Below, in pieces: positions 1 to 64,000 of a DNA stretch of 64,000 nucleotides. Below the pieces are notes generated by a model that was not told the origin of the DNA, made no database searches, and worked only from the letters and a program-made list of their open reading frames with translations. A program made the position numbers and the translations under genes. Each line of letters opens with the position of its first letter. The first letter of the stretch is position 1. The DNA comes from Asterias rubens. Lineage: Eukaryota. The stretch covers positions 4,402,001 to 4,466,000 of the forward strand of contig NC_047076.1 in NCBI RefSeq assembly GCF_902459465.1, read 5' to 3'.

Positions 1-224
1 ATATCCCTTTTTGTAAAAATGAGTGAAAAAGTGGAGGACTGGCACTGGCAGGATACGGAAAGTTATCCCATTTTTGGCTACGTAGGCATAGTGCTATTTT
101 GCTGTAAAAAAAACCCTGCGAATTTAGACTTTATTTCTATCTTAAAAAATCATTGCTGAGATTAATAATAAATCAGAAATAAAATGAGTGTAGTTTGCAA
201 CACGTTTATATCTCTTGTTCGATT

Positions 225-371
225 GAGAGTTTTTGTTCTGAAGAGAACTGGTGGTTAACGTCTTAAAATTTCGTTCAGTATTGTGGATTTTCATGTGAAT
301 GCTGGATCAGAGAATATACTGATCAAAATGTTGAATCGTTAACCATCGGTTCTTTTCAGAACCAAAGTCTT
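225..371. mobile_element. Palindromic MITE; related copy at about 32445-32600
   Basis: Arms TTTGTTCTGAAGAGAACTGGTGGTTAACG / CGTTAACCATCGGTTCTTTTCAGAACCAAA. Confidence 0.55.
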
Positions 372-390
372 TAAAAAAAGAGGGATAACT

Positions 391-500
391 TTTCGTATGG
401 CGCCACCACTTTTTCACTTATTTTTACAAAAAGGGATGTGAGGTAAATTATATTCTATATATTTCATATCGAATGAAAAAGTGGTGGCGCCATACGGAAA
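391..500. mobile_element. Palindromic MITE; a further right arm at 1-69
   Basis: Arms TTTCGTATGGCGCCACCACTTTTTCA / TGAAAAAGTGGTGGCGCCATACGGAAA. Confidence 0.6.
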
Positions 501-719
501 CTGTTCCAATAAAAACAAAAATGTATCACAGAGTGAATTTGTAAAAAAAAAAAAAAAAAAAATGAATATTCAAATCATTGAATTTCAATAACAATAATAT
601 TCATCAGTTATCACTATCAGAGTCTAGTTACTAAAAAATACTGTTCTGTAAAGAGTGATTAACTTCTTCAAGTTCCATTATTAAAGTTCATATTCCACGA
701 CTTCCGCCAAGTAACTAAC

Positions 720-825
720 AGTCTGACCATGGAGTGTGCTGACACTACTCTGTGTACAGTACAGAATAACAAACACAAAACAGTAACACGGATACATCAT
801 TGAAAGTAGCCAGTGCCAACCGCAT
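720..825 (-). CDS. Probable first coding exon of a secreted or membrane protein; gene continues off the left edge
   Basis: ATG at 825 reads MRLALATFNDVSVLLFLCLLFCTVHRVVSAHSM (hydrophobic core, VSA cleavage-like end). Upstream 97-nt intron 841-937 has GTAGGT donor and pyrimidine tract + TAG acceptor. Candidate donors after 728 (GTCAGA) or 720 (GTTAGT). Confidence 0.45.
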
Positions 826-937
826 AGCCAACTCACTTATCTACGTAAAAAGGGCAAGGCAACCACCACCACAACACCCAAACTAAACTATGCCATCCAT
901 CAAAACTAGAATTAGATGTTGTAATTTTACAACCTAC

Positions 938-1100
938 CGTAAACAATTACTGTTTTGACGAACGTAGGATTTCGTACGACATTCAACTTTTCAGTCGGCG
1001 ATAAACTTCCGCCCACTTTATTGCACTCTCGTCGGCAAAAAATAATATCGCCAACGTTTGGTTCGTATGTTTCGTTCACAAATTTACCATACCATGTGTT
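938..1100 (-). promoter_or_regulatory. Candidate non-coding first exon/promoter of the left-edge gene
   Basis: CpG-enriched versus flanks; ETS-like ACTTCCGCC at 1005-1013; splice donor at 936-937. Confidence 0.35.
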
Positions 1101-2435
1101 TGTGCAGTAGAGGTTAAATCAATCGAGTCCGAAACCAGACGGCAGTCAGTCCGCTGACTTCTTGCAACGCCCTCTAGTGTCAACAAGTGGTTATGGTTGG
1201 TTGCCCGTCATAAGTCCCCTTTTGGGGGATAGGCCAGGGTCCCCCCCCCCCCCGGCGGCAGACCACAGTGCAAACAATTCGTTTCTATATTTTGTTATGT
1301 TCGATTATATACTTCTTTTCAGGGGGTGTATGGGTGGTGGTAAGCATTATTTATACGAGCATCCCACATTTTGATAACATTATACAGAAAATTATGCTTT
1401 GATACAGCATTTCGAGTAACTTTTGCTAATGAGAGTAATATTAAAAAAAAAAGTTTATCAATAATAGTTAATTAATGATACAATTTCAGTGTTGCATGGT
1501 TATTCTGCCCCCCCCCCCACACTCCTACCCCGCCACCCCAACCCCTCTCAGTAAAGTGATGTCATACGATAGTTTTATGGAAGTTGCGGAAAGAAACAAA
1601 TTTGTGGTTAAGCATTGTCACCTTTAATATGAGTGTGCAAGAAAACTAAAACTGTTTGCTCATCATAGCATTTCAAATATCATTTTCTACCCAAAAAATA
1701 GAGAATTTTAAGCGATGAGATAATGATATTCAGGTATGATAAATTTTAGTTGAATTCAGATTTGTTTAAATGTAGTCCTATGTCTTCCTGATTAAGATAA
1801 ATTAACTGGGTTTAAATAAAAAATAAATAAAAAAAGTTGAAAGTTTGTCTGTTACTTCACCTTTTTATATTTATTTTGAGTCTTTCCACTTTGTTTCATG
1901 AACCACAATATTAATTCAGAACCTGAAAAGTAAAGACAAAACATTAAATTCTGAACAGAATATTGTTGGTAACAGGAAAAAAAGAATCAAATTGGGTATC
2001 ATTATGTGCAAATAAAAGCAGGTAAGACTTTAATATCAACAGAACTGACTTGAGTTTAAATTTTTGAAAAGTGTTTGGATAATTTTGTTTTATAAATTCA
2101 ATGTCTCAAATGCAGAGGTTTTTTTTGCATTTAAACAAAATATGCCAAAATGTTTTATACATTTTCAAGCAAACAAAATTGTGATTCGTCCTGTTTTTGT
2201 TTTCTTTTTTATGCGGCCTCCTCCATTTCCCCATATAGCCGTCCAATTCCTCACCATTGCCAGAAATGTGTTTTGAAATAGTACTTCTAAGGATGTTAAT
2301 TGATCAGTTCTGTAAATATAAGACTTGCATTTTTCTTTTTTAACTGAAGAGGGCATATTAAATTATCATTAGTCTGAGAATGTTGATAATTATAAGTTAG
2401 TAAGATGAACCAGATGTGTAGGGTATTACAATTAA

Positions 2436-2835
2436 GTCTTTCAATTGCTTACAAAAATAAATAATAGTAATAATATTTTTTAGGCCTCAACTATAAAATC
2501 CACTGTTGGTATAAAAATAAATGCATGCCGTGAAGCTATAAGGACAATTTGTGGACTGTAAATTTTTTCTTAAAAATATTTCATCTTTAAGTTCTAGTTC
2601 TAAACCTTGTAGTGTAATTCTAGGCCTAATTTGATGTCTTTCAATTGCTTACACAAAGAAATAATACTGTTTTTGTATTAAGCCTAAAAGTAAAAATCTA
2701 CTATATAAAAAAGAATTGCATGCCTTAAAGCCATAATGGAAACAATGTGGACTATTCAGTTTTTTTTTCAGTAAATGTGGATGTTTTAGTTGTATTAATA
2801 GGTAATTCTAGGCCTAATTTGACTGCTTTTCATTA
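2436..2835. repeat. Diverged tandem repeat, 200-bp period, 2 copies
   Basis: GTCTTTCAATTGCTTAC at 2436 and 2636; both units end AATTCTAGGCCTAATTTGA. Confidence 0.8.
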
Positions 2836-3054
2836 TTCTGAACCAGAAAACTAAGTAATTCCATTCTACAAATATTTTATTCAATGTATTTAGATCATTT
2901 ATTTGTGGGGAAAATAATCTCATTATCAGGCCTAAATACTATTTCATCACTTTCATATTAATTCTTTTGGTGTTAAAACAATTCATAGGACTTAATTTTA
3001 TTTTAGGCAAAGTACTACATTTTGGTTTGTGTCAAATTCTGATTAACATTTACC

Positions 3055-3492
3055 TAAAGACCTTCTTCAACAAAGAAACTGAATGTAATGCAAACAAATA
3101 TAGAAAAAATAGTCATTTATAGGCCTACTTCAAATTCATATAAACTAAAAGAAAGTACTGAACTTATCATCTGTTGGAAAAAAAATCTTATTTTATTTAT
3201 TTTATTCACTTATTTCTTTATTTCACAGTTAAAAGTAGTCCTACTTTAAGACAAACGGCATAGCATTAAAATAAAGACCTTCTTCAACAAAGAAATTGAA
3301 TGTAGTTCAAAAAAATATAGGAAAAAACGTCATTTATAGGCGTACTTCAAATTCATATAAACTAAAAGAAAGTACTGAACTTATCATCTGTTGGAAACAA
3401 AATCTTATTTTAATTTATTTTATTCACTTATTTCTTTATTTCACAGTTAAAAGTAGTCCTACTTTAAGACAAAAGGCATAGCATTAAAATAA
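3055..3492. repeat. Near-identical tandem duplication, about 217-bp period
   Basis: TAAAGACCTTCTTCAACAAAGAAA at 3055 and 3272, long identical runs; degenerate further copies to about 3950. Confidence 0.9.
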
Positions 3493-4539
3493 AAAATAGT
3501 CACTTTACGCCTACTTAAAATTCATATAACCTGAAAACATAGGGTTAGTTTGTACTTCAAATTCATATTAATTAGAAGAAAATATAAATAAATTTTGGTG
3601 TTATCATCTAGGCCTATAATTACACCATCTAAATTAGGCCTTCATTTTTTTTTCTTCTGTATTGCAATATTTTAGGAATAACATTTAAATGTAGGCCTAC
3701 TTCAAAGGAAAAGTCATGGCATTTTGTGCTTCTAAATTATATAAATTAGAAGAAAAGTATTTTGTTGTTTAAGCTTATCATCTATTGGAAAATAATATCA
3801 TCTTCGGCCTTTTATGTATTTCTTTATTTCATTTTTTTTTTATAAACAGGTAATGGAGACCTACTTAAAGGAAATGGGCATAGCATTTTGGTGGGGAAAA
3901 TATTACCTTATCATACTTCGAATTCATGTTATAAAAAATAATTGAATTTTAGGCCATTATTTCTTTAAATACAGATTAAAAGCTAACTACCATTTAGCCA
4001 TGCATATTAATGAAGTGAGTGTAATCTTGAATCAATTAAAAGCATTTTGTTTTTTAGAGGTAGGCCTATAATCTGAGCAAAATACTATGTATTACTATGC
4101 CTCAAACAAGATATTCTGGTTTCTAGGCTAAACTAAGCTACATGAATGTACAGGCCTGCATCAATTGAGTCTTGAATAAAAGTGGTTTGCTGCAGAAAAA
4201 ATGGAAATAATTATGGTGGTATTAAAAAAAAAAGAAAACAATCTAATTACCTTCGAGTGTAATGGTGATTCTGCATGACAGCCTCAGCAACTTGGAGGTA
4301 GAACTGTTTGAATTTGGTTGTTTTTATTTCCAGTATTGTAACATTTGATTTCAAAATTTAACACTGTCAATATAATTTTGATTTGAAAAACTCTTGAACT
4401 AAAATAAATACACACTTGATAAATCAAAGAACTTTATGGACACCATACTCCTTTTACCCTCACCAAAACATAAACATAAGTGTGCTGTGTCTATAGAGGG
4501 CGCTACAGCAAGTATAGGGAGGTTGAAATGATATAAATA

Positions 4540-4990
4540 TGGGGAAAAACAACTGCTTTATCCAGTTTGCTTTTTCTTCCTTCATTACCAAGTGCATGTA
4601 ATACCGTGTAATTATTATTAGTGCATGCAAACTAGTACACCAAGTAAAACCTGAAACTTGCTTATCTCAGGAAGGTAGACATGGTTAAATTACAGGAGAA
4701 AAAACTGCTTTATGCAGCATCCTCTTTTTTCTAAAAAACAATAAAATATTAATCACCATTACAGTATGATTATTATCAAGTAATAAATCACAAGGTAAAT
4801 TGATTGATTATAAACTATACATAGACAGGGAGGTAGACATGATTACGGGGGAACACACTTACTGCTTTATGCAGTTACATCCTCTTTTTCTTCAAGTACA
4901 AAATATTCACCAAGTGAATTACAGTATATGATTAGTATCAAGTAATAAACGACAATGTAAATTGATAGATTCAAAACAATACACATACAA
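4540..4990. repeat. Diverged tandem repeat, about 150-155-bp period, 3 copies
   Basis: GGRGAAAAA...ACTGCTTTAT-CAG-type motif near 4541, 4696 and 4848. Confidence 0.65.
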
Positions 4991-5589
4991 GATTTTGATA
5001 TTTTCCACCTGTTGTCATTTAAAAATGATAAATCTATCCTACATAGAGAGATTGATTTTGAGAAATATCTTGAGACTGTTTATGTCCTCTTGAAGAATCA
5101 ATTGTGTATCATTTCCATGGGAATAGAGAGAAGATTTCTTTCACATTCTTGAGTTGAGACTGTGTTGAGACCGTTTTTCCATTTTTGCTAGCATTGGCAG
5201 AGTTTAAATAATACATAAGCAGTCCTTATATTATTGTTTCTCTAGTCATACATCAGCTTGGATGGGCAATCGGTTTTCACTGACTTCTCTTAATTGTTCT
5301 TCAAACAACATTGTTTAGCGTTTGATGGTCTGAATGTATTTTTGCTGTGTCATTATTGTTTTGTGTATGTATTTTTTTTTGTCCTGTATTCAATTTCTTT
5401 AACCTAATTATGTTTGCCAAATTAATTGTTAATCTTAATTTACCACTTCCTACTCATTCATTGTACTTTCACTCTGGGATGACAGGCTGTGAAAGTACCA
5501 TTTTCATATCAAAGTTGTTAAGAACTTAAGAAGTTGAACAAGTAATGTAGTTTATAAATGGTTCAATGGAGATGGTTGTGTTCAAACAT

Positions 5590-7920
5590 AAGCCAGTTCC
5601 ACATACAACAAGATGGCTGAAGGGAGGGACAATTTGCACCTGTTCAAAGTTGATCAAGATGATCACCAGTTAATGGAAAAGAAAGTGAGCAAAATGACCC
5701 AATAAGTTAAAGAGAAGAGTCTCAGACAGATGATCCCACCAGAAGAGAAAAAAGTGTGGGTTTGTGTGTTTGTGGGATGGGGGTAAGAGGAGAAAGTAAG
5801 GGATGGCCCCATTACTATCAGCAGTGTTTTGAAAACACTTGGGTACAAGATTTCACACTATTTCTATCACTTCATTTATCATCCATCCTTCTGAATTGGT
5901 TATAGTTATTGATTAGGCCTAAGTTGTTAAATTAATATGTAACTGTTGTATTTTTAATTATGTAATACATGTTTTGTTTTGTTTGACTGAGTGTCCATTG
6001 TTTGGGAATGTTGCATTGTGTTGTTTAGTAACAGTCACTGTTCTCTCCCTAAAGTTTATTGGTTCTTGCCCTTGGCACAAGTCAGTGAAAATGTTTATCC
6101 TGACTTCTTTGTTCATTTATTGTCAATCCACTGAACATTTTCCATTGTGATATTGTCATGTGCTGGCACAACAGCACTGATGATACACTTTCCTCCTTTG
6201 TGATCCAGTTTTTCATGAAGCAGATGAGTACATGTGTTGACTTTCAACACGGATCCTTCTTTTTTCCATAGACATTTCCATAGACAAAATTTTCCACAGA
6301 CACATTTTCTTTGCTGGCACATATCTTGAAAAACTTGATGATGGTTTGTCCTCGTTTGTCACTTGTCAAAACTACCTTAAGTTTGTTCTGTTCACATAGA
6401 CTTTCCATAAGTGATCATGACTTTTGACTGTAACAATGTCAGTTGCTGGCATAAATCTTGACAACTTGAGGCTATTTATCCTTAAAATGTAATTATATTA
6501 TACTAAAAATTACTTTTCCCCCTGGAAAGCATCTTGCCTCAAAAGGGTTTTGAAAACAGATTTAATTTAATCCATACATATTCATAATTTTAAAACAATG
6601 ACAAAAAATTAGTACTGATATTTGTTTGAAAGGCAAGAATAAATCAGATCACTCATACTCAATTAATTATGAATGCACAGTATTACATTGTTTTTAGGGT
6701 CCAAAATCGTCAGACATATATTGTTTATAGGCATAGAAAACCATAATGTTTCAAACAATCCTGTGTACAATTGTAGATTCACATGTTCCAAAGAATTTGG
6801 CACAATCCCTGTCACTATTGTTAGTGTGCAGTGCTGCATCCAATAAATCTCGAAAGTGTCTTACTCGGATTTCCATTTCCTAAGAAAATATCCTGAAGTC
6901 TTGGCAGGCTAGCTAAGACGCTGTCAATTAGAGAAGTAGTCCTCGAAAATGTTCAAATTAAAGAAGTCTCAGTCTCTAAGAAGTTGTGTTTGAATGGTAT
7001 GTTTACTTGTAGGTATGTATGACTGCAATGTTTTTGTTCAAGTTGTTGATGTTTGATGATTGTTACGAGATAAAGAGATGTTTTTTATTTTTAACCTACA
7101 TTTTACCATTATTGAGTTTCTAAAAGTGGTAGCCTAAGTCCCCTATCATCACTATCACTCAGCATTTAATCAATCATTTTAAACATTCACATTCACTCAC
7201 ATCCTTTCAAAATCACTTGTATAGTGATTTTTACACCAGGTAAGGATGGTCTTTGGCATTAACCAAAAGTGTATCCTGCCTTTAGCACAAGGGTATACAA
7301 AGTGGGACTTTTTTATGAATAAGAAATTTGTGATTGGCTCAATCACTGAGGACTAAGAATTCCTCAAAATAAGCCAATGGAAAGCAAGAACTTGGGCAAC
7401 TAGCACCAAGTTAATTCACTAATACTATTACCATGGTTACAAATGGACGATCAAGATTAAACGGACGCTACAACAGTTGGAGAAGTTGGAGTTTCGGCCA
7501 ACACTGAGAATTAAGAAGTTTTCATTTGAGCCATCAGAAGACAGAAGGCTGAGATTTGTTATAAAAATAGCTCCATGAGTTTCAACCATTATGTACGTTA
7601 GGCCTACTGTGAACTGTATTAAAAGTTGCCTTACCCTTTAAGGTAAACAAAAGTAGAGTAAAGTATGTGAATCTTAAGACATTTGCCAACATTGAGGATC
7701 AAGAATTCCTCTATAAGGAAGGCAACATGAAGACAACAATGATGTTGACTTACTCAACCATGTCTCCACTAAAACATTTTATGAAATCAAATCTAATGTA
7801 TAGGCCCTACCCACCAACAAAACTGAGGATAAGAAATCCCAAGGGAGCCTAAGAAAGTGACAGATAAGACAAAATGGTAAAACCAATTAAAATGCCACCA
7901 CAACTTGTATGGTTTTAAAA
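5590..7920. repeat. Copy A of a 2.3-kb duplicated module (copy B about 10750-12980)
   Basis: Collinear shared blocks, e.g. TTTGTTTGACTGAGTGTCCATTGTT near 5980/11174, TTGGCACAAGTCAGTGA 6072/11267, AAAACCAATTAAAATG 7879/12935. Confidence 0.85.
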
Positions 7921-7949
7921 CCAGGCCTATAGGCCTATAAGTACACTAA

Positions 7950-10760
7950 ACATAAAAAATTGCGATAAAAAATGACGATTAAAAAAATTGCCTAGTAGGA
8001 AGCATAGTAAAGATGGGTCCACATGCCTTAGAAGATGGGTCCATTATAGGCCTCAATACATAGTAAAGATGGGTCCATATGCCTTTTAAAAAATAGGTCC
8101 ATAGGCCTTAATACAAGTAAAAATGGGTTAATAGGCCCTGAAAGATGGGTCCATATAGGCCTCAATACACAGTGAAGATGGGTCCATAGTGTTTGCCCAT
8201 AAAAAAATAGGTCCAGGCCTTAATACAAGTAAGAATGGGTTAATAGGCCCCGAAAGATGGGTCCATATAGGCCTTAATACACAGTGAAGATGGGTCCATA
8301 GTGTATGCCTATAGAAATAGGTCCAGGCTTTAGTACAAGTAAGAATGGGTTAATAGGCCCTGAAAGATGGGTCTATATAGGCCTTAATACATAGTAAGGA
8401 TGGGTCCGTAGTGTATGCCTATAGAAATAGGTCCAATTACAAATGGGTCCATAGGTCTTAATACAAGTAAAAATGGGTCCATGTCTTAAAAGATGGGTCC
8501 ATATAGGCCTTAATACATAGTAAAGACGGGGTCCATATGCCTTAAAATATGGGTCTTTTATAGGCCTAAATACAAGTAAAAGATGGGTCCATAGGCCTTA
8601 AAAGATGGGTCCATGTTGGCCTTAATCTTTAGTAAAGATGAGTCTATATAGGCCCTATATACATAGTAAAGATGGGTCCATATGGCCTTTAAAAATGGGT
8701 CCATATGCCTTAATTTTACAGGTAAAGATGGGTCAAAAGGCCTAAAAAGATTGGTTGACAGGCCTTAATACAAGTAAAAGATGAGTCAATAGGCCTTAAA
8801 ATATAGTAACATAATATGCCTTAAAACCTTAGGCCTTGAAAAATGGTTCCATATGCCTTAATACAGGTAAAGATACAGGTCCATAGGTCTTCAAAGATCT
8901 ATAGGCCTTAACTAATAGTAGAGAAGGGTCCACAGGACCCAATGGGTCCATATAAGGCTTAATAAATAGTACTAAGATGGGACCATTTGCCTAAAAGATG
9001 GGTCCATATAGGTCTTAATATTTAGTAAAGATGGGTCTATATAGGCCTTATACACATACTAAAAAAATAGAACTTCAAAAATGGGTCCATAATGCCTTAA
9101 TTTTCAACCGTCCCCCCACTGATAGGTAAAGATGGGTCAAAAGGCCTTAGAAGATGGGTCCTTATTATAGGCCTTAGTACATAGTAAATATGGGTCCATA
9201 TAAGCCTTAAAAGATTGGTCGACAGGCCTTAATACAAGTAAAAGATGAGTCAATAGGCCTTAAAAGATATTTACATAATAATTGTCTTAAAACATAGTAC
9301 AGGTGGGTCCATATACAAGGAGGCCCCTTAGACCTCGAAAAATGGTTCTATATGCCTTAATTAATACAGGCAAAGATACAGGTCCATAGGCATAAAAAGA
9401 TCTACAGGCCTTAACCCATTTTTTTTAGTAGAGAAGGGTCCACAGGCCTTCCAAAATGGGTCCATATAAGACTTAACAAATGGTACTAAGATGGGCACAT
9501 TATGCCTTAAAAGATGGGTCCATAGTATTCAGTACAAAAAAGATGGGTCCATGGGTCTACAAAGATGGGTCTATTACTGTAGGCCTTTTAATACATAGTA
9601 AAGATGGGTCCTTAGGCCAATTCCACATTAAACCAGTACACTGAAAGTTGATTAAGGCCGTGTCCGAAACGGCGACTTCGGCTACAGCTACGGCTAGATC
9701 GCGCGCGTCTGCCTATTCTTCAACACTAGTAGACGCGCTGATCTAGACGTAGCTGTAGCCGAAGTCGTCGTTTCGGACACGGCCTAAGTTGACTTCCAGT
9801 TATGGAGAAGAAGAAAATGAGCAATGGCCCATCACTTGAAGCGAAGAATGTGAGATTGGCCCATATGCCTTAAAAGATGGGTCCATAGGACTTAAACATA
9901 GTAAAGAATCTTTACTATGTATTAAGTCTTTATGGGTCCATATTCCTTAAAAATGGGTCCATATAGTATTTAATACAAAAGAAGATGGGTCCATATGTCT
10001 CCAAAGATGGGTCTTACTATAGACCTTCAGAGATGGGTCTATATGCAGTATGCCTTAATACATTAAAGATGGGTCCTAAGCCAATTCCACATATGCACCA
10101 GTCCACCAGTTCAAAGTTGATAAAGTTGACTACCAGTTAGGGAGAAGAAAGTGAGTGAAATGGCCCATTCTTGAAGCGAAGAATGTGAGATTGTTCCATA
10201 TGCCTTAAAAGATGGGTCCATATGACTTAATACAGTAAAGAATCTTTACTATGTATTAAGTCTTTATGGGTCCATATTCCTTAAAAATGGGTCCATAGTA
10301 TTTAATACAAAAGAAGATGGGTCCATATGTCTTCAAAGATGGGTCTTTATATACAGTAGGCCGTAAAGATGGGTGCATATCCTACAGTAGTAGGCCTGAA
10401 TACAAAGCAAAGATGGGTCCTTAAGGTCAATTCCACATATGCACCATGGTCCACCAGTTCAAAGTTGATCAAGTTGACTATAATATGGAGAAGAAAGTGA
10501 GCGAAATGGCCCATCACTGTTGAAGTTGAAGCAAAGAATGTGAGATTGGTCCATATGCCTTAAAAGTTGAGTCCATAGGACTTAAAACATAGTAAAAAAT
10601 CTTCTTAGTCTTTATGGGTACGTATTCTTTAAAAATTGGTCCATAGTATTAAATACAAAAACAATTAGTACAAAAAAAGATAAATCCATATGTCTTCAAA
10701 GATTGGTCCATATTACATAGGCCTTAATACATAGTAAAGATGGGTCCTTATAGGCAAATT
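7950..10760. repeat. Satellite array with GATGGGTCCAT core and higher-order repeats
   Basis: Dozens of AAAGATGGGTCCATATAGGCCTTAATACATAGT (about 33 bp) and AAAGATGGGTCCATATGCCTTA (about 22 bp) subunits; 110-bp HOR at 8130/8241/8350; about 300-350-bp HOR near 9790/10130/10470. Confidence 0.95.
9656..9784. mobile_element. 129-bp PIF/Harbinger (Tourist)-type MITE with TAA target duplication
   Basis: TIR GGCCGTGTCCGAAACGGCGACTTCGGCTACAGCTACG with near-perfect inverse; TAA at 9653-55 and 9785-87. Confidence 0.85.
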
Positions 10761-12980
10761 CCACATTATGCAACAGTCCACCAGTTCAAAGTTGATCAAG
10801 ATTACTACCAGTTATATGGAGAAGAAAGTGAGTCGGATGGACCATAGAGAAGAATGTGAGATGGCCACCAGTTGAAACACAAGAAAATGGGATAGGGCCT
10901 AGATGACCCACCAGAACAGAAGAAAGTTAGGGGGAAAGTAGGGTGACCCACGTATGAGTCAAAAGTAAGAGGGCTAGCGACCCTTTTTTTCAACAGTGCT
11001 CAAACACTTGGTATTGGAAGGTAACCAATATACCCCAACACTATTTCAATCACTTCATTCTTCATCCTTCCTTTAAGATTGGTTATAATACTTGACTAAG
11101 TTAATTAAACAATTAATTAAAATTGAATTGCGATATTTTAATAATGTTGACATGTTTTGTTTTGTTTTGTTTTGTTTGACTGAGTGTCCATTGTTAGGGA
11201 ATGTTGCACTGTGTGTTGTTTTGTGTTATTCACTGTTCTCTCCTTAAAGTTTATTGTTTCTTGCTCTTGGCACAAGTCAGTGATAATGTTTTTCCTGACT
11301 TCTTTGTCCATTCATTGTCAATCTGCAGAAACATTTTTCACTGTAATTTTGTTGGTTTATTAATTCTCAATCCACGGAAACATTTTCCACTGTAATATTT
11401 TGCCATATGCTGGCACAACAGCACTCTTGGTAAGCTCGATGATTCCTCCCACGGTTGAAAACATGACATGTGTTGACTTTCCACAGACATTTCCATAGAC
11501 ACATTTTTTCCAAAGACGTTTCCATAGACATTTTTCCATAGACACATTTCATTTGCTTGCACATCTTGATAAACTTGTTGTTTTCCTCCTCAGGTGATCC
11601 GATTGTAAAGAATGTCTGTAGTATGTTCATTGTTCAGTTCATATAGACTTTCCATTGATCCTGACTTTTCACTGTAACATTGTCAGCATGCTGTCACAAT
11701 AATGTTGACAATTTGAGGCTTTTCATCAATTTCATTATATCAAAAGTTGTCACTTTTTTGTGTCCATAGGAAAGCTCTTGCCTTGAATGAGTTTTAAAGA
11801 ATGTCTCTTTCACTTCAATGAGTTGGCCATATATTAAATTAACTATATATTTAAATTCATTTATCTTTTGGTACAATTATAAAGTACTGGTTTTCATCAA
11901 ATAACTAATACTCAAGTTATTATGAAAATACCTTATCACCTTATTTTAGAGTCCAAAATCAGCAGACATTGTTCTTGCATGGGCAGGGGTACCCAATTTT
12001 ATTGTTGTTTTAAACAATCCTGCATACCATACAATATTGTTGATTCACAATGTTCCAAAAAATATTGGCAGTTATTGTCAGTGTGTAGCACATTCAATAC
12101 ATCTCGGAGGTGGCTTATTGGATTTCCAACTCCTGAGAAAGTATCTTGAAGTCTTTAACTGCCTTGGCATGGTTAATTATGAAGACATGTCAAATGATGA
12201 AGTAGTCCTTGAAAATGTTTGAATCGAAGAAGTCTCAGTCCCTATAAGAAATGGTGCTTTGAATGGTCTGTTTATTTGTACATGTTTGACTGCAGTGTTT
12301 TTGTTCTAGTTGTTTTAATGTTTCAAGATTGTTGCACGATTTTTTTAAATTTTAAACCTACATTATTGTTTACAATTGATTAGTTTTTTAAAGTTGTAAG
12401 TCCTCCATCATCACTTTCATCCATCAATTCATCTATCATTTTAAACACTCACTCACATCCTTCCATTTTTTTTACAGCATCTTTTATACCAATTGAGGAT
12501 TGAGGATATTGATCTTTGGCAATTACCAAATGTATACCCTGCCAATGATGGCACAAGGGATGGTATAAAAAGTTGCCTCCTTTTGGGGAAATGGTTCATG
12601 ATTGGCTGAAACACTGAGGACTAGAATTCCTCAAAATAAGCCAATCGAAATAAACACAAGGTTGAAAACTAACACCAAGTTAATTTTCCAATTCCAGTCA
12701 TAACTATCACGATTAAAACAAAAATTGTTTAGTTATTGAGAATGAACTGGGGTTCGGATCCACACTGACAATCAGGTGGGCCTTGTGAACTTCTAAGAGC
12801 ACGGTATGAGGATGCTAGGACATTTGCCAACATTGAGGACTAAGAATTCCTCTGACCAAGGTAATCTAACAACAGCACTGAGGATATGAAATCCCAGGTA
12901 ACCAAAGAAAGTGTGACAGATAAGAGAGAAGGGTAAAACCAATTAAAATGTCACCACAACTTTTATGTTTTAAACAAGAT
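10750..12980. repeat. Copy B of the 2.3-kb duplicated module
   Basis: Same order and orientation of blocks as 5590-7920. Confidence 0.85.
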
Positions 12981-13199
12981 GTGCAATAAACATTTTTAAA
13001 CCAAAACAGTCCAAGAAAACAGAAAAGAAACAAAATGAACTTAACTTTACAAGAACTTAAGACCTTTACATAGTAAATATGGGTCCATAAGCCTTAATTA
13101 AAAGTACACATGTTGGCCTTAAACATAGATGATCCATATGTCTTAAAACATGGATGGGTCCAATTAGTTATCTTAAAGGGTGTATTAAGAATGTGACCT

Positions 13200-14600
13200 T
13201 TTAACCCTGATGCAGATGTGAGGATTAGGAATTCCTTAGATGAGCCCATAGGGGGAGAGATCAGCATGCACATGACACAGGGATCAAAACCTATACAACT
13301 CATCAACCATGATTTATCAGCCCTAACACTTGTAAACCTTATATCTCTGTGACATTACTAATTAATTTGTAAACACATCTTCTAGGGAGACCACAAAGTT
13401 GTTGACAACAGCTCCATTATTAAGAGGAGATTAGTTGTTTTGACCATTAATGAGGATTAGGAATTCCTCAGATAGCCCAGTATAAGCAGGAAGAGATCAG
13501 ATAAATACCAATATTAAAACTTATCAACTCATCAACAACGATTTCCCAGAACCCTAACACAAGTGAGATTATTATCTCATGACCTTACTAATTTCAATTT
13601 AATTGTTAAAGATTAACCTATTGATTAATCTAGGGATGCCACAACGTGTGTGTAACATGACAGCAGCCCTGTATATTGAGAGATTATTTGTATTGACCAA
13701 TATATGAGGATTAAGGATTCCTCAGATGAGCCAATAGCATGAAGAGATCAGATAGACTTCATACAAAAATAAAAACTTACAACTAATGACCCATGATTGC
13801 TCAGAACCCTAACACAAGCCTAAGATATCTGTATGATCATACAAACCTGATCACAAAGTTATTAAACACCAACAGCTCTAATTAAGAGGATATTATTTGT
13901 TTTTACCTATTATGAGGATTGGGGATTCCTCAGCTGAGCCAATTAGGCAGGAAGAGATTGATCAGACAATTGATGCAAAGATTAAAACCTATAACTCATC
14001 AACCATGAATTCTGAGCACCCTAAAGATTAAAACGTACAACTCATGAATCATGATTCCCCAAAACCCTAACACAAGTGAGATTTCTCTACGACAGACATT
14101 ACTTATTTGTAAACACATCACATAACAGTTTGTCAACACCACAACAGATCTAAATAAGAGGATATTATTTGTATTGACTAGTTATGAATAATTAAGAATT
14201 CCTCAGATGAGCCAATATAGGCAGAAGAGATAAGACACACTTAATATCCATATCCAGTTTAACAGAATCCTAACACAAGTGAGATTAAATTTCTAGACCT
14301 TATTTCAACTTAGTTGAATAGAATAAAAAGCATAAAAGCAGTACAAGTTCTCAAAAGAATATAATCTACCCAGTTGGTCTGATTTTACCACAAACCAAAA
14401 TAATACATTCAATTGAATTGTTTTTGTGTTACTCCATGCAGGCTACCTGCTGTTAGTAAACACATCTTCTGGGAGACCACAAAGTTTTTAAACATGACAA
14501 CATAATGTGGAGATGGTTAGTATTGACCAATACTATTTATGAGGATTAAGGGTTCCTCAAAAAGGCCAACAGGAAATAAGAGACAAGACAAAGAGTACAA
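13200..14600. repeat. Diverged tandem array, about 210-270-bp period, about 6 units
   Basis: Recurring GAGGATTAGGAATTCCTCAGATGAGCCAAT ... AGAGATCAG ... AACTCATCAACCATGATT ... CCCTAACACAAG near 13220, 13452, 13705, 13914, 14185, 14540. Confidence 0.85.
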
Positions 14601-16899
14601 AATCTTACAGTGAGTGTTACCACAACACATTCACTTGTCCTATATCAGCCATTACAGAGGATAGGGATTTAAACCAATCCTCAATGTGACAACAGAAACA
14701 ATTAACACACAGAATAATGAGAATCTTTCCACACAAGTGTACTCCAAGATTGTTATTCAACTCATGCATATTTCCATTCACTCAAACAGTTTCACTTTAT
14801 CCATCTAGGTCTGTCACTCCTATGCTAAAAAAAAAACCAAATTACACTAAATGTTATACTAATTGTTGTAAAAACTTATGATATTTAAGGTATTTACCAT
14901 TAATTTCAAACCTATTTATTTTGTTAAGTTATTGAGCAAGTTTTATGTATGTTGTTTGTTTTGGTTCTGTAATGTTTGATGTTCTGTACTTGTTGATGTT
15001 TGTTTTGGATGTTTGCACCATTTCTTCTCGCATTGACCATTTTAAACTAAAAGTCTCTGTTTTTCATAATATATCAGTTTAATTCAGTTCAGTTCAGTTT
15101 ATTCGAATTTCCACTCAATCCGGTGAATATTGAAGCGAATGTTAAGAGGAACAACAAGGAGGCGGATTATTTATAGTGTCTCTTTCCGGTCTTTGAAATT
15201 CTCCAGCCTGTTGCGAATGTAAAGTTTCCAATCAACACTTTTGTTGAAGTTGAAGAGACGCATTCACACATGGGTCGTGAACTCAGTGTCAACTAGGCAG
15301 GTGTTTCGCACAATAGTTAAAGTTATACAATTTCCATTGTAGTGAGCCTTTTACTACTGCACTAAAGTTTTGTTTAATCGGATTAACTTAAGCTATTTAC
15401 ATGTCTAGACGACTAATGCTTGATGTCATAACACTGACACAGATTGAATTGCTTAAAAATGCACATCTTTTTGGGGTGAATATTGAAGAAGGCTATAATT
15501 TTTTGAGCCGAATTACCACAACACAGGCACGTTTACATGATCATGATGATGTAGTTTTAAAATTAATTCTCAAAAGTCAGGAAGTAATAATGCCTTGGTA
15601 TTTACTATAGTACAAATATACATACATACCCCATTCATCCTGTTTCTCTCGGCATTTTTGTAATTCACTCACATCAGTTTACAACTTGCTTTCAAAACTC
15701 ACCGAAATTGTCCGCCGTGTTACTTTGAGCCTGCACGGCGCGTCCATATAACATTTCACGGTTAGCTGGTTCCGTGAGAAAATACTCCCCTCACTTCCAG
15801 GTGAAATTTTCCCGCAGATAATTGTCCTCTGCTGAGATGAAAAGACACCAGCTCCATCAGCAAACGTTTCCCGGTCAATTAAAGAATAAAACAACACATT
15901 ATGCCCTAATTTGGCCTGAGACAAGGAAATTTGTGAGATTTTTTTCTCATGAATTTCAAATTAAGTCGGCTCTGCATTAAAATTTCACTGATACTGAAAA
16001 AGCGCAACAGGTCCCTTTTGCTTTTTGCTTCCAAGGGGCGGTTCACTGGATGTATATGCTTCCGCAGTCACTTAAAATTTCTTCAAATTTCACCTTTTGT
16101 CCAATAAAACTTATAGAATGCTTGTAAAGTATTCTCAATATGATTTAAGGAGTATACATTTTAGGTTTTTTATTTTTTTTTATTTTGAAGTCTAAAAAAA
16201 TAAACCTGTTTTTCTTGGTGCGAAGGGATACCGACCCCTTTACAACCCACAAGGAAAGTCGTCTGCTAAAATTTTAGGGGACCCGTTTTAGGGCTTGCCA
16301 TTGGTCAACAGTACTGAAAAACCATCTACTGATTGGCTAATTCAGAATGCGTTATGCAAAAATCTTCGTAGTCACATGCTGAACTATTAATAACTACATC
16401 AAAACAACGTTGCTCTTTGCTGGTTGACTGGTTTCCTGCTAATTTGAAAATTAGTAGCAAGTAAGTCGTTTGGTAACCAGGAGAGTGTTGTGTACTAATT
16501 GAGCATGGATGGCTATATGATATCCCATTAGTAGTGCGCTTTCGTTTCAGTAACTTGCTTGGAATTTTCTGGGGCGTTTCTTGTCATGATATTGGATTGG
16601 CCGTACTTTATGAGGAAACTGGCCGCCCAATAATCATGTTTTGAAAATACTAATAACATAATACAGCCGGGTGACAGTCTAGAATCAAATTTTGCGAAAA
16701 GAGAATGTTCGAATTGAAATGAGTGCAGCTAAAACCTCCCCCACCCACATCTACTATCTATACTATTACTATGCTCGTTACCGAGTAAGTTCTTTTAACA
16801 ATTTATTTTGAGTAATAACCGATAGTGTCAACTGCCTTTATAAGGAATAATGTTTTAATCGATTTCGAAAAATAGATTTCCCTGATGAAAAAAGCACAA

Positions 16900-17148
16900 C
16901 AGTGGCAACTGGTAATTCTAATTATTGGAACCCCCCCCCCCCCCCCAACCCGGACCTCCCCTTCCTTTTCAGTCAAATGACGTCATAAAAAAAAAGTTTT
17001 GGAGCTTGATAGAGGGCGCTTTGGAAAAAGAAAAACCCAGCAGTGTGTGAAAAAAAAAACTACACAAACCAGCTGCATAAACTGTTTTCGTGTGTGGATT
17101 TGAAAGTGATTGCCAGGAAAACGAAGACCTTCTACAACAGACGATCAT
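16900..17148 (+). promoter_or_regulatory. Candidate promoter and non-coding exon 1 of the TEX12-like gene
   Basis: TGACGTCA (CRE) 16978-85, CAACTG (MYB-like) 16906-11, TTTGAA (CHR-like) 17099-104; strong donor CAT|GTAAGT after 17148; next good acceptor at 18168. Confidence 0.5.
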
Positions 17149-17231
17149 GTAAGTACAATTAAAAGAATCAGATTTTATATGATTTTAAACAAATAATGTT
17201 GGGGGAAAATGGGCTACGTGCATGTCTCTTA

Positions 17232-17318
17232 CTCCTAGAAATATTTCGGTTTCGTCCGGCTATCCTCTCCCGTGTAACGAGAGACGATAGCCGGACGAAA
17301 CCGAAATAGTTCTGGGAG
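17232..17318. mobile_element. 87-bp hairpin MITE with TA target duplication
   Basis: CTCCTAGAAATATTTCGGTTTCGTCCGGCTATC / GATAGCCGGACGAAACCGAAATAGTTCTGGGAG, flanked by TA on both sides. Confidence 0.8.
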
Positions 17319-18178
17319 TACCTGTCTCTCTAGTGTTTTTATTATTATAGATAGTCAGAATCAGATCAGATGGCTTTTTCGTCTCCGTATTAAAACTTTA
17401 CCAGCTTGCTTGGAATAGAAAGTCCAACTTTTGTATTGTTGTAGCCAACTCTCTGAATCATTCAGAGTATAGTTGCCCGTATGCCCTTTGGCCTGGGATG
17501 CGATATGTCATTACTCAATAATATAGAATTTAAATTAAAGGTGTTTATCAGATCAAAAATCAAAATTATCACTTCTTGTTCTGGTTAAATATTATTGCTA
17601 TTATTTAACACTAAAACCACTGGCCTCAGGCATGTGTGGTGTAAAGTGTGTGGTCCAGTGTAAAATTTGAGGCCTGTTGTATCCTGTAAATGTGGGGCCT
17701 CCTCCTCTGCTGGACAAAATACTTTTGTTTATTTTATTGTCGGGCCTGTAACTAGTGTAAACTCATGACTGAACAAGTCTGGTGGTCTTGTGTTTTTTTA
17801 ATTGAATAACAAAACCTTGCAGTGCAGTGTCACATTTTGAACAAAAACAAACACAAATTAAGTTCAAATGTTGATTTTGAGCATGATAAACAGATTTAAA
17901 AACAATGTATTCCAATAATAAAGACAAAAATGGTAAATCTTCTCTTATTATGCTGTATGTCTTTGTACTTAATTCAAGTAAAAAACAGTATGCATGTTAA
18001 ACCATTTGGTGTTTTCAAAAACAGTTCTGGGCAAGTTAACATTTTGAGCAACAAGCCCTTTGGTCATGTGAACTTTCTCCCAAACCTAGCTCCTTGACCT
18101 AATTTTAACTCTCAAAATTTGCAATCTTTTTTTGATCTGAGCTTTTTCATGTTATTAACTATTTCCAGACTGAATGAG

Positions 18179-19993
18179 ATGATGGAGTCATCAATAGTCA
18201 TGGAAAGCTCAACCATTGATGAGGAAAGTTCAGTCACAGCATCAACTTCTGGAGGAAACGACCCACAAATATTCAACCATTCCATTGAACAGAAGGCCGA
18301 CCCACAAGGCACCTTCAGTTTCGGCTTAAAAGGTAAATGGGCTGATAAATAACTTGTTGAGGTTTACAGACAAGTCTCGAATTCACAAAGCACTAAGATA
18401 TCTTCTTGAAGGGAATTTATACCTTTGGTTTTTCGGGCATACAATTGTTTTTGAATGTTGATTTTAAGTTGTTGATTGTATCTTATGCACTTTTAGTAAG
18501 ATTTTTGAAATAGAATGTAATGGATCAATAATAACTAAACAAAAAAGGAGAGACCACGTCCTATGTATTACTATTACCAACAATAAAAAACAACCGACAC
18601 ACACAAAATAGAAAATATTAACAAGTCAAAATAACTTCAATTTTGTTCTCAGAGGACAACACACCATGCCATGTTGGACTGACAGACAAACACATGGGGA
18701 GTTCTTTAAAAGGTGAGTACCAATAACGATTCTATGATTTAATGATTAAGTGCGACTGATGCAGAAACAAAAAGCAGTTTCAGTTTGAAAGCTCAATGAT
18801 CAGAGATCCAATCCTCTACTGAAGAATATTACTCTGCAAGTCAAGAAAGAATAACAAAGAATAACATGCAGGCCACAGAGGCCTGGTCTTGGCCTTGGTC
18901 AGGTCTTGTGCCTGGTCTTGGCCTAGCTTGGTGCTCCTTCAAAAGTTTCCCTTTGACTTTAAGAAATTCCATTGGAAGTGCCCTTTGCAAAATGACGATG
19001 ACCTTGCCCTTTCGAAGTGAACTTCTAGGCCTGATTTAGAGAGTGATCCCAAAATGCCCAAAACAACTGATTGACACTTAAAATGAATACCTCTTACCAA
19101 GATAAATCGCAGGTGTGAGATTTTTAAGGGAAAACAAGTTTTCTCTTTTGTGCGAGATGCATATTCAACAAATGTTTTTATTTGGTTTATGACTAGCAAT
19201 TGGCCAAGAGATGAAGACTGCATGTCTGGAATGGGAACAAACGATGGTGTAAGTAGAAAACATTGATATGGATTTTATCATAATATACATGTAGTGGCTT
19301 CTTATATAGCGCGCATAACGGTCACTCAGTGCTGCTCAAGGTGCTTTAACACAAAGTATTTTCCTGTGTAGTGTGTTGGACAACGTATCAATTATGAGAC
19401 CTACATAGCTCCATGTATGATTAACAAGGTGCTGTGGCACAATATGCTGCTATTCAAATCAGGAACACCGGGGCGAACCCCTTCTCTTTTAGCAATAAGT
19501 GCACTGGGTTCTTTTACTTGCATTACACAATGCTTGGCATGATACTCACATGAAAATAATACGCGCAATCCCAAGGAAGGATATAACGTACATTCATAGC
19601 TTGCTGGGTTCCATTTCTATAGTGTAGATCTTAAACTTTGCCATTTTCAAAATTGGAGATGCACTGTTGGGTGTTTTTTTTTCAAAAACTCTTTTAGTGC
19701 CAAGGTCATACATGTACGATATAGTTTATGTGTTCCAAAAGTGTCATTTTCAACCATCTACAATCTAAAGTATGCACTGAAGGAGTCCATATAGATTTCC
19801 CATTTAACACTGAATTATTCTTCTTATTGTTCCTAACCAAAGAGAGAGTGAGCAGTTTGAGTTGTTCTGCCCAACCAGAGTTGATAAGTTGCTTCAAGAG
19901 GCGCATGCCATGGAGGAACATCTGCTGCGTCAGAAAGAGGAACTCATCTCACGTCTTAGAAATCTCTCTCAGACCCTACAGGTTATCTCCTAG
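18179..19993 (+). CDS. TEX12: TEX12-like synaptonemal complex central element protein, 138 aa
   Basis: Exons 18179-18332, 18653-18712, 19197-19248, 19843-19993 join in frame (417 nt). C-terminus IGQEMKTACLEWEQTMVESEQFELFCPTRVDKLLQEAHAMEEHLLRQKEELISRLRNLSQTLQVIS aligns without gaps to recalled human TEX12 [64 protein letters not shown]. Confidence 0.8.
18868..19033. mobile_element. Interspersed repeat with CAGGCC...GGCCTG-type ends; copies about 46140-46200, 53579-53725, 61377-61495
   Basis: Shared core GGCCTTGGT..CC.TTCAAAAGTTTC ... AAGTGCCCTTT.CAAA ... CTTGCCCT. Confidence 0.65.
19330..19530 (+). mobile_element. Interspersed repeat fragment; reverse copy about 36580-36720
   Basis: TTATGAGACCTAC ... 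ACAAGGTGCTGTGGCACAA.ATGCT ... CACCGGG ... CACTGGGTTC in both. Confidence 0.6.
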
Positions 19994-20794
19994 AGACCCA
20001 TTTAACTATCTCCTCACTACTCATTTCTAATTCTGAGTCAACTACATGAAAAAAATGACGTCTGAAACAGTTAGGACCGGCTGGAAGTGCTAGAAGTCAA
20101 AATGTTGCAGTCGTTTGAAACGACTCTGGAGCGCCTTGGTTTCCAACGTCTTTATTGTCATGAACCGAGCATGTTTACATGAAAATGTTATGTTAAGTTC
20201 GCCTGTCTGAATCTAAAATGTAATCGGTCCAACCTAGAGTCACTCCTTGGTTCGGCGCCACTGTTGCGCGCCTCTCTGACCCAGGTGTTAGAGGGGCCAT
20301 TTCAGTGCCTATCAGTCACCACCTCATACTGTTTTATTGGTAAAATTTTACATTATGATTTTCTGAAATGTATCTTGAACATTCACACAAAATACCACAC
20401 AATCTTCTCAGTCAAACATCCATTGTTGTTTTCTCTTTCTTTATTCTTTGTGATACAAATAATTCTCTTGCATTTTTTGATAATACTTTTGAGTGTTCGA
20501 ACCTCTTATAGATAAATACAAACTTGTATTTTATAATTCTGTTGATAAAACATTTTCAGACTCTTGTTTAGAAAGTTAAATAATCTTTATTTATTTATAA
20601 GACAATAGAATGTAGAGGTTGGAAGTTCCTTTGGAAATAAAAGAAAATGTCGCCGAAGAATGATTTACAAATGAAGCTTGGGAAGAACTAAATGTATTAT
20701 AAAACCCCATACTTGTATTCTGCCTTATGATTAGTTTACAGTGCATCACATGATATGTCTTAATTTTACAAGAATGCCGTGCAAGCATTGCACG

Positions 20795-21015
20795 ATACCC
20801 ATATCAACCAACTGTCTATACCCATAGCAACCAATTTTCTAAATAGTAATCAATATACCTTTTACTGATATCAACCAATTCACTATTCCCACAGCAACCA
20901 ATCATACCCATAGAAACCACCGTTCTATAACTAAAGAAACCAATGAACTATAACTATGGCAACTAATGCACTATACACATAGCAACCACTGTACTACATG
21001 TATATCCGTAGCAAA
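20795..21015. repeat. Degenerate minisatellite of CCCATAGCAACC-like units, about 9 copies
   Basis: Units near 20799, 20821, 20868, 20888, 20907, 20931, 20954, 20978, 21006. Confidence 0.7.
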
Positions 21016-21239
21016 TTAGCTTCTTGATACTAAGATTTCTAAGGTTAGTGTAATGTTATAAAACAAATATTGACTGCTTGTACCCATGCTCTCTGGTTAA
21101 AACTACGACTCACACAGGATTTAGTCAGAGTTTTAACCAAAGCACTAGTCGGATCTGGATCTGGAGAAATATTCTAAACAATCTCATTAGAGCCAAATGA
21201 GAAGAGAAGATGCTGACGAAATTTCAGTTTTAGATGTGG

Positions 21240-21381
21240 GATGAAAACCCCAGAGAATTATTCCAGGGAAAACCCACGCAGTAAAGTAGGGATTGAAAAC
21301 CCAATCCACATGTTACCCGCGATAGGATTCGAACTGGGGTCCCAGAGGTGGAAGGCAAGGCAAGACACCACTACACCAACC
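21240..21381 (-). mobile_element. tRNA-derived SINE; copies about 57281-57423, tail fragments near 39380, 39530, 45640
   Basis: Minus strand: A-box-like TGGTGTAGTGG, B-box GTTCGAATCC, shared tail GGGTTTTCCC...AATTCTCTGGGG. Confidence 0.7.
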
Positions 21382-21383
21382 TG

Positions 21384-21542
21384 TCTTGGTGCATGAGTTT
21401 TGTTGAGTTGGTAAAACCATAGAGTCTACAAACATGTACGTTCACTCAACCAACAGCGCCCTCGATCGTTCGATAGTAATGTGCACTGCGTGGAAGATCG
21501 CGTAGTTGAGTGAAAATGAACAACAATGTTCTTGCACCAAGA
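21384..21542. mobile_element. MITE
   Basis: Ends GTCTTGGTGCA / TGCACCAAGAC. Confidence 0.5.
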
Positions 21543-22289
21543 CTACCGTAGCACTTCAAGCAGTCAATACTGGTATACTGGTCCTTAATAATTCTGTGCT
21601 CTGACTAGCATTTTTGGCCACTGCTGGTTTTTAAGGTACTTATTGTAAGTTCATATGAGAACCATATTTTTCTGTGATAAATTTCCCTTGGATATCAAGT
21701 CGTATTCAAGAAACTATATCTGAAACTTAAAATATTATTGCAACACCCAATTTCGATTGGTACAACCAAAGTTAAGGATGAAATGTTTACATGCTGAAAA
21801 AATGGCATGGTTTTCCACTATTTCTTCCGACTAACCCAACAGATAAAGCCAAAATTTTCACAGGTTTCATGTTTATGGTTGATCACACAAAACATGAACA
21901 CTGTCTATGACTACATATAATTAGTCAGCTCTACAAACTACCAATCCTGTTAATTACCTACAACTAATTTCACTCAAGTAAGCCCGACAAGAACTGATTG
22001 CAGGACAAATCACATAATTGTGTGAATAACGTTGGATTGTGAAATGTCAGTAGTTACCCGTTTTAAAATTTTCACAAAATAGTTTAACAAGCACAGTTTT
22101 TTCATAATTAGGCACACACTATTTTTTTTATAGATTGATTGACTAAACTCTAACTACTGTACATAAAGGTACAATTTTATAAAGTATTTTTTTTTTTTTC
22201 AAAACAATTTTCTAAGACTGGTTTATGAAACTAAAGATTTTCTAAAAACATTTGGACACAACAGCACTTTCCTATAAGTTGATGCTCAA

Positions 22290-22650
22290 AGGGACTGGAC
22301 ACATTTGGTAATTGTCAGTATTTTCACTTGGTGTATCCCAACAAATGCATAAATTAACAAACCTGTGAAAATTTGGGCTCAATTGGAAATCAAAGTTGGA
22401 AGAGAATAATGAAAGAAAGAAACCCCTTCTTGCACAACTTTGTGTGTCAGGTGCTAAAAAGGCTTCATCAGGCCTGAGGTCTTTTATTGAGAAATTACAA
22501 ATTTCTCAAAAAACTACCTTACTTAGAGGGAGCTGTTTCTCACAATGTTTTATACCACCATCATGATGCATCAGCTCTCCATTGCTTGTTACCAAGTATG
22601 TTTTTATGCTAACAAATTTTTTGAGTAATTACCAATAGTGTCCAGTCCCT
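22290..22650. mobile_element. TTAA-AGG (Kolobok/T2-MITE-like) non-autonomous element; relatives near 40190-40500, 57155-57250, 58060-58310, 60700-61091
   Basis: TIR AGGGACTGGACAC.TTTGGTAATT / AATTACCAATAGTGTCCAGTCCCT; best-preserved family ends abut TTAA. Superfamily inferred from the TTAA/AG termini. Confidence 0.7.
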
Positions 22651-22830
22651 TTTTTGATACACACTCTTAAGTCACATGACTAGGAAGAAGTTGATCTATT
22701 GCACCAATTAAAAATTTCTTTCTATACACAGATGCAGCACAACTGTTTATTCTTCCATCACATTTTCGTGTGGAAAAACAAGACAGTTGGATCGCCAGCC
22801 AAAAACTATTCCAATGGAAGACTTTTGAGA

Positions 22831-23066
22831 CCCTGGCGGCAGCAGACATAATGGTCGAACTCTCCCTAATTCAGGAGAAATTTCCCCGTTATTCTGAAGA
22901 AATTTCCCTGGAAATAAACCAATCTTTGCATGTTCTGATAAACAAAATTGAAAATCTCCTTGATTTTGGAAACCTTTCCCCTTAAATGTTGAATGTAATT
23001 CTAAACATCACCCTGATTGTTTTACTAAGTCTCCCTGATTCCAAGATGCAAATGGTGCAGCTCTCG
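22831..23066. mobile_element. Probable hAT-like MITE with TCCCTGA-type subterminal repeats
   Basis: Repeated TCCCT.AT / TTTCCC motifs between CCCTGGCGGCAG and GCAGCTCTC. Confidence 0.4.
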
Positions 23067-23364
23067 GTCCAAGTTCATAGAGCTGCTTTAGCACGACAAA
23101 ATTATGCTTACCAGAATAAGGTTACCAGCCAAACTACAAATTCAAATGCACAATTTATTACTGGTATCCTGCTCATTTCTGCTTAGCAGACACTTTTTTA
23201 GCAAGATTTTCTTCATTTTATTCTATTTTAAAAACATCTTTCCAACCATATGCATTGTAAAACAATTGGTTTTCAAACGCTTTTCTTAGACCTTGCCCGA
23301 TCCAAGGCAAAGTGCGCACCTCTATGAAATTGGGCCCATCCAAAAGTCTCCAACTGAGCGTACC

Positions 23365-26300
23365 TCACCACCATTTTTCACAATGAATTTGGTCTTCTCT
23401 GATGCCACATTCTTCTAAGTGTGTCTCAATGTCTGCTATCATGGGTGGTGGCCCACAGATGAAGCAACGAAGGTTCTCCTTGTCCAGTCTCTGTATTGCA
23501 GTTGCTATTGCTTCGGAGTCGATGCGTTTATCTGGAGCAAGAAAGTTTGAAAAAAATATGTACTGCTCAAATCAAGAGAACTGAACTACAAAGACAATGA
23601 TAATATTAATGTGCGTTCATCACTGTTTCCTTGAAGAGATACCTCTTAAAAAAGTCAGTGTTTTTACACGCTTTGGACATTATCATTGACATCAACATTT
23701 CCCGAAGGCTGAAATCATAAAATGTTACAGTTTAGTAATTACACTAATTAGCACAAAAACAATTTACAGTTAACAGTTTTCACGAACAGTTACATGGCAA
23801 TGTGCAATTTTTTACATCAAAGGACATATATGTACATGTAGCGCTTGCACAATCCCCAAACCAAATACTCTACATTAAGAGTTTTCACAAAGAGACACTT
23901 TGTGTGAGCTACATGTAGATACAATTAAGTTTTCACAGACACTTTCGTACATTGGTTTGTAAACAGTATAAAGTATTAATATATTATTATAAAAATGGCA
24001 AACAGTGTCCAAAACAATGACTTCAAAAATAGTTTTTACTTCACACGCAGTTTTCTCCAATTGTATCAATAAATATGAAATTGGGCCCAGATTAAAATAA
24101 ACTTACCTGATATGTGGGTAGATGGTGTAATCTTCTCTTTTGTGACAAAGAAGTGGCAGTTGATGTCCTCTGCCCCGGAAGCAATGGCCTCAATTGACTC
24201 CTGACAACCACATTCGAAAAATAATACTTTAATAATGCTATATACATGTATGCAATTAAACATGCCAACTTAACAGTACACTGAATCACAGTACTAGGAA
24301 AACTAACGCAACAAAAGTGAGCTGTCAGATGGTACTATTTCTCTGGAGGATTGGTTCTGGTATGAGGGGTCATAATCAGACTTGGGGGGGGGGGGGTCAT
24401 AATCATTAATCCTGTACTCTTCCTAGTCAGCTTGGGCGATACCATGATATTATCGAATATCGTGATACTAATTTGGAAACGATTTTGATATCGGATCGAT
24501 TTGGTTTTAATCGAAATATTGATAAATCGCAATATCGATCAAGTATCGCAATGTATTTCCTAGCCGAGACATCTTGCACCCCAATAGGTTTCGAGTAAAA
24601 CCTGAAGAATAGGTCATTAGAACACCTCTCTTATGCTATGTCTGTCTCTTCTACAACTTTCACTGGGAGTTTGAAGACTGATGATGTCAAATTTAATTAA
24701 TCGCGATTATATCGAATATCACGATATTGTAAATGATATATCGGGGAAAAAAATAAATCGATATCGTCAAGCTTACTTCCTAGTACCTACCTTGAAAATA
24801 AGTTCCTTCATACTAGAGGCACTATAAAGAAGCTCTACTTTCCCTGGTTTATAAGCCGTTGGGTCATTCATCCTCTCTTGATGTAAATCTCTGACCTGCT
24901 GAAGGATGGAGTACATTGGGTTGATGCCAATACCTCCTGCTAAGAGTAGAACATCCCAACTAGGATCTCCAGGTGAGGGGTCATAGTTTATCTGATCGCC
25001 ACCGACACGAACGCCAACTACGTCTCCCACTTCGCACTGAAAACACAAATACATTCACTCTTACGTCCGGTTCAGACCTTGATCCAACTTCATAGAGCTG
25101 CTTAAGCACAAAAAGTAGCTAAGCACAACAACATGCTTACCAAAATAAGTATACATGTGACTGGTATCCTGCTCATGTTTGCTTAGCAGAACAATGTTTT
25201 AAAAGCAATATTTTCTGCTTTAAAAAAGCAGCTCTACGAAACTGGGCCCTGAGCATTACTTTGTTTGCAAAATAAATAGCGACCCTCTAACTATTATAAG
25301 TTTTCTACTCTACAGGCCAAATAATAAAAATCATAATGCAGAGACATGGGAAGGAACTCGGGTCTCTAATTAAAACGGACAAGCATAAACCAAAATACAA
25401 ACGATGCAAAAAAGCCAACGATGCAAAAAAGCCATTATAATGTTGTCTAAAATATAAAGTGACTTCCTGTACTTGTTTTAATCCTCCAATAGACCCTCAC
25501 AACGCACAGCGCACATACACACGCATCTCCTGTTCGCCATTTTGTGTGCCAAAACATGTACAAAAGGAATGGACTCCCCCAAAAAGGCAGAAATTGTAGA
25601 CTCGCATTGCTTGGAGGTGTGTGAACATGTATACTCACATTGTATGCACATTTTGACAAACACAAAATGGCTGACAAGAGACACCCGTGTATTTTCGCTG
25701 CGCAGTGAGCAAAGGGTCTACATGTATTACCAAATTACTGTACAAAATACAGAAGAGGTCATCACACAAAGCACAGCACAGCAAATGAAAAGACTTAATT
25801 TAAAGGTCACCCAAGGCATAGCTGGCTACACACACAGAGGCTGGCAATACACAAGTTTACAAAATATCCGATCCAAATGCAGCTCTACACATCACAATAT
25901 TTCTCTTAAATGTATTTAGATGATTTTACAAAAAGGAATACATGTACTCACAGAGAGTACTGGGACACTTTTTTTCCCTAATGACTAGTATTTGGAACAC
26001 GGGGGGATCCATGCTCCCCTCAAAATGGAAAGAAATACCAAAACAAAACTAAATGTGCTCTCTCATGCTCAAAGCTACAGAAGAAAAAGTGTGAGTTTAC
26101 CTGTTTACAGGTCGCGACCCCAAAGTTAACTTTTCATTATGAATGATGTAAATCACAAAGTTGAATTGACAGTTGAAAACTGAGGACGCACTTGTGCTCC
26201 CTACAATAATAACAGACATTTGTAGTGCGCCATGTCTGTCAGAAAGACACTCTGCTAATGTCGGTGCTTAAAGCCCAAGACTGAATGAAATTTCAAGTTA

Positions 26301-29300
26301 GTTTTGAAGCTGGAGAGAGTGCCTACTAGTCAGAGGTTCAGTGGAAAAGCATCCCAAAGAAATCAGTTAGAACACCCCAGGGGCCGGCCAAATTTCATAG
26401 AGTTGTTTAAGCACGAAAAGCAGCTAAGCACAATAAAATCATGCTTACCAGAATAAGAATACCAACCAAACAAGCAGCTCTACGAAATTGGGCACTGACA
26501 TCAGGCAAGCACCAACCCCAAAAAATGTTTTCTACCTACTCTACTTTCATGATTGACGCTATTGAACTTGTCACAGCACACACATTCAGGGGCTCTGCAC
26601 GATACAAAGCACCACCATGAGTTCAGAGAAGGCTTCCTTTCAGGTGCAGTTATCACAGTCCACATACATGTACAGGGTGTTTAAAAAAAACTATACACTT
26701 TTGAAATGGCTGCCAAATAACAATATTTATGATTCTGGGGGAAAAGGTTTAGATGTATGGACAGCTTATAAATGGGCTCACATTATATGACACCAAAAAG
26801 TCTGAAAATACTTCATGGTTGGGTGAGCACTGCTCACTTTTGTAGGGTATGAAAATCAGGTTGCGCGGTAAACGGCCTTCCAATTTGTAAGAGGTTAGTC
26901 CTTTGGAGCTGACAAAATTCACTCCAAGATGTCGGCTACTTATTCTTCAGTGAGCAGTGCTCACCCAAGCATGAATTATTTTCAGACTTTTTGGTGTCAT
27001 ATGAAAGTTGAATCCATAAGCTATCCATACATCTAAACCTTCAAAAGTGTGTAGTTTTTTTTAGACACACAGTATTTCCAAATTGGTACAAAGTGCATTT
27101 TGTGAAAAAAGCAACTGCAAACTCCTGGTGGTGCTCTGTATCCATGACAGACACATCAACTCCCCTACCTTTGTATGAACCCAAAATGCTGGGGCGTATT
27201 CACTGTACTTGATTACTAGCCCCAATTGGGAATCTGTCCGCAACAGTTTGGGAGATGTGCACATAGAATAGCCGCCTACTGTTCGGACGCCCGAAATGAA
27301 AAAGTCAACCCTTCAACGAAGTAAAACAGAAAGACATTAAGAATTTTGATCCAAACCTTCCAAAAGATGGGTGTAACTAAGTAAAGTCTCTCCCTTGTCT
27401 CCCACAACATCAGGGATGTGATAGGCTGTTGAAAAAAACTGTGAGCACAAAGCATGAAAGCTTGCGAGAATGAAAGCTTTTGAGCGCAAAAAGTGAAAGC
27501 TTGCAAGCGCAAAAGCTAGCGAGCGTGAAGCCTGCTTTATACATTAATCATTAGTTTTAAAAGCTCTACTTTGCAATCTGGGGGCATTTCATATAGTTTT
27601 TATCTTCATGTTTTTAAATTAATCTTAATCACAAAAAGGAAGACAAAAACTACATTGTATCCCAGTTGTTTTTTTTGGCAGGGGGGGGGGGGTAAAAACA
27701 AAATGGATTTTCAGTTTGAAAGGGAGAAATCACATCCCTGATAATATTAGTTAGTAGAAAGTCTTCCTACATGTGTAAAGTGTATGTGTACAGTGGGAGG
27801 AGTCCTGCACAGTGGGAGGCGTCTCACTAGTGCAAGTTTTGACTGTACCTGTGTGTGGACCCATAAGGTTGGAGGGTGATCACTTTTCTGTACGGCAAGA
27901 TCAAAAGTGCCTTCCTCTTGGAAAGTTCTCATTGTTGTACTCATGGAAAAGCCAGTGAAACTATCCATCCCTGGTATGAAGAAGTCCACCCTAAACAGGG
28001 GGCAAGCACACCAATGGCTTGTTTTAGAGAGATGTTACATCATTGAGCAAGTTCTGCTGAGCGACTAGACCTAACCAGAGCCGTGTATTGGAGACCAGAA
28101 ACTGAGACAGAGCTCTCAAATTGACCAAAGTCAATCTCACTGCTGGTTGTGGTTAGGCTAGTCGGTCTAGTCATGTCTAGTTCGCCAACCCAACCAGCTC
28201 CTTGGTGACATTCCCCATCAAAATAGACGCGCCAATTGCAACTATTAAGTTTTATTTGTGGTTTATTGTTAGCGGTAAAACTTTGGGTAACAATTTAATA
28301 CACTGCTCTAGAATTGCAAGGGTCGTGGGTTTGAATCCCACCCGAGTAACATGCCTGTGATATTTTTCACAGGACTCGGGAAAGTACTGAGTATACAGTG
28401 AAATGGGTAAAAACCAAAATTAATATTCTTTATCCCCGATACAATTATTTGACATCTCTTATAATTTAATAGCGGATGACATTTTCCGCATCATTGACAC
28501 AAGAAAACCTTTGGTCAGTTGCTAAGTCCCTGCAAGATCACTCGGCTAGAGCCCTTTTCACGTTCTATCTGTCATCCACGGTGAATGCAGCCCAGGGGAG
28601 GCCCCAGGAGTTTGTTTACCCCAATTTCACCCTGACACGCTTTCACTGTCCCTATAGATTCTACAGGGTTCCTGCTTCTAGGGTGTATGCCCATTTGCGT
28701 TGCCGGGGCAGACTGGGGATGAAGGGATCATAGTGTGAAAAGGCTTGATAAAGGCCAAGTCACACTGCAGCGATAACAAAAACGATAACGATAATGACGC
28801 AAAGAGAACGTATTCTATTGGTTGAATTGCTCCACGCAGAATAAGCCCACGCTTATTCAACCAATCGAGGGCATGCATTTTTATCAGTCTCGTTTTTGTT
28901 ATTGGGGCCTGTGTGACCGGCCTTAAGAGTGTGAAAAGGGCCTAACTTTTCTCAGGTAGCCTTCAGCCAAACTACTCAGGCACACCCAAACATAGAGAAC
29001 AAAAAGTGCTTGTCCCCATGCAATGTGGTTCCATACACTTAGCAGAACCACTGGTTCCCCATTTGAAATGACAAAGAATTAATAAAGCCTGGTTCATACT
29101 TTCTATGAATTGCTAAAAGTTTTGAAGTCACATGGCTGTTTTGCAGCTAATGTTTCGCAGGAGTTGAGCACAAGTCAACTGGTGCAAATAATTCTTTGTG
29201 GATTCGTCGCGCCAAAATTTGTGTAACATTAGCATTCGCAGGAAGTGTGAAAAACCAGGTTTTTTAGTAGAGAAAGAAAAACAGTTACCATTGTCCTGCT

Positions 29301-31285
29301 TTGAAATGGAAATTAGGATTGGCGACTTTCAATGTCAAGAATTTCACTGAAGGTGAAACTTCTTTTAGTTCAGTTACAGTAGCATTGCTGATACCCTGAA
29401 ATGAAAAAAAAAACCAAGAAAAGAAGTCAATCGAACCGCCTGCCAAAAGCAAATTTGTTCACGTTTACTTGACGTGTTCCCATTGGAGTTTTTGAAACTC
29501 CGCTGCCATGCGGAAAATTACAGTGACTGGCTTTGGTATAATTCTACTGTGCTTTCCCACCTAGACCGCATGACGCATGAATAGCGTTTTAAAAAAGACT
29601 GAATTTCAAGTGTTGATTTTGGGTCGCACAAATATCTTTCAATCCTGCCAGGCATCACCCATAAAACTGCAGAGATAAATCTTCCCTCGGTGTTTTCTTT
29701 AAATGAAACAGTTTAACTGTAGATGATAAAACCATGTTCTTAGTTCCTTTTCATTTTGATCCCTGCCTTGTAAATAAAATCCCGGTCCAGTAAAGATTCT
29801 GAGCTACAAGTCATGTGGTCTTGCACCCTCAACTTATATATCCTGTGAGGAGTTTGTTGCAGTATTTGACAGATACAGAAACTTAAAGATGCTATGTCAG
29901 ATTTTTGGCCCCAAACATTAAAAAATAGATTTATTTTGAGTGAATGTAATTTCAAAGAGTATCACCCGCTCTAACGAAAACAAGTTTAACTTTTACTTTT
30001 AATTATCAGGAACCATGACAAAAATTTAAAACGTTTCTTATAAAACACATAAGAACTGGTCACGTGATATATTGTCGGGATCCCGACAAAAACAAATTTT
30101 GAGCACTTTATTTCACTGCTAATAATTGGCGGACTTTTTCAAGCAATGGCTCTAATGAAAGCTTGTAACTTTCTCGACCCCCATCAAAATACATTGAATT
30201 TTAAATCGGCCAAAAATCTTTAGCATCTTTAAGTCAAGGTAGATTTCTCAGTACATGTATTAGTGTATCTTAAAAATTAAAGGCAGCTTTTGAATATTAT
30301 GTGCAATTCTTACCGGTTGCCTGAAGTTATGTGCTGTTCTGTCAAGATGATCACTCATTCTTCTGCCAAAATTTTTCCTACTGGAGAAATGTATTGCAAT
30401 TCTATCATTATTATTACTTTAGAAGTAAACCTGAAAACCTCTTTGTACACTGGAGTGAATTTCCTGTTTAACATTTGAAAAAAGGAACGAACCTCATTAG
30501 TTCTATCTAGCCGACATACGTAACGTATTATTATCAATTCTTGTCTGTTATTTATCATTATAAAAAATATACTCAAATCACTCTCAGTCCACCAACAGTG
30601 TGACACTGTCCCCTGCTGTGGTTGAGTGAAGCCTGCTGGTTCAATACTTCCTGTGAATGCGAAGCGAATGTTGACGTGACAAAATTCGCAATGAATATTG
30701 CACAGCAGTTCAGCTCTGCTCAACGCACTTTGGAATAACACTGCAAAAGGATAGTTGTGATGTCAAGTTCGCTTCGAACCGGGCTTTAGACTAGACCATG
30801 GAGGACTCCATGACTAGACCCAGTAACTGGGGCGCTGTATTCCTTTTTTCAATCAAACCCAGTTACTCATTCTCGCTGGGTCTCCCAGCTTTAGACCAAC
30901 TTATAAACATAATAATATGCTTAAATTATCCCCCTTTAATTATCATGGTGTGTGTCTGTTCCTTGCTCTATGGTGAGACATGGTGAGACCATGGAGGTAA
31001 CACCCATGGTGAGACTTTGATATCTACCTCCATGCTTTGATATATAAAATCACTAACCATTCACAAGCTAAGTCTGTAAATGGAAAACTAAAAAATAATT
31101 GTATTTGTAACAACAAGACTTGCCAAGATTTTTTGTTTTTAGTTAGACCATGTACTATGTAGACCTTACCTGCTAGTGCTAGTGCTAGTTGTAAAATCAA
31201 ATGCACTTGAAGAGAGTTTATTAACAGTGGCTTGTCGTGAACAAGATGAATTCAACCGATGTAGAATAGAGTGCAGTATAGACAT
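23365..31285 (-). CDS. OXNAD1: Oxidoreductase NAD-binding domain-containing protein 1 (FNR-like), 312 aa
   Basis: Exons 31285-31170, 30380-30314, 29395-29289, 27990-27849, 25036-24791, 24200-24107, 23531-23365 (939 nt, all GT-AG, phases match). Motifs DHLDRTA, FKAGQWVDFF, LLAGGIGINP, ELLYSA, CFICGPPPM, C-terminal CEKWW. Confidence 0.95.
24430..24774. mobile_element. hAT-like MITE rich in ATATCG/CGATA subterminal repeats
   Basis: Ends GCTTGGGCGATA / TATCGTCAAGC; dense CGAT motifs. Confidence 0.6.
25489..25721. mobile_element. ATAGACC-ended MITE; similar ends at 45828-46051, 58810-59025, 59128-59272
   Basis: Inverted termini, e.g. ATAGACCCTTCCCATGAAATATG / CATATTTCATGGGAAGGGTC; ATAGACGATGTGACCT / AGGTCACATCGTCT; ATAGACCTTATCGCAAATACC / GGTATTTGCGAAAAGGTCTAT. 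Confidence 0.65.
26673..27072. mobile_element. Tc1/mariner-type foldback MITE, TA-flanked
   Basis: TA|CAGGGTGT start; long inverted arms (GACACCAAAAAGTCTGAAAATA, GGGTGAGCACTGCTCAC); right arm has an internal deletion of about 40 bp. Confidence 0.75.
28295..28470 (+). mobile_element. tRNA-derived SINE, second family; copies 62028-62184 (-), fragments 34960-35180 and 58310-58345
   Basis: CACTGCTCTAGAAT.GCAAGGGTCGTGGGTT..AATCCCACCC.AGTAACATGCCTGTGATA ... GGACTCGGGAAAGTACTGAGTATACAG; the 62-kb copy keeps an A-box-like TAGTCTAGTTGG. Confidence 0.75.
28752..28923. mobile_element. Harbinger/Tourist-type MITE with TAA TSD; inverted copy 41392-41564
   Basis: Ends AGGCC.AGTC.CAC ... GTG.GACCG.GCCT; TAA on both flanks of both copies; inner CTATTGGTT / AACCAAT arms. 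Confidence 0.75.
29087..29260. mobile_element. MITE; related copy about 30631-30786
   Basis: GCCTGGTTCATACTT ... GCATTCGCAGGAAGTGTGAAAAACCAGG. Confidence 0.5.
29887..30228. mobile_element. TTAA-flanked Kolobok/T2-like MITE
   Basis: TTAA|AGATGCTATGTCAGATTTTTGGCC ... GGCCAAAAATCTTTAGCATCT|TTAA. Confidence 0.75.
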
Positions 31286-31408
31286 ATTATAACGTTTTCT
31301 AATCTAATTTGTCGACAGGACATCAACAACACTCCAACAGAGCAGCAGTCAGCCGGCCATCGATCGGGATACAAAATCACCAAGCAGCTAGCTGCCTGAA
31401 GAATTGGG

Positions 31409-31861
31409 ACTTGCCGTCAACTCGCTGTCAACTCACTTGCGCCGTCAACTCGCCGTCAACTCCTCCAATATACATTTAAAATCCACAAAAGAAACATAGA
31501 ACTGTAAAGTATCAGCTCAAAGAGAATTCGCGAAAGTTTTAGGTCATATTTCGGAATAAAAATTGAGTTTTTTTCTCGTGAAAAAATTATCTCGAAACAG
31601 CAAAACCGTCGGCCGCCATCTTGCTTTTTGACATTGATTAGTCTTGGCCCAAGATGTCAATGATTGGTACTTTTTTTTTATCAACACAAAGTCGTTTTTG
31701 TGAATGAATTTTTTACCGAAAACCATGAGAAATATGTAGTTTAGCCCCGACTTAACACTTCCGTGTCCCATTTATAAATTTTTCATGTAAATTTAATGAG
31801 TTGACGGCACGAAAATGAGTTGACGGCGAGTTGACGGTAAGTCGGCGAGTGGACGGCAAGT
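31409..31861. mobile_element. Inverted-repeat element with GAGTTGACGG subterminal repeats just upstream of OXNAD1
   Basis: ACTTGCCGTC / GACGGCAAGT termini; 4 GTCAACTC on the left arm, 3-4 inverse copies on the right. Confidence 0.65.
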
Positions 31862-33615
31862 AGTACAAGTGGGTAGGACCGGAAGAATTCAAGCGCAGCT
31901 ACCTAGCCGCGAATTCCCAGCCGCGAACGCCCAATTTACGGCCGAAAATTCCAGCCGCTAATTCGAGAGGCCGGCCGGCCATTATATGGCAGCCGCGAAT
32001 TTCAAACTATAGTCTCACAGCGATAAAAATTACTAACTAACTTGAATGATTCACATTATTTTAGTAAATATAACCTAAACTTTGTCTAAACAAGGTGGTT
32101 TTGCAAAAGTAAGGACAATATGACTAATCTGGACAAAATTAGGTCAAAATAACTGATTGTTTAATGCTTATTCGATCTGTCAAAAGTTAATAAATTAACA
32201 TAACCAACTTTCTGAATATCTGTTTTCTTGGAAAAGAAAAAGCGTTGCTTTCACCTTAAATTCATCCATACAGAATATTACACAACAATAATTCAACAAA
32301 TTTTTATCAAATTCAGCTTTTTTTGTGGGTTTGGGGGGGGGGGGGGGGGGTGGGGTGGAAGCCTCACACATTAATACTAGACTACCGGACTACGGCATGG
32401 TGGGAGTATGCGAGGTTTGCCAAAGCACCATGTAAAAATAATGTCTTTTGAGAAATGTTGGTTGTAAAAAGAATCGGTGGTTGACAACTCAACGTTTCGA
32501 TCAGTATGACCTTCTCCTGGAAAAGATCGGAGCATCTGATAGAAACGTTGAGTTGTGCAACTACCGGGTCTATTTTTTTTCAGAACCAAGTTCTCAAAGA
32601 GATGTTTCACCTATCTCACCTACCTGTGTGCTGTATATACTCCCCCAGCAGGCTGGGAGATAGGAAAGATTAAAGGGATGTTATTGGCCCAATGACCAGG
32701 GTTCCATGGAGCAATATTTTATTGCACCATGATGAGGGCACTAATGTAAAGCGCATACTGTTTCTGTAAAATGACTTATTATTACTTATTTATTATCCAT
32801 ACTAATTATTGACAACTTTACATGCTATAAATCACTCCGTATCAAGAGAACGAAGGTGGGTTCACCAGACGCAAACTAGGCCCTCAAAACTTTTACGATA
32901 AATGTTGATACTGTACTGTTAATTTTCATAAAACATTATATGGCATTTTAAACACATGGACCCTGTATTTTACATAGTACACAAGTTAATTAAAGTAATG
33001 CTTTTTGGCTCAATAGCAACATTCTTACAAACACATGGCATCCCTTTATTAAAATAAAAACCAACAAGGGCATAATGTTTATATACAATCAAATCAAACA
33101 AAAACGTTTTGTTAATATTTATATGACCATGTTAAACTTCCTTCATAGGTAGTACAACAGGCTACACTAGGCAAATTTAATTCACAACTTTCATGAAACT
33201 ATGTTCATTTTTCAGTGTATTAATCGAGAGTGATTTACTGTGACCCGTCTTTTCTTTTAGTTAAACAAGCAGACAAACAAACAAACAAACAAACAAACGT
33301 TTGAGAAATTGTACACAATCAAAAATCACTAAATAAACAATTACTAAGGATTCTATTTTTGGCACTCCCAAAAGGACAGTTTACTGTATCAATTTCTTCC
33401 ATTTTAAAGTATCAGATGCCTTGAAATCAGAGGCAGATTCACCATGACGATTTGGCTGCCGATGCTGCATACTCCACGAGTTGAGAAGGTTTCAGGAATG
33501 GCAAAATGAACAAGGGTGGTAAATATAGTTTACTACCATGTTTTAAAAGTACTTAATAATTATGCCTATTATAATTTTTTATTTTAACAGCACCCACGAG
33601 TGATACATACCTTAA

Positions 33616-33986
33616 AGCCATTGGACACTTTCGGTAAACAGTATTGTCCAAAGGCCCACACTTCGTGTATCACAACTTATATATAAAATAAAAAACCTGT
33701 GAAAATTTAGGCTCAATCGGTCATCGGAGTCGGGAGAAAAAAATGGGAAAACTCACCCTTGTTTCCGCATGTTTCGCCGCGTCATGACATGTGTTTTAAA
33801 CAAATCCGTAATTCGCGCTATCGAGAATTGATAATTGTTAATGTTTTCTCAAATAATAAAGCATTTCATGAAATAATATTTCAAGAGAAGTCTTTCACCA
33901 TTATATTACCTTCTGTAAACCCTGTAAGTTATTTGTAAATCTGTGAACTTTTTGTTTGTTTTCTGTTCCGAAAGTGTATAATGGCT
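33616..33986. mobile_element. TTAA-flanked Kolobok/T2-like MITE
   Basis: TTAA|AGCCATTGGACACTTTCGG ... CCGAAAGTGTATAATGGCT|TTAA. Confidence 0.8.
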
Positions 33987-34351
33987 TTAAACAAACAAAT
34001 ACCTGCACTCTTTACAGAACTTTATACACCGGGCTCGGTAAACACTAGACACCTTTTATTTGCACCGCAAAAGTTTTTGTGCACTAGTGGGGAAAATGAC
34101 ATTGACTTACAAGGTAATTCCCTCGTTCTTGGCAGAGTGTGTATGTGTAACCCTACGCCAACACTAGACAATTTACCTGTAAAAAGATGGCACAAATAAT
34201 GCCGAACTGGTCTTTATAACTTCAAACAATAATGTTAAATAACTCTGCACAAAAAATTAGACTTGGGCATGAAGAAATCATGAACCTATATTCTTTGGTT
34301 CTAAAGAGGTGGAATGAAGGCAAGTCATGGCTGACAAAAAACTTAAGTGTG

Positions 34352-37300
34352 TCAAAGTTTAAGAATGATATAAACGCTATTTTTAAAGACTTCTCTGAAA
34401 AATGGGGCGGGGTTCCTTCGGAGTTTGATGCAAGCTGGCTCCTTCTTAGCATTCACTTTATCCTCGATATCCCAGATCTCTGGCAGGCTGCATCCGGGCC
34501 TAGAATAATAATAACAACAACAAATAAATAAATAATTGAAATAACAATGGACAGATGTTCCTGGACAGATGTTCCTGGACAGATAAACATTTAGTACAAC
34601 CATGGTACAACCAAACAAGACAAGTGTGAAGCAGACGAGACAAGTGTAAGACAAAGCGAATAACTTACAATACGCTTAAGTTTATGAATACAAGTTATTA
34701 AAGGAACTGAGCTCTTAAGTTGTTAACAAAGACAGATAGAGAGGTAGATGATTCAAGAGATCTTCACTTATACCCTGATCTGCGCACACACCAGGATTCT
34801 TCAAGGACGGCATAGTCAGCCTTAAGGTCTCTGATACCATTGTACACCTCCTCAATGGGTTTCCGACTGTACATTGAGTACACAACCTTAGTACGAGCTC
34901 TGGAGAGAGACACAACAAGATAAAATATTAAATAGATGGAAATTTGCAAGAGGGATAAAGAATACTCATTTTGGTTTTATCCATTATACACCAATGTTAG
35001 TTAGCACTTCATACTTGGTACTTTCCCGAGCTCTGTGAAAAAAAACACAGGCATTTTACTCGGGGGGGGGGGGGGGGGGGGGGATTCAAAACCCACAACC
35101 TTTGCAATTTTTTTTACAGAGCTCGGGAAAGTACTGAGTATACAGAAAAACAAACATCAGTGTATATGGGTACAACCAAAACTAAGAAAAGTCATGATTG
35201 GTAAACACAAATGCCCTGCAAACCTGTCTGATTCTTTGACCTCAGTGGTCCAAAAATAAATGGCTCTTGGGGTTTCCAAGACCAATCTAAGAGCAAGTTC
35301 GAGTGCGCACATTTAGTCCACCAGTGGTCGACCACAGACTAGCAACACACATGCGCAGTGACGTACTCACCCGAACAACTCGTTTGGTAGTCTAGTCAAC
35401 CTTCCACCTGTTGCTAAAGTATCACTTGTTCCCCTCTGCGCTTAACACATGTTAGAATGGAACATGCTGTTGGGACCAGTGAAGAAACCATGGGCTCGAG
35501 GCTGGTTCCAAATGATCAACCACAGTAGTCAACCAATGGTCGACCAGCCTGGGTTCGAGTCAAAATGGTCAACCTTTAGTTAACCATTGTGCACACTCGA
35601 ACTTGCTCTATATTGTTCAACAAGCTTGGTGCACTTTACCCGGACAATGGTGCTTAACAATTTTCTATTGAGCATAGTGAATGTCCAAAAAATAATGACA
35701 TAATTTTGGTGTGATTGACTTACCTTAAGCGGGAATCTTCATAATGTGGATGGTTGACCACAGGTCTGAGTGTGGATAGTTTGACCGAAGCCATGGTGGG
35801 CATAGGACCAGCAAACACAGCATCTAGACAAGTAGATGAAAAGTGGACTACATTAATTGATGTAGAGTACAATTCATGTAGAGCCCATGTACAGCCCATG
35901 TACAGCCCATAAAATACAGCCGATGCACACCCCGTTTCTTCAATAAACCATTTTCAGAGTAGAATAAACCAATTTGTCTTACTTTGTGGTGTGTTAGCTT
36001 TAATCCATTCCAGCATCTCTTCCTGTGGGGCGTTGCTGAAGTCTCCTTTAATACTCCATTGATGCTGAAGATTGCGAATCCCTCCAATAGACATCAATGC
36101 AATGAGGATAACGATGAGAATCGAGTGTCTGGTCTTATCACGTACATAGCTGAAGATCTGCAACAGTCAAATACAACTAAAAAGTGATGTGTGAAGCTTT
36201 GAATGATGTGAAAGATAACAATAAACTATAAATATAATCTCCTGAAGACGAGCAGAGTGTATTGTTCAAAACGTCGAGACCAAACCGGCTCTTTGCAGAG
36301 CCAACACTCCTCCAAAAGAGAATTATTTCATGGTTAAACCTGCAAGTTTACTATTATTTATAGTTTATTCTCAAAATACAACTACACCCTGACCAAAATC
36401 AAACATCTTGGCTGACAATTAAATAAAGTCATGTGCAAAATGGCAGCTTAAGCAGCGCCAAAGACTGGAACACTACAGCCTTTTACTCTCATAGGTGACT
36501 CTAGTCAACTGCACTCATACCCCTCTTTTTTACCATAGGCAACTTTAGTCTCAGCATCTCAAAATCTCTCATCAAACGTAAAGGAACCCAGTGTACATAT
36601 TGAAAAGAGAGGGGGTTTTGACCCGGTGATCCTGGTTTGATTGACAGAGCATGTTGTGCCACAGCACCTTGTAAACCGTTACATGGTGCTTTGCCAAAGG
36701 AGTAGGTCTCATAATTCAAACGTATTCTAACATACCTTGCAGGACAATACTGTATGTTTACAGCCTGTGTGTCACTGAGTGACAGATATGCCAGCTAAAT
36801 AAGAAGCCACTATTATTATTATCATCTACAAACAGTTGAGTAATAACAAACCTGTCTAGATGCAAGAAGACTTGAAACCAGACAAAGATGCGGGGTGAGG
36901 AACAGTTTGAGTCTCATGATGATGAGAGCCATGGCAAGAAACGCCATCATCTGGAACAGGTGGTACACTAGCTGTAAATAACAAATAATCATTGATTTTG
37001 TCAATACACATCTTAGGGTCTTTGGAGACAGGGATGTAATCCTTTGTTTTTATCCGGAAATCCGTTTTTTTAACCCCCACTAAAAAAATAAACAAAAGCA
37101 ACAAATATTAAAACAAAAAGTAGAAGCGAGCTAAAGTAAATTGAATAATGAGTATCCTCGATCACTGATTGAAAAATAAAACCAGTAGAACAAATTTAGC
37201 ATAAAATCTTACCTCTCCATGGGGCTTTCCTTGAGTATCACTGAAACATGAATAAAAACAAAAACATTACACATATTATGTTAGTAAAAATACAAATTTC

Positions 37301-40300
37301 CACTCCTAGAGAGAAGCAATTAACATAGCAAATCACTTAATATGGACTGTTATCTAGGTCAACCGTCAAGACACCAGGGCCCAACTTCATAGAGCTGCTT
37401 AAACACAAAAAGTAGCTAAGCACAACTAAATTATGCTTACTAGAATAAGGTTACCAGCCACAATACCATCATGTACAATTTGTGACTGGTATCAATAATT
37501 TCTGCTAAGCAAGCAAGCAATCATTGAGCACTATTGTCTGCTTAGTAGCTCTTTGAAGTTGGGGCCAGGTATATAATCAATTTCCAATGTAGATATTTGG
37601 ACTTTACAGATATGGATTGATATTGATATTGTAACTATCAAGCAAAAATATGTGTGCAAATTTGTCTGCTGGGGCTGCATACTCCTAAGGAGCTGAGATG
37701 ATTATCAAGATCAGCCTACCGAGGGATAAGCAACAGTGTATGATTAACTTACTCGCTTGAAAGTTGTTCTTCATCACTCTCAGCGTCTTTTCCTTCTTCA
37801 TCTGACGATGAAGTCAGTCCACACTGCTTTCTTATTTCAATTCTTACAAGCTGGGAGGATAAAAATAATAATACAATTTGTTTATTCTGGAAAAAAATTC
37901 ACAAGAACATGTACACATATTCAAAACATATCAGAAATTTAAGTTAATAAACAGTGGGATGCCCAGGAGAGCATACAAGTTAAAAGTAAAACTGTTGCCA
38001 AAAGGCACATGTCTCAAAGGGCCATTGACTTTAGCTATCATGTTGGTAAGTCAAATATATCACATGGCTTGAATTTGAGAGAAAATTCCCAAAGACCACA
38101 GGTCTTGTTGCTCAAAATGTTTAATGTTACTATTATAATAGAGAAGAATTTAATGGCCCTTCACTTACATGAAAAATGGCTCCTCCAACAGAAAGTATGG
38201 CAGTTGGTAATAGGAGAGTCTTCAGGTATCGAAGCGGTGTCTGCAAACAATACAACAAATCATTATCAATTGGTATAATTGCCCCAAATTCAGAAATCAC
38301 CAGGCTCTGAAAATGCTAACCGTATCTGAGCACAATGTTTACCTTTCAATCAGTTGCCAGTGTGTACTTCCAGTTGTTTGGGGGGGGGGGGGGGGGTTTC
38401 TAGGCACCAACCAGTTCGACACTTCACTGAGCCAACATGAACATCACACATCCACAGTAAGGTGAAACGGTTTACTCAGCATGCACCTTCTTTTACTGAG
38501 GCTTAGTTATAACAATGATAACTACTTCTTAAATAGAGCATTTTACAATAACGTCTCAAAACGCTTTATGCCCTGGTCATTGGGTCAATAACATTCCTGC
38601 TGAGCTCCTGTGGGAGCTCTACAGCCCCAGGCTGCAGTGGCACTCCAGTAGTTGTTTTCAAACACATTTTCAACCTCTATCTTTGCAGGTACCCATTTAT
38701 ACCCCTGGGTGAAGAGAAGCAATTATAGTGAAATGTCTCACTCAAGTGTCATGACTGGGATTAAACAAACCCTTCAAATCTCTGGGACAATGGTCACAAA
38801 TTACAAGGACAGTATGAACCATAGAAATAGATGCTGGAAAACCCCGAGTGCGACATTGTGTCATTTCGTTGTGAGACTACTTTTATCGATGCGTGTACGC
38901 CATTTTTTTGCCATACAGTAGGCATCACGAACAATAAAAACACGTAGAACTGCCTATGTGCGCACACATGATGATCATTTTGCCATATTGTAACAGGCGT
39001 GTCACATGCTGTGATAAGCCGCGTCCACAGACGACACGCGGGGCAGTCAAGCTCAGCGTTCTCCGGGTTCTTTACTATGGTGTGAACTCACCTCCTTCTC
39101 CATGAAGTTAAACTCTGCAGCGCAGGTGTAGAGCATGGTGTGAAAGTCCTTATAGTCAGAGAACTTAGAACGGAAAAGATTCCCAATGTGTGCCTAAAGC
39201 GAAATGAATAAATCAGGAGAGTTTTGAACAATATTAACTGCCTGTAGAGCTTAATGAAATTGGATCCAGATTCAACGCACAAAGTTCTCTATTTGTTTAT
39301 TCATTCTGCAAAGAACCCCATGTAGAGAAAACAAGGAAGTATAATTTCAGTTGGGATGTTTCCTTCATAGGCAAGGAAAACCCCAGAGAATTGCCTGTAG
39401 AGCTTTATAAAATTGGGCCCAGATTTAACGCACAAAGTTCTTGATTTGTTTATTCATTCTGCAAAGAACCCCATGTAGAGAAAACAAGAAAGTATAATTT
39501 CACTTGGGATGTTTCCTTCATATGGAAGGAAAATCCCAGAGAATTATTCTAAAGGAAAAATCCCCGCAATGAATAGGGACCTAGGTGGGGACAGTGTGAA
39601 AATGCGCCAGGGTAACTGTGGGGGCCTTCACGGGGCTGTAATCCACGGGATGTTTGCTAAGGGATACTGTGTGAACAGGACTAGAGTGCCCCCGACGAGA
39701 TTAGAACAGGGATCCTAGAGGTCAAAGGCGAGGACCGTCCCTAATGTACTTACATCATCTTCCATACTGAGTAGTCTGGACAGTAGAACCTTGCTCGTCA
39801 GTGTCAAAGCAACAAGTACAGTGCCTTCCACACCCTAACCAGACAAAAGAAAATATTCAATAAGTACATCATCTTCCCTGTGTTTAATAGATGTAATTTA
39901 TTGCATGAGGATAAAGAAAATAATTTCATTGTTACCCTTACACCGTAGTGTAAGCACTGTATACTCTGTACTTTCGCGAGTGTGGGAGAAAATAAATCAA
40001 CAGGCAAATGACTCAGGCAAGACCTAATTCCCATTTTGAATTGACTTTGAAGATTGGTTAAGTTATGCTTAAAGAGACTTACCATAGTAACAATAGGATG
40101 AGGTGATTTATATTTCCACAGTGGAGCAACCAACATCATTATCTACAATCAGGAACAACACAAGTGAGTTAAAGTAAGATGCTGTGTTAAAGGCACTGGG
40201 GTGGATTTCACAAAGAGTTAGGACTAGTCTTATCTCGAGTTAGGACCAGTTACTCGTCCTAACTTAGGACTATCCATGCAATTTGTATATCTCCTAGGAC

Positions 40301-43300
40301 TAGTCCTAAGTTAGGACTAGTCCTAACTCTTTGTGAAATCGACCACAGGAACACTATTGGAAATTACTCAAAGTAATTATTAGCATGAAACTTACTTGGT
40401 AAAGAGCAATGGGGAGCTGTTGATAGTATTAAAACATTGTGATAAATCGCTTCCTCTGAAGTATTGTAGTTTTTGAGAAAGAGGTTATTTCTCACTCAAA
40501 TATTGAAACTAGAAGTTTAAAATTTTTAAACAATAAATTAGAAAGATGAAAATTGATAATTAAAATATTATTTGAATATTTGACATTTGAAATTTGATAA
40601 ATAATTTGAGAACTCTTGACGTCATTAATGGAAACTTACCCAGACAGCAATGAGACAAGAGGTGAATAAGGATGTCAGCAGCATCTCATTGCCAAAGAGA
40701 AGAACATAGCTCACTACCAGACCAAGCTGAAAAGACCCAAAGTCAAAACCCATTGTTTAAAAATGAGATCACTGTAATGGGAGACTTTGGAACGCTAGAT
40801 GGCAGCAGACTTACCAGGTAAATTTCCATTGCTTACGTAGTTCTGAGCCTGCGCACATTACCAAGAACAATGTGTTTTACCTGGTAAGTCTGCTGCCACC
40901 AAGCGTCCCAAAAGTCTCCTATTAATCATAACTACTAGTAGTACTTTACAATAACCGTATCAATGCACTTTACATTATTGCACTGGTCATTATGCCAGTA
41001 AAATTACTTTGAACTTTCTCAGCTCCCTGGGGAGAAACAACCTGGAAATAGTAGTGCTCTAAAGGCTTTTTCAAATACAATATCAACCTCTACCCTCACA
41101 GGTACCCATTTATACACCTGGATGAAGAGAAGCATCATGCTGTGAGGGAAACATTCTGGAAATGGACAAGTTGCAACATTTTGACTGGACCAAGACTCTT
41201 CTACCTCCGTGATTACACCAACACACCGATACATTTTATCACTTACACTTTGTCCCTGCACCACACATCTGAGCTTGCTGCGACTTGTATAGCCAAGAAT
41301 ATAGGAAGCACATACAGCCAGGGTCTAATAAAACAGAGGAGAATTCAGAATTAAAAAAAATACACAGGTCGTTTTAAAAACCTTGGCTTAAAGGCCCAGT
41401 CCCACAGCAGCAGTAACAAGAACGATAATGACGCCAAGAGAACGCATTCTATTGGTTAAATGAGCGTGTGCGTATTCTGCGTGGAGCTATTCAACCAATA
41501 GAACGCGTTCTCTTTGCGTCGTGATCGTTATCGTTCTCGTTATCGCTGCAGTGGGACCGAGCCTTAAGGCTCTTTTTTTGGCACTGATCCGTTTTACTTG
41601 TATCCCCAAAATAAGCATTGTCAAAACTACTGATTGAGCAAAAAAAAAAAACAGAGAGCCCCAGTCTAATTTGAAAAGAGGGCTTCATCATCAAATCCAA
41701 CGAACTGTCACAACTACTCTCCACTGGTCTCTTCGCTCCATGACTGCTGGTAGGTCACAGCGGTTAATGCCAGAGTCCCACTCCAGGGTGTCCACAAATG
41801 TTGTTGTAGGATGCCCTATTGATCTTCTGCCATGTTGAGTCTCCTGGAGTAAAACTAGTTAACCATTTCTTGTTTGCTTCTCTTGCAGTGCCCACTGAAT
41901 CTCAGTCACCTTCAACGATCTCCTGCTGTCTGTTGTTGTTGTTCTCTTTGGGTTTTTTCTGTGATTTATTCCCCCATTATTTGTTGTTAGCGTGAAAGTT
42001 CATCTGTGTTGGTAGTTAGATTTAGCTAAACTGTCAACACTGAAAATATTTTCCTGCTGATGAATTTCAGGTATGAAAATATTTTCAGTGTTGTGATCAA
42101 GAGTTTAGCTAAATTGTTTTATTTGTTGTTGTATTTTAATGTATTTTTGTTTGTTTTCTGTATTGCCTGATATATTTTCTAATAAATAAAGTAAACTAAA
42201 TTACAGATGTGCATTCTGTAGTTACCTGTGTCATGAGAGCAAACTGGGCAAACTGCCAGGGCAACATGAACCCAACAGTAGCAGCAGCAATGAGCAGAAT
42301 ATGTGGCCATCCCGGACGTTTAGTTCTGTAAAAGATCATAATATAGAAATACAAATCTCTTAGGACAAAGTTTACCGTTGGTTTCTAGAACTGTTTGATT
42401 GTTTTAATCCTATATAAACGTTGATGTATACAATAAAACTAACCTGTGAAAATTTCATTTAAAAATGTGGTTGTGTATTTCGTTCACGCAGCAAGAATAT
42501 TCTAACAAGAATGTGTCACTCCTGAAACTACATTGGTTCACTAGCGAGTCAACTTGTTGCGATTTGTTGTACATACCTTAAGGTGTGTGTTACAAGAAAC
42601 ATCTGCAGAACTAATACAGGGTAGGCCATGCTCTCTCTTAGTGGTGGCGTCCACTGCACCCTGGTACACTATAAAGCACAAATTAGATTGTCTTAAAATA
42701 AACAATTGCAAGGTGTGTCTTGACACTTATGTCCTTTAAAACCATTGTTGCTGCGTCCAGTAGAAAAAAACGCAGTAGGTCCTGTGTGTTAAGAAATGCG
42801 CAAAACATTTCTGCTAAGCAGAGATGAGCAGGATACCAGTCACAAATTGTACATGTGACCAGGGCCAAATTTTATAAAGCTGTTAAACAGAAGATTATGC
42901 TTACCAAAGTTCTTGGCTTAGCAAAAAAATGACTGGGGTACGAGTCGCAGCAATGGTGTCTGAAGCCTACGTTCTGGCTGGTAAACTATTTTTGCTAAGC
43001 AACCGTTTTTTGGGGGTGCAAAGCATGTTTTTGTGCTTATAGGCTTTATGAAATTGGGCCATGGTAGTTTGGCTGGTCTGCATAATTTTGCTGCTCTTAG
43101 CTGAAAGTTGGGCTAGGAAATTTAAATGTTCCCTCCCTGTGACACACAAACTAACCTCTCCATGGTTATAGAAGAATGCAGCAACAGTGATGACCCCACC
43201 CCATAGGCTTCCAGACAGGTAAGTAGCAAACAGAAACAAGATGCTCATTAGTAAGCCATTCTCCGCAAAGATCACATTGGTGTAGAAAACAGCCAGGTCC

Positions 43301-46300
43301 CCCATCCCTGATAGAATGAATATTACATTAGTTTAAAGGTGTTATACAGGATTGGTAAGGATGAAAAATATCATTGATTATGAAGTTCAGACCAAAACCT
43401 TTTTTTTGTGTGAAATATTTTCCTCTGATGTAAAGTCATATATCTAGAAAACTGAATCTGAAGCCTAAACAAACCGCAACAGCTGATTTCGGTTGTTGAA
43501 ACCAATAATGACTCGAACATGTTTTCATATGCTGAGCATACACTGTCTGTTCACATCACTCACAAGCAGGAAATACTGAACATTCCGATCGTGCAAGCAT
43601 TTCCTTTTGTTAAAATTCATAAACTGATTCAAATAAAAGTATCATAATTGCCATATGACTTTATTCAGAATTAATCCACATACTCATCCACATTTATATT
43701 CTTCTCTGATTTCATTGGAGGGGTGGGGGTGCGTGCCAAACCACCCTCCCCCTTGACCTTACACCACTGATTGTTTCTTACCTTCGCAATTCTGAACAGC
43801 ACTGAGCCCTCTACCCCTAGTAACTCTGTAACATTGTTTAGTTACCAGACCAAACTTTTGAGTGATACTGTCAAAGAGTCTGAAACCTCCTGCAAGGGCT
43901 GCCTGAGAAAACAATAGACATTACAAAGGAATTTAACATTGTCAAAATTTTAATCCTGCAAAATGATTAAACTAAGCATCAAAGTTGTAATATACAGAAA
44001 AAAAGAGAGCGTTTGTAAGACATTTTCTGACAAATTCACTGTTGATTTGTTAAATTTATTTACTTTTGTATAACTTGATGAATTTTTTTATTTTCTCAAC
44101 AATATGCTTTAATTTTTACCACCACAGCTTCGCACAAAACAAAGTGTTTGAAGAACAGGAATGGTGTGCTAATTAAAGTCAATAAGGTTGGGACCGGTTG
44201 GGACCAATTCCGATCCGGCAGTTTGGACACACATTAGACTTGCACAGTCTATGGCAAAAACAGGTTTAATTGTGATGAGTGAAATCATGGCATGAGATGC
44301 CCAATTGTTTTTTAATCTTACCTCCGGATAGAGATTGAACCGTTTCAACACATTGATAGTGTTAGGATACTCTGTGAGGTTATCGTTCATTATGTCCTGA
44401 AGTCCAGACAGAAAGGATGGAGCATTCACCATTGACTTGTAGTACGAGTAATACAATCCCTGCAGATTGGTAGTGGTGTAACAGATTTGAATTCATTATT
44501 AATACAAAAAATAGTTAACGGTCTGATATTTCGACCCAAGCCGAGTCTTTTCTTAGCCTTTGAGAAAGACTCTGCTAGGGTTGAAACATCAGGCCATTAA
44601 CTTTGTTTTGCATTTATACCGTTGTCCTTTTGTTTGGTTAGCAGGTTGCTGCGTTTGCAACAACTAATTATATTTTTTTATTAAAAATCAATACACAATT
44701 TTGAATGAAAGTGAATGGCACAATGTTCCATATTATGGTTTTATCTTCATTTTCTTATGAATTGATCTTAGATATAAAAAAGTGAGTTATTTATTAATTT
44801 TTTTTTTTCAATATATTTTTTTGGGTGGTAGGGGGTTAAAATGAAAAAAAAAGTTCAGGTTAAAACTGAGAAATCATATCACTGTAACATACCATTTCTG
44901 TTCTGAACGTCATCTCTCGTTCCAGATCTGATAGATGGGAGAAGAAGCGGTCATTCTCGAACATGCTGGAAATGTGCATGCTGGAAAAAAAACAAAACAT
45001 TGATTAACACGTAGCAAGATAATAGTTTGGTCATATGAACCGTTTCTTCATCCGATTTCATATGCAAACACTTATGAAGTAATTTAAAGACCCAACTGTT
45101 TGAATAATACATTTTTTGAAATAAATTACTTCGTTCGACATCTGCTCTATAGCAATGCAAATGTTGTGGGATACAGTGCTTAGTACATGTAAGGGTAAAA
45201 ACAAAATTTATTCTATATGCTGGGTGCAAAAAAAAAAACATCTATCAATTAACTAAAATTACTATTATTTATATTGTTAATATTATGTGGTTCTTATACA
45301 CCAAAAAGAGTGACCTTGTGTGCTCCATACACATGCTCACTTATGTTATAATATTCGCTCATAACACGGTCAGCTATTTGTGTGTAGAGCCTCGAAGTGG
45401 GGACAGCAGTTATTAATAGGAGTGCATTGTATAACTATGTATTGTTACGGTAATGTAATTAAACTTTCATCCAAACAGATATTATACAATTAAATGAGGC
45501 ATGAAATCCAAGTTTCATTTAATTTATTCTGGATGAGACGGACTCTCTGAATTAAACTAAATTAATGTACTAGACAATAAAATAACTCAATGGATAGAAG
45601 ACAAGGAAGGGAGTTTCAGTTTTAAATGTTGAAGGAAAACCCCAAAGAATTATTCGAGGAATGAAACAAAAATCCAATCCAATCACATATTGCCTTGGCG
45701 GGTCGAGGCTCTACAGGTTTACATTATTCACAATGTGTACTTAACAAACACAGCTCACAGTGACAGAGTTGCATTGATTTTTGTCTTTTATTAAAGCATT
45801 GGGTACATCTGTTACATCACACTAACAATAGACCCTTCCCATGAAATATGTAAATTGCACGTAGCGCGTGCGCACTAACGTTTTGGTTGGCAAAATGAGG
45901 GAACATCGCGCTGTTTTGTACACGGCTTATGGGTGCGCAACACAGACGCGATTGCGCGTCTGCTTAGTGCACATCTCTATGGCATTTGCCAACCAACAGG
46001 GTCTGTACGCATGCGTGAATGTAGTTCGCATATTTCATGGGAAGGGTCCAATGGTCAAGGTCTTCTTTTCACTTTTGCAGGAAGGAGGCCAACCTATCAG
46101 ATTGTAGTCTACTGTCCAACCATGTACACAGCAGAGTTACATGTAGCCTTGGTGCCCTTTCAAAAGTTTCCCATAGAGTTAAAGTTTTTAAAATGGAAAT
46201 ACCCATGACAGTTGTGGCAGTGTCATGGCCGAGCGGTTAAGAGCACCGGATTCAAGCACTGGTGTTTGAGCAGCACTGGGGTTCGGATCCCGGTCGTGAC

Positions 46301-47922
46301 ACTTTCTACATAAAATTGGGGAGGTAGTGCTTTCTGCTCTACCGGCTAGGCTTTGAATTGAAGATACCCAAGCCTACATACGTATGGACTGTACAAGGGG
46401 TAACCTTGTTTCAGCCCTAGGAGTAGGTGGCAACTGCCTCTGGACAAAAATAATTCTAGCCCACACCTGAAGTGGCCTTCAGGACTTGTGTTTCAGGCGA
46501 CTTGCATACAAACAAAATTTAAAAAAATGACAAATGAAAATAGCCAAACCCTCTTGAAACATCCGGCCTGATTTATGACCCTCTAGGAGGAATATCAATC
46601 GAACATGTGAAAAGGCGGAACCAACTACAATATTAACAGTGGCTTCTAATAAAGCACTAAAATATGTCACTGTGATGTTCATGGCGCTCCAGCATTATTA
46701 ACCCGGCCACTCTGTCATTATTTTGTTTCATGAAGAAAAGCAAATACAGTTAAGTGTCTTGGTGAAAGACCCAGGTGTCATGAACAAATTCGAACCCAAA
46801 TCCTGACCACTCAGAAACTAGAACTTGAGTCTGATGCTCTGAACTGCTTTGCCATGACATGAAATGCCTCATTAAATAATAATCAAATGGAGTGGATGCT
46901 CACCTGTGTAGAATTCCACATAAGGAAGCTGCAGAAAGACAAAATAAGGAGAGATAAAAACCAAACCCCAAATCAGAATTTCAATCATCAAGAAAATAGT
47001 TATGGAGTTCCACTGAATAAATAGTATTGATCAAACAAATTAAGTCACGACTTAAATTCTGAAAGTTAAAGCAAAAATATTATCTTATTTACCCAGATTT
47101 GATTGTATTTATGAACTCCTAGAACTATCAAGTTCCATCCGCTGTCGCTAACGGAATGAACCTCATCATAGTTCTATAGGAGTAATATTTATGGTAATAA
47201 AGCTGTGTATAAATAAGCCATTTGCGAGTTAGATTTGAAAATTGTCTGGTCTGGTGTACAATAAATCGCTGACTAAGTCATTTACTTAGCCTTTAGTTTG
47301 TCGTGTGTAAACTAGTGCAGTGTTTATTTATAAATTATTTAACATTTAATCCATTTTTCTTATTCCTAAATATAATAATATACTAACAGGCCTAAAGTAA
47401 TACTAATAATAGTAATGTAATTGTAATATAGTAATATAATAATTATTAAAGAATATGATTAAATTAAATGAATTTTATTTTGCATCTTTCTTCTGAAGAC
47501 ACACCGACAACTGTAACGTGCAAAATAGTATGGGTTAAAACTCAAATTTCCCATTGGCAACATTACACCAAAGAATACAACAACATAATCACACAGGCAG
47601 TCAACTCAGTCAAACCTACAATACAATACAAGCTATGGCAGCACAGCATACAAATGCGCAACCAGCTTTCTATTTGTGTTTGTTTGCATTCGATACACGA
47701 CGAATTTCCAGCCTGGACATCGTTGGATAACTTACCCAAGGCTAACGCACCCACCAGCCAACCACTTGGTAACAGTTTACTGTCAAACAACACGCCATTC
47801 GGTTTGAAACCACCTTTCCTCGATGATGTAATTTTTGATTTACTCTTTAGGGCACTTTGAGGATAGATTTTACTGTCATCGTTTGTCGTCTGCTTTTTCG
47901 GCTTTCTACTCTTAGCCGCCAT
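34352..47922 (-). CDS. DPY19L1: DPY19-family C-mannosyltransferase, DPY19L1-like, 725 aa
   Basis: 21 exons: 47922-47736, 46928-46904, 44980-44893, 44459-44322, 43902-43782, 43307-43156, 42668-42577, 42325-42226, 41324-41247, 40726-40640, 40142-40083, 39834-39754, 39193-39092, 38240-38169, 37850-37753, 37240-37213, 36971-36852, 36157-35983, 35823-35724, 34899-34774, 34499-34352 (2178 nt). Motifs [72 protein letters not shown]. Subfamily assignment is from recalled similarity. Confidence 0.95.
35289..35610. mobile_element. MITE; 5'-truncated copy about 51530-51808
   Basis: Ends AGAGCAAGTTCGAGTG.GCAC / GTGCACACTCGAACTTGCTCT; shared GAGGCTGGTTCCAAATG ... CCAGCCTGGGTTCGAGTCAAAAT. Confidence 0.7.
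37376..37568. mobile_element. Most abundant MITE family here; copies about 23066-23339, 25081-25250, 26381-26496, 42800-43060, 61575-61731
   Basis: TIR GGGCCCAA(C/T)TTCATAGAGCTGCTT / GCAGCTCTATGAAATTGGGCCC; internal ATGCTTACCAGAATAAGGTTACCAGCC. Confidence 0.8.
39239..39545. repeat. Tandem duplication, 153-bp period, in a DPY19L1 intron
   Basis: TGCCTGTAGAGCTT at 39239 and 39392; unit joins a MITE end and a SINE tail. Confidence 0.85.
40199..40343. mobile_element. TAGGACTAG-repeat MITE nested in the terminus of a TTAA-AGG element; inverted relative about 52375-52533
   Basis: GGTGGATTTCACAAAGAGTTAGGACTAG / CTAGTCCTAACTCTTTGTGAAATCGACC splits TTAAAGGCACTG...ACACTATTGGAAATTACTCAA. Confidence 0.75.
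40777..40922. mobile_element. 146-bp MITE with TA TSD; partial copy about 51806-51902
   Basis: TA|ATGGGAGACTTTGGAACGCTAGATGGCAGCAGACTTACCAGGTAAA ... TTTACCTGGTAAGTCTGCTGCCACCAAGCGTCCCAAAAGTCTCCTAT|TA. Confidence 0.8.
46216..46480 (+). mobile_element. tRNA-derived SINE, third family; heads also near 50043-50150, 59033-59110 and 46765-46860 (-)
   Basis: A-box TGGCCGAGCGGTTAAG, B-box-like GGTTCGGATCC, then a non-tRNA body. Confidence 0.7.
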
Positions 47923-48573
47923 CTTGGAAAGTGACGTGCGCGCATAAAACGTCGAAAGATCGATCGAGATCGTTTTGGGCGATTCGAAGTTTGTGGGGGG
48001 AGGTAATCATGTTCATTGTACCCACTGCAGAAGGTTTTTAGTTCAAATAAAATAGAACGAATGCAAAACTAATATAGATGAATTGAAAAACATTCTTTTT
48101 TTATACATGAAAAAAAAATTCCGTTAAAATATGTTTCAATCCGATAATAAAAATAACAGTTCACCTTTGACAAATAAATCGACTAGTCCAATGAGGGGGG
48201 GCTCACCCTTTTTGTTATTTAAATTACCCACAGCCATATTTGGCAAAGTGTAAATAAATCATGGCGGCGAGGACGTTGATCATGGCAACACATGTTGTTG
48301 ATGGTGGGGGCTGTACGCTACGCAAGCTAACTGCTGCAGATAAACACTGACTGGAAAGTCAAGTGACATTTTTAGCAGTCAGCAATAAGGAAAGTCAACC
48401 ATAAGTATATTGCCATCGAAGTGTTGTTTGTACTTTGTACTAAAGAGGTAGTTGTGAAGTTGGAGGAAACGGAAGGAATTTTGCCCGGGTGATTTTACTG
48501 GGACGGAGGGAGTTTCTACTGTAGTGATTTTGTTTTGTGACTATTCCGACTAGTGTTGGAAAAGAAAGAAAAC
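47923..48573. promoter_or_regulatory. Bidirectional promoter between DPY19L1 and SPATA48
   Basis: Divergent ATGs 651 bp apart; CpG-rich; perfect YY1 motif CAAGATGGCGGC over the DPY19L1 ATG; TGCGCGCA near 47938; forkhead-like GTAAATA near 48250; X-box-like GTTGATCATGGCAAC 48275-89. Confidence 0.7.
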
Positions 48574-51500
48574 ATGGTGGAGACAGCAGTGCGACCTTAC
48601 GGTGATCTCCGTCTTCACCTTCAAACCGACACAAATGCTGGACCAAACAGCATCCAACAAGTGGTTTTAAATCGCCAGCAACGTCAGATGAAGTTCCCAC
48701 ATTTACGCGGCCGATGGGACGTGGACAGTTTCCAGTGGCACTCCAGCCCCAACTTGGTGAAGTACCACGACGACACGCTGGCCCCATTGAGAGACAACGT
48801 CCCGACCATTGACCCGGTCTCTGGGTTCGTTTCCGCGGCCACAGACGTCGACCGTAACACAGGCATCAATCGTATCCCATCGTTACAGCAAGTTGACAAT
48901 ACCCCAAACACGGTCACACCGCAGTCTCCTCGCCCGACGACCACCAGAGCTCACAGGGGGAAGGAAAAGGAAAAAGATAATGGAACATTTGAGGCAAAGA
49001 AACCTGTAACGCCGCACTTTTCTCGTGCAAGGTCTAACCCAGAGATGAGACTTGTGAGAAGCGAATCAGATGTGACACATGTATTGAATGATCCTGGAAC
49101 ATGGGCAGGCAGGAAGATCAGTGACGGCTTCATTAGGGCGAAATTAGGAGGTTATTATTTGTTTTGATGAATTTATAATATAATGTCACAAGTATTAAAC
49201 TCGGATTCCATATTGAACTTAGAATAACATGAACTATATGCTGTAGTTGTATTGTAGTAGGCATGACCCTATTTTTTTGATGCCAAATGACGAGTTACAA
49301 TTTTATCATAAAGCCAAGAGTGCTTGTTGTAATGTATATATTGGTGAATACATGTACTTCTAGAACTATGAGGTTTGTTTTGCTATCATCTCCAGGATGA
49401 CAGCAAAACAAACCCCATACGCCTCTCTTAATATTTATGAATGAGGTACGTCACAATGCTAACTCAAAACGAGGCGATGGGTGCAGCCACTGCAAGTGAT
49501 GGGGACAGTGCGCCCATAGCCTCATTTTGGATAAGAATTATGACGTCATGCATAAGTATTAAGAGAGGCGTATAGCTCTTGGAGTTTAGCAAAGCGTCAG
49601 TGGCACACTGAATTCAAACTTGAAGATCCCACTTGCGTGGATACACAGGGAATTCAAGCAGAAGCCATTATGCATTATCCTCCCCAATGGTTCACAAAGC
49701 CTACTCCTAGAACTATGAGGTTCGCTCTGCCATGGTTGGGGTGAACCTAACAGCTCACAAGGAGTTCTCAAAGCCCAACCAGTTGGGGTGGTGGGTTAAG
49801 CCTCAACCAAGAACTGACATTACAAGTAGGCTTATGGAACTATGGGCTGATTGAGTTTTAATCAAGTTTTTCCTTTATTCAAATGTTTCTTTTGTCCATT
49901 TTAACAGGTTGGACGAGCAAAGAAGATCCGAGGCAAGCTGCTGCTGAACAAACACGAATTTGGAAACAGCTACATGAGCGGAATATTAAGAATCAAGTTA
50001 ATGTAAGTCGAAAGATGGACAACTGCGTCATAGGGTGTCGTTATCGTGGCTTAGCGGATAAGAGCATTGGCCAAGCTCGGGTGTTTCTGTTCAGCAAAGT
50101 GTGGGTTCGAGTCCCGGTCATGACACTTTTGTCCCTGAGCAAGACACTTACATATAACTTTATTTGCTTATGGGTAAATTAGTACCTGTGAGTCTAGAGT
50201 TGGTTCTGGTGATTGATTAAGCTTATTTTAGTTTGATACATATTTGCGGCTATATTATACTCTCAAGGGTGCTGAGATGATTTGAGTAATGAAATAAATG
50301 GATCAGCGAAAATTGTTTGAGCGAATTTGAATAAGTAAATAATAATATTGCACATACTGTATTTATTTTTTTCTCTCATTGTTTAGTCTGTAGATCGATC
50401 CCCTGATTGGAAAGATGAAGCAGCTTTGAGATACGTCTACACATCGGCTGCACAGCGGTATGTTTACACTGTCATTACATTTCTTGTATTGTGTTTTTTA
50501 TTGAATGATTTTTATCAGCCTGATGAGGCCACTAGTGAAGTGGTGAAATGTCACTGAAAACTTTTTGGATTTGTTCTCCATTTTTCATCCATATATTGGA
50601 ATTGGTAAAATGAACATCTTTACTGAAGTTCTAATGGACATTCCTAATAATTCAATAAGAATTCATAAGTTGCATTTTTATAATGAAATCATTGATTGGA
50701 TATTTGATCAAGTAATTTATTGACTTTACACAGTGCCTCCGAAGATGTCAGCTGGGACAGCAAACTGGCCCCCAAGGTACTCCCTCCGGCCTCAACGTTA
50801 GAGTCACAAGCTGATGCAGTTTCCCATCGCTTTTCTGTCAACAAAAGATACGATCCAAATGCTGGGGAATGGCAGGTAAAACCCCCAAGCTTTTCTCGTG
50901 CAATCCAACTGTCGATCCAACTGAAATGGAGACAAAAATGGCCAACCAACTTGCAAAATAATCAACATGCTAAAAACATGAACATTTGCAGAATTATTCT
51001 GTATTGGATAGTCTTTTTTTTTTTTTTTTTTTTTCTTTTTTTGCAAGTTGCCAGACACACAAGGCCTGAAGGCCACTTCAAGGTGTGGGCTACAATTATT
51101 TCTTTCCACAGTCCATACAGTCCATACGGATGTAGGCTTGGATAGTGGCAGACCCATGCAAAATAATCATTGTTATTATTATTTGGATTTGGGTCAATAA
51201 AAGATAACCCCACAGCTTTAAAATCACCAATGGAGTAATATTGAATGTCTTTATTTTATTTCACAGAATTTAGGAAGATCTTTTGATTGGTTCCAAAAAC
51301 GTGATGGCCACCATACAAGAGGACCCATTGATTTGTAAGTAAATTCAAGCATTCATGGTCAAAATAGAGAATGTTTTCTTAAGTCAGGGGTTTTGGGTAT
51401 GGGGGCAGGGGTACGAAACCAAATTTGCTTGCTAACATCATCCTTCAATGATGCGTACGAGACAACTTTCCATCTCTGTATAGACAACACTCAGTACATG

Positions 51501-53310
51501 CAAAGCCTAATATGCGCAGTGATGCACTCACTCACTTGAATGGCCCGTTTGGAAGTCTGGTCAACCATTGGTTCTACAGTATTCAACACTACATTGCCTT
51601 CCGCGTTTTCACTATAGTGTCACTGGTTCCCGTGTGCGCTTTACACATGGTACATGGAACAGGCTATTGGGACCACGGAATAAACCGTGGTCATGAGGCT
51701 GGTTCCAAATGGTCGTCCACAGTAGACAACCAATGGTCAACCAGCCTGGGTTCGAGTCAAAATAGTCAACCTTTAGTTAACCAGTGTGCACTCTCAAACT
51801 TGCTCTAGGTGACAGCAGACTTACCAGGTGAATTCATTTTTCACAGAATTGTGCACATGCTCAGAACAATGAAAACTTACCCGATAAGTATGCTGCCACC
51901 TATCATTACATAGTCTTCAATTCCCAGTGCTCACCAAAAGGTCTTTACTGGAATAAACTTTTGATCTGTGCAATTTTCTTGTTCTCTTGTACAGCTGTAG
52001 TCCACATAGAAAGAACAACCAGATTCCAAATTACACTGGTTGTATAGGAGGGGAAGGTGAGAGGGAAGACCCTCATAGATTCTTCATACCGTCGACTGAG
52101 CTTCGTACATTGGTTCCAAAGTACACTGAGACTGCCAGGTAAGGGTTTTTAAGTGTGCAAGATTAAACTGTTTGACCAAACTGATCTAAGTAGTTAATGC
52201 ATTTCTTAGGTGACAATGTATCTGCTTTTTGTCATTCCAATCAGGTCTTTTTGTTGTTAGTTCCATAATAATAATAACAAGAGAAGTAAACAAATATAAT
52301 AGATAAATAAGGCATAAAAGTAAATATGGAGGAATTGTGAAAATCAAAGAAGTTATAAGGAAGACATTAGTCTAGGGGTCGATTTCAGCTCAACCTAGTC
52401 CTAACTTAGGACTACTTCTAGGACTCTTTATGAGTTATATAAAAAAACAACTTGAGGCTAGTCCTAAGTTAGTTCGAGTATCACGCCCTAACTTGAGATA
52501 AGACTAGTCTTAACTCTTTGAAAAATCCACACCATGAACTTTTGAAATGCACCCTTTTGCTAATATGTCTGATTTGTTTTCTGTTCACAGGCGTTCAAAT
52601 ATCCCAGGTTACACAGGATGTACTCACTGGTGCAGTGATGAGCCAGCTAATATGAATGTGGGCATCCCCCAACCACAGACCACAGCTAGAGTACACAGGT
52701 GAGCATTGAAAACATCATCTCAACTTTAATTCTTGTCGAATTGTTTTATATAGTTGTTGCAAAAGTCTGCCTGGAATTACCAAAGCAGGGGTCCAATGAC
52801 CATGTGTCCTTTGTTCCCATCCCAACCACCCTCTATTCATTTCGCTTTCTGCGCGCATGAAAGTTTTGCATAAAGTTGGTTAAGGAGTTTTGTCAGTGGC
52901 CACATCAAAATACACCATCTGACCCATGACGATGCTCCTTATACAAATTGATGTGAAAACTATGCATACGTGCAAACCATGCATGCAAAAAATTAATCCC
53001 GGGCTAATGGTCATGCAACCCAGAGTGATTATATATAATCTTTTACCATTATTTAGATCACCGTAGCTTAGAGTGCTTAATTGAACATTGTTCTTCAACA
53101 ATTGCCCGCTTGCCTAGTGCCAGCTAAAACACAGATTTGTTATTTTGACCTCTCAAATTATTCTATTTTTTCAGGAGTTTACCTGCTCGCATGAACAGGT
53201 CTCCACATAAGCGTACATCGAGAATGTCGCGCATGGTCACGCTAGTACCCCCAGGAAACCCCTTCAACACAATCGATAGAGACCAGAGAACACTGGAGCA
53301 GTACCACTGA
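48574..53310 (+). CDS. SPATA48: SPATA48 (C7orf72, SPMIP7)-like sperm microtubule inner protein, 446 aa
   Basis: Exons 48574-49150, 49908-50002, 50387-50457, 50734-50875, 51267-51334, 51995-52138, 52591-52698, 53175-53310 (1341 nt). Matches recalled human blocks: PLRDNV..DPVSGF, IRAKLGGWTS, EDVSWDSKLAPK, NIPGYTG, SRMVTLVPPGNPFN. Confidence 0.88.
49416..49574. mobile_element. MITE in SPATA48 intron 1
   Basis: ATACGCCTCTCTTAATA.TTATG / CATAAGTATTAAGAGAGGCGTAT. Confidence 0.7.
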
Positions 53311-55124
53311 AGAGGTTTACTGTTAGAGTAAGCAAGAATCAGGGCAGTCTGAGCCAGTCATCAGCACCTGGATGCCAGGAAACTTAGCACATCATCAATT
53401 TGCCTTGGATCATTGGCGCGTAGAGAAAATGCTGTCTTGTCATTAGGCTTATCAAATTTCCACTGCAGCTATTGATTGAAGACTTGTGAAGATTAATATC
53501 TTTACGTGCTCCGAGATCTTAATAATATGAATTTATGAGAAGTGATTTGTTCGAAAAGTTTGAAACTACACCAAATTACAGGCCTTGAATTACACCAATG
53601 GAGGCCATGGTCTTGGCCTTGGTGACCCTTCAAAAGTTTCTCATGGGACTTCAACATTTGCCAACAAAAGTGTCCTTTGCGAACTGAAAATGGCCATGCC
53701 CTCTTAAAGATGAAACTCCAGGTCTGATCTGTAAAGGGTCAATTGGGTTTACTGTGGGTTCCATGATGCCTTCAAAAAGATGGGTGTTTTTAGTGTGGGA
53801 TTCCACAGAGACTTGTATATTTAAGCAAAGGGAGAAGCGCTTACAAAGGAATGGACATTTTTACCCAAATGAATGTTTAAAGAAGGAAGTCATTGAGTCA
53901 AGATTTCATTGACAGGTATTTTCTTTTTGTCGCTGTGCATGGGTGCTATTGGTATATCCCTGGGTTTTTAAACAGCAAGGTTTCCTTAAAAGTCCTAAAG
54001 TTATTTTTTGTATTGCTACTAATCATGAACAAATCTTGTTATGTACAATTAATCAAGCTAACAAAAGAAGGTATGCTCATAATTTGACATGGGAGCCACT
54101 CAACATTTTAAATATAAAAGGGATTAATAGTACATGTATATTTTTTACATAAATGATGCTTTGTATCACAGTGTGCTTGAATATTTTACCTCCAAATTTA
54201 TTGGACGAAATCACAGTGTTTTATTTATTTTTCATTTTACACCAGATTTAACTAAGACCTTCATCATTAAGCGGCCATCTTGTTTATCTCATTTCGTGGT
54301 GTGGTTTTAAAAAAAAAATAATCATAAATGCAACAAATACATAAGCCTATTATGGAAATAAGAAAATGATGGCCGCTGCTGCATGAGGATTGTTGAATTC
54401 ATTTGAAGTGTTGTGACAAAAATAATAGCTATAACTGAATTTGTGACATCTATTTTCTTAATACTCCAAGTTTTATAGTCGAGGCTGGTTTTCATGGCAA
54501 TACTGTATTTTAAATGGATGTGTAGCCTATGGGATAACATAAGATTTTGTGAATTTTAGTATTTTTATATTATCACTAAAAAACACCAACAAATCGCCTG
54601 GTAAACACAAAACATAGTAGGCTGATTAACAAAAGGCTACCTTTTAAAAGGGGAAAAATAATTATAGTAGGTTATTGGAAAATATCTTGTTGATACCTTT
54701 GTCCCTCATAACTAACTTGGCCAAAATGATTAATACATTGAAATTTATAGAATTTAATTGTACTTGTGTATGATGAACATTTTTCTATTTTGCACTACAC
54801 TGACCTGTGTTTTATCCACAGACTGGGTCTAAAATCATGGTTTTTGAGTGGGTTTTTTAATTATAAAAAATGATGCTAGGACTAAAAGAAAAAGACAAGG
54901 AATCAAATGAAAAATTATGCAATTTGTTAGTATTTATGAATTTAAAGTTTGAATTAACTGTATGTAAATTTTGAATGAACATTAAATCAAGTCGGAATGG
55001 AAATTGATGTTGAATTGTGGGATATTACAATTTGTTTTCCCATGTTAATTCTTGATGTATCAGCCTTCGAGCTGTTTTCATCGAATTGTTTTTTTTTTTT
55101 TTTTTACAATTTCAATCAATATTC

Positions 55125-55400
55125 TAACTAGCACGTGCAACTCAAAAATGTCGTCTGCAAAATAAAAAAGCGCGCCAAAAATCATAGCCTACATTTTCAT
55201 TGGCGAAAAGTTTTAGGCTGCTTTCACTTTTTTGAAGCCAGCTAGCTGGTACGCGCTGAGGTTTACAAACGCGCATACATGCCCAATGCTATAATGTTCG
55301 TTTACCATTGACACAGTACATGCAGTGCATTCCAATCGGGCGTCCATACATTCATTACATACACGACCGTACACTCTGAACGAAAGTACACACGCGCACG
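55125..55400 (+). promoter_or_regulatory. Candidate promoter of the ZCWPW2-like gene
   Basis: CpG-enriched; E-box CACGTG 55132-37; E2F-type GCGCCAAA 55172-79; ATTGGCGAAAA near 55199. Confidence 0.4.
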
Positions 55401-55615
55401 AAAACCCAAAGCAGACGACACACTTGCTCAGTGCCTCTTAACTCTCTACCATAAATAGCTCTTTGCTCTCTACTCATATCTTTGGTATGTTTTAGTTAGT
55501 GAAACAAGGTCCTTTCTCTTTGGTGGTACTGACAGTACAGCATTTGCTGATTTGCCGGCAGTTTTAATGACTACAGTTCCTGTTTACACTTGGTATTTTT
55601 GAGTTGAACTTCATC

Positions 55616-58600
55616 ATGTTCAAGATGATGGAAATAACACCAGAAGAGGTAGGGATTTTTTTCAATGAATTTACTTTTCATTTTTGTCAACGCATGCAGT
55701 GGTGGCGGTTTGTGCTACTGCAAAACAAGACAAGCGTACACTGTTCACTACAGCTGTTATTGTTTGTCATGTTTGACATTGATATATTGTTGAACTGAAG
55801 CAAATTTGTGCATGGTATTTAATCATTAATTCTCTTTTCTGTGGGCATGGTCACAATGGTGGGCATCATTCATTCATGATCATGATGTTGCTTAGCCCTG
55901 CCCTTGGCCTAACCATGCTAACAATGTAAATCACCATCTCCCTTTTTTGTATTAAACTAAAAGTACAATGTAGATGTCAGTCAGCACGGTCAGTGTCACT
56001 AGTCACAGAACATGCAGGACACTTAAAGGAACACGTTGCCTTGGATCGGACGAGTTGGTCTATAAAAAAGCATTTGTAACCGTTTTTTATAAAAAGCATA
56101 ATGGTTGGAAAGATGTTTTAAAAGTAGAATACAATGATCCACACAAATTTGCCTCGAAATTGCGTGCCTTTCCTTTTACTGTGCGAACTAACACGGTCGG
56201 CCATTTGTGGGAGTCAACAAATTTACTCCCATAATAAATGGCCGACCGTGTTAGTCGACGAGGTAAAAAAATAATAGGAAAACCGTGCAATTTCGAGGCA
56301 TGTTTGTGTGGATCATTGTATTTTACCAAATATCTTTCCACCCATATGCACTTTATAACAAACGGTTACAAAGACCAACTCGACCGATCCAAGGCAACGT
56401 GTTCCTTTAATATGCTACGGTTCTGCACATCAGCACAGGCTAGTGTAGTAATTATAGACCCCCATACTCCCATAGTAATTTTATTTATTCTAAAGAGGGG
56501 CCCAGGGCCAGGCAAAAGTAGAGCAGAGGGCCAATTTATTTGGCACAAGCAAATATCCCTCCTTGCAAAAAAGTCCTATCTAAACTAAGGAGAAAAAAAT
56601 GCCTAATTAGAATCTTAAAGGACTGCTTTAAAAGCATGTTAAGTCAATATAAGGCCTAGCTAGGATAGATAAGTCAAGATAAGGCCTTAGGTACTTATTA
56701 ATATTAGATTTTTCGTCACTTCTTTGTCGATTCATGAATAAGATTCCTATTTTCTAAGAAGGCACCCCCTTAACTTCTTAAGCCTATAGTTTCTCAAAGT
56801 CAAAGAAGGGTTAAGACTATAATGGCAACAGCTTTTTTAACAAAGGCTCTTTATATTCTAGATCACTGCTCTGCCTATAGACAATATTTTTGTGCGAGTT
56901 ATTCACTGATCGAGAGGCGCTACCCTTCATAAAAAAAACCATAATAAATAAAAAAATAGGCCTATGTGCTAAGGATTAGTTTTTAATCTGTTGCAGGTGA
57001 AGGAGCTATCTTGGGTGCAATGTGAAGACGAAGCTTGTCTGAAATGGAGACGGATTGACCGGGAAGAGGTGACCAGCCTTGAGAACAAATCCTGGTTCTG
57101 CCATATGAACAGTGACCCAAAACACAACAGGTCAGTTGGTTGCTTACTTGCCTAAAGGCATTGGACACATTTGGTAATTTTCATAGACCAGTTTTCTCTC
57201 TTGGTGTATCCCAACATGCATAAATTAGAGCCAAGTAAGAAAAGAAGACAGTCAAGGAGATTCAGTTTTAGTGTGAGGAGAACCCCAGAGAACTATTCTA
57301 GGGAAAATCCATGCAGTCAAATAGGGACTGAAAACCCAATCCACAATTTACATGTAGTATTCGCGATGGGATTCGAACCAGTGTTCCAGCGGTGGAAGGC
57401 GAGGCACACCCCTACACCAACCTGACTGCATTATCAATCTATTGCTCAATCATTACACTTCCATGATCTTTCCTTTTTATCTTAGATGTGAGGACCCAGA
57501 GGAAGATCACAGGCGAACGATTCAGACAGCCAACAAATGTGGCTACCGTTACATCTTTAGTCAACTACCCAAAGGCTCCCTAGTCTGGGCTAAGATGACA
57601 GGTCATGTCAGGTCAGCTCTATACTTAATTATCTTTTTCAGTTACTTACTTATTTATTTACATACTTATTTTGCACCTGCGGCAAACAATTTGCTGCAAT
57701 GCATCTTGGGAATTAAAAATTAGTTGCAACCAGTGTCAAAGTCGCAACTAGTTGAGGCACTACTAGTCGAGTAGTAAATTTCACTAGTCGCCCAGGCTTA
57801 TTCCATTACGAGTATCAGGTCTGATGTTGAGCAATGACATAAAAACATGAATTTCCCTGTATACAGATGGCCAGCAATCTTATCGGAAGACCCGGCTACT
57901 GGAGACTATTCCGTTATCAATAATGAGACTGGGACGCCTACCGAGTATCACGTTGAGTTCCTTGGACAACCTCAACACTCCCACTGCTGGGTGCCAAGCG
58001 GAAATGTTGATGTCTACGGGTCCTCATGCTCTTACCCCAAGCCACAAAGGGTATGAGAAAATTACCAATTTATCTTCATAGGCACTAGACACATTTTGGT
58101 AATATTCAAAGACCACTATTTTCATGTGGTGTGTCCCAACATTTGCATGAAAAAAGCATGGTGAGAAATGACTTCCTCTAAAGTAAAGAGGTAATTTCTC
58201 ACCCAAAATATTTGAATCTGAGAAAGACTTTCGGCCCGACGCCTTTCTCAGGCATTTGCGAGCACAACTGTTCAACAAGGGTTTTTTCTTTCATTATTCT
58301 CTTGCAGCTAAAACCAAAATTTATATTCTTTATCCCCGATGCAAATTTAACATCTATTAAATCTGGGTTACATACACAAACCTAATATCTTAGTATGTCC
58401 TTGTATTTTCAAGAGTATTTGAACAAATTCCTCCTTACTTCCTGTTTACCTGATCCTAAATCAATTAAGTTTTCAAATATTTTGTTTTATTTTATTTAAA
58501 GAGTACCAAACGAGGCAAGAAGTCCGTAGCCATGTCTGCATACATTTTGAAGAAGAGTGAGCAATACATCAAGAACTTACATGCATCTATGGATGAAGCT

Positions 58601-61600
58601 GAGCTCATTAAGTCTCTTAGTAATGAAGAGAGGTGGATAAAATGTGTCTTTCGTTATAAACCAAAGACGGAGGCAGCTGAACATCTCAACAAGCCAACAG
58701 GTAGCCTACATGTTAATGGTGTCGTCTAAACTTTGCAATATTTTTCAGATTGTTTAGAGAATACTTTTTTTTAAAGACCCCCCCCAAAAGTTGTAGTTAC
58801 TGTGCATGAATATAGACGATGTGACCTACATGTATGTTTACATTCAAACCGACCTCTGTTGACAAAACACTGTATATGTCATGTTTCGCCGGGCAAAAAA
58901 GATGCGTAGTCATGGTAAGATTGCATACTTTCTAGCTGGCTGCCAAAACACAAAGGTTTTGCCCGGCGGTATGCGCGCAAATCATGTTATGATTTTTGAG
59001 TGATGTCAGAGGTCACATCGTCTGTATGTAGCGTGTCATTGCTGGCCGAGAGGTTTAGCGCACAGGACTGGAGCTCTGGTGCTTCTGATTGGCAGAGTTT
59101 GGGTTTGAGTTGTACTCATAGACCTTATCGCAAATACCAATGCGCAAGCGCAGACTGTTGAATGAGGTGCATTGTGGGATATATATGGATCAAATTTGGA
59201 TACCAGCAAGACCACAATGCACCTAATTCCAAGCTTTACGCGCGCGCCCCGGTATTTGCGAAAAGGTCTATGCCACTTCTAAATTGTGTCCTTAGGGATT
59301 GTGTGTAATTGGAACCCACTGTTTGTTTTAGTCCTTTATAGTTGTACGTGTAGATATTTTATACCAAAAAACTAACTTGCAAAATTTTAATTTCAAAAAG
59401 TGGAGGAGTTTTTGAGATATGGAGTGGTTATCATGCAGGTAGAATAATCTGCAATTGGGATACACAGTGTAACATTAGTGCAAGGCTCTTGGATTATTGG
59501 ATATATGCATATTGTTTTGTTCAGGTTATGAATTGCATATTTGTTTTGTTTTTTTTGAATATTTTGTGAACTAATTCAAATGACCCTACAGAGGAACAGA
59601 AAGAAAAACGGCCAACTCAACAAAATGATGTGGTTAACCCAGCAGTGAAGAAAAAGCGAGGAAGACCGCCGTCCAAACCTAAGGAAATCAGAGAATCCAA
59701 AACAACAGGCAAATCTACACATACAAAGAGACCGGTAAGAAAAAATTTTCTTCTGCAGAACTATCAAGGTCAAGTAAATGAAGACCCTCAAAACCACAGT
59801 TGGTTATTCTGATTGTCGCAACAGAAATAAGCCGAAATAAAAAAAAAAAAACTCATGGCAAACCAGAGATCGGAATCGTTATTTTTGTTTTTGGATATGA
59901 CAGAATTTGGCCAATAGGCCAACATTTTGTTGTAAACATGTTGGATGTATTGAAAACAAAACGATGGAAATGAAGTTACTCTTCTTAGGGCCACTGATTT
60001 TCCGTTTCAGAAAAGTGCAAATTCCGTTTGGCAAAAACATGAATTCCGTTTCAGGCACAAAAAATTCCGTTTCATGTTTTTTTAATTAGATAAAAGGTTG
60101 TTTAATACCCAGGGACACACTTATAAAAAACAATTTGAGATAAGCTGCACTGTTGACTTCGTAAAATGTTCATTTCGACTTCTTAAAACCATAGATGTAC
60201 CTCCCCTTAAAGGTTTGATATCGTTTGTAGATCAAAGTTTTTGGCCATGACATGAGACCCTACTCACTGTGAATGAAGATGTATGTAATATAGTTTACTA
60301 GCCCTGTAGAGGCTAGAATTTAAGGAATTCCCAATCTTTGTTTTCTTTTAACTGTTTGCGTTATTTTTTTGGCTACTGCAGAAGACGGTATCTTTCCCTC
60401 AGCATCCAGAGTTTCTGCATAAAGCATCTCATGAACCTTCACTGACATCTTCAGATGATGACTCCACTCCTCAATTAGTACCTGAGCTTATCACCACTAA
60501 AGAGGAGCGCCTTCAAGCTGATATCAAGGTATGGCTAATTCATTCAGGTAAAAAAAAAACATTTTAACGGCTTGATGTTTCGACCCTAGCACAAAATCAC
60601 AAACCACAAACCAGTTAAGGAGGAGCACCTCTAAGCTGATATCAAGGTATGGGTAATTCATTCATTGTCAAATGTTTGTACTTGTAATTGTTTTCCTGAC
60701 CAGGGTTTAGGTACTTTTTGTATGACACAAAACACAATGTTCACAGATTTCCATTTAATTTACGCAGGTTGAAGATAATGGTAGTAGAAACCTTCCCTTA
60801 AAATATTACTTGTGATGTGTTTTAGTTTTTGAGAATTGAGCAAAACAATTTCACAAAAATAATTTTGTCTCGGGAGAGTACAGAGTTGCTAAGTACAAAG
60901 TATTTACGCGACTCTCCTAAAAACAGTCTTTTAATATTTGAGTGAGAAATTACCTCTAACTCAAATACTCTGTTACTTCAGAAGGAGCCGTTTCTCACAA
61001 TGTTTTATAATATCGACAGCTCTCCATATTACTTTTAGTATTGCCCGTTATCAAGTAAGTGTTTATGAAAACTTTTACAAATGAGTAACTACCAATAGTG
61101 TTTAGTGCCTTTAAAGACTAATTCCTGTTCCTGTATATTTATCCCTTCACCAGCTTCTAAGAAAGGCAGAGGAGAAGTTTGAACAACGGCTGCACAGATT
61201 TTCACAACGTCATGGGATACCAGTGAAAAACAGTAGGCCCAATTGGCAAGGGCGCCAGGTCAGTCCCTACCAGGTCTATATGGCAGTGCAGGAGCGAGGT
61301 GGCTACAATATGGTAAGCTACAGGTGTAGTCTTTTGCCCTTACATTATCAGGCTAACTTCTTTGTTGCCCCTTGTATTGGCCTTAGTGCCCATTCAAAAG
61401 TTTCCCCATAGACTTTCCCAAGGTTTTCCTTTGGAAGTGCCCTTTTTGCAAAGTGAAATTGGCCTTGCCCTCTCTAAAATGAAATTCCAGGCCTGCATTA
61501 TGTCCCGTCCACTTAAACAACTGCCCTCTCAAGTGACATTGGACAGGTTCATATCAAACATAGCTTGAAAATAATTATCTGCTAAGCAGAAATGAGCAGG

Positions 61601-64000
61601 AGCCAGTCACATATTGTACATGCAACATGGTAGTTCAGCCTGTAACCAGTGGTAACCTTATTTTGGTAAGCATAATTTCTTTATGCTTAGCTACTTTTTA
61701 TGCTTAAGCAGCTCTATGAAATTGGGCCCTGATCAACAAGCCACTACCCAGACTGCACAATTCGCAAACAATTTATAGTACAGCTCTCTCTTCGGCAGCA
61801 CTTCTTTATACTTTTGTGATGTCAGACTTTTGGCTTCTGACTGACACCAATGCACAAAGATATTTACAAATTAGGTATCTAGACCGCCAACATAATGGCT
61901 AGATAGCTCAATTGGTAGAGCACTGGCATATTAATCCAGAGATCCCAGGTTTAAGTCCTGCTCTAGGCAATTTGTCATGCATCATTATACTCATACAAAA
62001 ACAATATATTTTATGTGACTATTAATGTTGGTTTTTACCCATACACCGATGTGTGTTAGCACTGTATACTCAGTACTTTCCCGAGTCCTGTGAAATAAAT
62101 ATCACAGGCATGTTACTTGGGTGGGATTTGAACCCACGACCCTTGCTATTCTAGAGCAGTGTCTTACCAACTAGACTACCGAGGTTGGAGGTAGCTAGAG
62201 GCATCTCTTATAAACAATATATGAATTTATTACTTGTGTTAAACTCAAGGTTTGTGCCAACCGTGCCTGGGCTCAGGTCTACAAAGATGCCTGTGGAACA
62301 AGCTTGGGACCTCATGCATCAGTCAGTAGCGCAGTCAAAACATACTATATCAGGTGATGATTTCTCTACTTTTTGACCAAATAACCAATTTACATTTATC
62401 TAACAAATTGATTTCTCAAATCCACCACTACCCCACTGTCATTTTAAACTTGATACAATTTTCCTGGAAATACACGGAAAAACAGGGCTCAAACACTTTG
62501 AGAAACATCCAAAAGACCACAGGGCTTGCAGCTTAAAATGTTTATTAAACTAGAATTCTTGCCACGGCATTTTTTTATTATGATTCGGGGCAAGCTTTTG
62601 CGTAGTTGCATTTAAGCAGTGGCAAACACAATTCTGACTAAATGTCTATGAAACAATTGCACCGTCTGGGTTTTCTTATCTGGAAGTTGCTATACACAAA
62701 AGCTTGCTCCGAACCACTTGACATAGCAACTGCCTCTGTAGTCGGAAGAATTCACACTTAAGCAGTTACATGTGAGTAAGCAAGTCATTGTACCAGATCA
62801 TTCAAAACTTGTAAATGACTTATTGGCCCTACAATCTACCATCGAGCAGGAGGTTTAACATATAATTTAACAAACTTTATTTCAGATACCTCCTTCCTTA
62901 TGAACTGCATGAACTACGCTCAGTTGATGTCGATAAAACATTGAGATCATCTGAGACGGACCACAGAAAGCACGCCAAGAAACACCATAAGACTAAGAGT
63001 AAGAAACACACAAAGTATCCGAAGCAAGTCGCACAAATGTCTAAACAAGCCCCGTCAGTCACCACTAACCAGAAGTGCCTATCCAATCGACCAATCACCA
63101 TGTCCTGTCAGCATAACAGACCAATAGTAGGGCTTGAGCGGACGTGTCAGCCTGTGATTGGACAAGCAGCTGTGACCTATCAACCAGTTGGTGGTCTTTA
63201 TCAGCCAATGACAACCAAGAGTCAACATTGGTATCCAATAGCAGATGAGGAGAAATCTGAAAGGGCTCACATTGGTTCTCAGGGACAACCATGCTTAGCA
63301 CCAACACCACATGGCTTCCAAAAAGGTACTGAACAGCGATACGTATCCATATATATTTTTTGTTACATCTCAAAGAGGCATCATTCTACAGCTTTCTGTA
63401 CTGTGGTCAATTTGAATCCCTAATCATAACCGCCCCAGACAGTTTATTGGTGGGGAGAGCAGTCACCTGTAGATATAACTTCGGCTAGAAATGTGTAAAC
63501 ATAGGCGTGGCGCGCAAGCTTTCCACTTAGGAGCTTATTTACACAAACTAAAATAAATACACCTGTAATCAATGTACTATTATTCAACTATTAGTGCACG
63601 CGTGCATGTACACACAGGGGTTGAGCGCCGCAGGCATTTTGACACTTCCCAAAACGGAACATGAGTATGACAAGCTGGAAATTTACAACAAATTAAGGAT
63701 AGATTTTCAAAAGTTTGTACGATTTTTTAAATTCATTAATAAAAATCAACAAGTGGTGACTCGGTCTTGAACGTTCTTTTAAAATATTGCAGGGTCGTGG
63801 CCGTGCAATCAGCTTGGTCCTTTAACATACGTTCAAGACCTCATACCACTCTTTTATTTCCTTATTTTTGTATAGATGCAGATGGTTCATCAGGAGGGTT
63901 TATTGACGTAGATTATTTACAGGAAGAGTCCAATCAAGCCTTGATAGAGCTGAAGGTTATGGAGGAGATGCTGAGTAGTCTGGATAATCAGGACGGCAAA
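55616..64000 (+). CDS. ZCWPW2: ZCWPW2-like protein with zf-CW, PWWP, AT-hook and ARID domains; 3' end beyond the window
   Basis: Exons 55616-55648 (tentative start), 56997-57130, 57486-57611, 57867-58050, 58502-58700, 59592-59734, 60382-60528, 61154-61312, 62250-62353, 62886-63325, 63876->64000; all phases match. CW: WVQCEDEACLKWR...WFCHMN...RC. PWWP: GSLVWAKMTGHVRWPAIL...EYHVEFLG. The CW-PWWP linker CGYRYIFSQLPKGSLV resembles recalled ZCWPW2 CGFKIVYSQLPLGSLV. Confidence 0.85.
56027..56406. mobile_element. 380-bp almost fully palindromic TTAA-flanked MITE
   Basis: TTAA|AGGAACACGTTGCCTTGGATCGG ... CCGATCCAAGGCAACGTGTTCCT|TTAA; inverse symmetry continues to a central GGGAGT...ACTCCC hairpin. 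Confidence 0.85.

What the first reader, a model, noticed from the sequence alone, without database searches (positions are those of the whole stretch)
18179..19993. Hidden TEX12-like synaptonemal-complex gene absent from the ORF track
Seen: four short exons join in frame to 138 aa, with a Ser/acidic N-terminus and an amphipathic helical C-terminus. The last 64-66 residues align gap-free to recalled human TEX12 (D-x-L-x-x-EA-x-A-x-E-x-x-L...E-x-L-x-x-R...TL). Known: TEX12 pairs with SYCE2 in the SC central element and diverges fast, so invertebrate orthologues are easily missed. The orthology call is inference from a remembered alignment.
Basis: partly seen in the sequence, partly recalled or inferred. 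Interest (0 to 1): 0.72.

Follow-up and report, generated by a model that had tools for sequence, protein, structure and literature searches.

The report
Starfish TEX12 synaptonemal-complex gene
This is a real, spliced and transcribed starfish gene, listed in RefSeq only as "uncharacterized", that is the orthologue of vertebrate TEX12, a small protein of the scaffold that zips paired chromosomes together in meiosis. It fills an annotation gap and is not a new kind of gene.

Summary
The four exons 18179-18332, 18653-18712, 19197-19248 and 19843-19993 (+) have GT..AG borders and join in frame to 138 aa. That protein is letter for letter RefSeq XP_033640044.1, "uncharacterized protein LOC117300378" of Asterias rubens. 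Spliced RNA contigs carry all three junctions in three runs from two studies. A run from a third study carries the last junction.

The TEX12 reading is supported:
- A profile of 23 invertebrate relatives hits human TEX12 in the PDB at E 2e-10; the next best hit is 0.29.
- hhalign against 13 mammalian TEX12 gives 96.9 % probability and E 1.4e-10 over 74 gap-free columns. Reversed and shuffled controls give 0.4 % or less.
- The last two introns sit at the same codon and phase in starfish, amphioxus, acorn worm, scallop, sea anemone and hamster TEX12. All seven species share a 52-nt exon.
- The gene is single copy, and the genome holds no better TEX12 candidate.

Caveats:
- Pfam's TEX12 model does not hit this protein on its own.
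- The tissue of expression is unknown.
- SYCE2 binding was not tested.
- The gene is "hidden" only from an ORF track.

TEX12 is already known to be ancient in animals, so this is a new member of a known kind. The scan noted this same stretch once more (s1-150575), not on other DNA.

The parts
17037..17148 (+). Non-coding 5' exon. Its 5' end is not defined, because the contig starts at 17037. The donor GT follows 17148.
   Evidence: In one search a contig of run X8 (depth 5.4, this run only) joins 17148 to 18169, skipping 1020 bases with GT..AG ends. In one search the leader has in-frame stops and no in-frame ATG upstream of 18179.
18169..18332 (+). Exon holding the start codon (ATG at 18179). 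It encodes residues 1-51 plus one base of codon 52, the Ser/acidic disordered N-terminus.
18653..18712 (+). 60-nt coding exon, residues 52-71 plus one base of codon 72. The intron after it is phase 1.
   Evidence: The junctions 18332/18653 and 18712/19197 stand in spliced contigs of X8, X9 and X10.
19197..19248 (+). 52-nt coding exon, the start of the TEX12 helical core (residues 72-89). An exon of the same length is present in all seven species compared, hamster TEX12 included.
19843..19993 (+). Coding part of the last exon. It encodes residues 89-138, the hinge motif and the C-terminal tip heptad (L123, L127, L130, L134), and ends in the stop TAG.
   Evidence: The junction 19248/19843 stands in X8, X9, X10 and X11.
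19994..20900 (+). 3' untranslated part of the last exon. It continues beyond 20900, which was the end of the stretch laid.
   Evidence: In one search contigs of X8 and X9 lie unbroken on 19843-20900 and run about 100 letters further.

Best explanation
The locus is the single-copy TEX12 orthologue of the starfish Asterias rubens (RefSeq LOC117300378, unnamed). It has at least five exons, four of them coding, and makes a 138-aa protein. The first roughly 57 residues are disordered. Residues about 60-137 form an amphipathic helix that corresponds to the structural core of human TEX12 (residues 49-123). What follows is inferred by homology and was not shown here. In meiotic prophase the helical core would wrap around a SYCE2 dimer to form the rod-like building block of the synaptonemal-complex central element. 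The conserved heptad leucines of the C-terminal tip (L123, L127, L130, L134, which match human L110, F114, I117, L121) would tie such blocks together into longer assemblies.
For: Gene model and transcription:
- The model is exact and matches RefSeq.
- Spliced RNA contigs carry all three junctions in runs X8 and X9 (one study) and X10 (a second study). X11 (a third study) carries the last junction.

Homology to TEX12:
- The last exon alone has 49 relatives at E 1e-3 or better among 1.84 billion proteins. They come from echinoderms, Ptychodera, Branchiostoma, Nematostella, Exaiptasia and molluscs.
- Two relatives are already named 'testis-expressed sequence 12 protein' by their depositors: Mytilus galloprovincialis and Desmophyllum pertusum.
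- In the PDB the best hit is human TEX12: E 0.017 for exon 4 alone, E 0.036 for the whole protein and E 2e-10 for the family profile, next best 0.29.
- hhalign against mammalian TEX12 gives 96.9 % and E 1.4e-10 over 74 gap-free columns. Reversed and column-shuffled templates give 0.4 % or less.
- PF15219 is the only Pfam family hit repeatedly, in 9 of 23 family members, best E 6.9e-4.
- The top Atlas clusters carry TEX12, score 0.95.

Gene structure and copy number:
- The last two introns lie at codon -31 (phase 1) and codon -14 (phase 2) from the invariant Asp in all seven species compared. All seven also have the 52-nt exon.
- The gene is single copy, and a six-frame scan of the genome with PF15219 finds no other candidate.

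Protein features and selection:
- The AlphaFold2 architecture is a disordered N-terminus followed by one confident helix.
- The tip heptad residues are conserved. Their role in human TEX12 is taken from PMC9452514.
- pN/pS is 0.26 between A. rubens and A. amurensis, and exons are more conserved than introns.

Partner:
- TEX12 and SYCE2 of a sea anemone interact in yeast two-hybrid (bioRxiv 10.64898/2026.01.18.699972).
- A SYCE2-like protein is annotated in a sea urchin (PMC4132317).
Against: - The Pfam TEX12 model gives no hit for this protein, and no family member reaches the curated cut-off of 27 bits.
- The six-frame genome scan with PF15219 did not pick up this locus.
- Single-sequence similarity to human TEX12 is weak: 17-19 bits, and hhalign gives 33 %.
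- The solvent-exposed residues that human TEX12 needs for fibre growth (F102, F109, V116) are H115, E122 and N129 here. The human hinge pair R78-D82 is S91-E95.
- The tissue of the RNA runs is coded, so meiotic or gonad expression is not shown.
- The starfish SYCE2 could not be retrieved, so no partner test was run.
Confidence: 0.85

Rival explanations
1. It is a TEX12-derived gene whose main role in starfish lies outside the synaptonemal complex. One such role would be at centrosomes, where mammalian TEX12 also goes without SYCE2. Another would be a central element built in a different way.
For: The FFV surface residues and the R78-D82 hinge pair of human TEX12 are not conserved. The asteroid N-terminus lacks the basic K-R-x-R motif seen in hamster, amphioxus and scallop. 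The tissue of expression is unknown. A SYCE2-independent centrosome role for TEX12 is reported in PMC8654964 (listed, abstract only read).
Against: The gene is single copy with no other TEX12 candidate, so the ancestral role should rest on it. The tip heptad residues and the core are under purifying selection. SYCE2 exists in echinoderms (PMC4132317). The FFV positions also vary among mammals.
Confidence: 0.1
2. It is an unrelated short coiled-coil protein whose likeness to TEX12 comes from amphipathic-helix composition.
For: Single-sequence scores are marginal. Pfam TEX12 is below its cut-off.
Against: Among 177,635 PDB sequences, which include many coiled coils, only TEX12 is significant, at E 2e-10 against 0.29 for the next. 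Reversed and shuffled profiles score 9-14 against 65 for the real one. Two introns coincide in codon and phase with hamster TEX12, which composition cannot produce.
Confidence: 0.03
3. It is a gene-prediction artefact or a decaying pseudogene.
For: The exons are short, and RefSeq gives no name.
Against: Spliced RNA contigs come from three studies. The reading frame is intact and collinear in A. amurensis and Patiria miniata. pN/pS is 0.26.
Confidence: 0.01

Closest known systems
Human and mouse TEX12 (123 aa; PDB 6HK8, 6HK9, 6R17; Pfam PF15219)
   Same: Both are short proteins with a disordered N-terminus and one C-terminal helical core that ends at the C-terminus. They give a 74-column gap-free profile alignment. 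The invariant residues D, A, E, L, L, R, T and L are shared, as are the tip heptad positions. The last two introns and the 52-nt exon are the same.
   Different: Identity over the core is about 20 %, below the Pfam cut-off. The FFV surface residues are polar in the starfish. The hinge region carries the invertebrate motif S-E-x-F-E-x-F-C-P-x-R, with a proline, where mammals have [11 protein letters not shown]. The asteroid N-terminus lacks the basic K-R-x-R motif.
Cnidarian TEX12: Hydra (Fraune et al. 2013, as summarised in PMC4132317) and Nematostella (bioRxiv 10.64898/2026.01.18.699972)
   Same: It belongs to the same invertebrate family. Nematostella LOC116614542 is a significant hit of exon 4 and has the same two introns and the 52-nt and 151-nt exons. 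The preprint reports a SYCE2-TEX12 yeast two-hybrid interaction.
   Different: I could not confirm that LOC116614542 is the exact protein used in the preprint. The cnidarian proteins are longer (172 aa) and have other N-terminal exons.
Mytilus galloprovincialis and Desmophyllum pertusum 'testis-expressed sequence 12 protein'
   Same: They are the only invertebrate relatives in the hit lists that their depositors already named TEX12. They share the same C-terminal core.
   Different: They are 167-211 aa long. The mollusc proteins carry the N-terminal K-K-R-K / D-G-F / T-P-D-I-P motif that asteroids lack.

Membership tests
TEX12 (synaptonemal complex central element) | Detectable homology to the TEX12 structural core (human residues 49-123) | tested here: met
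   The family profile hits PDB TEX12 at E 2e-10, next best 0.29. hhalign gives 96.9 % and E 1.4e-10 over 74 gap-free columns. Controls give 0.4 % or less. Atlas neighbours carry TEX12.
TEX12 (synaptonemal complex central element) | Passes the curated cut-off of Pfam PF15219 (27 bits) | tested here: not met
   P0050 has no hit. Nine of 23 relatives hit weakly, best E 6.9e-4, all under the cut-off. My inference is that this measures the reach of the Pfam model rather than a biological feature: every PF15219-annotated protein retrieved here was mammalian.
TEX12 (synaptonemal complex central element) | Small protein with an unstructured N-terminus and an alpha-helical core reaching the C-terminus | tested here: met
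   The AlphaFold2 model has residues 1-57 at pLDDT under 50 and one helix at 60-137, mostly above 90.
TEX12 (synaptonemal complex central element) | Hydrophobic heptad residues of the C-terminal tip (human L110, F114, I117, L121), which drive assembly (PMC9452514) | tested here: met
   They correspond to L123, L127, L130 and L134, each kept in 20-22 of 23 family members.
TEX12 (synaptonemal complex central element) | Solvent-exposed F102, F109 and V116, needed for fibre growth in human SYCE2-TEX12 (PMC9452514) | tested here: not met
   They correspond to H115, E122 and N129, and these positions vary across the invertebrate family. They also vary among the 13 mammals: F109 is S, L or H in 5, and V116 is M or A in 4.
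TEX12 (synaptonemal complex central element) | Gene structure shared with vertebrate TEX12 | tested here: met
   In Asterias, Patiria, Branchiostoma, Ptychodera, Ylistrum, Nematostella and hamster TEX12 the last two introns lie at codon -31 phase 1 and codon -14 phase 2 from the invariant Asp. All have the 52-nt exon.
TEX12 (synaptonemal complex central element) | It is the only or best TEX12 candidate in its genome | tested here: met
   A six-frame search with P0050 finds only the four exons of this locus. PF15219 finds nothing else of note, best E 6.
TEX12 (synaptonemal complex central element) | Binds SYCE2 | not testable with these tools
   No starfish SYCE2 sequence could be obtained.
TEX12 (synaptonemal complex central element) | Expression in meiotic germ cells | tested here: inconclusive
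   The spliced transcript is present in 3-4 runs, but run identities and tissues are coded.

The most novel reading that the evidence does not exclude
Invertebrate TEX12, and the starfish protein in particular, may build the central-element backbone in a different way from mammals. It keeps the tip heptad but lacks the surface FFV residues that human SYCE2-TEX12 needs to grow fibres. It carries an invariant proline-containing hinge motif (S-E-x-F-E-x-F-C-P-x-R) that mammals lost. Asteroids have also dropped the N-terminal basic motif kept from molluscs to mammals.
Probability: 0.2. Interest if true: 0.45.

Novelty: new member of a known kind. Interest (0 to 1): 0.3.

Why it matters
Synaptonemal-complex proteins diverge so fast that their orthologues often go unnamed. 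Here the whole TEX12 family of echinoderms, hemichordates, amphioxus, cnidarians and most molluscs sits in RefSeq as "uncharacterized", because the Pfam model falls just short. A 2014 proteome survey (PMC4132317) found SYCE2 but no TEX12 in echinoderms.

Naming this gene gives starfish and sea urchins, which are classic systems for meiosis and oocyte maturation, another of the vertebrate-type central-element proteins. The conserved intron pair and the 52-nt exon also give a simple, sequence-independent marker for finding TEX12 in other phyla. This is a useful annotation fix, not a surprise: TEX12 was already held to be ancient in Metazoa.

Tried and rejected
- **Pfam on the exons and on the whole protein.** No TEX12 hit.
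- **Six-frame scan of the genome with PF15219.** It gave only a chance hit on another contig (E 6) and missed this locus.
- **Complex prediction, two copies of the core (residues 58-138).** The verdict was 'no answer', score 0.01. This counts neither for nor against self-association.
- **Fold search.** Not run, because the model is a single long helix and such matches carry no information.
- **Word-based protein search with P0029, residues 105-158.** I used it to test whether some short hits were fish TEX12. They proved to be stony-coral proteins.
- **Starfish SYCE2.** Not obtainable: there is no family model that I know of, and the searches were capped.
- **Fraune et al. 2013 (PMC3813864).** Not held, so I cannot say whether an echinoderm TEX12 was listed there.
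- **tRNA scan of the introns.** Nothing found.
- **AATAAA at 20636.** It is not the only transcript end, because contigs run past 20900.

Full report
**What is in the sequence**

The region 18179-19993 (+) holds four short open stretches with canonical borders. Joined as 18179-18332, 18653-18712, 19197-19248 and 19843-19993 they give 417 nt, which is 138 codons plus TAG. An exact spliced mapper that I wrote finds this single solution when the protein is laid on 17000-21000. No N runs occur in the window.

**It is a public gene model and it is transcribed**

An exhaustive phmmer search with the last exon alone (49 aa) returned a 138-aa protein. Its cluster contains P0050, which is RefSeq XP_033640044.1, "uncharacterized protein LOC117300378 [Asterias rubens]". 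P0050 equals my spliced translation at every residue. The genome size of 417.6 Mb fits that species.

Logan contigs of four public runs were laid on 15000-20900.
- Contigs of X8 and X9 (one study) and X10 (a second study) skip exactly the three introns, with GT..AG ends.
- X11 (a third study) carries the last junction.
- A contig of X8 joins 17148 to 18169, also GT..AG. It reveals a non-coding 5' exon.
- The leader has in-frame stops, so ATG 18179 is the start.
- The last exon continues unspliced beyond 20900.

The runs are coded, so the tissue is unknown.

**Is it TEX12?**

On its own the protein is marginal.
- Pfam PF15219 gives nothing.
- phmmer against the PDB gives human TEX12 (6hk9) as best hit at E 0.017 for exon 4 and E 0.036 for the whole protein.

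The family-level evidence is clear.
- Exon 4 has 49 relatives at E 1e-3 or better among 1.84 billion representatives. They come from starfish, sea cucumbers, sea urchin, brittle star, acorn worm, amphioxus, sea anemones, corals and molluscs.
- Nearly all are "uncharacterized". Two are named "testis-expressed sequence 12 protein" by their depositors.
- A profile of 23 full-length members (A1) hits human TEX12 in the PDB at E 2e-10 over 73 residues. The next best hit of 177,635 sequences is 0.29.
- Against an alignment of 13 mammalian TEX12 (A3), hhalign gives probability 96.9 % and E 1.4e-10. The 74 gap-free columns align starfish 64-137 with human 51-123, so both end at the C-terminus.
- A reversed template and column-shuffled templates score 9-14 against 65 for the real one, with probability 0.4 % or less. 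Coiled-coil composition therefore does not explain the match.
- PF15219 is the only Pfam family hit repeatedly by family members: 9 of 23, best E 6.9e-4, all below the cut-off.
- The three nearest ESM-Atlas clusters carry TEX12, score 0.95.

**Gene structure as independent evidence**

I fetched the genomic loci of six relatives and mapped their proteins exactly.
- In Asterias, Patiria, Branchiostoma, Ptychodera, the scallop Ylistrum, Nematostella and hamster TEX12, the penultimate coding exon is 52 nt.
- The last two introns lie in codon -31 (phase 1) and codon -14 (phase 2), counted from the invariant Asp (starfish D103, human D90).
- The last coding exon is 151 nt in six species when the scallop (148 nt) and hamster (145 nt) are set apart.
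- Two exact coincidences within about 220 nt are very unlikely by chance (inference). They do not depend on residue similarity.

**Copy number and constraint**

A six-frame search of the whole genome with P0050 finds only the four exons of this locus. PF15219 finds no other candidate.

Between A. rubens and A. amurensis the coding sequence has 8 synonymous and 8 non-synonymous differences.
- pN/pS is 0.26 overall and about 0.16 in the core.
- The introns are 80-91 % identical, against about 96 % for the exons.

**Structure and mechanism**

AlphaFold2 with A1 gives a disordered region at 1-57 and one confident helix at 60-137. This matches the description of human TEX12: an unstructured N-terminus and a helical core at 49-123 that binds an SYCE2 dimer as a 2:2 rod. 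The C-terminal tip (114-123) then drives 4:4 and fibre assembly (PMC9452514).

Using the gap-free alignment:
- The tip heptad residues L110, F114, I117 and L121 correspond to L123, L127, L130 and L134. Each is kept in 20-22 of 23 family members.
- Also shared are D90/D103, A96/A109, E100/E113, L103/L116, R113/R126 and T120/T133.
- Not shared are the surface residues F102, F109 and V116 (here H115, E122, N129) and the hinge arginine R78 (here S91). The acidic partner D82 is E95.
- Invertebrates instead have a nearly invariant S-E-x-F-E-x-F-C-P-x-R motif at the hinge.

The SC role and SYCE2 binding are inferred. Support from outside this window comes from two sources. One is the yeast two-hybrid interaction of Nematostella SYCE2 and TEX12 (bioRxiv 10.64898/2026.01.18.699972). 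The other is the annotated SYCE2-like protein of a sea urchin (PMC4132317). A homodimer prediction gave no answer.

**Novelty**

TEX12 and SYCE2 are already held to be conserved across Metazoa (Fraune et al. 2013, as summarised in PMC4132317). In the library I could search, no paper names an echinoderm TEX12. The 2014 survey found SYCE2 but no TEX12 in echinoderm proteomes. I could not read Fraune et al. 2013 itself.

The finding is therefore a correct orthology call that fills an annotation gap. It is a new member of a known kind, of modest interest.

Noticed in passing
window 19285-19540 (intron 3 of the gene): A dispersed repeat of about 240 bp. The first look found 2,607 candidate copies in the genome, and the 39 scored copies elsewhere are 78-82 % identical. 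RNA contigs pile up on it (summed depth up to about 19,000), and contigs from many other loci end here. No tRNA-like part was found by ARAGORN. It is probably a SINE-like element.
   Followed up: partly
window 18940-19136 (intron 2): A second stretch with very high summed contig depth (540-4,800) and loose ends. It is presumably another repeat and was not characterised.
   Followed up: no
P0012/P0056 (Lytechinus), P0004/P0053 (Holothuria), P0005/P0055 (Apostichopus): The sea urchin and both sea cucumbers each have two near-identical TEX12-like gene entries on the same contig. Asterias has one copy. These could be recent tandem duplicates or assembly haplotigs.
   Followed up: no
L002, L003, L006, L007 against the window: An N-terminal motif is shared by several distant species. 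A basic motif (K-R-x-R or K-K-R-K) is followed by a phase-0 intron and a P-D-[IS]-[PS]-like motif in hamster TEX12, amphioxus and scallop. The acorn worm has the phase-0 intron and a D-G-F motif. Asterias and Patiria lack the motif, and their first coding intron is phase 1. Asteroid TEX12 appears to have lost or replaced this N-terminal module.
   Followed up: partly
window 24773-25054 (-): A 93-aa open frame whose sequence looks to me like an exon of an FAD/NAD-binding oxidoreductase of a neighbouring gene on the other strand. It was not tested.
   Followed up: no
Atlas cluster 3: One of the three nearest Atlas clusters carries Pfam TEX12 in 26 % of its members, but its commonest phylum is given as Streptophyta. 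This is odd for an animal SC protein. It may be a labelling or contamination artefact.
   Followed up: no

What the first reader, a model, noticed from the sequence alone, without database searches (positions are those of the whole stretch)
55616..64000. ZCWPW2-like histone reader fused to an AT-hook and a full ARID DNA-binding domain
Seen: downstream of zf-CW and PWWP, the spliced frame encodes KKKRGRPPSKPK (AT-hook, exon 59592-59734). It then encodes an ARID fold over three exons: KFEQRLHRFSQRHGIPVKNSRPNWQGRQVSPYQVYMAVQERGGYNM (61154-61312), VCANRAWAQVYKDACGTSLGPHASVSSAVKTYYIR (62250-62353) and YLLPYE (from 62886). The L/F-Y..V...GG, W and YL.PYE hallmarks are all present. Known: vertebrate ZCWPW1 reads PRDM9-laid H3K4me3/H3K36me3 at recombination hotspots, ZCWPW1/2 co-occur with PRDM9, and neither is known to me to carry ARID. 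Inference: this protein could combine dual-mark reading with direct AT-rich DNA binding, either an ancestral architecture lost in vertebrates or a lineage-specific fusion. It could also offer a different route for targeting meiotic chromatin.
Basis: partly seen in the sequence, partly recalled or inferred. Interest (0 to 1): 0.9.

Follow-up and report, generated by a model that had tools for sequence, protein, structure and literature searches.

The report
Starfish-type ZCWPW2 gene carrying an ARID domain
This is a real single gene for a histone-mark reader of the meiotic ZCWPW2 type that also carries an ARID DNA-binding domain; the same build is already in public databases for echinoderms, acorn worms and molluscs, is ancient, was lost in vertebrates, and has not been discussed in the papers I could search.

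Summary
Eleven GT-AG exons (55616-64000, + strand) give an open 598-codon frame. That frame is letter-for-letter the first 598 residues of the 732-aa protein already on record for this genome. Pfam finds zf-CW, PWWP and a full-length ARID, and the predicted ARID fold matches only solved ARID structures.

The one-gene reading holds:
- The same CW-PWWP-ARID build is predicted in four other echinoderm, two hemichordate and seven mollusc species.
- A scallop contig without introns carries all three domains in one ORF.
- The three introns at or inside the ARID sit at identical positions and phases in this echinoderm, a hemichordate, a gastropod and a bivalve.

The fusion therefore predates the protostome-deuterostome split. 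All 79 vertebrate ZCWPW2 proteins retrieved lack ARID, so it was lost on the way to jawed vertebrates. On the CW-PWWP tree the family sits with ZCWPW2 and not ZCWPW1. The AT-hook is found only in echinoderms.

Novelty is lower than claimed. The architecture is already auto-annotated in databases, and an oyster paper's table files "ZCWPW2" under ARID transcription factors. No paper I could search discusses it, and mammalian ZCWPW2 is described as lacking DNA binding. Function is inferred, not tested. The scan has not reported this before on other DNA.

The parts
55616..55648 (+). Exon 1 with the start codon (residues 1-11)
   Evidence: It has a GT donor and matches the first residues of the database protein P0007.
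56997..57130 (+). Exon 2: zf-CW domain, with the four Cys and three Trp conserved across the family
   Evidence: Pfam zf-CW scores 9.6e-13 on this exon alone. The best solved relative is the ZCWPW2 CW domain 4o62. In the model it matches 4o62/4z0o at rmsd 1.4-1.5 A. W17, C20, C25, W28, W44, C46 and C57 are invariant in 12 orthologues.
57486..57611 (+). Exon 3: end of the CW region and start of PWWP (SLVWAKM...)
   Evidence: Alignment A1. The intron after it (column 206, phase 2) is shared by all four species examined.
57867..58050 (+). Exon 4: PWWP beta-barrel core (WPAIL ... YHVEFLG)
   Evidence: Pfam PWWP scores 3e-4 on this exon and 5e-10 on the whole protein. Foldseek and phmmer match NSD2/NSD3 PWWP1.
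58502..58700 (+). Exon 5: helical part of PWWP (residues 160-225)
   Evidence: The AF2 model has helices at 169-196 and 200-206. hhalign against vertebrate ZCWPW2 runs through this part of the protein (E 1.4e-54).
59592..59734 (+). Exon 6: disordered basic linker holding the AT-hook-like motif KKKRGRPPSKPK (59648-59683)
   Evidence: The KKKRGRP string is also present in Patiria and Amphiura, and is degenerate in Acanthaster. It is absent from hemichordates, molluscs and vertebrate ZCWPW2. Pfam AT_hook is below its threshold.
60382..60528 (+). Exon 7: acidic/Ser linker, ending in the conserved pre-ARID motif (T/S)KEE(R/K)(L/F)..D
   Evidence: K313, E314 and D320 are invariant in 12 orthologues. 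The AF2 helix starts at residue 313. The intron after it (column 605, phase 0) is shared by four species.
61154..61312 (+). Exon 8: N-terminal half of ARID
   Evidence: Pfam ARID scores 9.6e-9, profile positions 2-47 of 89. The intron after it (column 658, phase 0) is shared by four species.
62250..62353 (+). Exon 9: middle of ARID, including the helix-turn-helix segment (SVSSAVKTYY)
   Evidence: It aligns to ARID5B, KDM5C, ARID3A and ARID1B. The intron after it (column 695, phase 2) is shared by four species.
62886..63325 (+). Exon 10: end of ARID (YLLPYEL), then a disordered basic, low-complexity region
   Evidence: The Pfam ARID match runs to residue 416. The AF2 pLDDT is below 50 for most of residues 430-571.
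63876..64000 (+). Exon 11, cut off by the window end: conserved helix (LQEES...MEEMLSSL). The last 134 residues of the protein lie beyond the window.
   Evidence: The model matches P0007 to residue 598 of 732. The AF2 helix is at 569-593. The motif is conserved in the family.

Best explanation
Shown: the region is one protein-coding gene. The window holds at least 11 of its exons, and its 3' end lies beyond the window. It belongs to an echinoderm, and by protein similarity probably to a starfish outside the Acanthaster/Patiria group. The protein has, in order:
- an N-terminal zf-CW domain;
- a PWWP domain;
- a disordered basic linker with an AT-hook-like KKKRGRP motif;
- a conserved helix that leads into a complete ARID fold;
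- two further conserved helices near the C-terminus.

It is a member of an old gene family with this exact build, present in echinoderms, hemichordates and molluscs. Its CW-PWWP part is closest to vertebrate ZCWPW2. The family's exon structure, including the three ARID-associated introns, is the same in deuterostome and protostome members. The fusion therefore existed in the bilaterian ancestor, and the ARID was lost in the line leading to jawed vertebrates.

Inferred: the protein works as a germline (meiotic) chromatin reader like mouse ZCWPW2. CW would bind H3K4me3 and PWWP would bind H3K36me3. The ARID, and in echinoderms the AT-hook, would add direct, low-specificity contacts with AT-rich or nucleosomal and linker DNA. 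Those contacts would strengthen or prolong binding at marked nucleosomes. The C-terminal helices would recruit partner proteins.
For: Gene model and identity with the annotated protein:
- The model is an open 598-codon frame over 11 canonical exons. It is identical to the database protein P0007.

Domains:
- Pfam places ARID, zf-CW and PWWP above their curated cut-offs.
- The ARID-only AF2 model has pLDDT 82.6. Its 18 best PDB matches are all ARID domains, led by ARID3A 4ljx (TM 0.64-0.66, rmsd 1.6 A).

One gene rather than two:
- The same architecture is predicted in Acanthaster, Patiria, Amphiura, Ptychodera, Saccoglossus and seven mollusc species.
- Scallop contig L001 carries all three domains in one uninterrupted 611-codon ORF.

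Ancient origin:
- Introns fall at alignment columns 605 (phase 0), 658 (phase 0) and 695 (phase 2) in the window, Saccoglossus, Haliotis and Mercenaria.

ZCWPW2 affinity:
- The branch separating this family plus vertebrate ZCWPW2 from ZCWPW1 has support 98/96.
- The family HMM scores ZCWPW2 at 145-170 bits and ZCWPW1 at 88-113 bits.
- The best solved CW domain is that of ZCWPW2.
- hhalign against vertebrate ZCWPW2 gives E 1.4e-54.

Loss in vertebrates:
- All 79 ZCWPW2 proteins from sharks to mammals have CW and PWWP only.

Germline role:
- The oyster gene called ZCWPW2 and filed under ARID is testis-biased, together with Prdm9 (PMC12111275).
- Mouse ZCWPW2 reads both marks and binds HORMAD1, IHO1, MEI4 and REC114 (bioRxiv 10.64898/2026.05.22.727067).
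Against: - There are no expression, binding or genetic data for this species, so every functional step is inferred.
- The first position of the PWWP aromatic cage is His in echinoderms and hemichordates. It is Tyr in molluscs and Trp in vertebrate ZCWPW2. H3K36me3 binding is therefore not assured.
- The tree has no outgroup. If its root lies on the branch of this family, the family would be the pro-orthologue of both ZCWPW1 and ZCWPW2 rather than of ZCWPW2 alone.
- The apparent resemblance of the C-terminal helices to vertebrate ZCWPW2 motifs did not beat shuffled controls in an HMM test. It reached only hhalign E 0.006 at 6% probability.
- A complete 444-aa CW-PWWP transcript without ARID (P0017) groups with the family. 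ARID-less forms therefore also exist in some invertebrate.
Confidence: 0.6

Rival explanations
1. The gene is real and ancient, but the protein is a general chromatin or transcription regulator. It would be an ARID-family factor that uses CW and PWWP to find active genes, as KDM5 or ARID4 complexes do. It would not be a dedicated meiotic recombination factor.
For: - ARID proteins are mostly transcription and remodelling factors, and the solved ARID matches are of that kind.
- Mouse ZCWPW2 itself also sits at promoters and affects transcription (PMC12828234).
- There are no expression data for this species.
Against: - The oyster orthologue is strongly testis-biased and is co-expressed with Prdm9 and SYCP genes.
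- The CW-PWWP part is specifically ZCWPW2-like.
- No Jmj, Tudor, RBB1NT or chromo domain was found.
Confidence: 0.22
2. The family is not the orthologue of ZCWPW2 alone. It would be the single pre-duplication gene from which vertebrate ZCWPW1 and ZCWPW2 both descend, or an old third paralogue lost in vertebrates.
For: - The tree is unrooted in effect.
- Ambulacrarians group with molluscs rather than with vertebrate ZCWPW2 (support 91/90), which is not the species tree.
- NCBI names the scallop protein 'ZCWPW1-like'.
Against: - A 2026 preprint reports separate Zcwpw1 and Zcwpw2 genes in nearly all of 28 cnidarians, which puts the duplication before bilaterians.
- The family HMM scores ZCWPW2 far higher than ZCWPW1.
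- The CW domain is N-terminal, as in ZCWPW2.
Confidence: 0.15
3. Two neighbouring genes, a short ZCWPW2-like gene and a separate ARID gene, were merged by gene prediction and by the first reader.
For: - No transcript data are available for this species.
- Exons 6 and 7 encode disordered, poorly conserved linker.
Against: - All ten junctions keep the frame open with canonical splice sites.
- The same build is predicted independently in 13 or more species of three phyla.
- An intron-free scallop contig has one ORF across all three domains.
- Intron positions and phases are conserved along the whole gene.
Confidence: 0.03

Closest known systems
[quoted passage not shown]
   Same: It has an N-terminal zf-CW followed by PWWP with its helical extension. 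Identity is 40% over 177 aligned profile columns, with hhalign E 1.4e-54. It lies on the same side of the ZCWPW1/ZCWPW2 split. The oyster member shows germline-biased expression.
   Different: Vertebrate proteins are about 330-440 aa and have no ARID and no AT-hook. Mammalian ZCWPW2 is described as lacking DNA-binding ability (PMC12828234). The protein here is 732 aa and has an ARID between PWWP and the C-terminal helices.
Vertebrate ZCWPW1
   Same: It shares the CW plus PWWP dual-reader core.
   Different: Its CW domain is internal, after a long N-terminal region. It scores lower against the family HMM (88-113 bits), sits across a 98/96-supported branch and has no ARID.
ARID4A/ARID4B (RBBP1), with the solved PWWP-ARID tandem 7v8n
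   Same: A PWWP-type reader lies directly upstream of an ARID in one chain. The ARID fold matches 7v8n (TM 0.60, rmsd 2.2 A), and phmmer gives 29.5 bits.
   Different: No Tudor, RBB1NT or chromo-barrel domain is detected. The PWWP here matches NSD2 and NSD3, and the ARID4A chains match only over the ARID. About 100 disordered residues separate PWWP from ARID. ARID4 proteins have no CW domain.
KDM5/JARID1 demethylases and the plant ARID-PHD proteins (Arabidopsis ARID5, 6lqf)
   Same: They use the same logic, with an H3K4me3-reading zinc finger and an ARID DNA-binding domain in one protein. Their ARID folds match (5ceh, 2yqe, 6lqf).
   Different: KDM5 proteins have JmjN and JmjC catalytic domains, which are absent here. 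These are independent domain combinations.

Membership tests
ZCWPW2-type CW-PWWP readers | zf-CW domain with four Cys and conserved Trp residues | tested here: met
   Pfam zf-CW scores 54.4 bits against a cut-off of 27.5. C20, C25, C46, C57, W17, W28 and W44 are invariant. The best PDB match is the ZCWPW2 CW domain. The model fits 4o62 at rmsd 1.5 A.
ZCWPW2-type CW-PWWP readers | PWWP domain directly after CW | tested here: met
   Pfam PWWP scores 40.2 bits against a cut-off of 25.6. hhalign to vertebrate ZCWPW2 covers both domains.
ZCWPW2-type CW-PWWP readers | Groups with ZCWPW2 rather than ZCWPW1 | tested here: met
   The separating branch has support 98/96, and HMM scores are 145-170 against 88-113 bits. 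Caveat: the tree has no outgroup, so the root is assumed.
ZCWPW2-type CW-PWWP readers | Complete aromatic cage in PWWP for H3K36me3 | tested here: inconclusive
   W99 is invariant. Position 129 is aromatic in all 12 (Phe in ten, Trp in Patiria, Tyr in Sinanodonta). The first cage position is His96 here and in the other ambulacrarians, and Tyr in molluscs. Cage positions were assigned from my own knowledge of NSD2 and DNMT3 PWWP domains.
ZCWPW2-type CW-PWWP readers | Binds H3K4me3 and H3K36me3; meiotic expression and function | not testable with these tools
   The only support is indirect: testis bias of the oyster orthologue and the mouse data.
ARID/BRIGHT DNA-binding domain | Full-length match to the ARID profile above the curated threshold | tested here: met
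   PF01388 scores 67.6 bits against a cut-off of 24.1, profile positions 2-89 of 89.
ARID/BRIGHT DNA-binding domain | ARID helical fold | tested here: met
   The AF2 model has pLDDT 82.6 and pTM 0.74. Its top 18 Foldseek PDB hits are all ARID domains.
ARID/BRIGHT DNA-binding domain | Binds DNA | not testable with these tools
   The recognition-helix segment keeps Ser and a nearly invariant Lys405 and Tyr408, aligned to the TRRHY, LRTQY and LKKQY segments of ARID5B, ARID3A and ARID1B. That is suggestive only.
AT-hook | R-G-R-P core flanked by basic residues | tested here: met
   KKKRGRPPSKPK is at 59648-59683. The identical KKKRGRP string occurs in Patiria and Amphiura within an otherwise unalignable linker.
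AT-hook | Pfam AT_hook score above threshold | tested here: not met
   It scores 7.3 bits against a cut-off of 17.4, E = 7. The model is only 13 positions long.
ARID4A/B (RBBP1) | Tudor, RBB1NT and chromo-barrel domains around PWWP-ARID | tested here: not met
   The Pfam scan of P0007 gives only ARID, zf-CW and PWWP.
KDM5/JARID | JmjN and JmjC catalytic domains | tested here: not met
   No Jmj hit was found in P0007.

The most novel reading that the evidence does not exclude
The ancestral bilaterian ZCWPW2 was itself a DNA-binding protein. Through its ARID, it tied the PRDM9-type double histone mark to the DNA of the marked nucleosome, or to AT-rich DNA on the chromosome axis. That contact would help place or stabilise the break machinery. 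Vertebrates would have dispensed with it when ZCWPW2 shrank to a pure reader and adaptor. If so, invertebrates that have PRDM9, such as starfish and oysters, would use a different, more DNA-guided route from histone mark to double-strand break. Recombination maps there should then show an AT-rich or ARID-motif signature on top of PRDM9 motifs.
Probability: 0.15. Interest if true: 0.75.

Novelty: new variant of a known kind. Interest (0 to 1): 0.45.

Why it matters
ZCWPW2 has only recently been shown, in mouse, to link PRDM9's H3K4me3 and H3K36me3 marks to break formation. The mammalian protein is described as having no DNA-binding ability.

The orthologous gene in echinoderms, hemichordates and molluscs carries a complete ARID, and by its intron positions has done so since before protostomes and deuterostomes split. 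The vertebrate protein is therefore a reduced form, and the ancestral reader probably touched DNA directly.

This gives people who study PRDM9 evolution a concrete and cheap experiment: DNA and nucleosome binding of a starfish or oyster ZCWPW2, with and without its ARID. It also gives a new character to score next to PRDM9 presence and absence across animals.

It does not reveal a new kind of molecular system. Both parts are well-known domains, and the sequences are already public.

Tried and rejected
- **PDB search with the 53-aa ARID exon alone** gave only chance hits such as SUMO and affilin. The whole domain was needed.
- **C-terminal homology with vertebrate ZCWPW2.** I suspected that the two C-terminal helices (the 'LE.ML' motif and the terminal 'EID.L..EL') are homologous to the two conserved C-terminal motifs of vertebrate ZCWPW2. 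That would have put the ARID inside the ancestral ZCWPW2 frame. hhalign gave only E 0.006 at 6% probability over 11 columns. HMMs of the vertebrate motifs scored the family no better than shuffled sequences. I do not use this as evidence.
- **Whole-model Foldseek** was dominated by PWWP and CW hits. A separate ARID-only model was needed.
- **The exhaustive search with the ARID exon** returned two spurious low-complexity proteins, P0002 and P0005. I set them aside.
- **Vertebrate loci could not be fetched.** I wanted ZCWPW2 genomic loci from coelacanth and catshark to compare introns and to look for ARID relics. One was not on record and the other gene spans 183 kb, so no DNA was returned.
- **The scallop genomic locus** was not on record.
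- **Literature searches** for zf-CW+PWWP+ARID and for ZCWPW2+ARID found no paper that discusses the combination. The PNAS paper on ZCWPW1/2 and PRDM9 does not mention ARID or invertebrates.
- **The word-index protein searches missed known members** such as the oyster gene. The species list is therefore a lower bound.


Full report
**1. What is in the sequence**

Reading 55400-64000 and stitching the open exons gave 11 exons on the + strand. All have AG acceptors and GT donors, and together they form one 598-codon frame that is still open at the window's end.

Pfam on single exons gave these results:
- zf-CW on exon 2, E 9.6e-13.
- PWWP on exon 4, E 3e-4.
- ARID on exon 8, E 9.6e-9, 36 bits against a curated cut-off of 24.1, covering profile positions 2-47 of 89.
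- AT_hook at only 7.3 bits, against a cut-off of 17.4.

**2. It is an annotated gene**

An exhaustive HMMER search of 1.84 billion representative proteins with the 53-aa ARID exon returned five hits. Three are true relatives:
- P0001, 719 aa, 79% identical over the exon.
- P0004, 576 aa.
- The fragment P0003.

Both full-length proteins carry zf-CW, PWWP and ARID in the same order.

Searching with P0001 found P0007, a 732-aa protein listed as the window's own. My stitched model is identical to its first 598 residues. The public annotation of this genome therefore already holds exactly this model. The remaining 134 residues lie past position 64000.

Pfam on P0007 gives:
- ARID 1.3e-18, residues 328-416, the full profile.
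- zf-CW 1.3e-14.
- PWWP 5e-10.

**3. Fold**

An AlphaFold2 model of the whole protein has these confident blocks:
- CW.
- PWWP with its helices.
- Residues 313-420, with pLDDT about 80-87.
- Two isolated helices at 569-593 and 700-731.

The linkers are disordered.

Foldseek with the whole model hit NSD2/NSD3 PWWP1 and the ZCWPW2 CW domain, the latter at rmsd 1.4-1.5 A and 43-44% identity.

A separate model of residues 305-429 reached pLDDT 82.6 and pTM 0.74. Its 18 best PDB matches are all ARID domains: ARID3A, KDM5A, KDM5D, Dead ringer bound to DNA, the ARID4A PWWP-ARID tandem, ARID2 in PBAF, ARID1B, ARID5B and Arabidopsis ARID5 ARID-PHD.

By sequence the best solved ARID is ARID5B/MRF2, followed by KDM5C, ARID3A and ARID1B. 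No known subfamily is clearly the nearest.

**4. One gene, and an old one**

Species with the same architecture. Precomputed Pfam hits show CW+PWWP+ARID in these species:
- Echinoderms: Acanthaster planci, Patiria miniata and Amphiura filiformis.
- Hemichordates: Ptychodera flava and Saccoglossus kowalevskii.
- Molluscs: Sinanodonta, Argopecten (named 'ZCWPW1-like'), Solemya, Mercenaria and two Haliotis species. The third Haliotis, H. rubra (isoform X2), has only ARID and PWWP on record.

The ESM Atlas holds a 66-member cluster, mostly molluscan, auto-named after the three domains.

A supplementary table of an oyster study lists LOC105335639 as 'ZCWPW2', family ARID. It is testis-biased, and Prdm9 is high in the same tissue.

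Transcript-level support. A 2,429-bp Logan contig from a scallop run (L001) has a single uninterrupted 611-codon ORF with all three domains and with flanks on both sides. The gene has three introns at or inside the ARID in every genome examined, so this contig is best read as assembled mRNA.

Intron positions. I mapped the proteins onto genomic loci of Saccoglossus (L004), Haliotis cracherodii (L005) and Mercenaria (L006), and onto the window. Intron positions in the family alignment A1 are as follows.

| Alignment column | Phase | Position in the protein | Shared by |
|---|---|---|---|
| 605 | 0 | before the ARID | all four species |
| 658 | 0 | after the ...ERGGY.. block | all four species |
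| 695 | 2 | after ...YY.R | all four species |
| 206 | 2 | in PWWP | all four species |
| 117 | 0 | before CW | three of the four |

Independent fusions would not reproduce this pattern. The fused gene therefore predates the protostome-deuterostome split.

**5. Relation to ZCWPW1 and ZCWPW2**

- The family profile scored Latimeria ZCWPW2 at 189 bits and fish ZCWPW1 at 88 bits or less.
- hhalign of the family against 13 vertebrate ZCWPW2 proteins gave E 1.4e-54 over CW-PWWP.
- In a maximum-likelihood tree of the CW-PWWP region of 30 proteins, the branch that separates ZCWPW1 from ZCWPW2 plus this family has support 98/96. The family forms one group (91/90), and inside it echinoderms, hemichordates and molluscs sort as expected.
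- The tree has no outgroup, so orthology to ZCWPW2 alone depends on the root. A 2026 preprint that finds both paralogues in cnidarians argues for an old duplication.
- All 79 vertebrate ZCWPW2 proteins retrieved, from sharks to mammals, have CW and PWWP only. The ARID is thus absent from all sampled jawed-vertebrate ZCWPW2.

**6. Details of the parts**

- CW: four Cys and three Trp are invariant in the family.
- PWWP: W99 is invariant and position 129 is aromatic in every member (Phe in most). The first cage position is His in ambulacrarians and Tyr in molluscs. I assigned the cage positions from my own knowledge of NSD2 and DNMT3.
- A motif (S/T)KEE(K/R)(F/L)..D precedes the ARID and is invariant at K, E and D. 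It starts the long first helix of the ARID model.
- The recognition-helix segment keeps a nearly invariant Lys405 and an invariant Tyr408.
- The AT-hook string KKKRGRP is identical in the window species, Patiria and Amphiura. It is degenerate in Acanthaster, and absent from hemichordates, molluscs and vertebrate ZCWPW2. It is an echinoderm addition. Its conservation between starfish and a brittle star, inside an otherwise unalignable linker, argues that it is used.

**7. Mechanism (inferred)**

By homology with mouse ZCWPW2, the CW and PWWP domains should read H3K4me3 and H3K36me3. Mouse ZCWPW2 needs both domains, depends on PRDM9 marks and binds HORMAD1, IHO1, MEI4 and REC114.

The ARID and the AT-hook would add contacts with DNA next to the marked nucleosome. 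The closest structural precedents for a reader plus an ARID in one chain are the ARID4A PWWP-ARID tandem, KDM5, and the plant ARID-PHD cassette solved with both an H3K4me3 peptide and DNA.

Mammalian ZCWPW2 is described as lacking DNA-binding ability, so this would be a real functional difference. Nothing here tests binding or expression in this species.

**8. What failed**

The attractive idea that the C-terminal helices match the two conserved C-terminal motifs of vertebrate ZCWPW2 did not survive a shuffle-controlled HMM test. Vertebrate loci could not be fetched to look for ARID relics.

**9. Verdict**

The novelty is moderate. The sequences and their domain hits are already public, and one paper's table shows the ARID class. 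No paper I could search points out or interprets the ARID in invertebrate ZCWPW2.

Two unchecked first-reader notes report PRDM9-like genes elsewhere in this genome.

Noticed in passing
window 56023-56410: Intron 1 holds a foldback element of about 390 bp made of nested inverted repeats. The outer arms are 39 nt and 97% complementary, and the inner arms are 55, 38 and 33 nt. It looks like a MITE or foldback transposon.
   Followed up: partly
window 62114-62185 (- strand), and a second tRNA-like stretch near 61888-61960 (+): ARAGORN calls a 72-nt 'tRNA-Ser(aga)' inside intron 8. A Ser tRNA without a long variable arm is odd, and a second tRNA-like stretch lies about 150 bp away on the other strand. 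These are more likely tRNA-derived SINE heads than working tRNA genes.
   Followed up: no
L003 1124-2635 (JGI metagenome 3300002144), protein P0027: This intron-free 503-aa gene has zf-CW (317-360) directly followed by ARID (387-473) and no PWWP. It lies next to an NDUFA5 gene. It is probably from a microbial eukaryote and is an independent CW-ARID combination.
   Followed up: partly
L002 280-1614 (Logan SRR17562243), protein P0017; also P0021: These are complete CW-PWWP proteins without ARID. One (P0021) has an N-terminal RING finger. Both group with the ARID family next to molluscs in the tree. They come from an unknown organism and may mark a lineage that lost the ARID or swapped it.
   Followed up: partly
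window 18179-19993: Another first-reader note on this window reports a TEX12-like synaptonemal-complex gene. If it is real, two meiosis-related genes lie within 40 kb of each other. I did not examine it.
   Followed up: no
P0110 and P0111 (same 90% cluster as the window's protein, on a 17.75-Mb contig): A second assembly or a sister species carries the same 730-732-aa CW-PWWP-ARID protein, including the KKKRGRP motif.
   Followed up: partly
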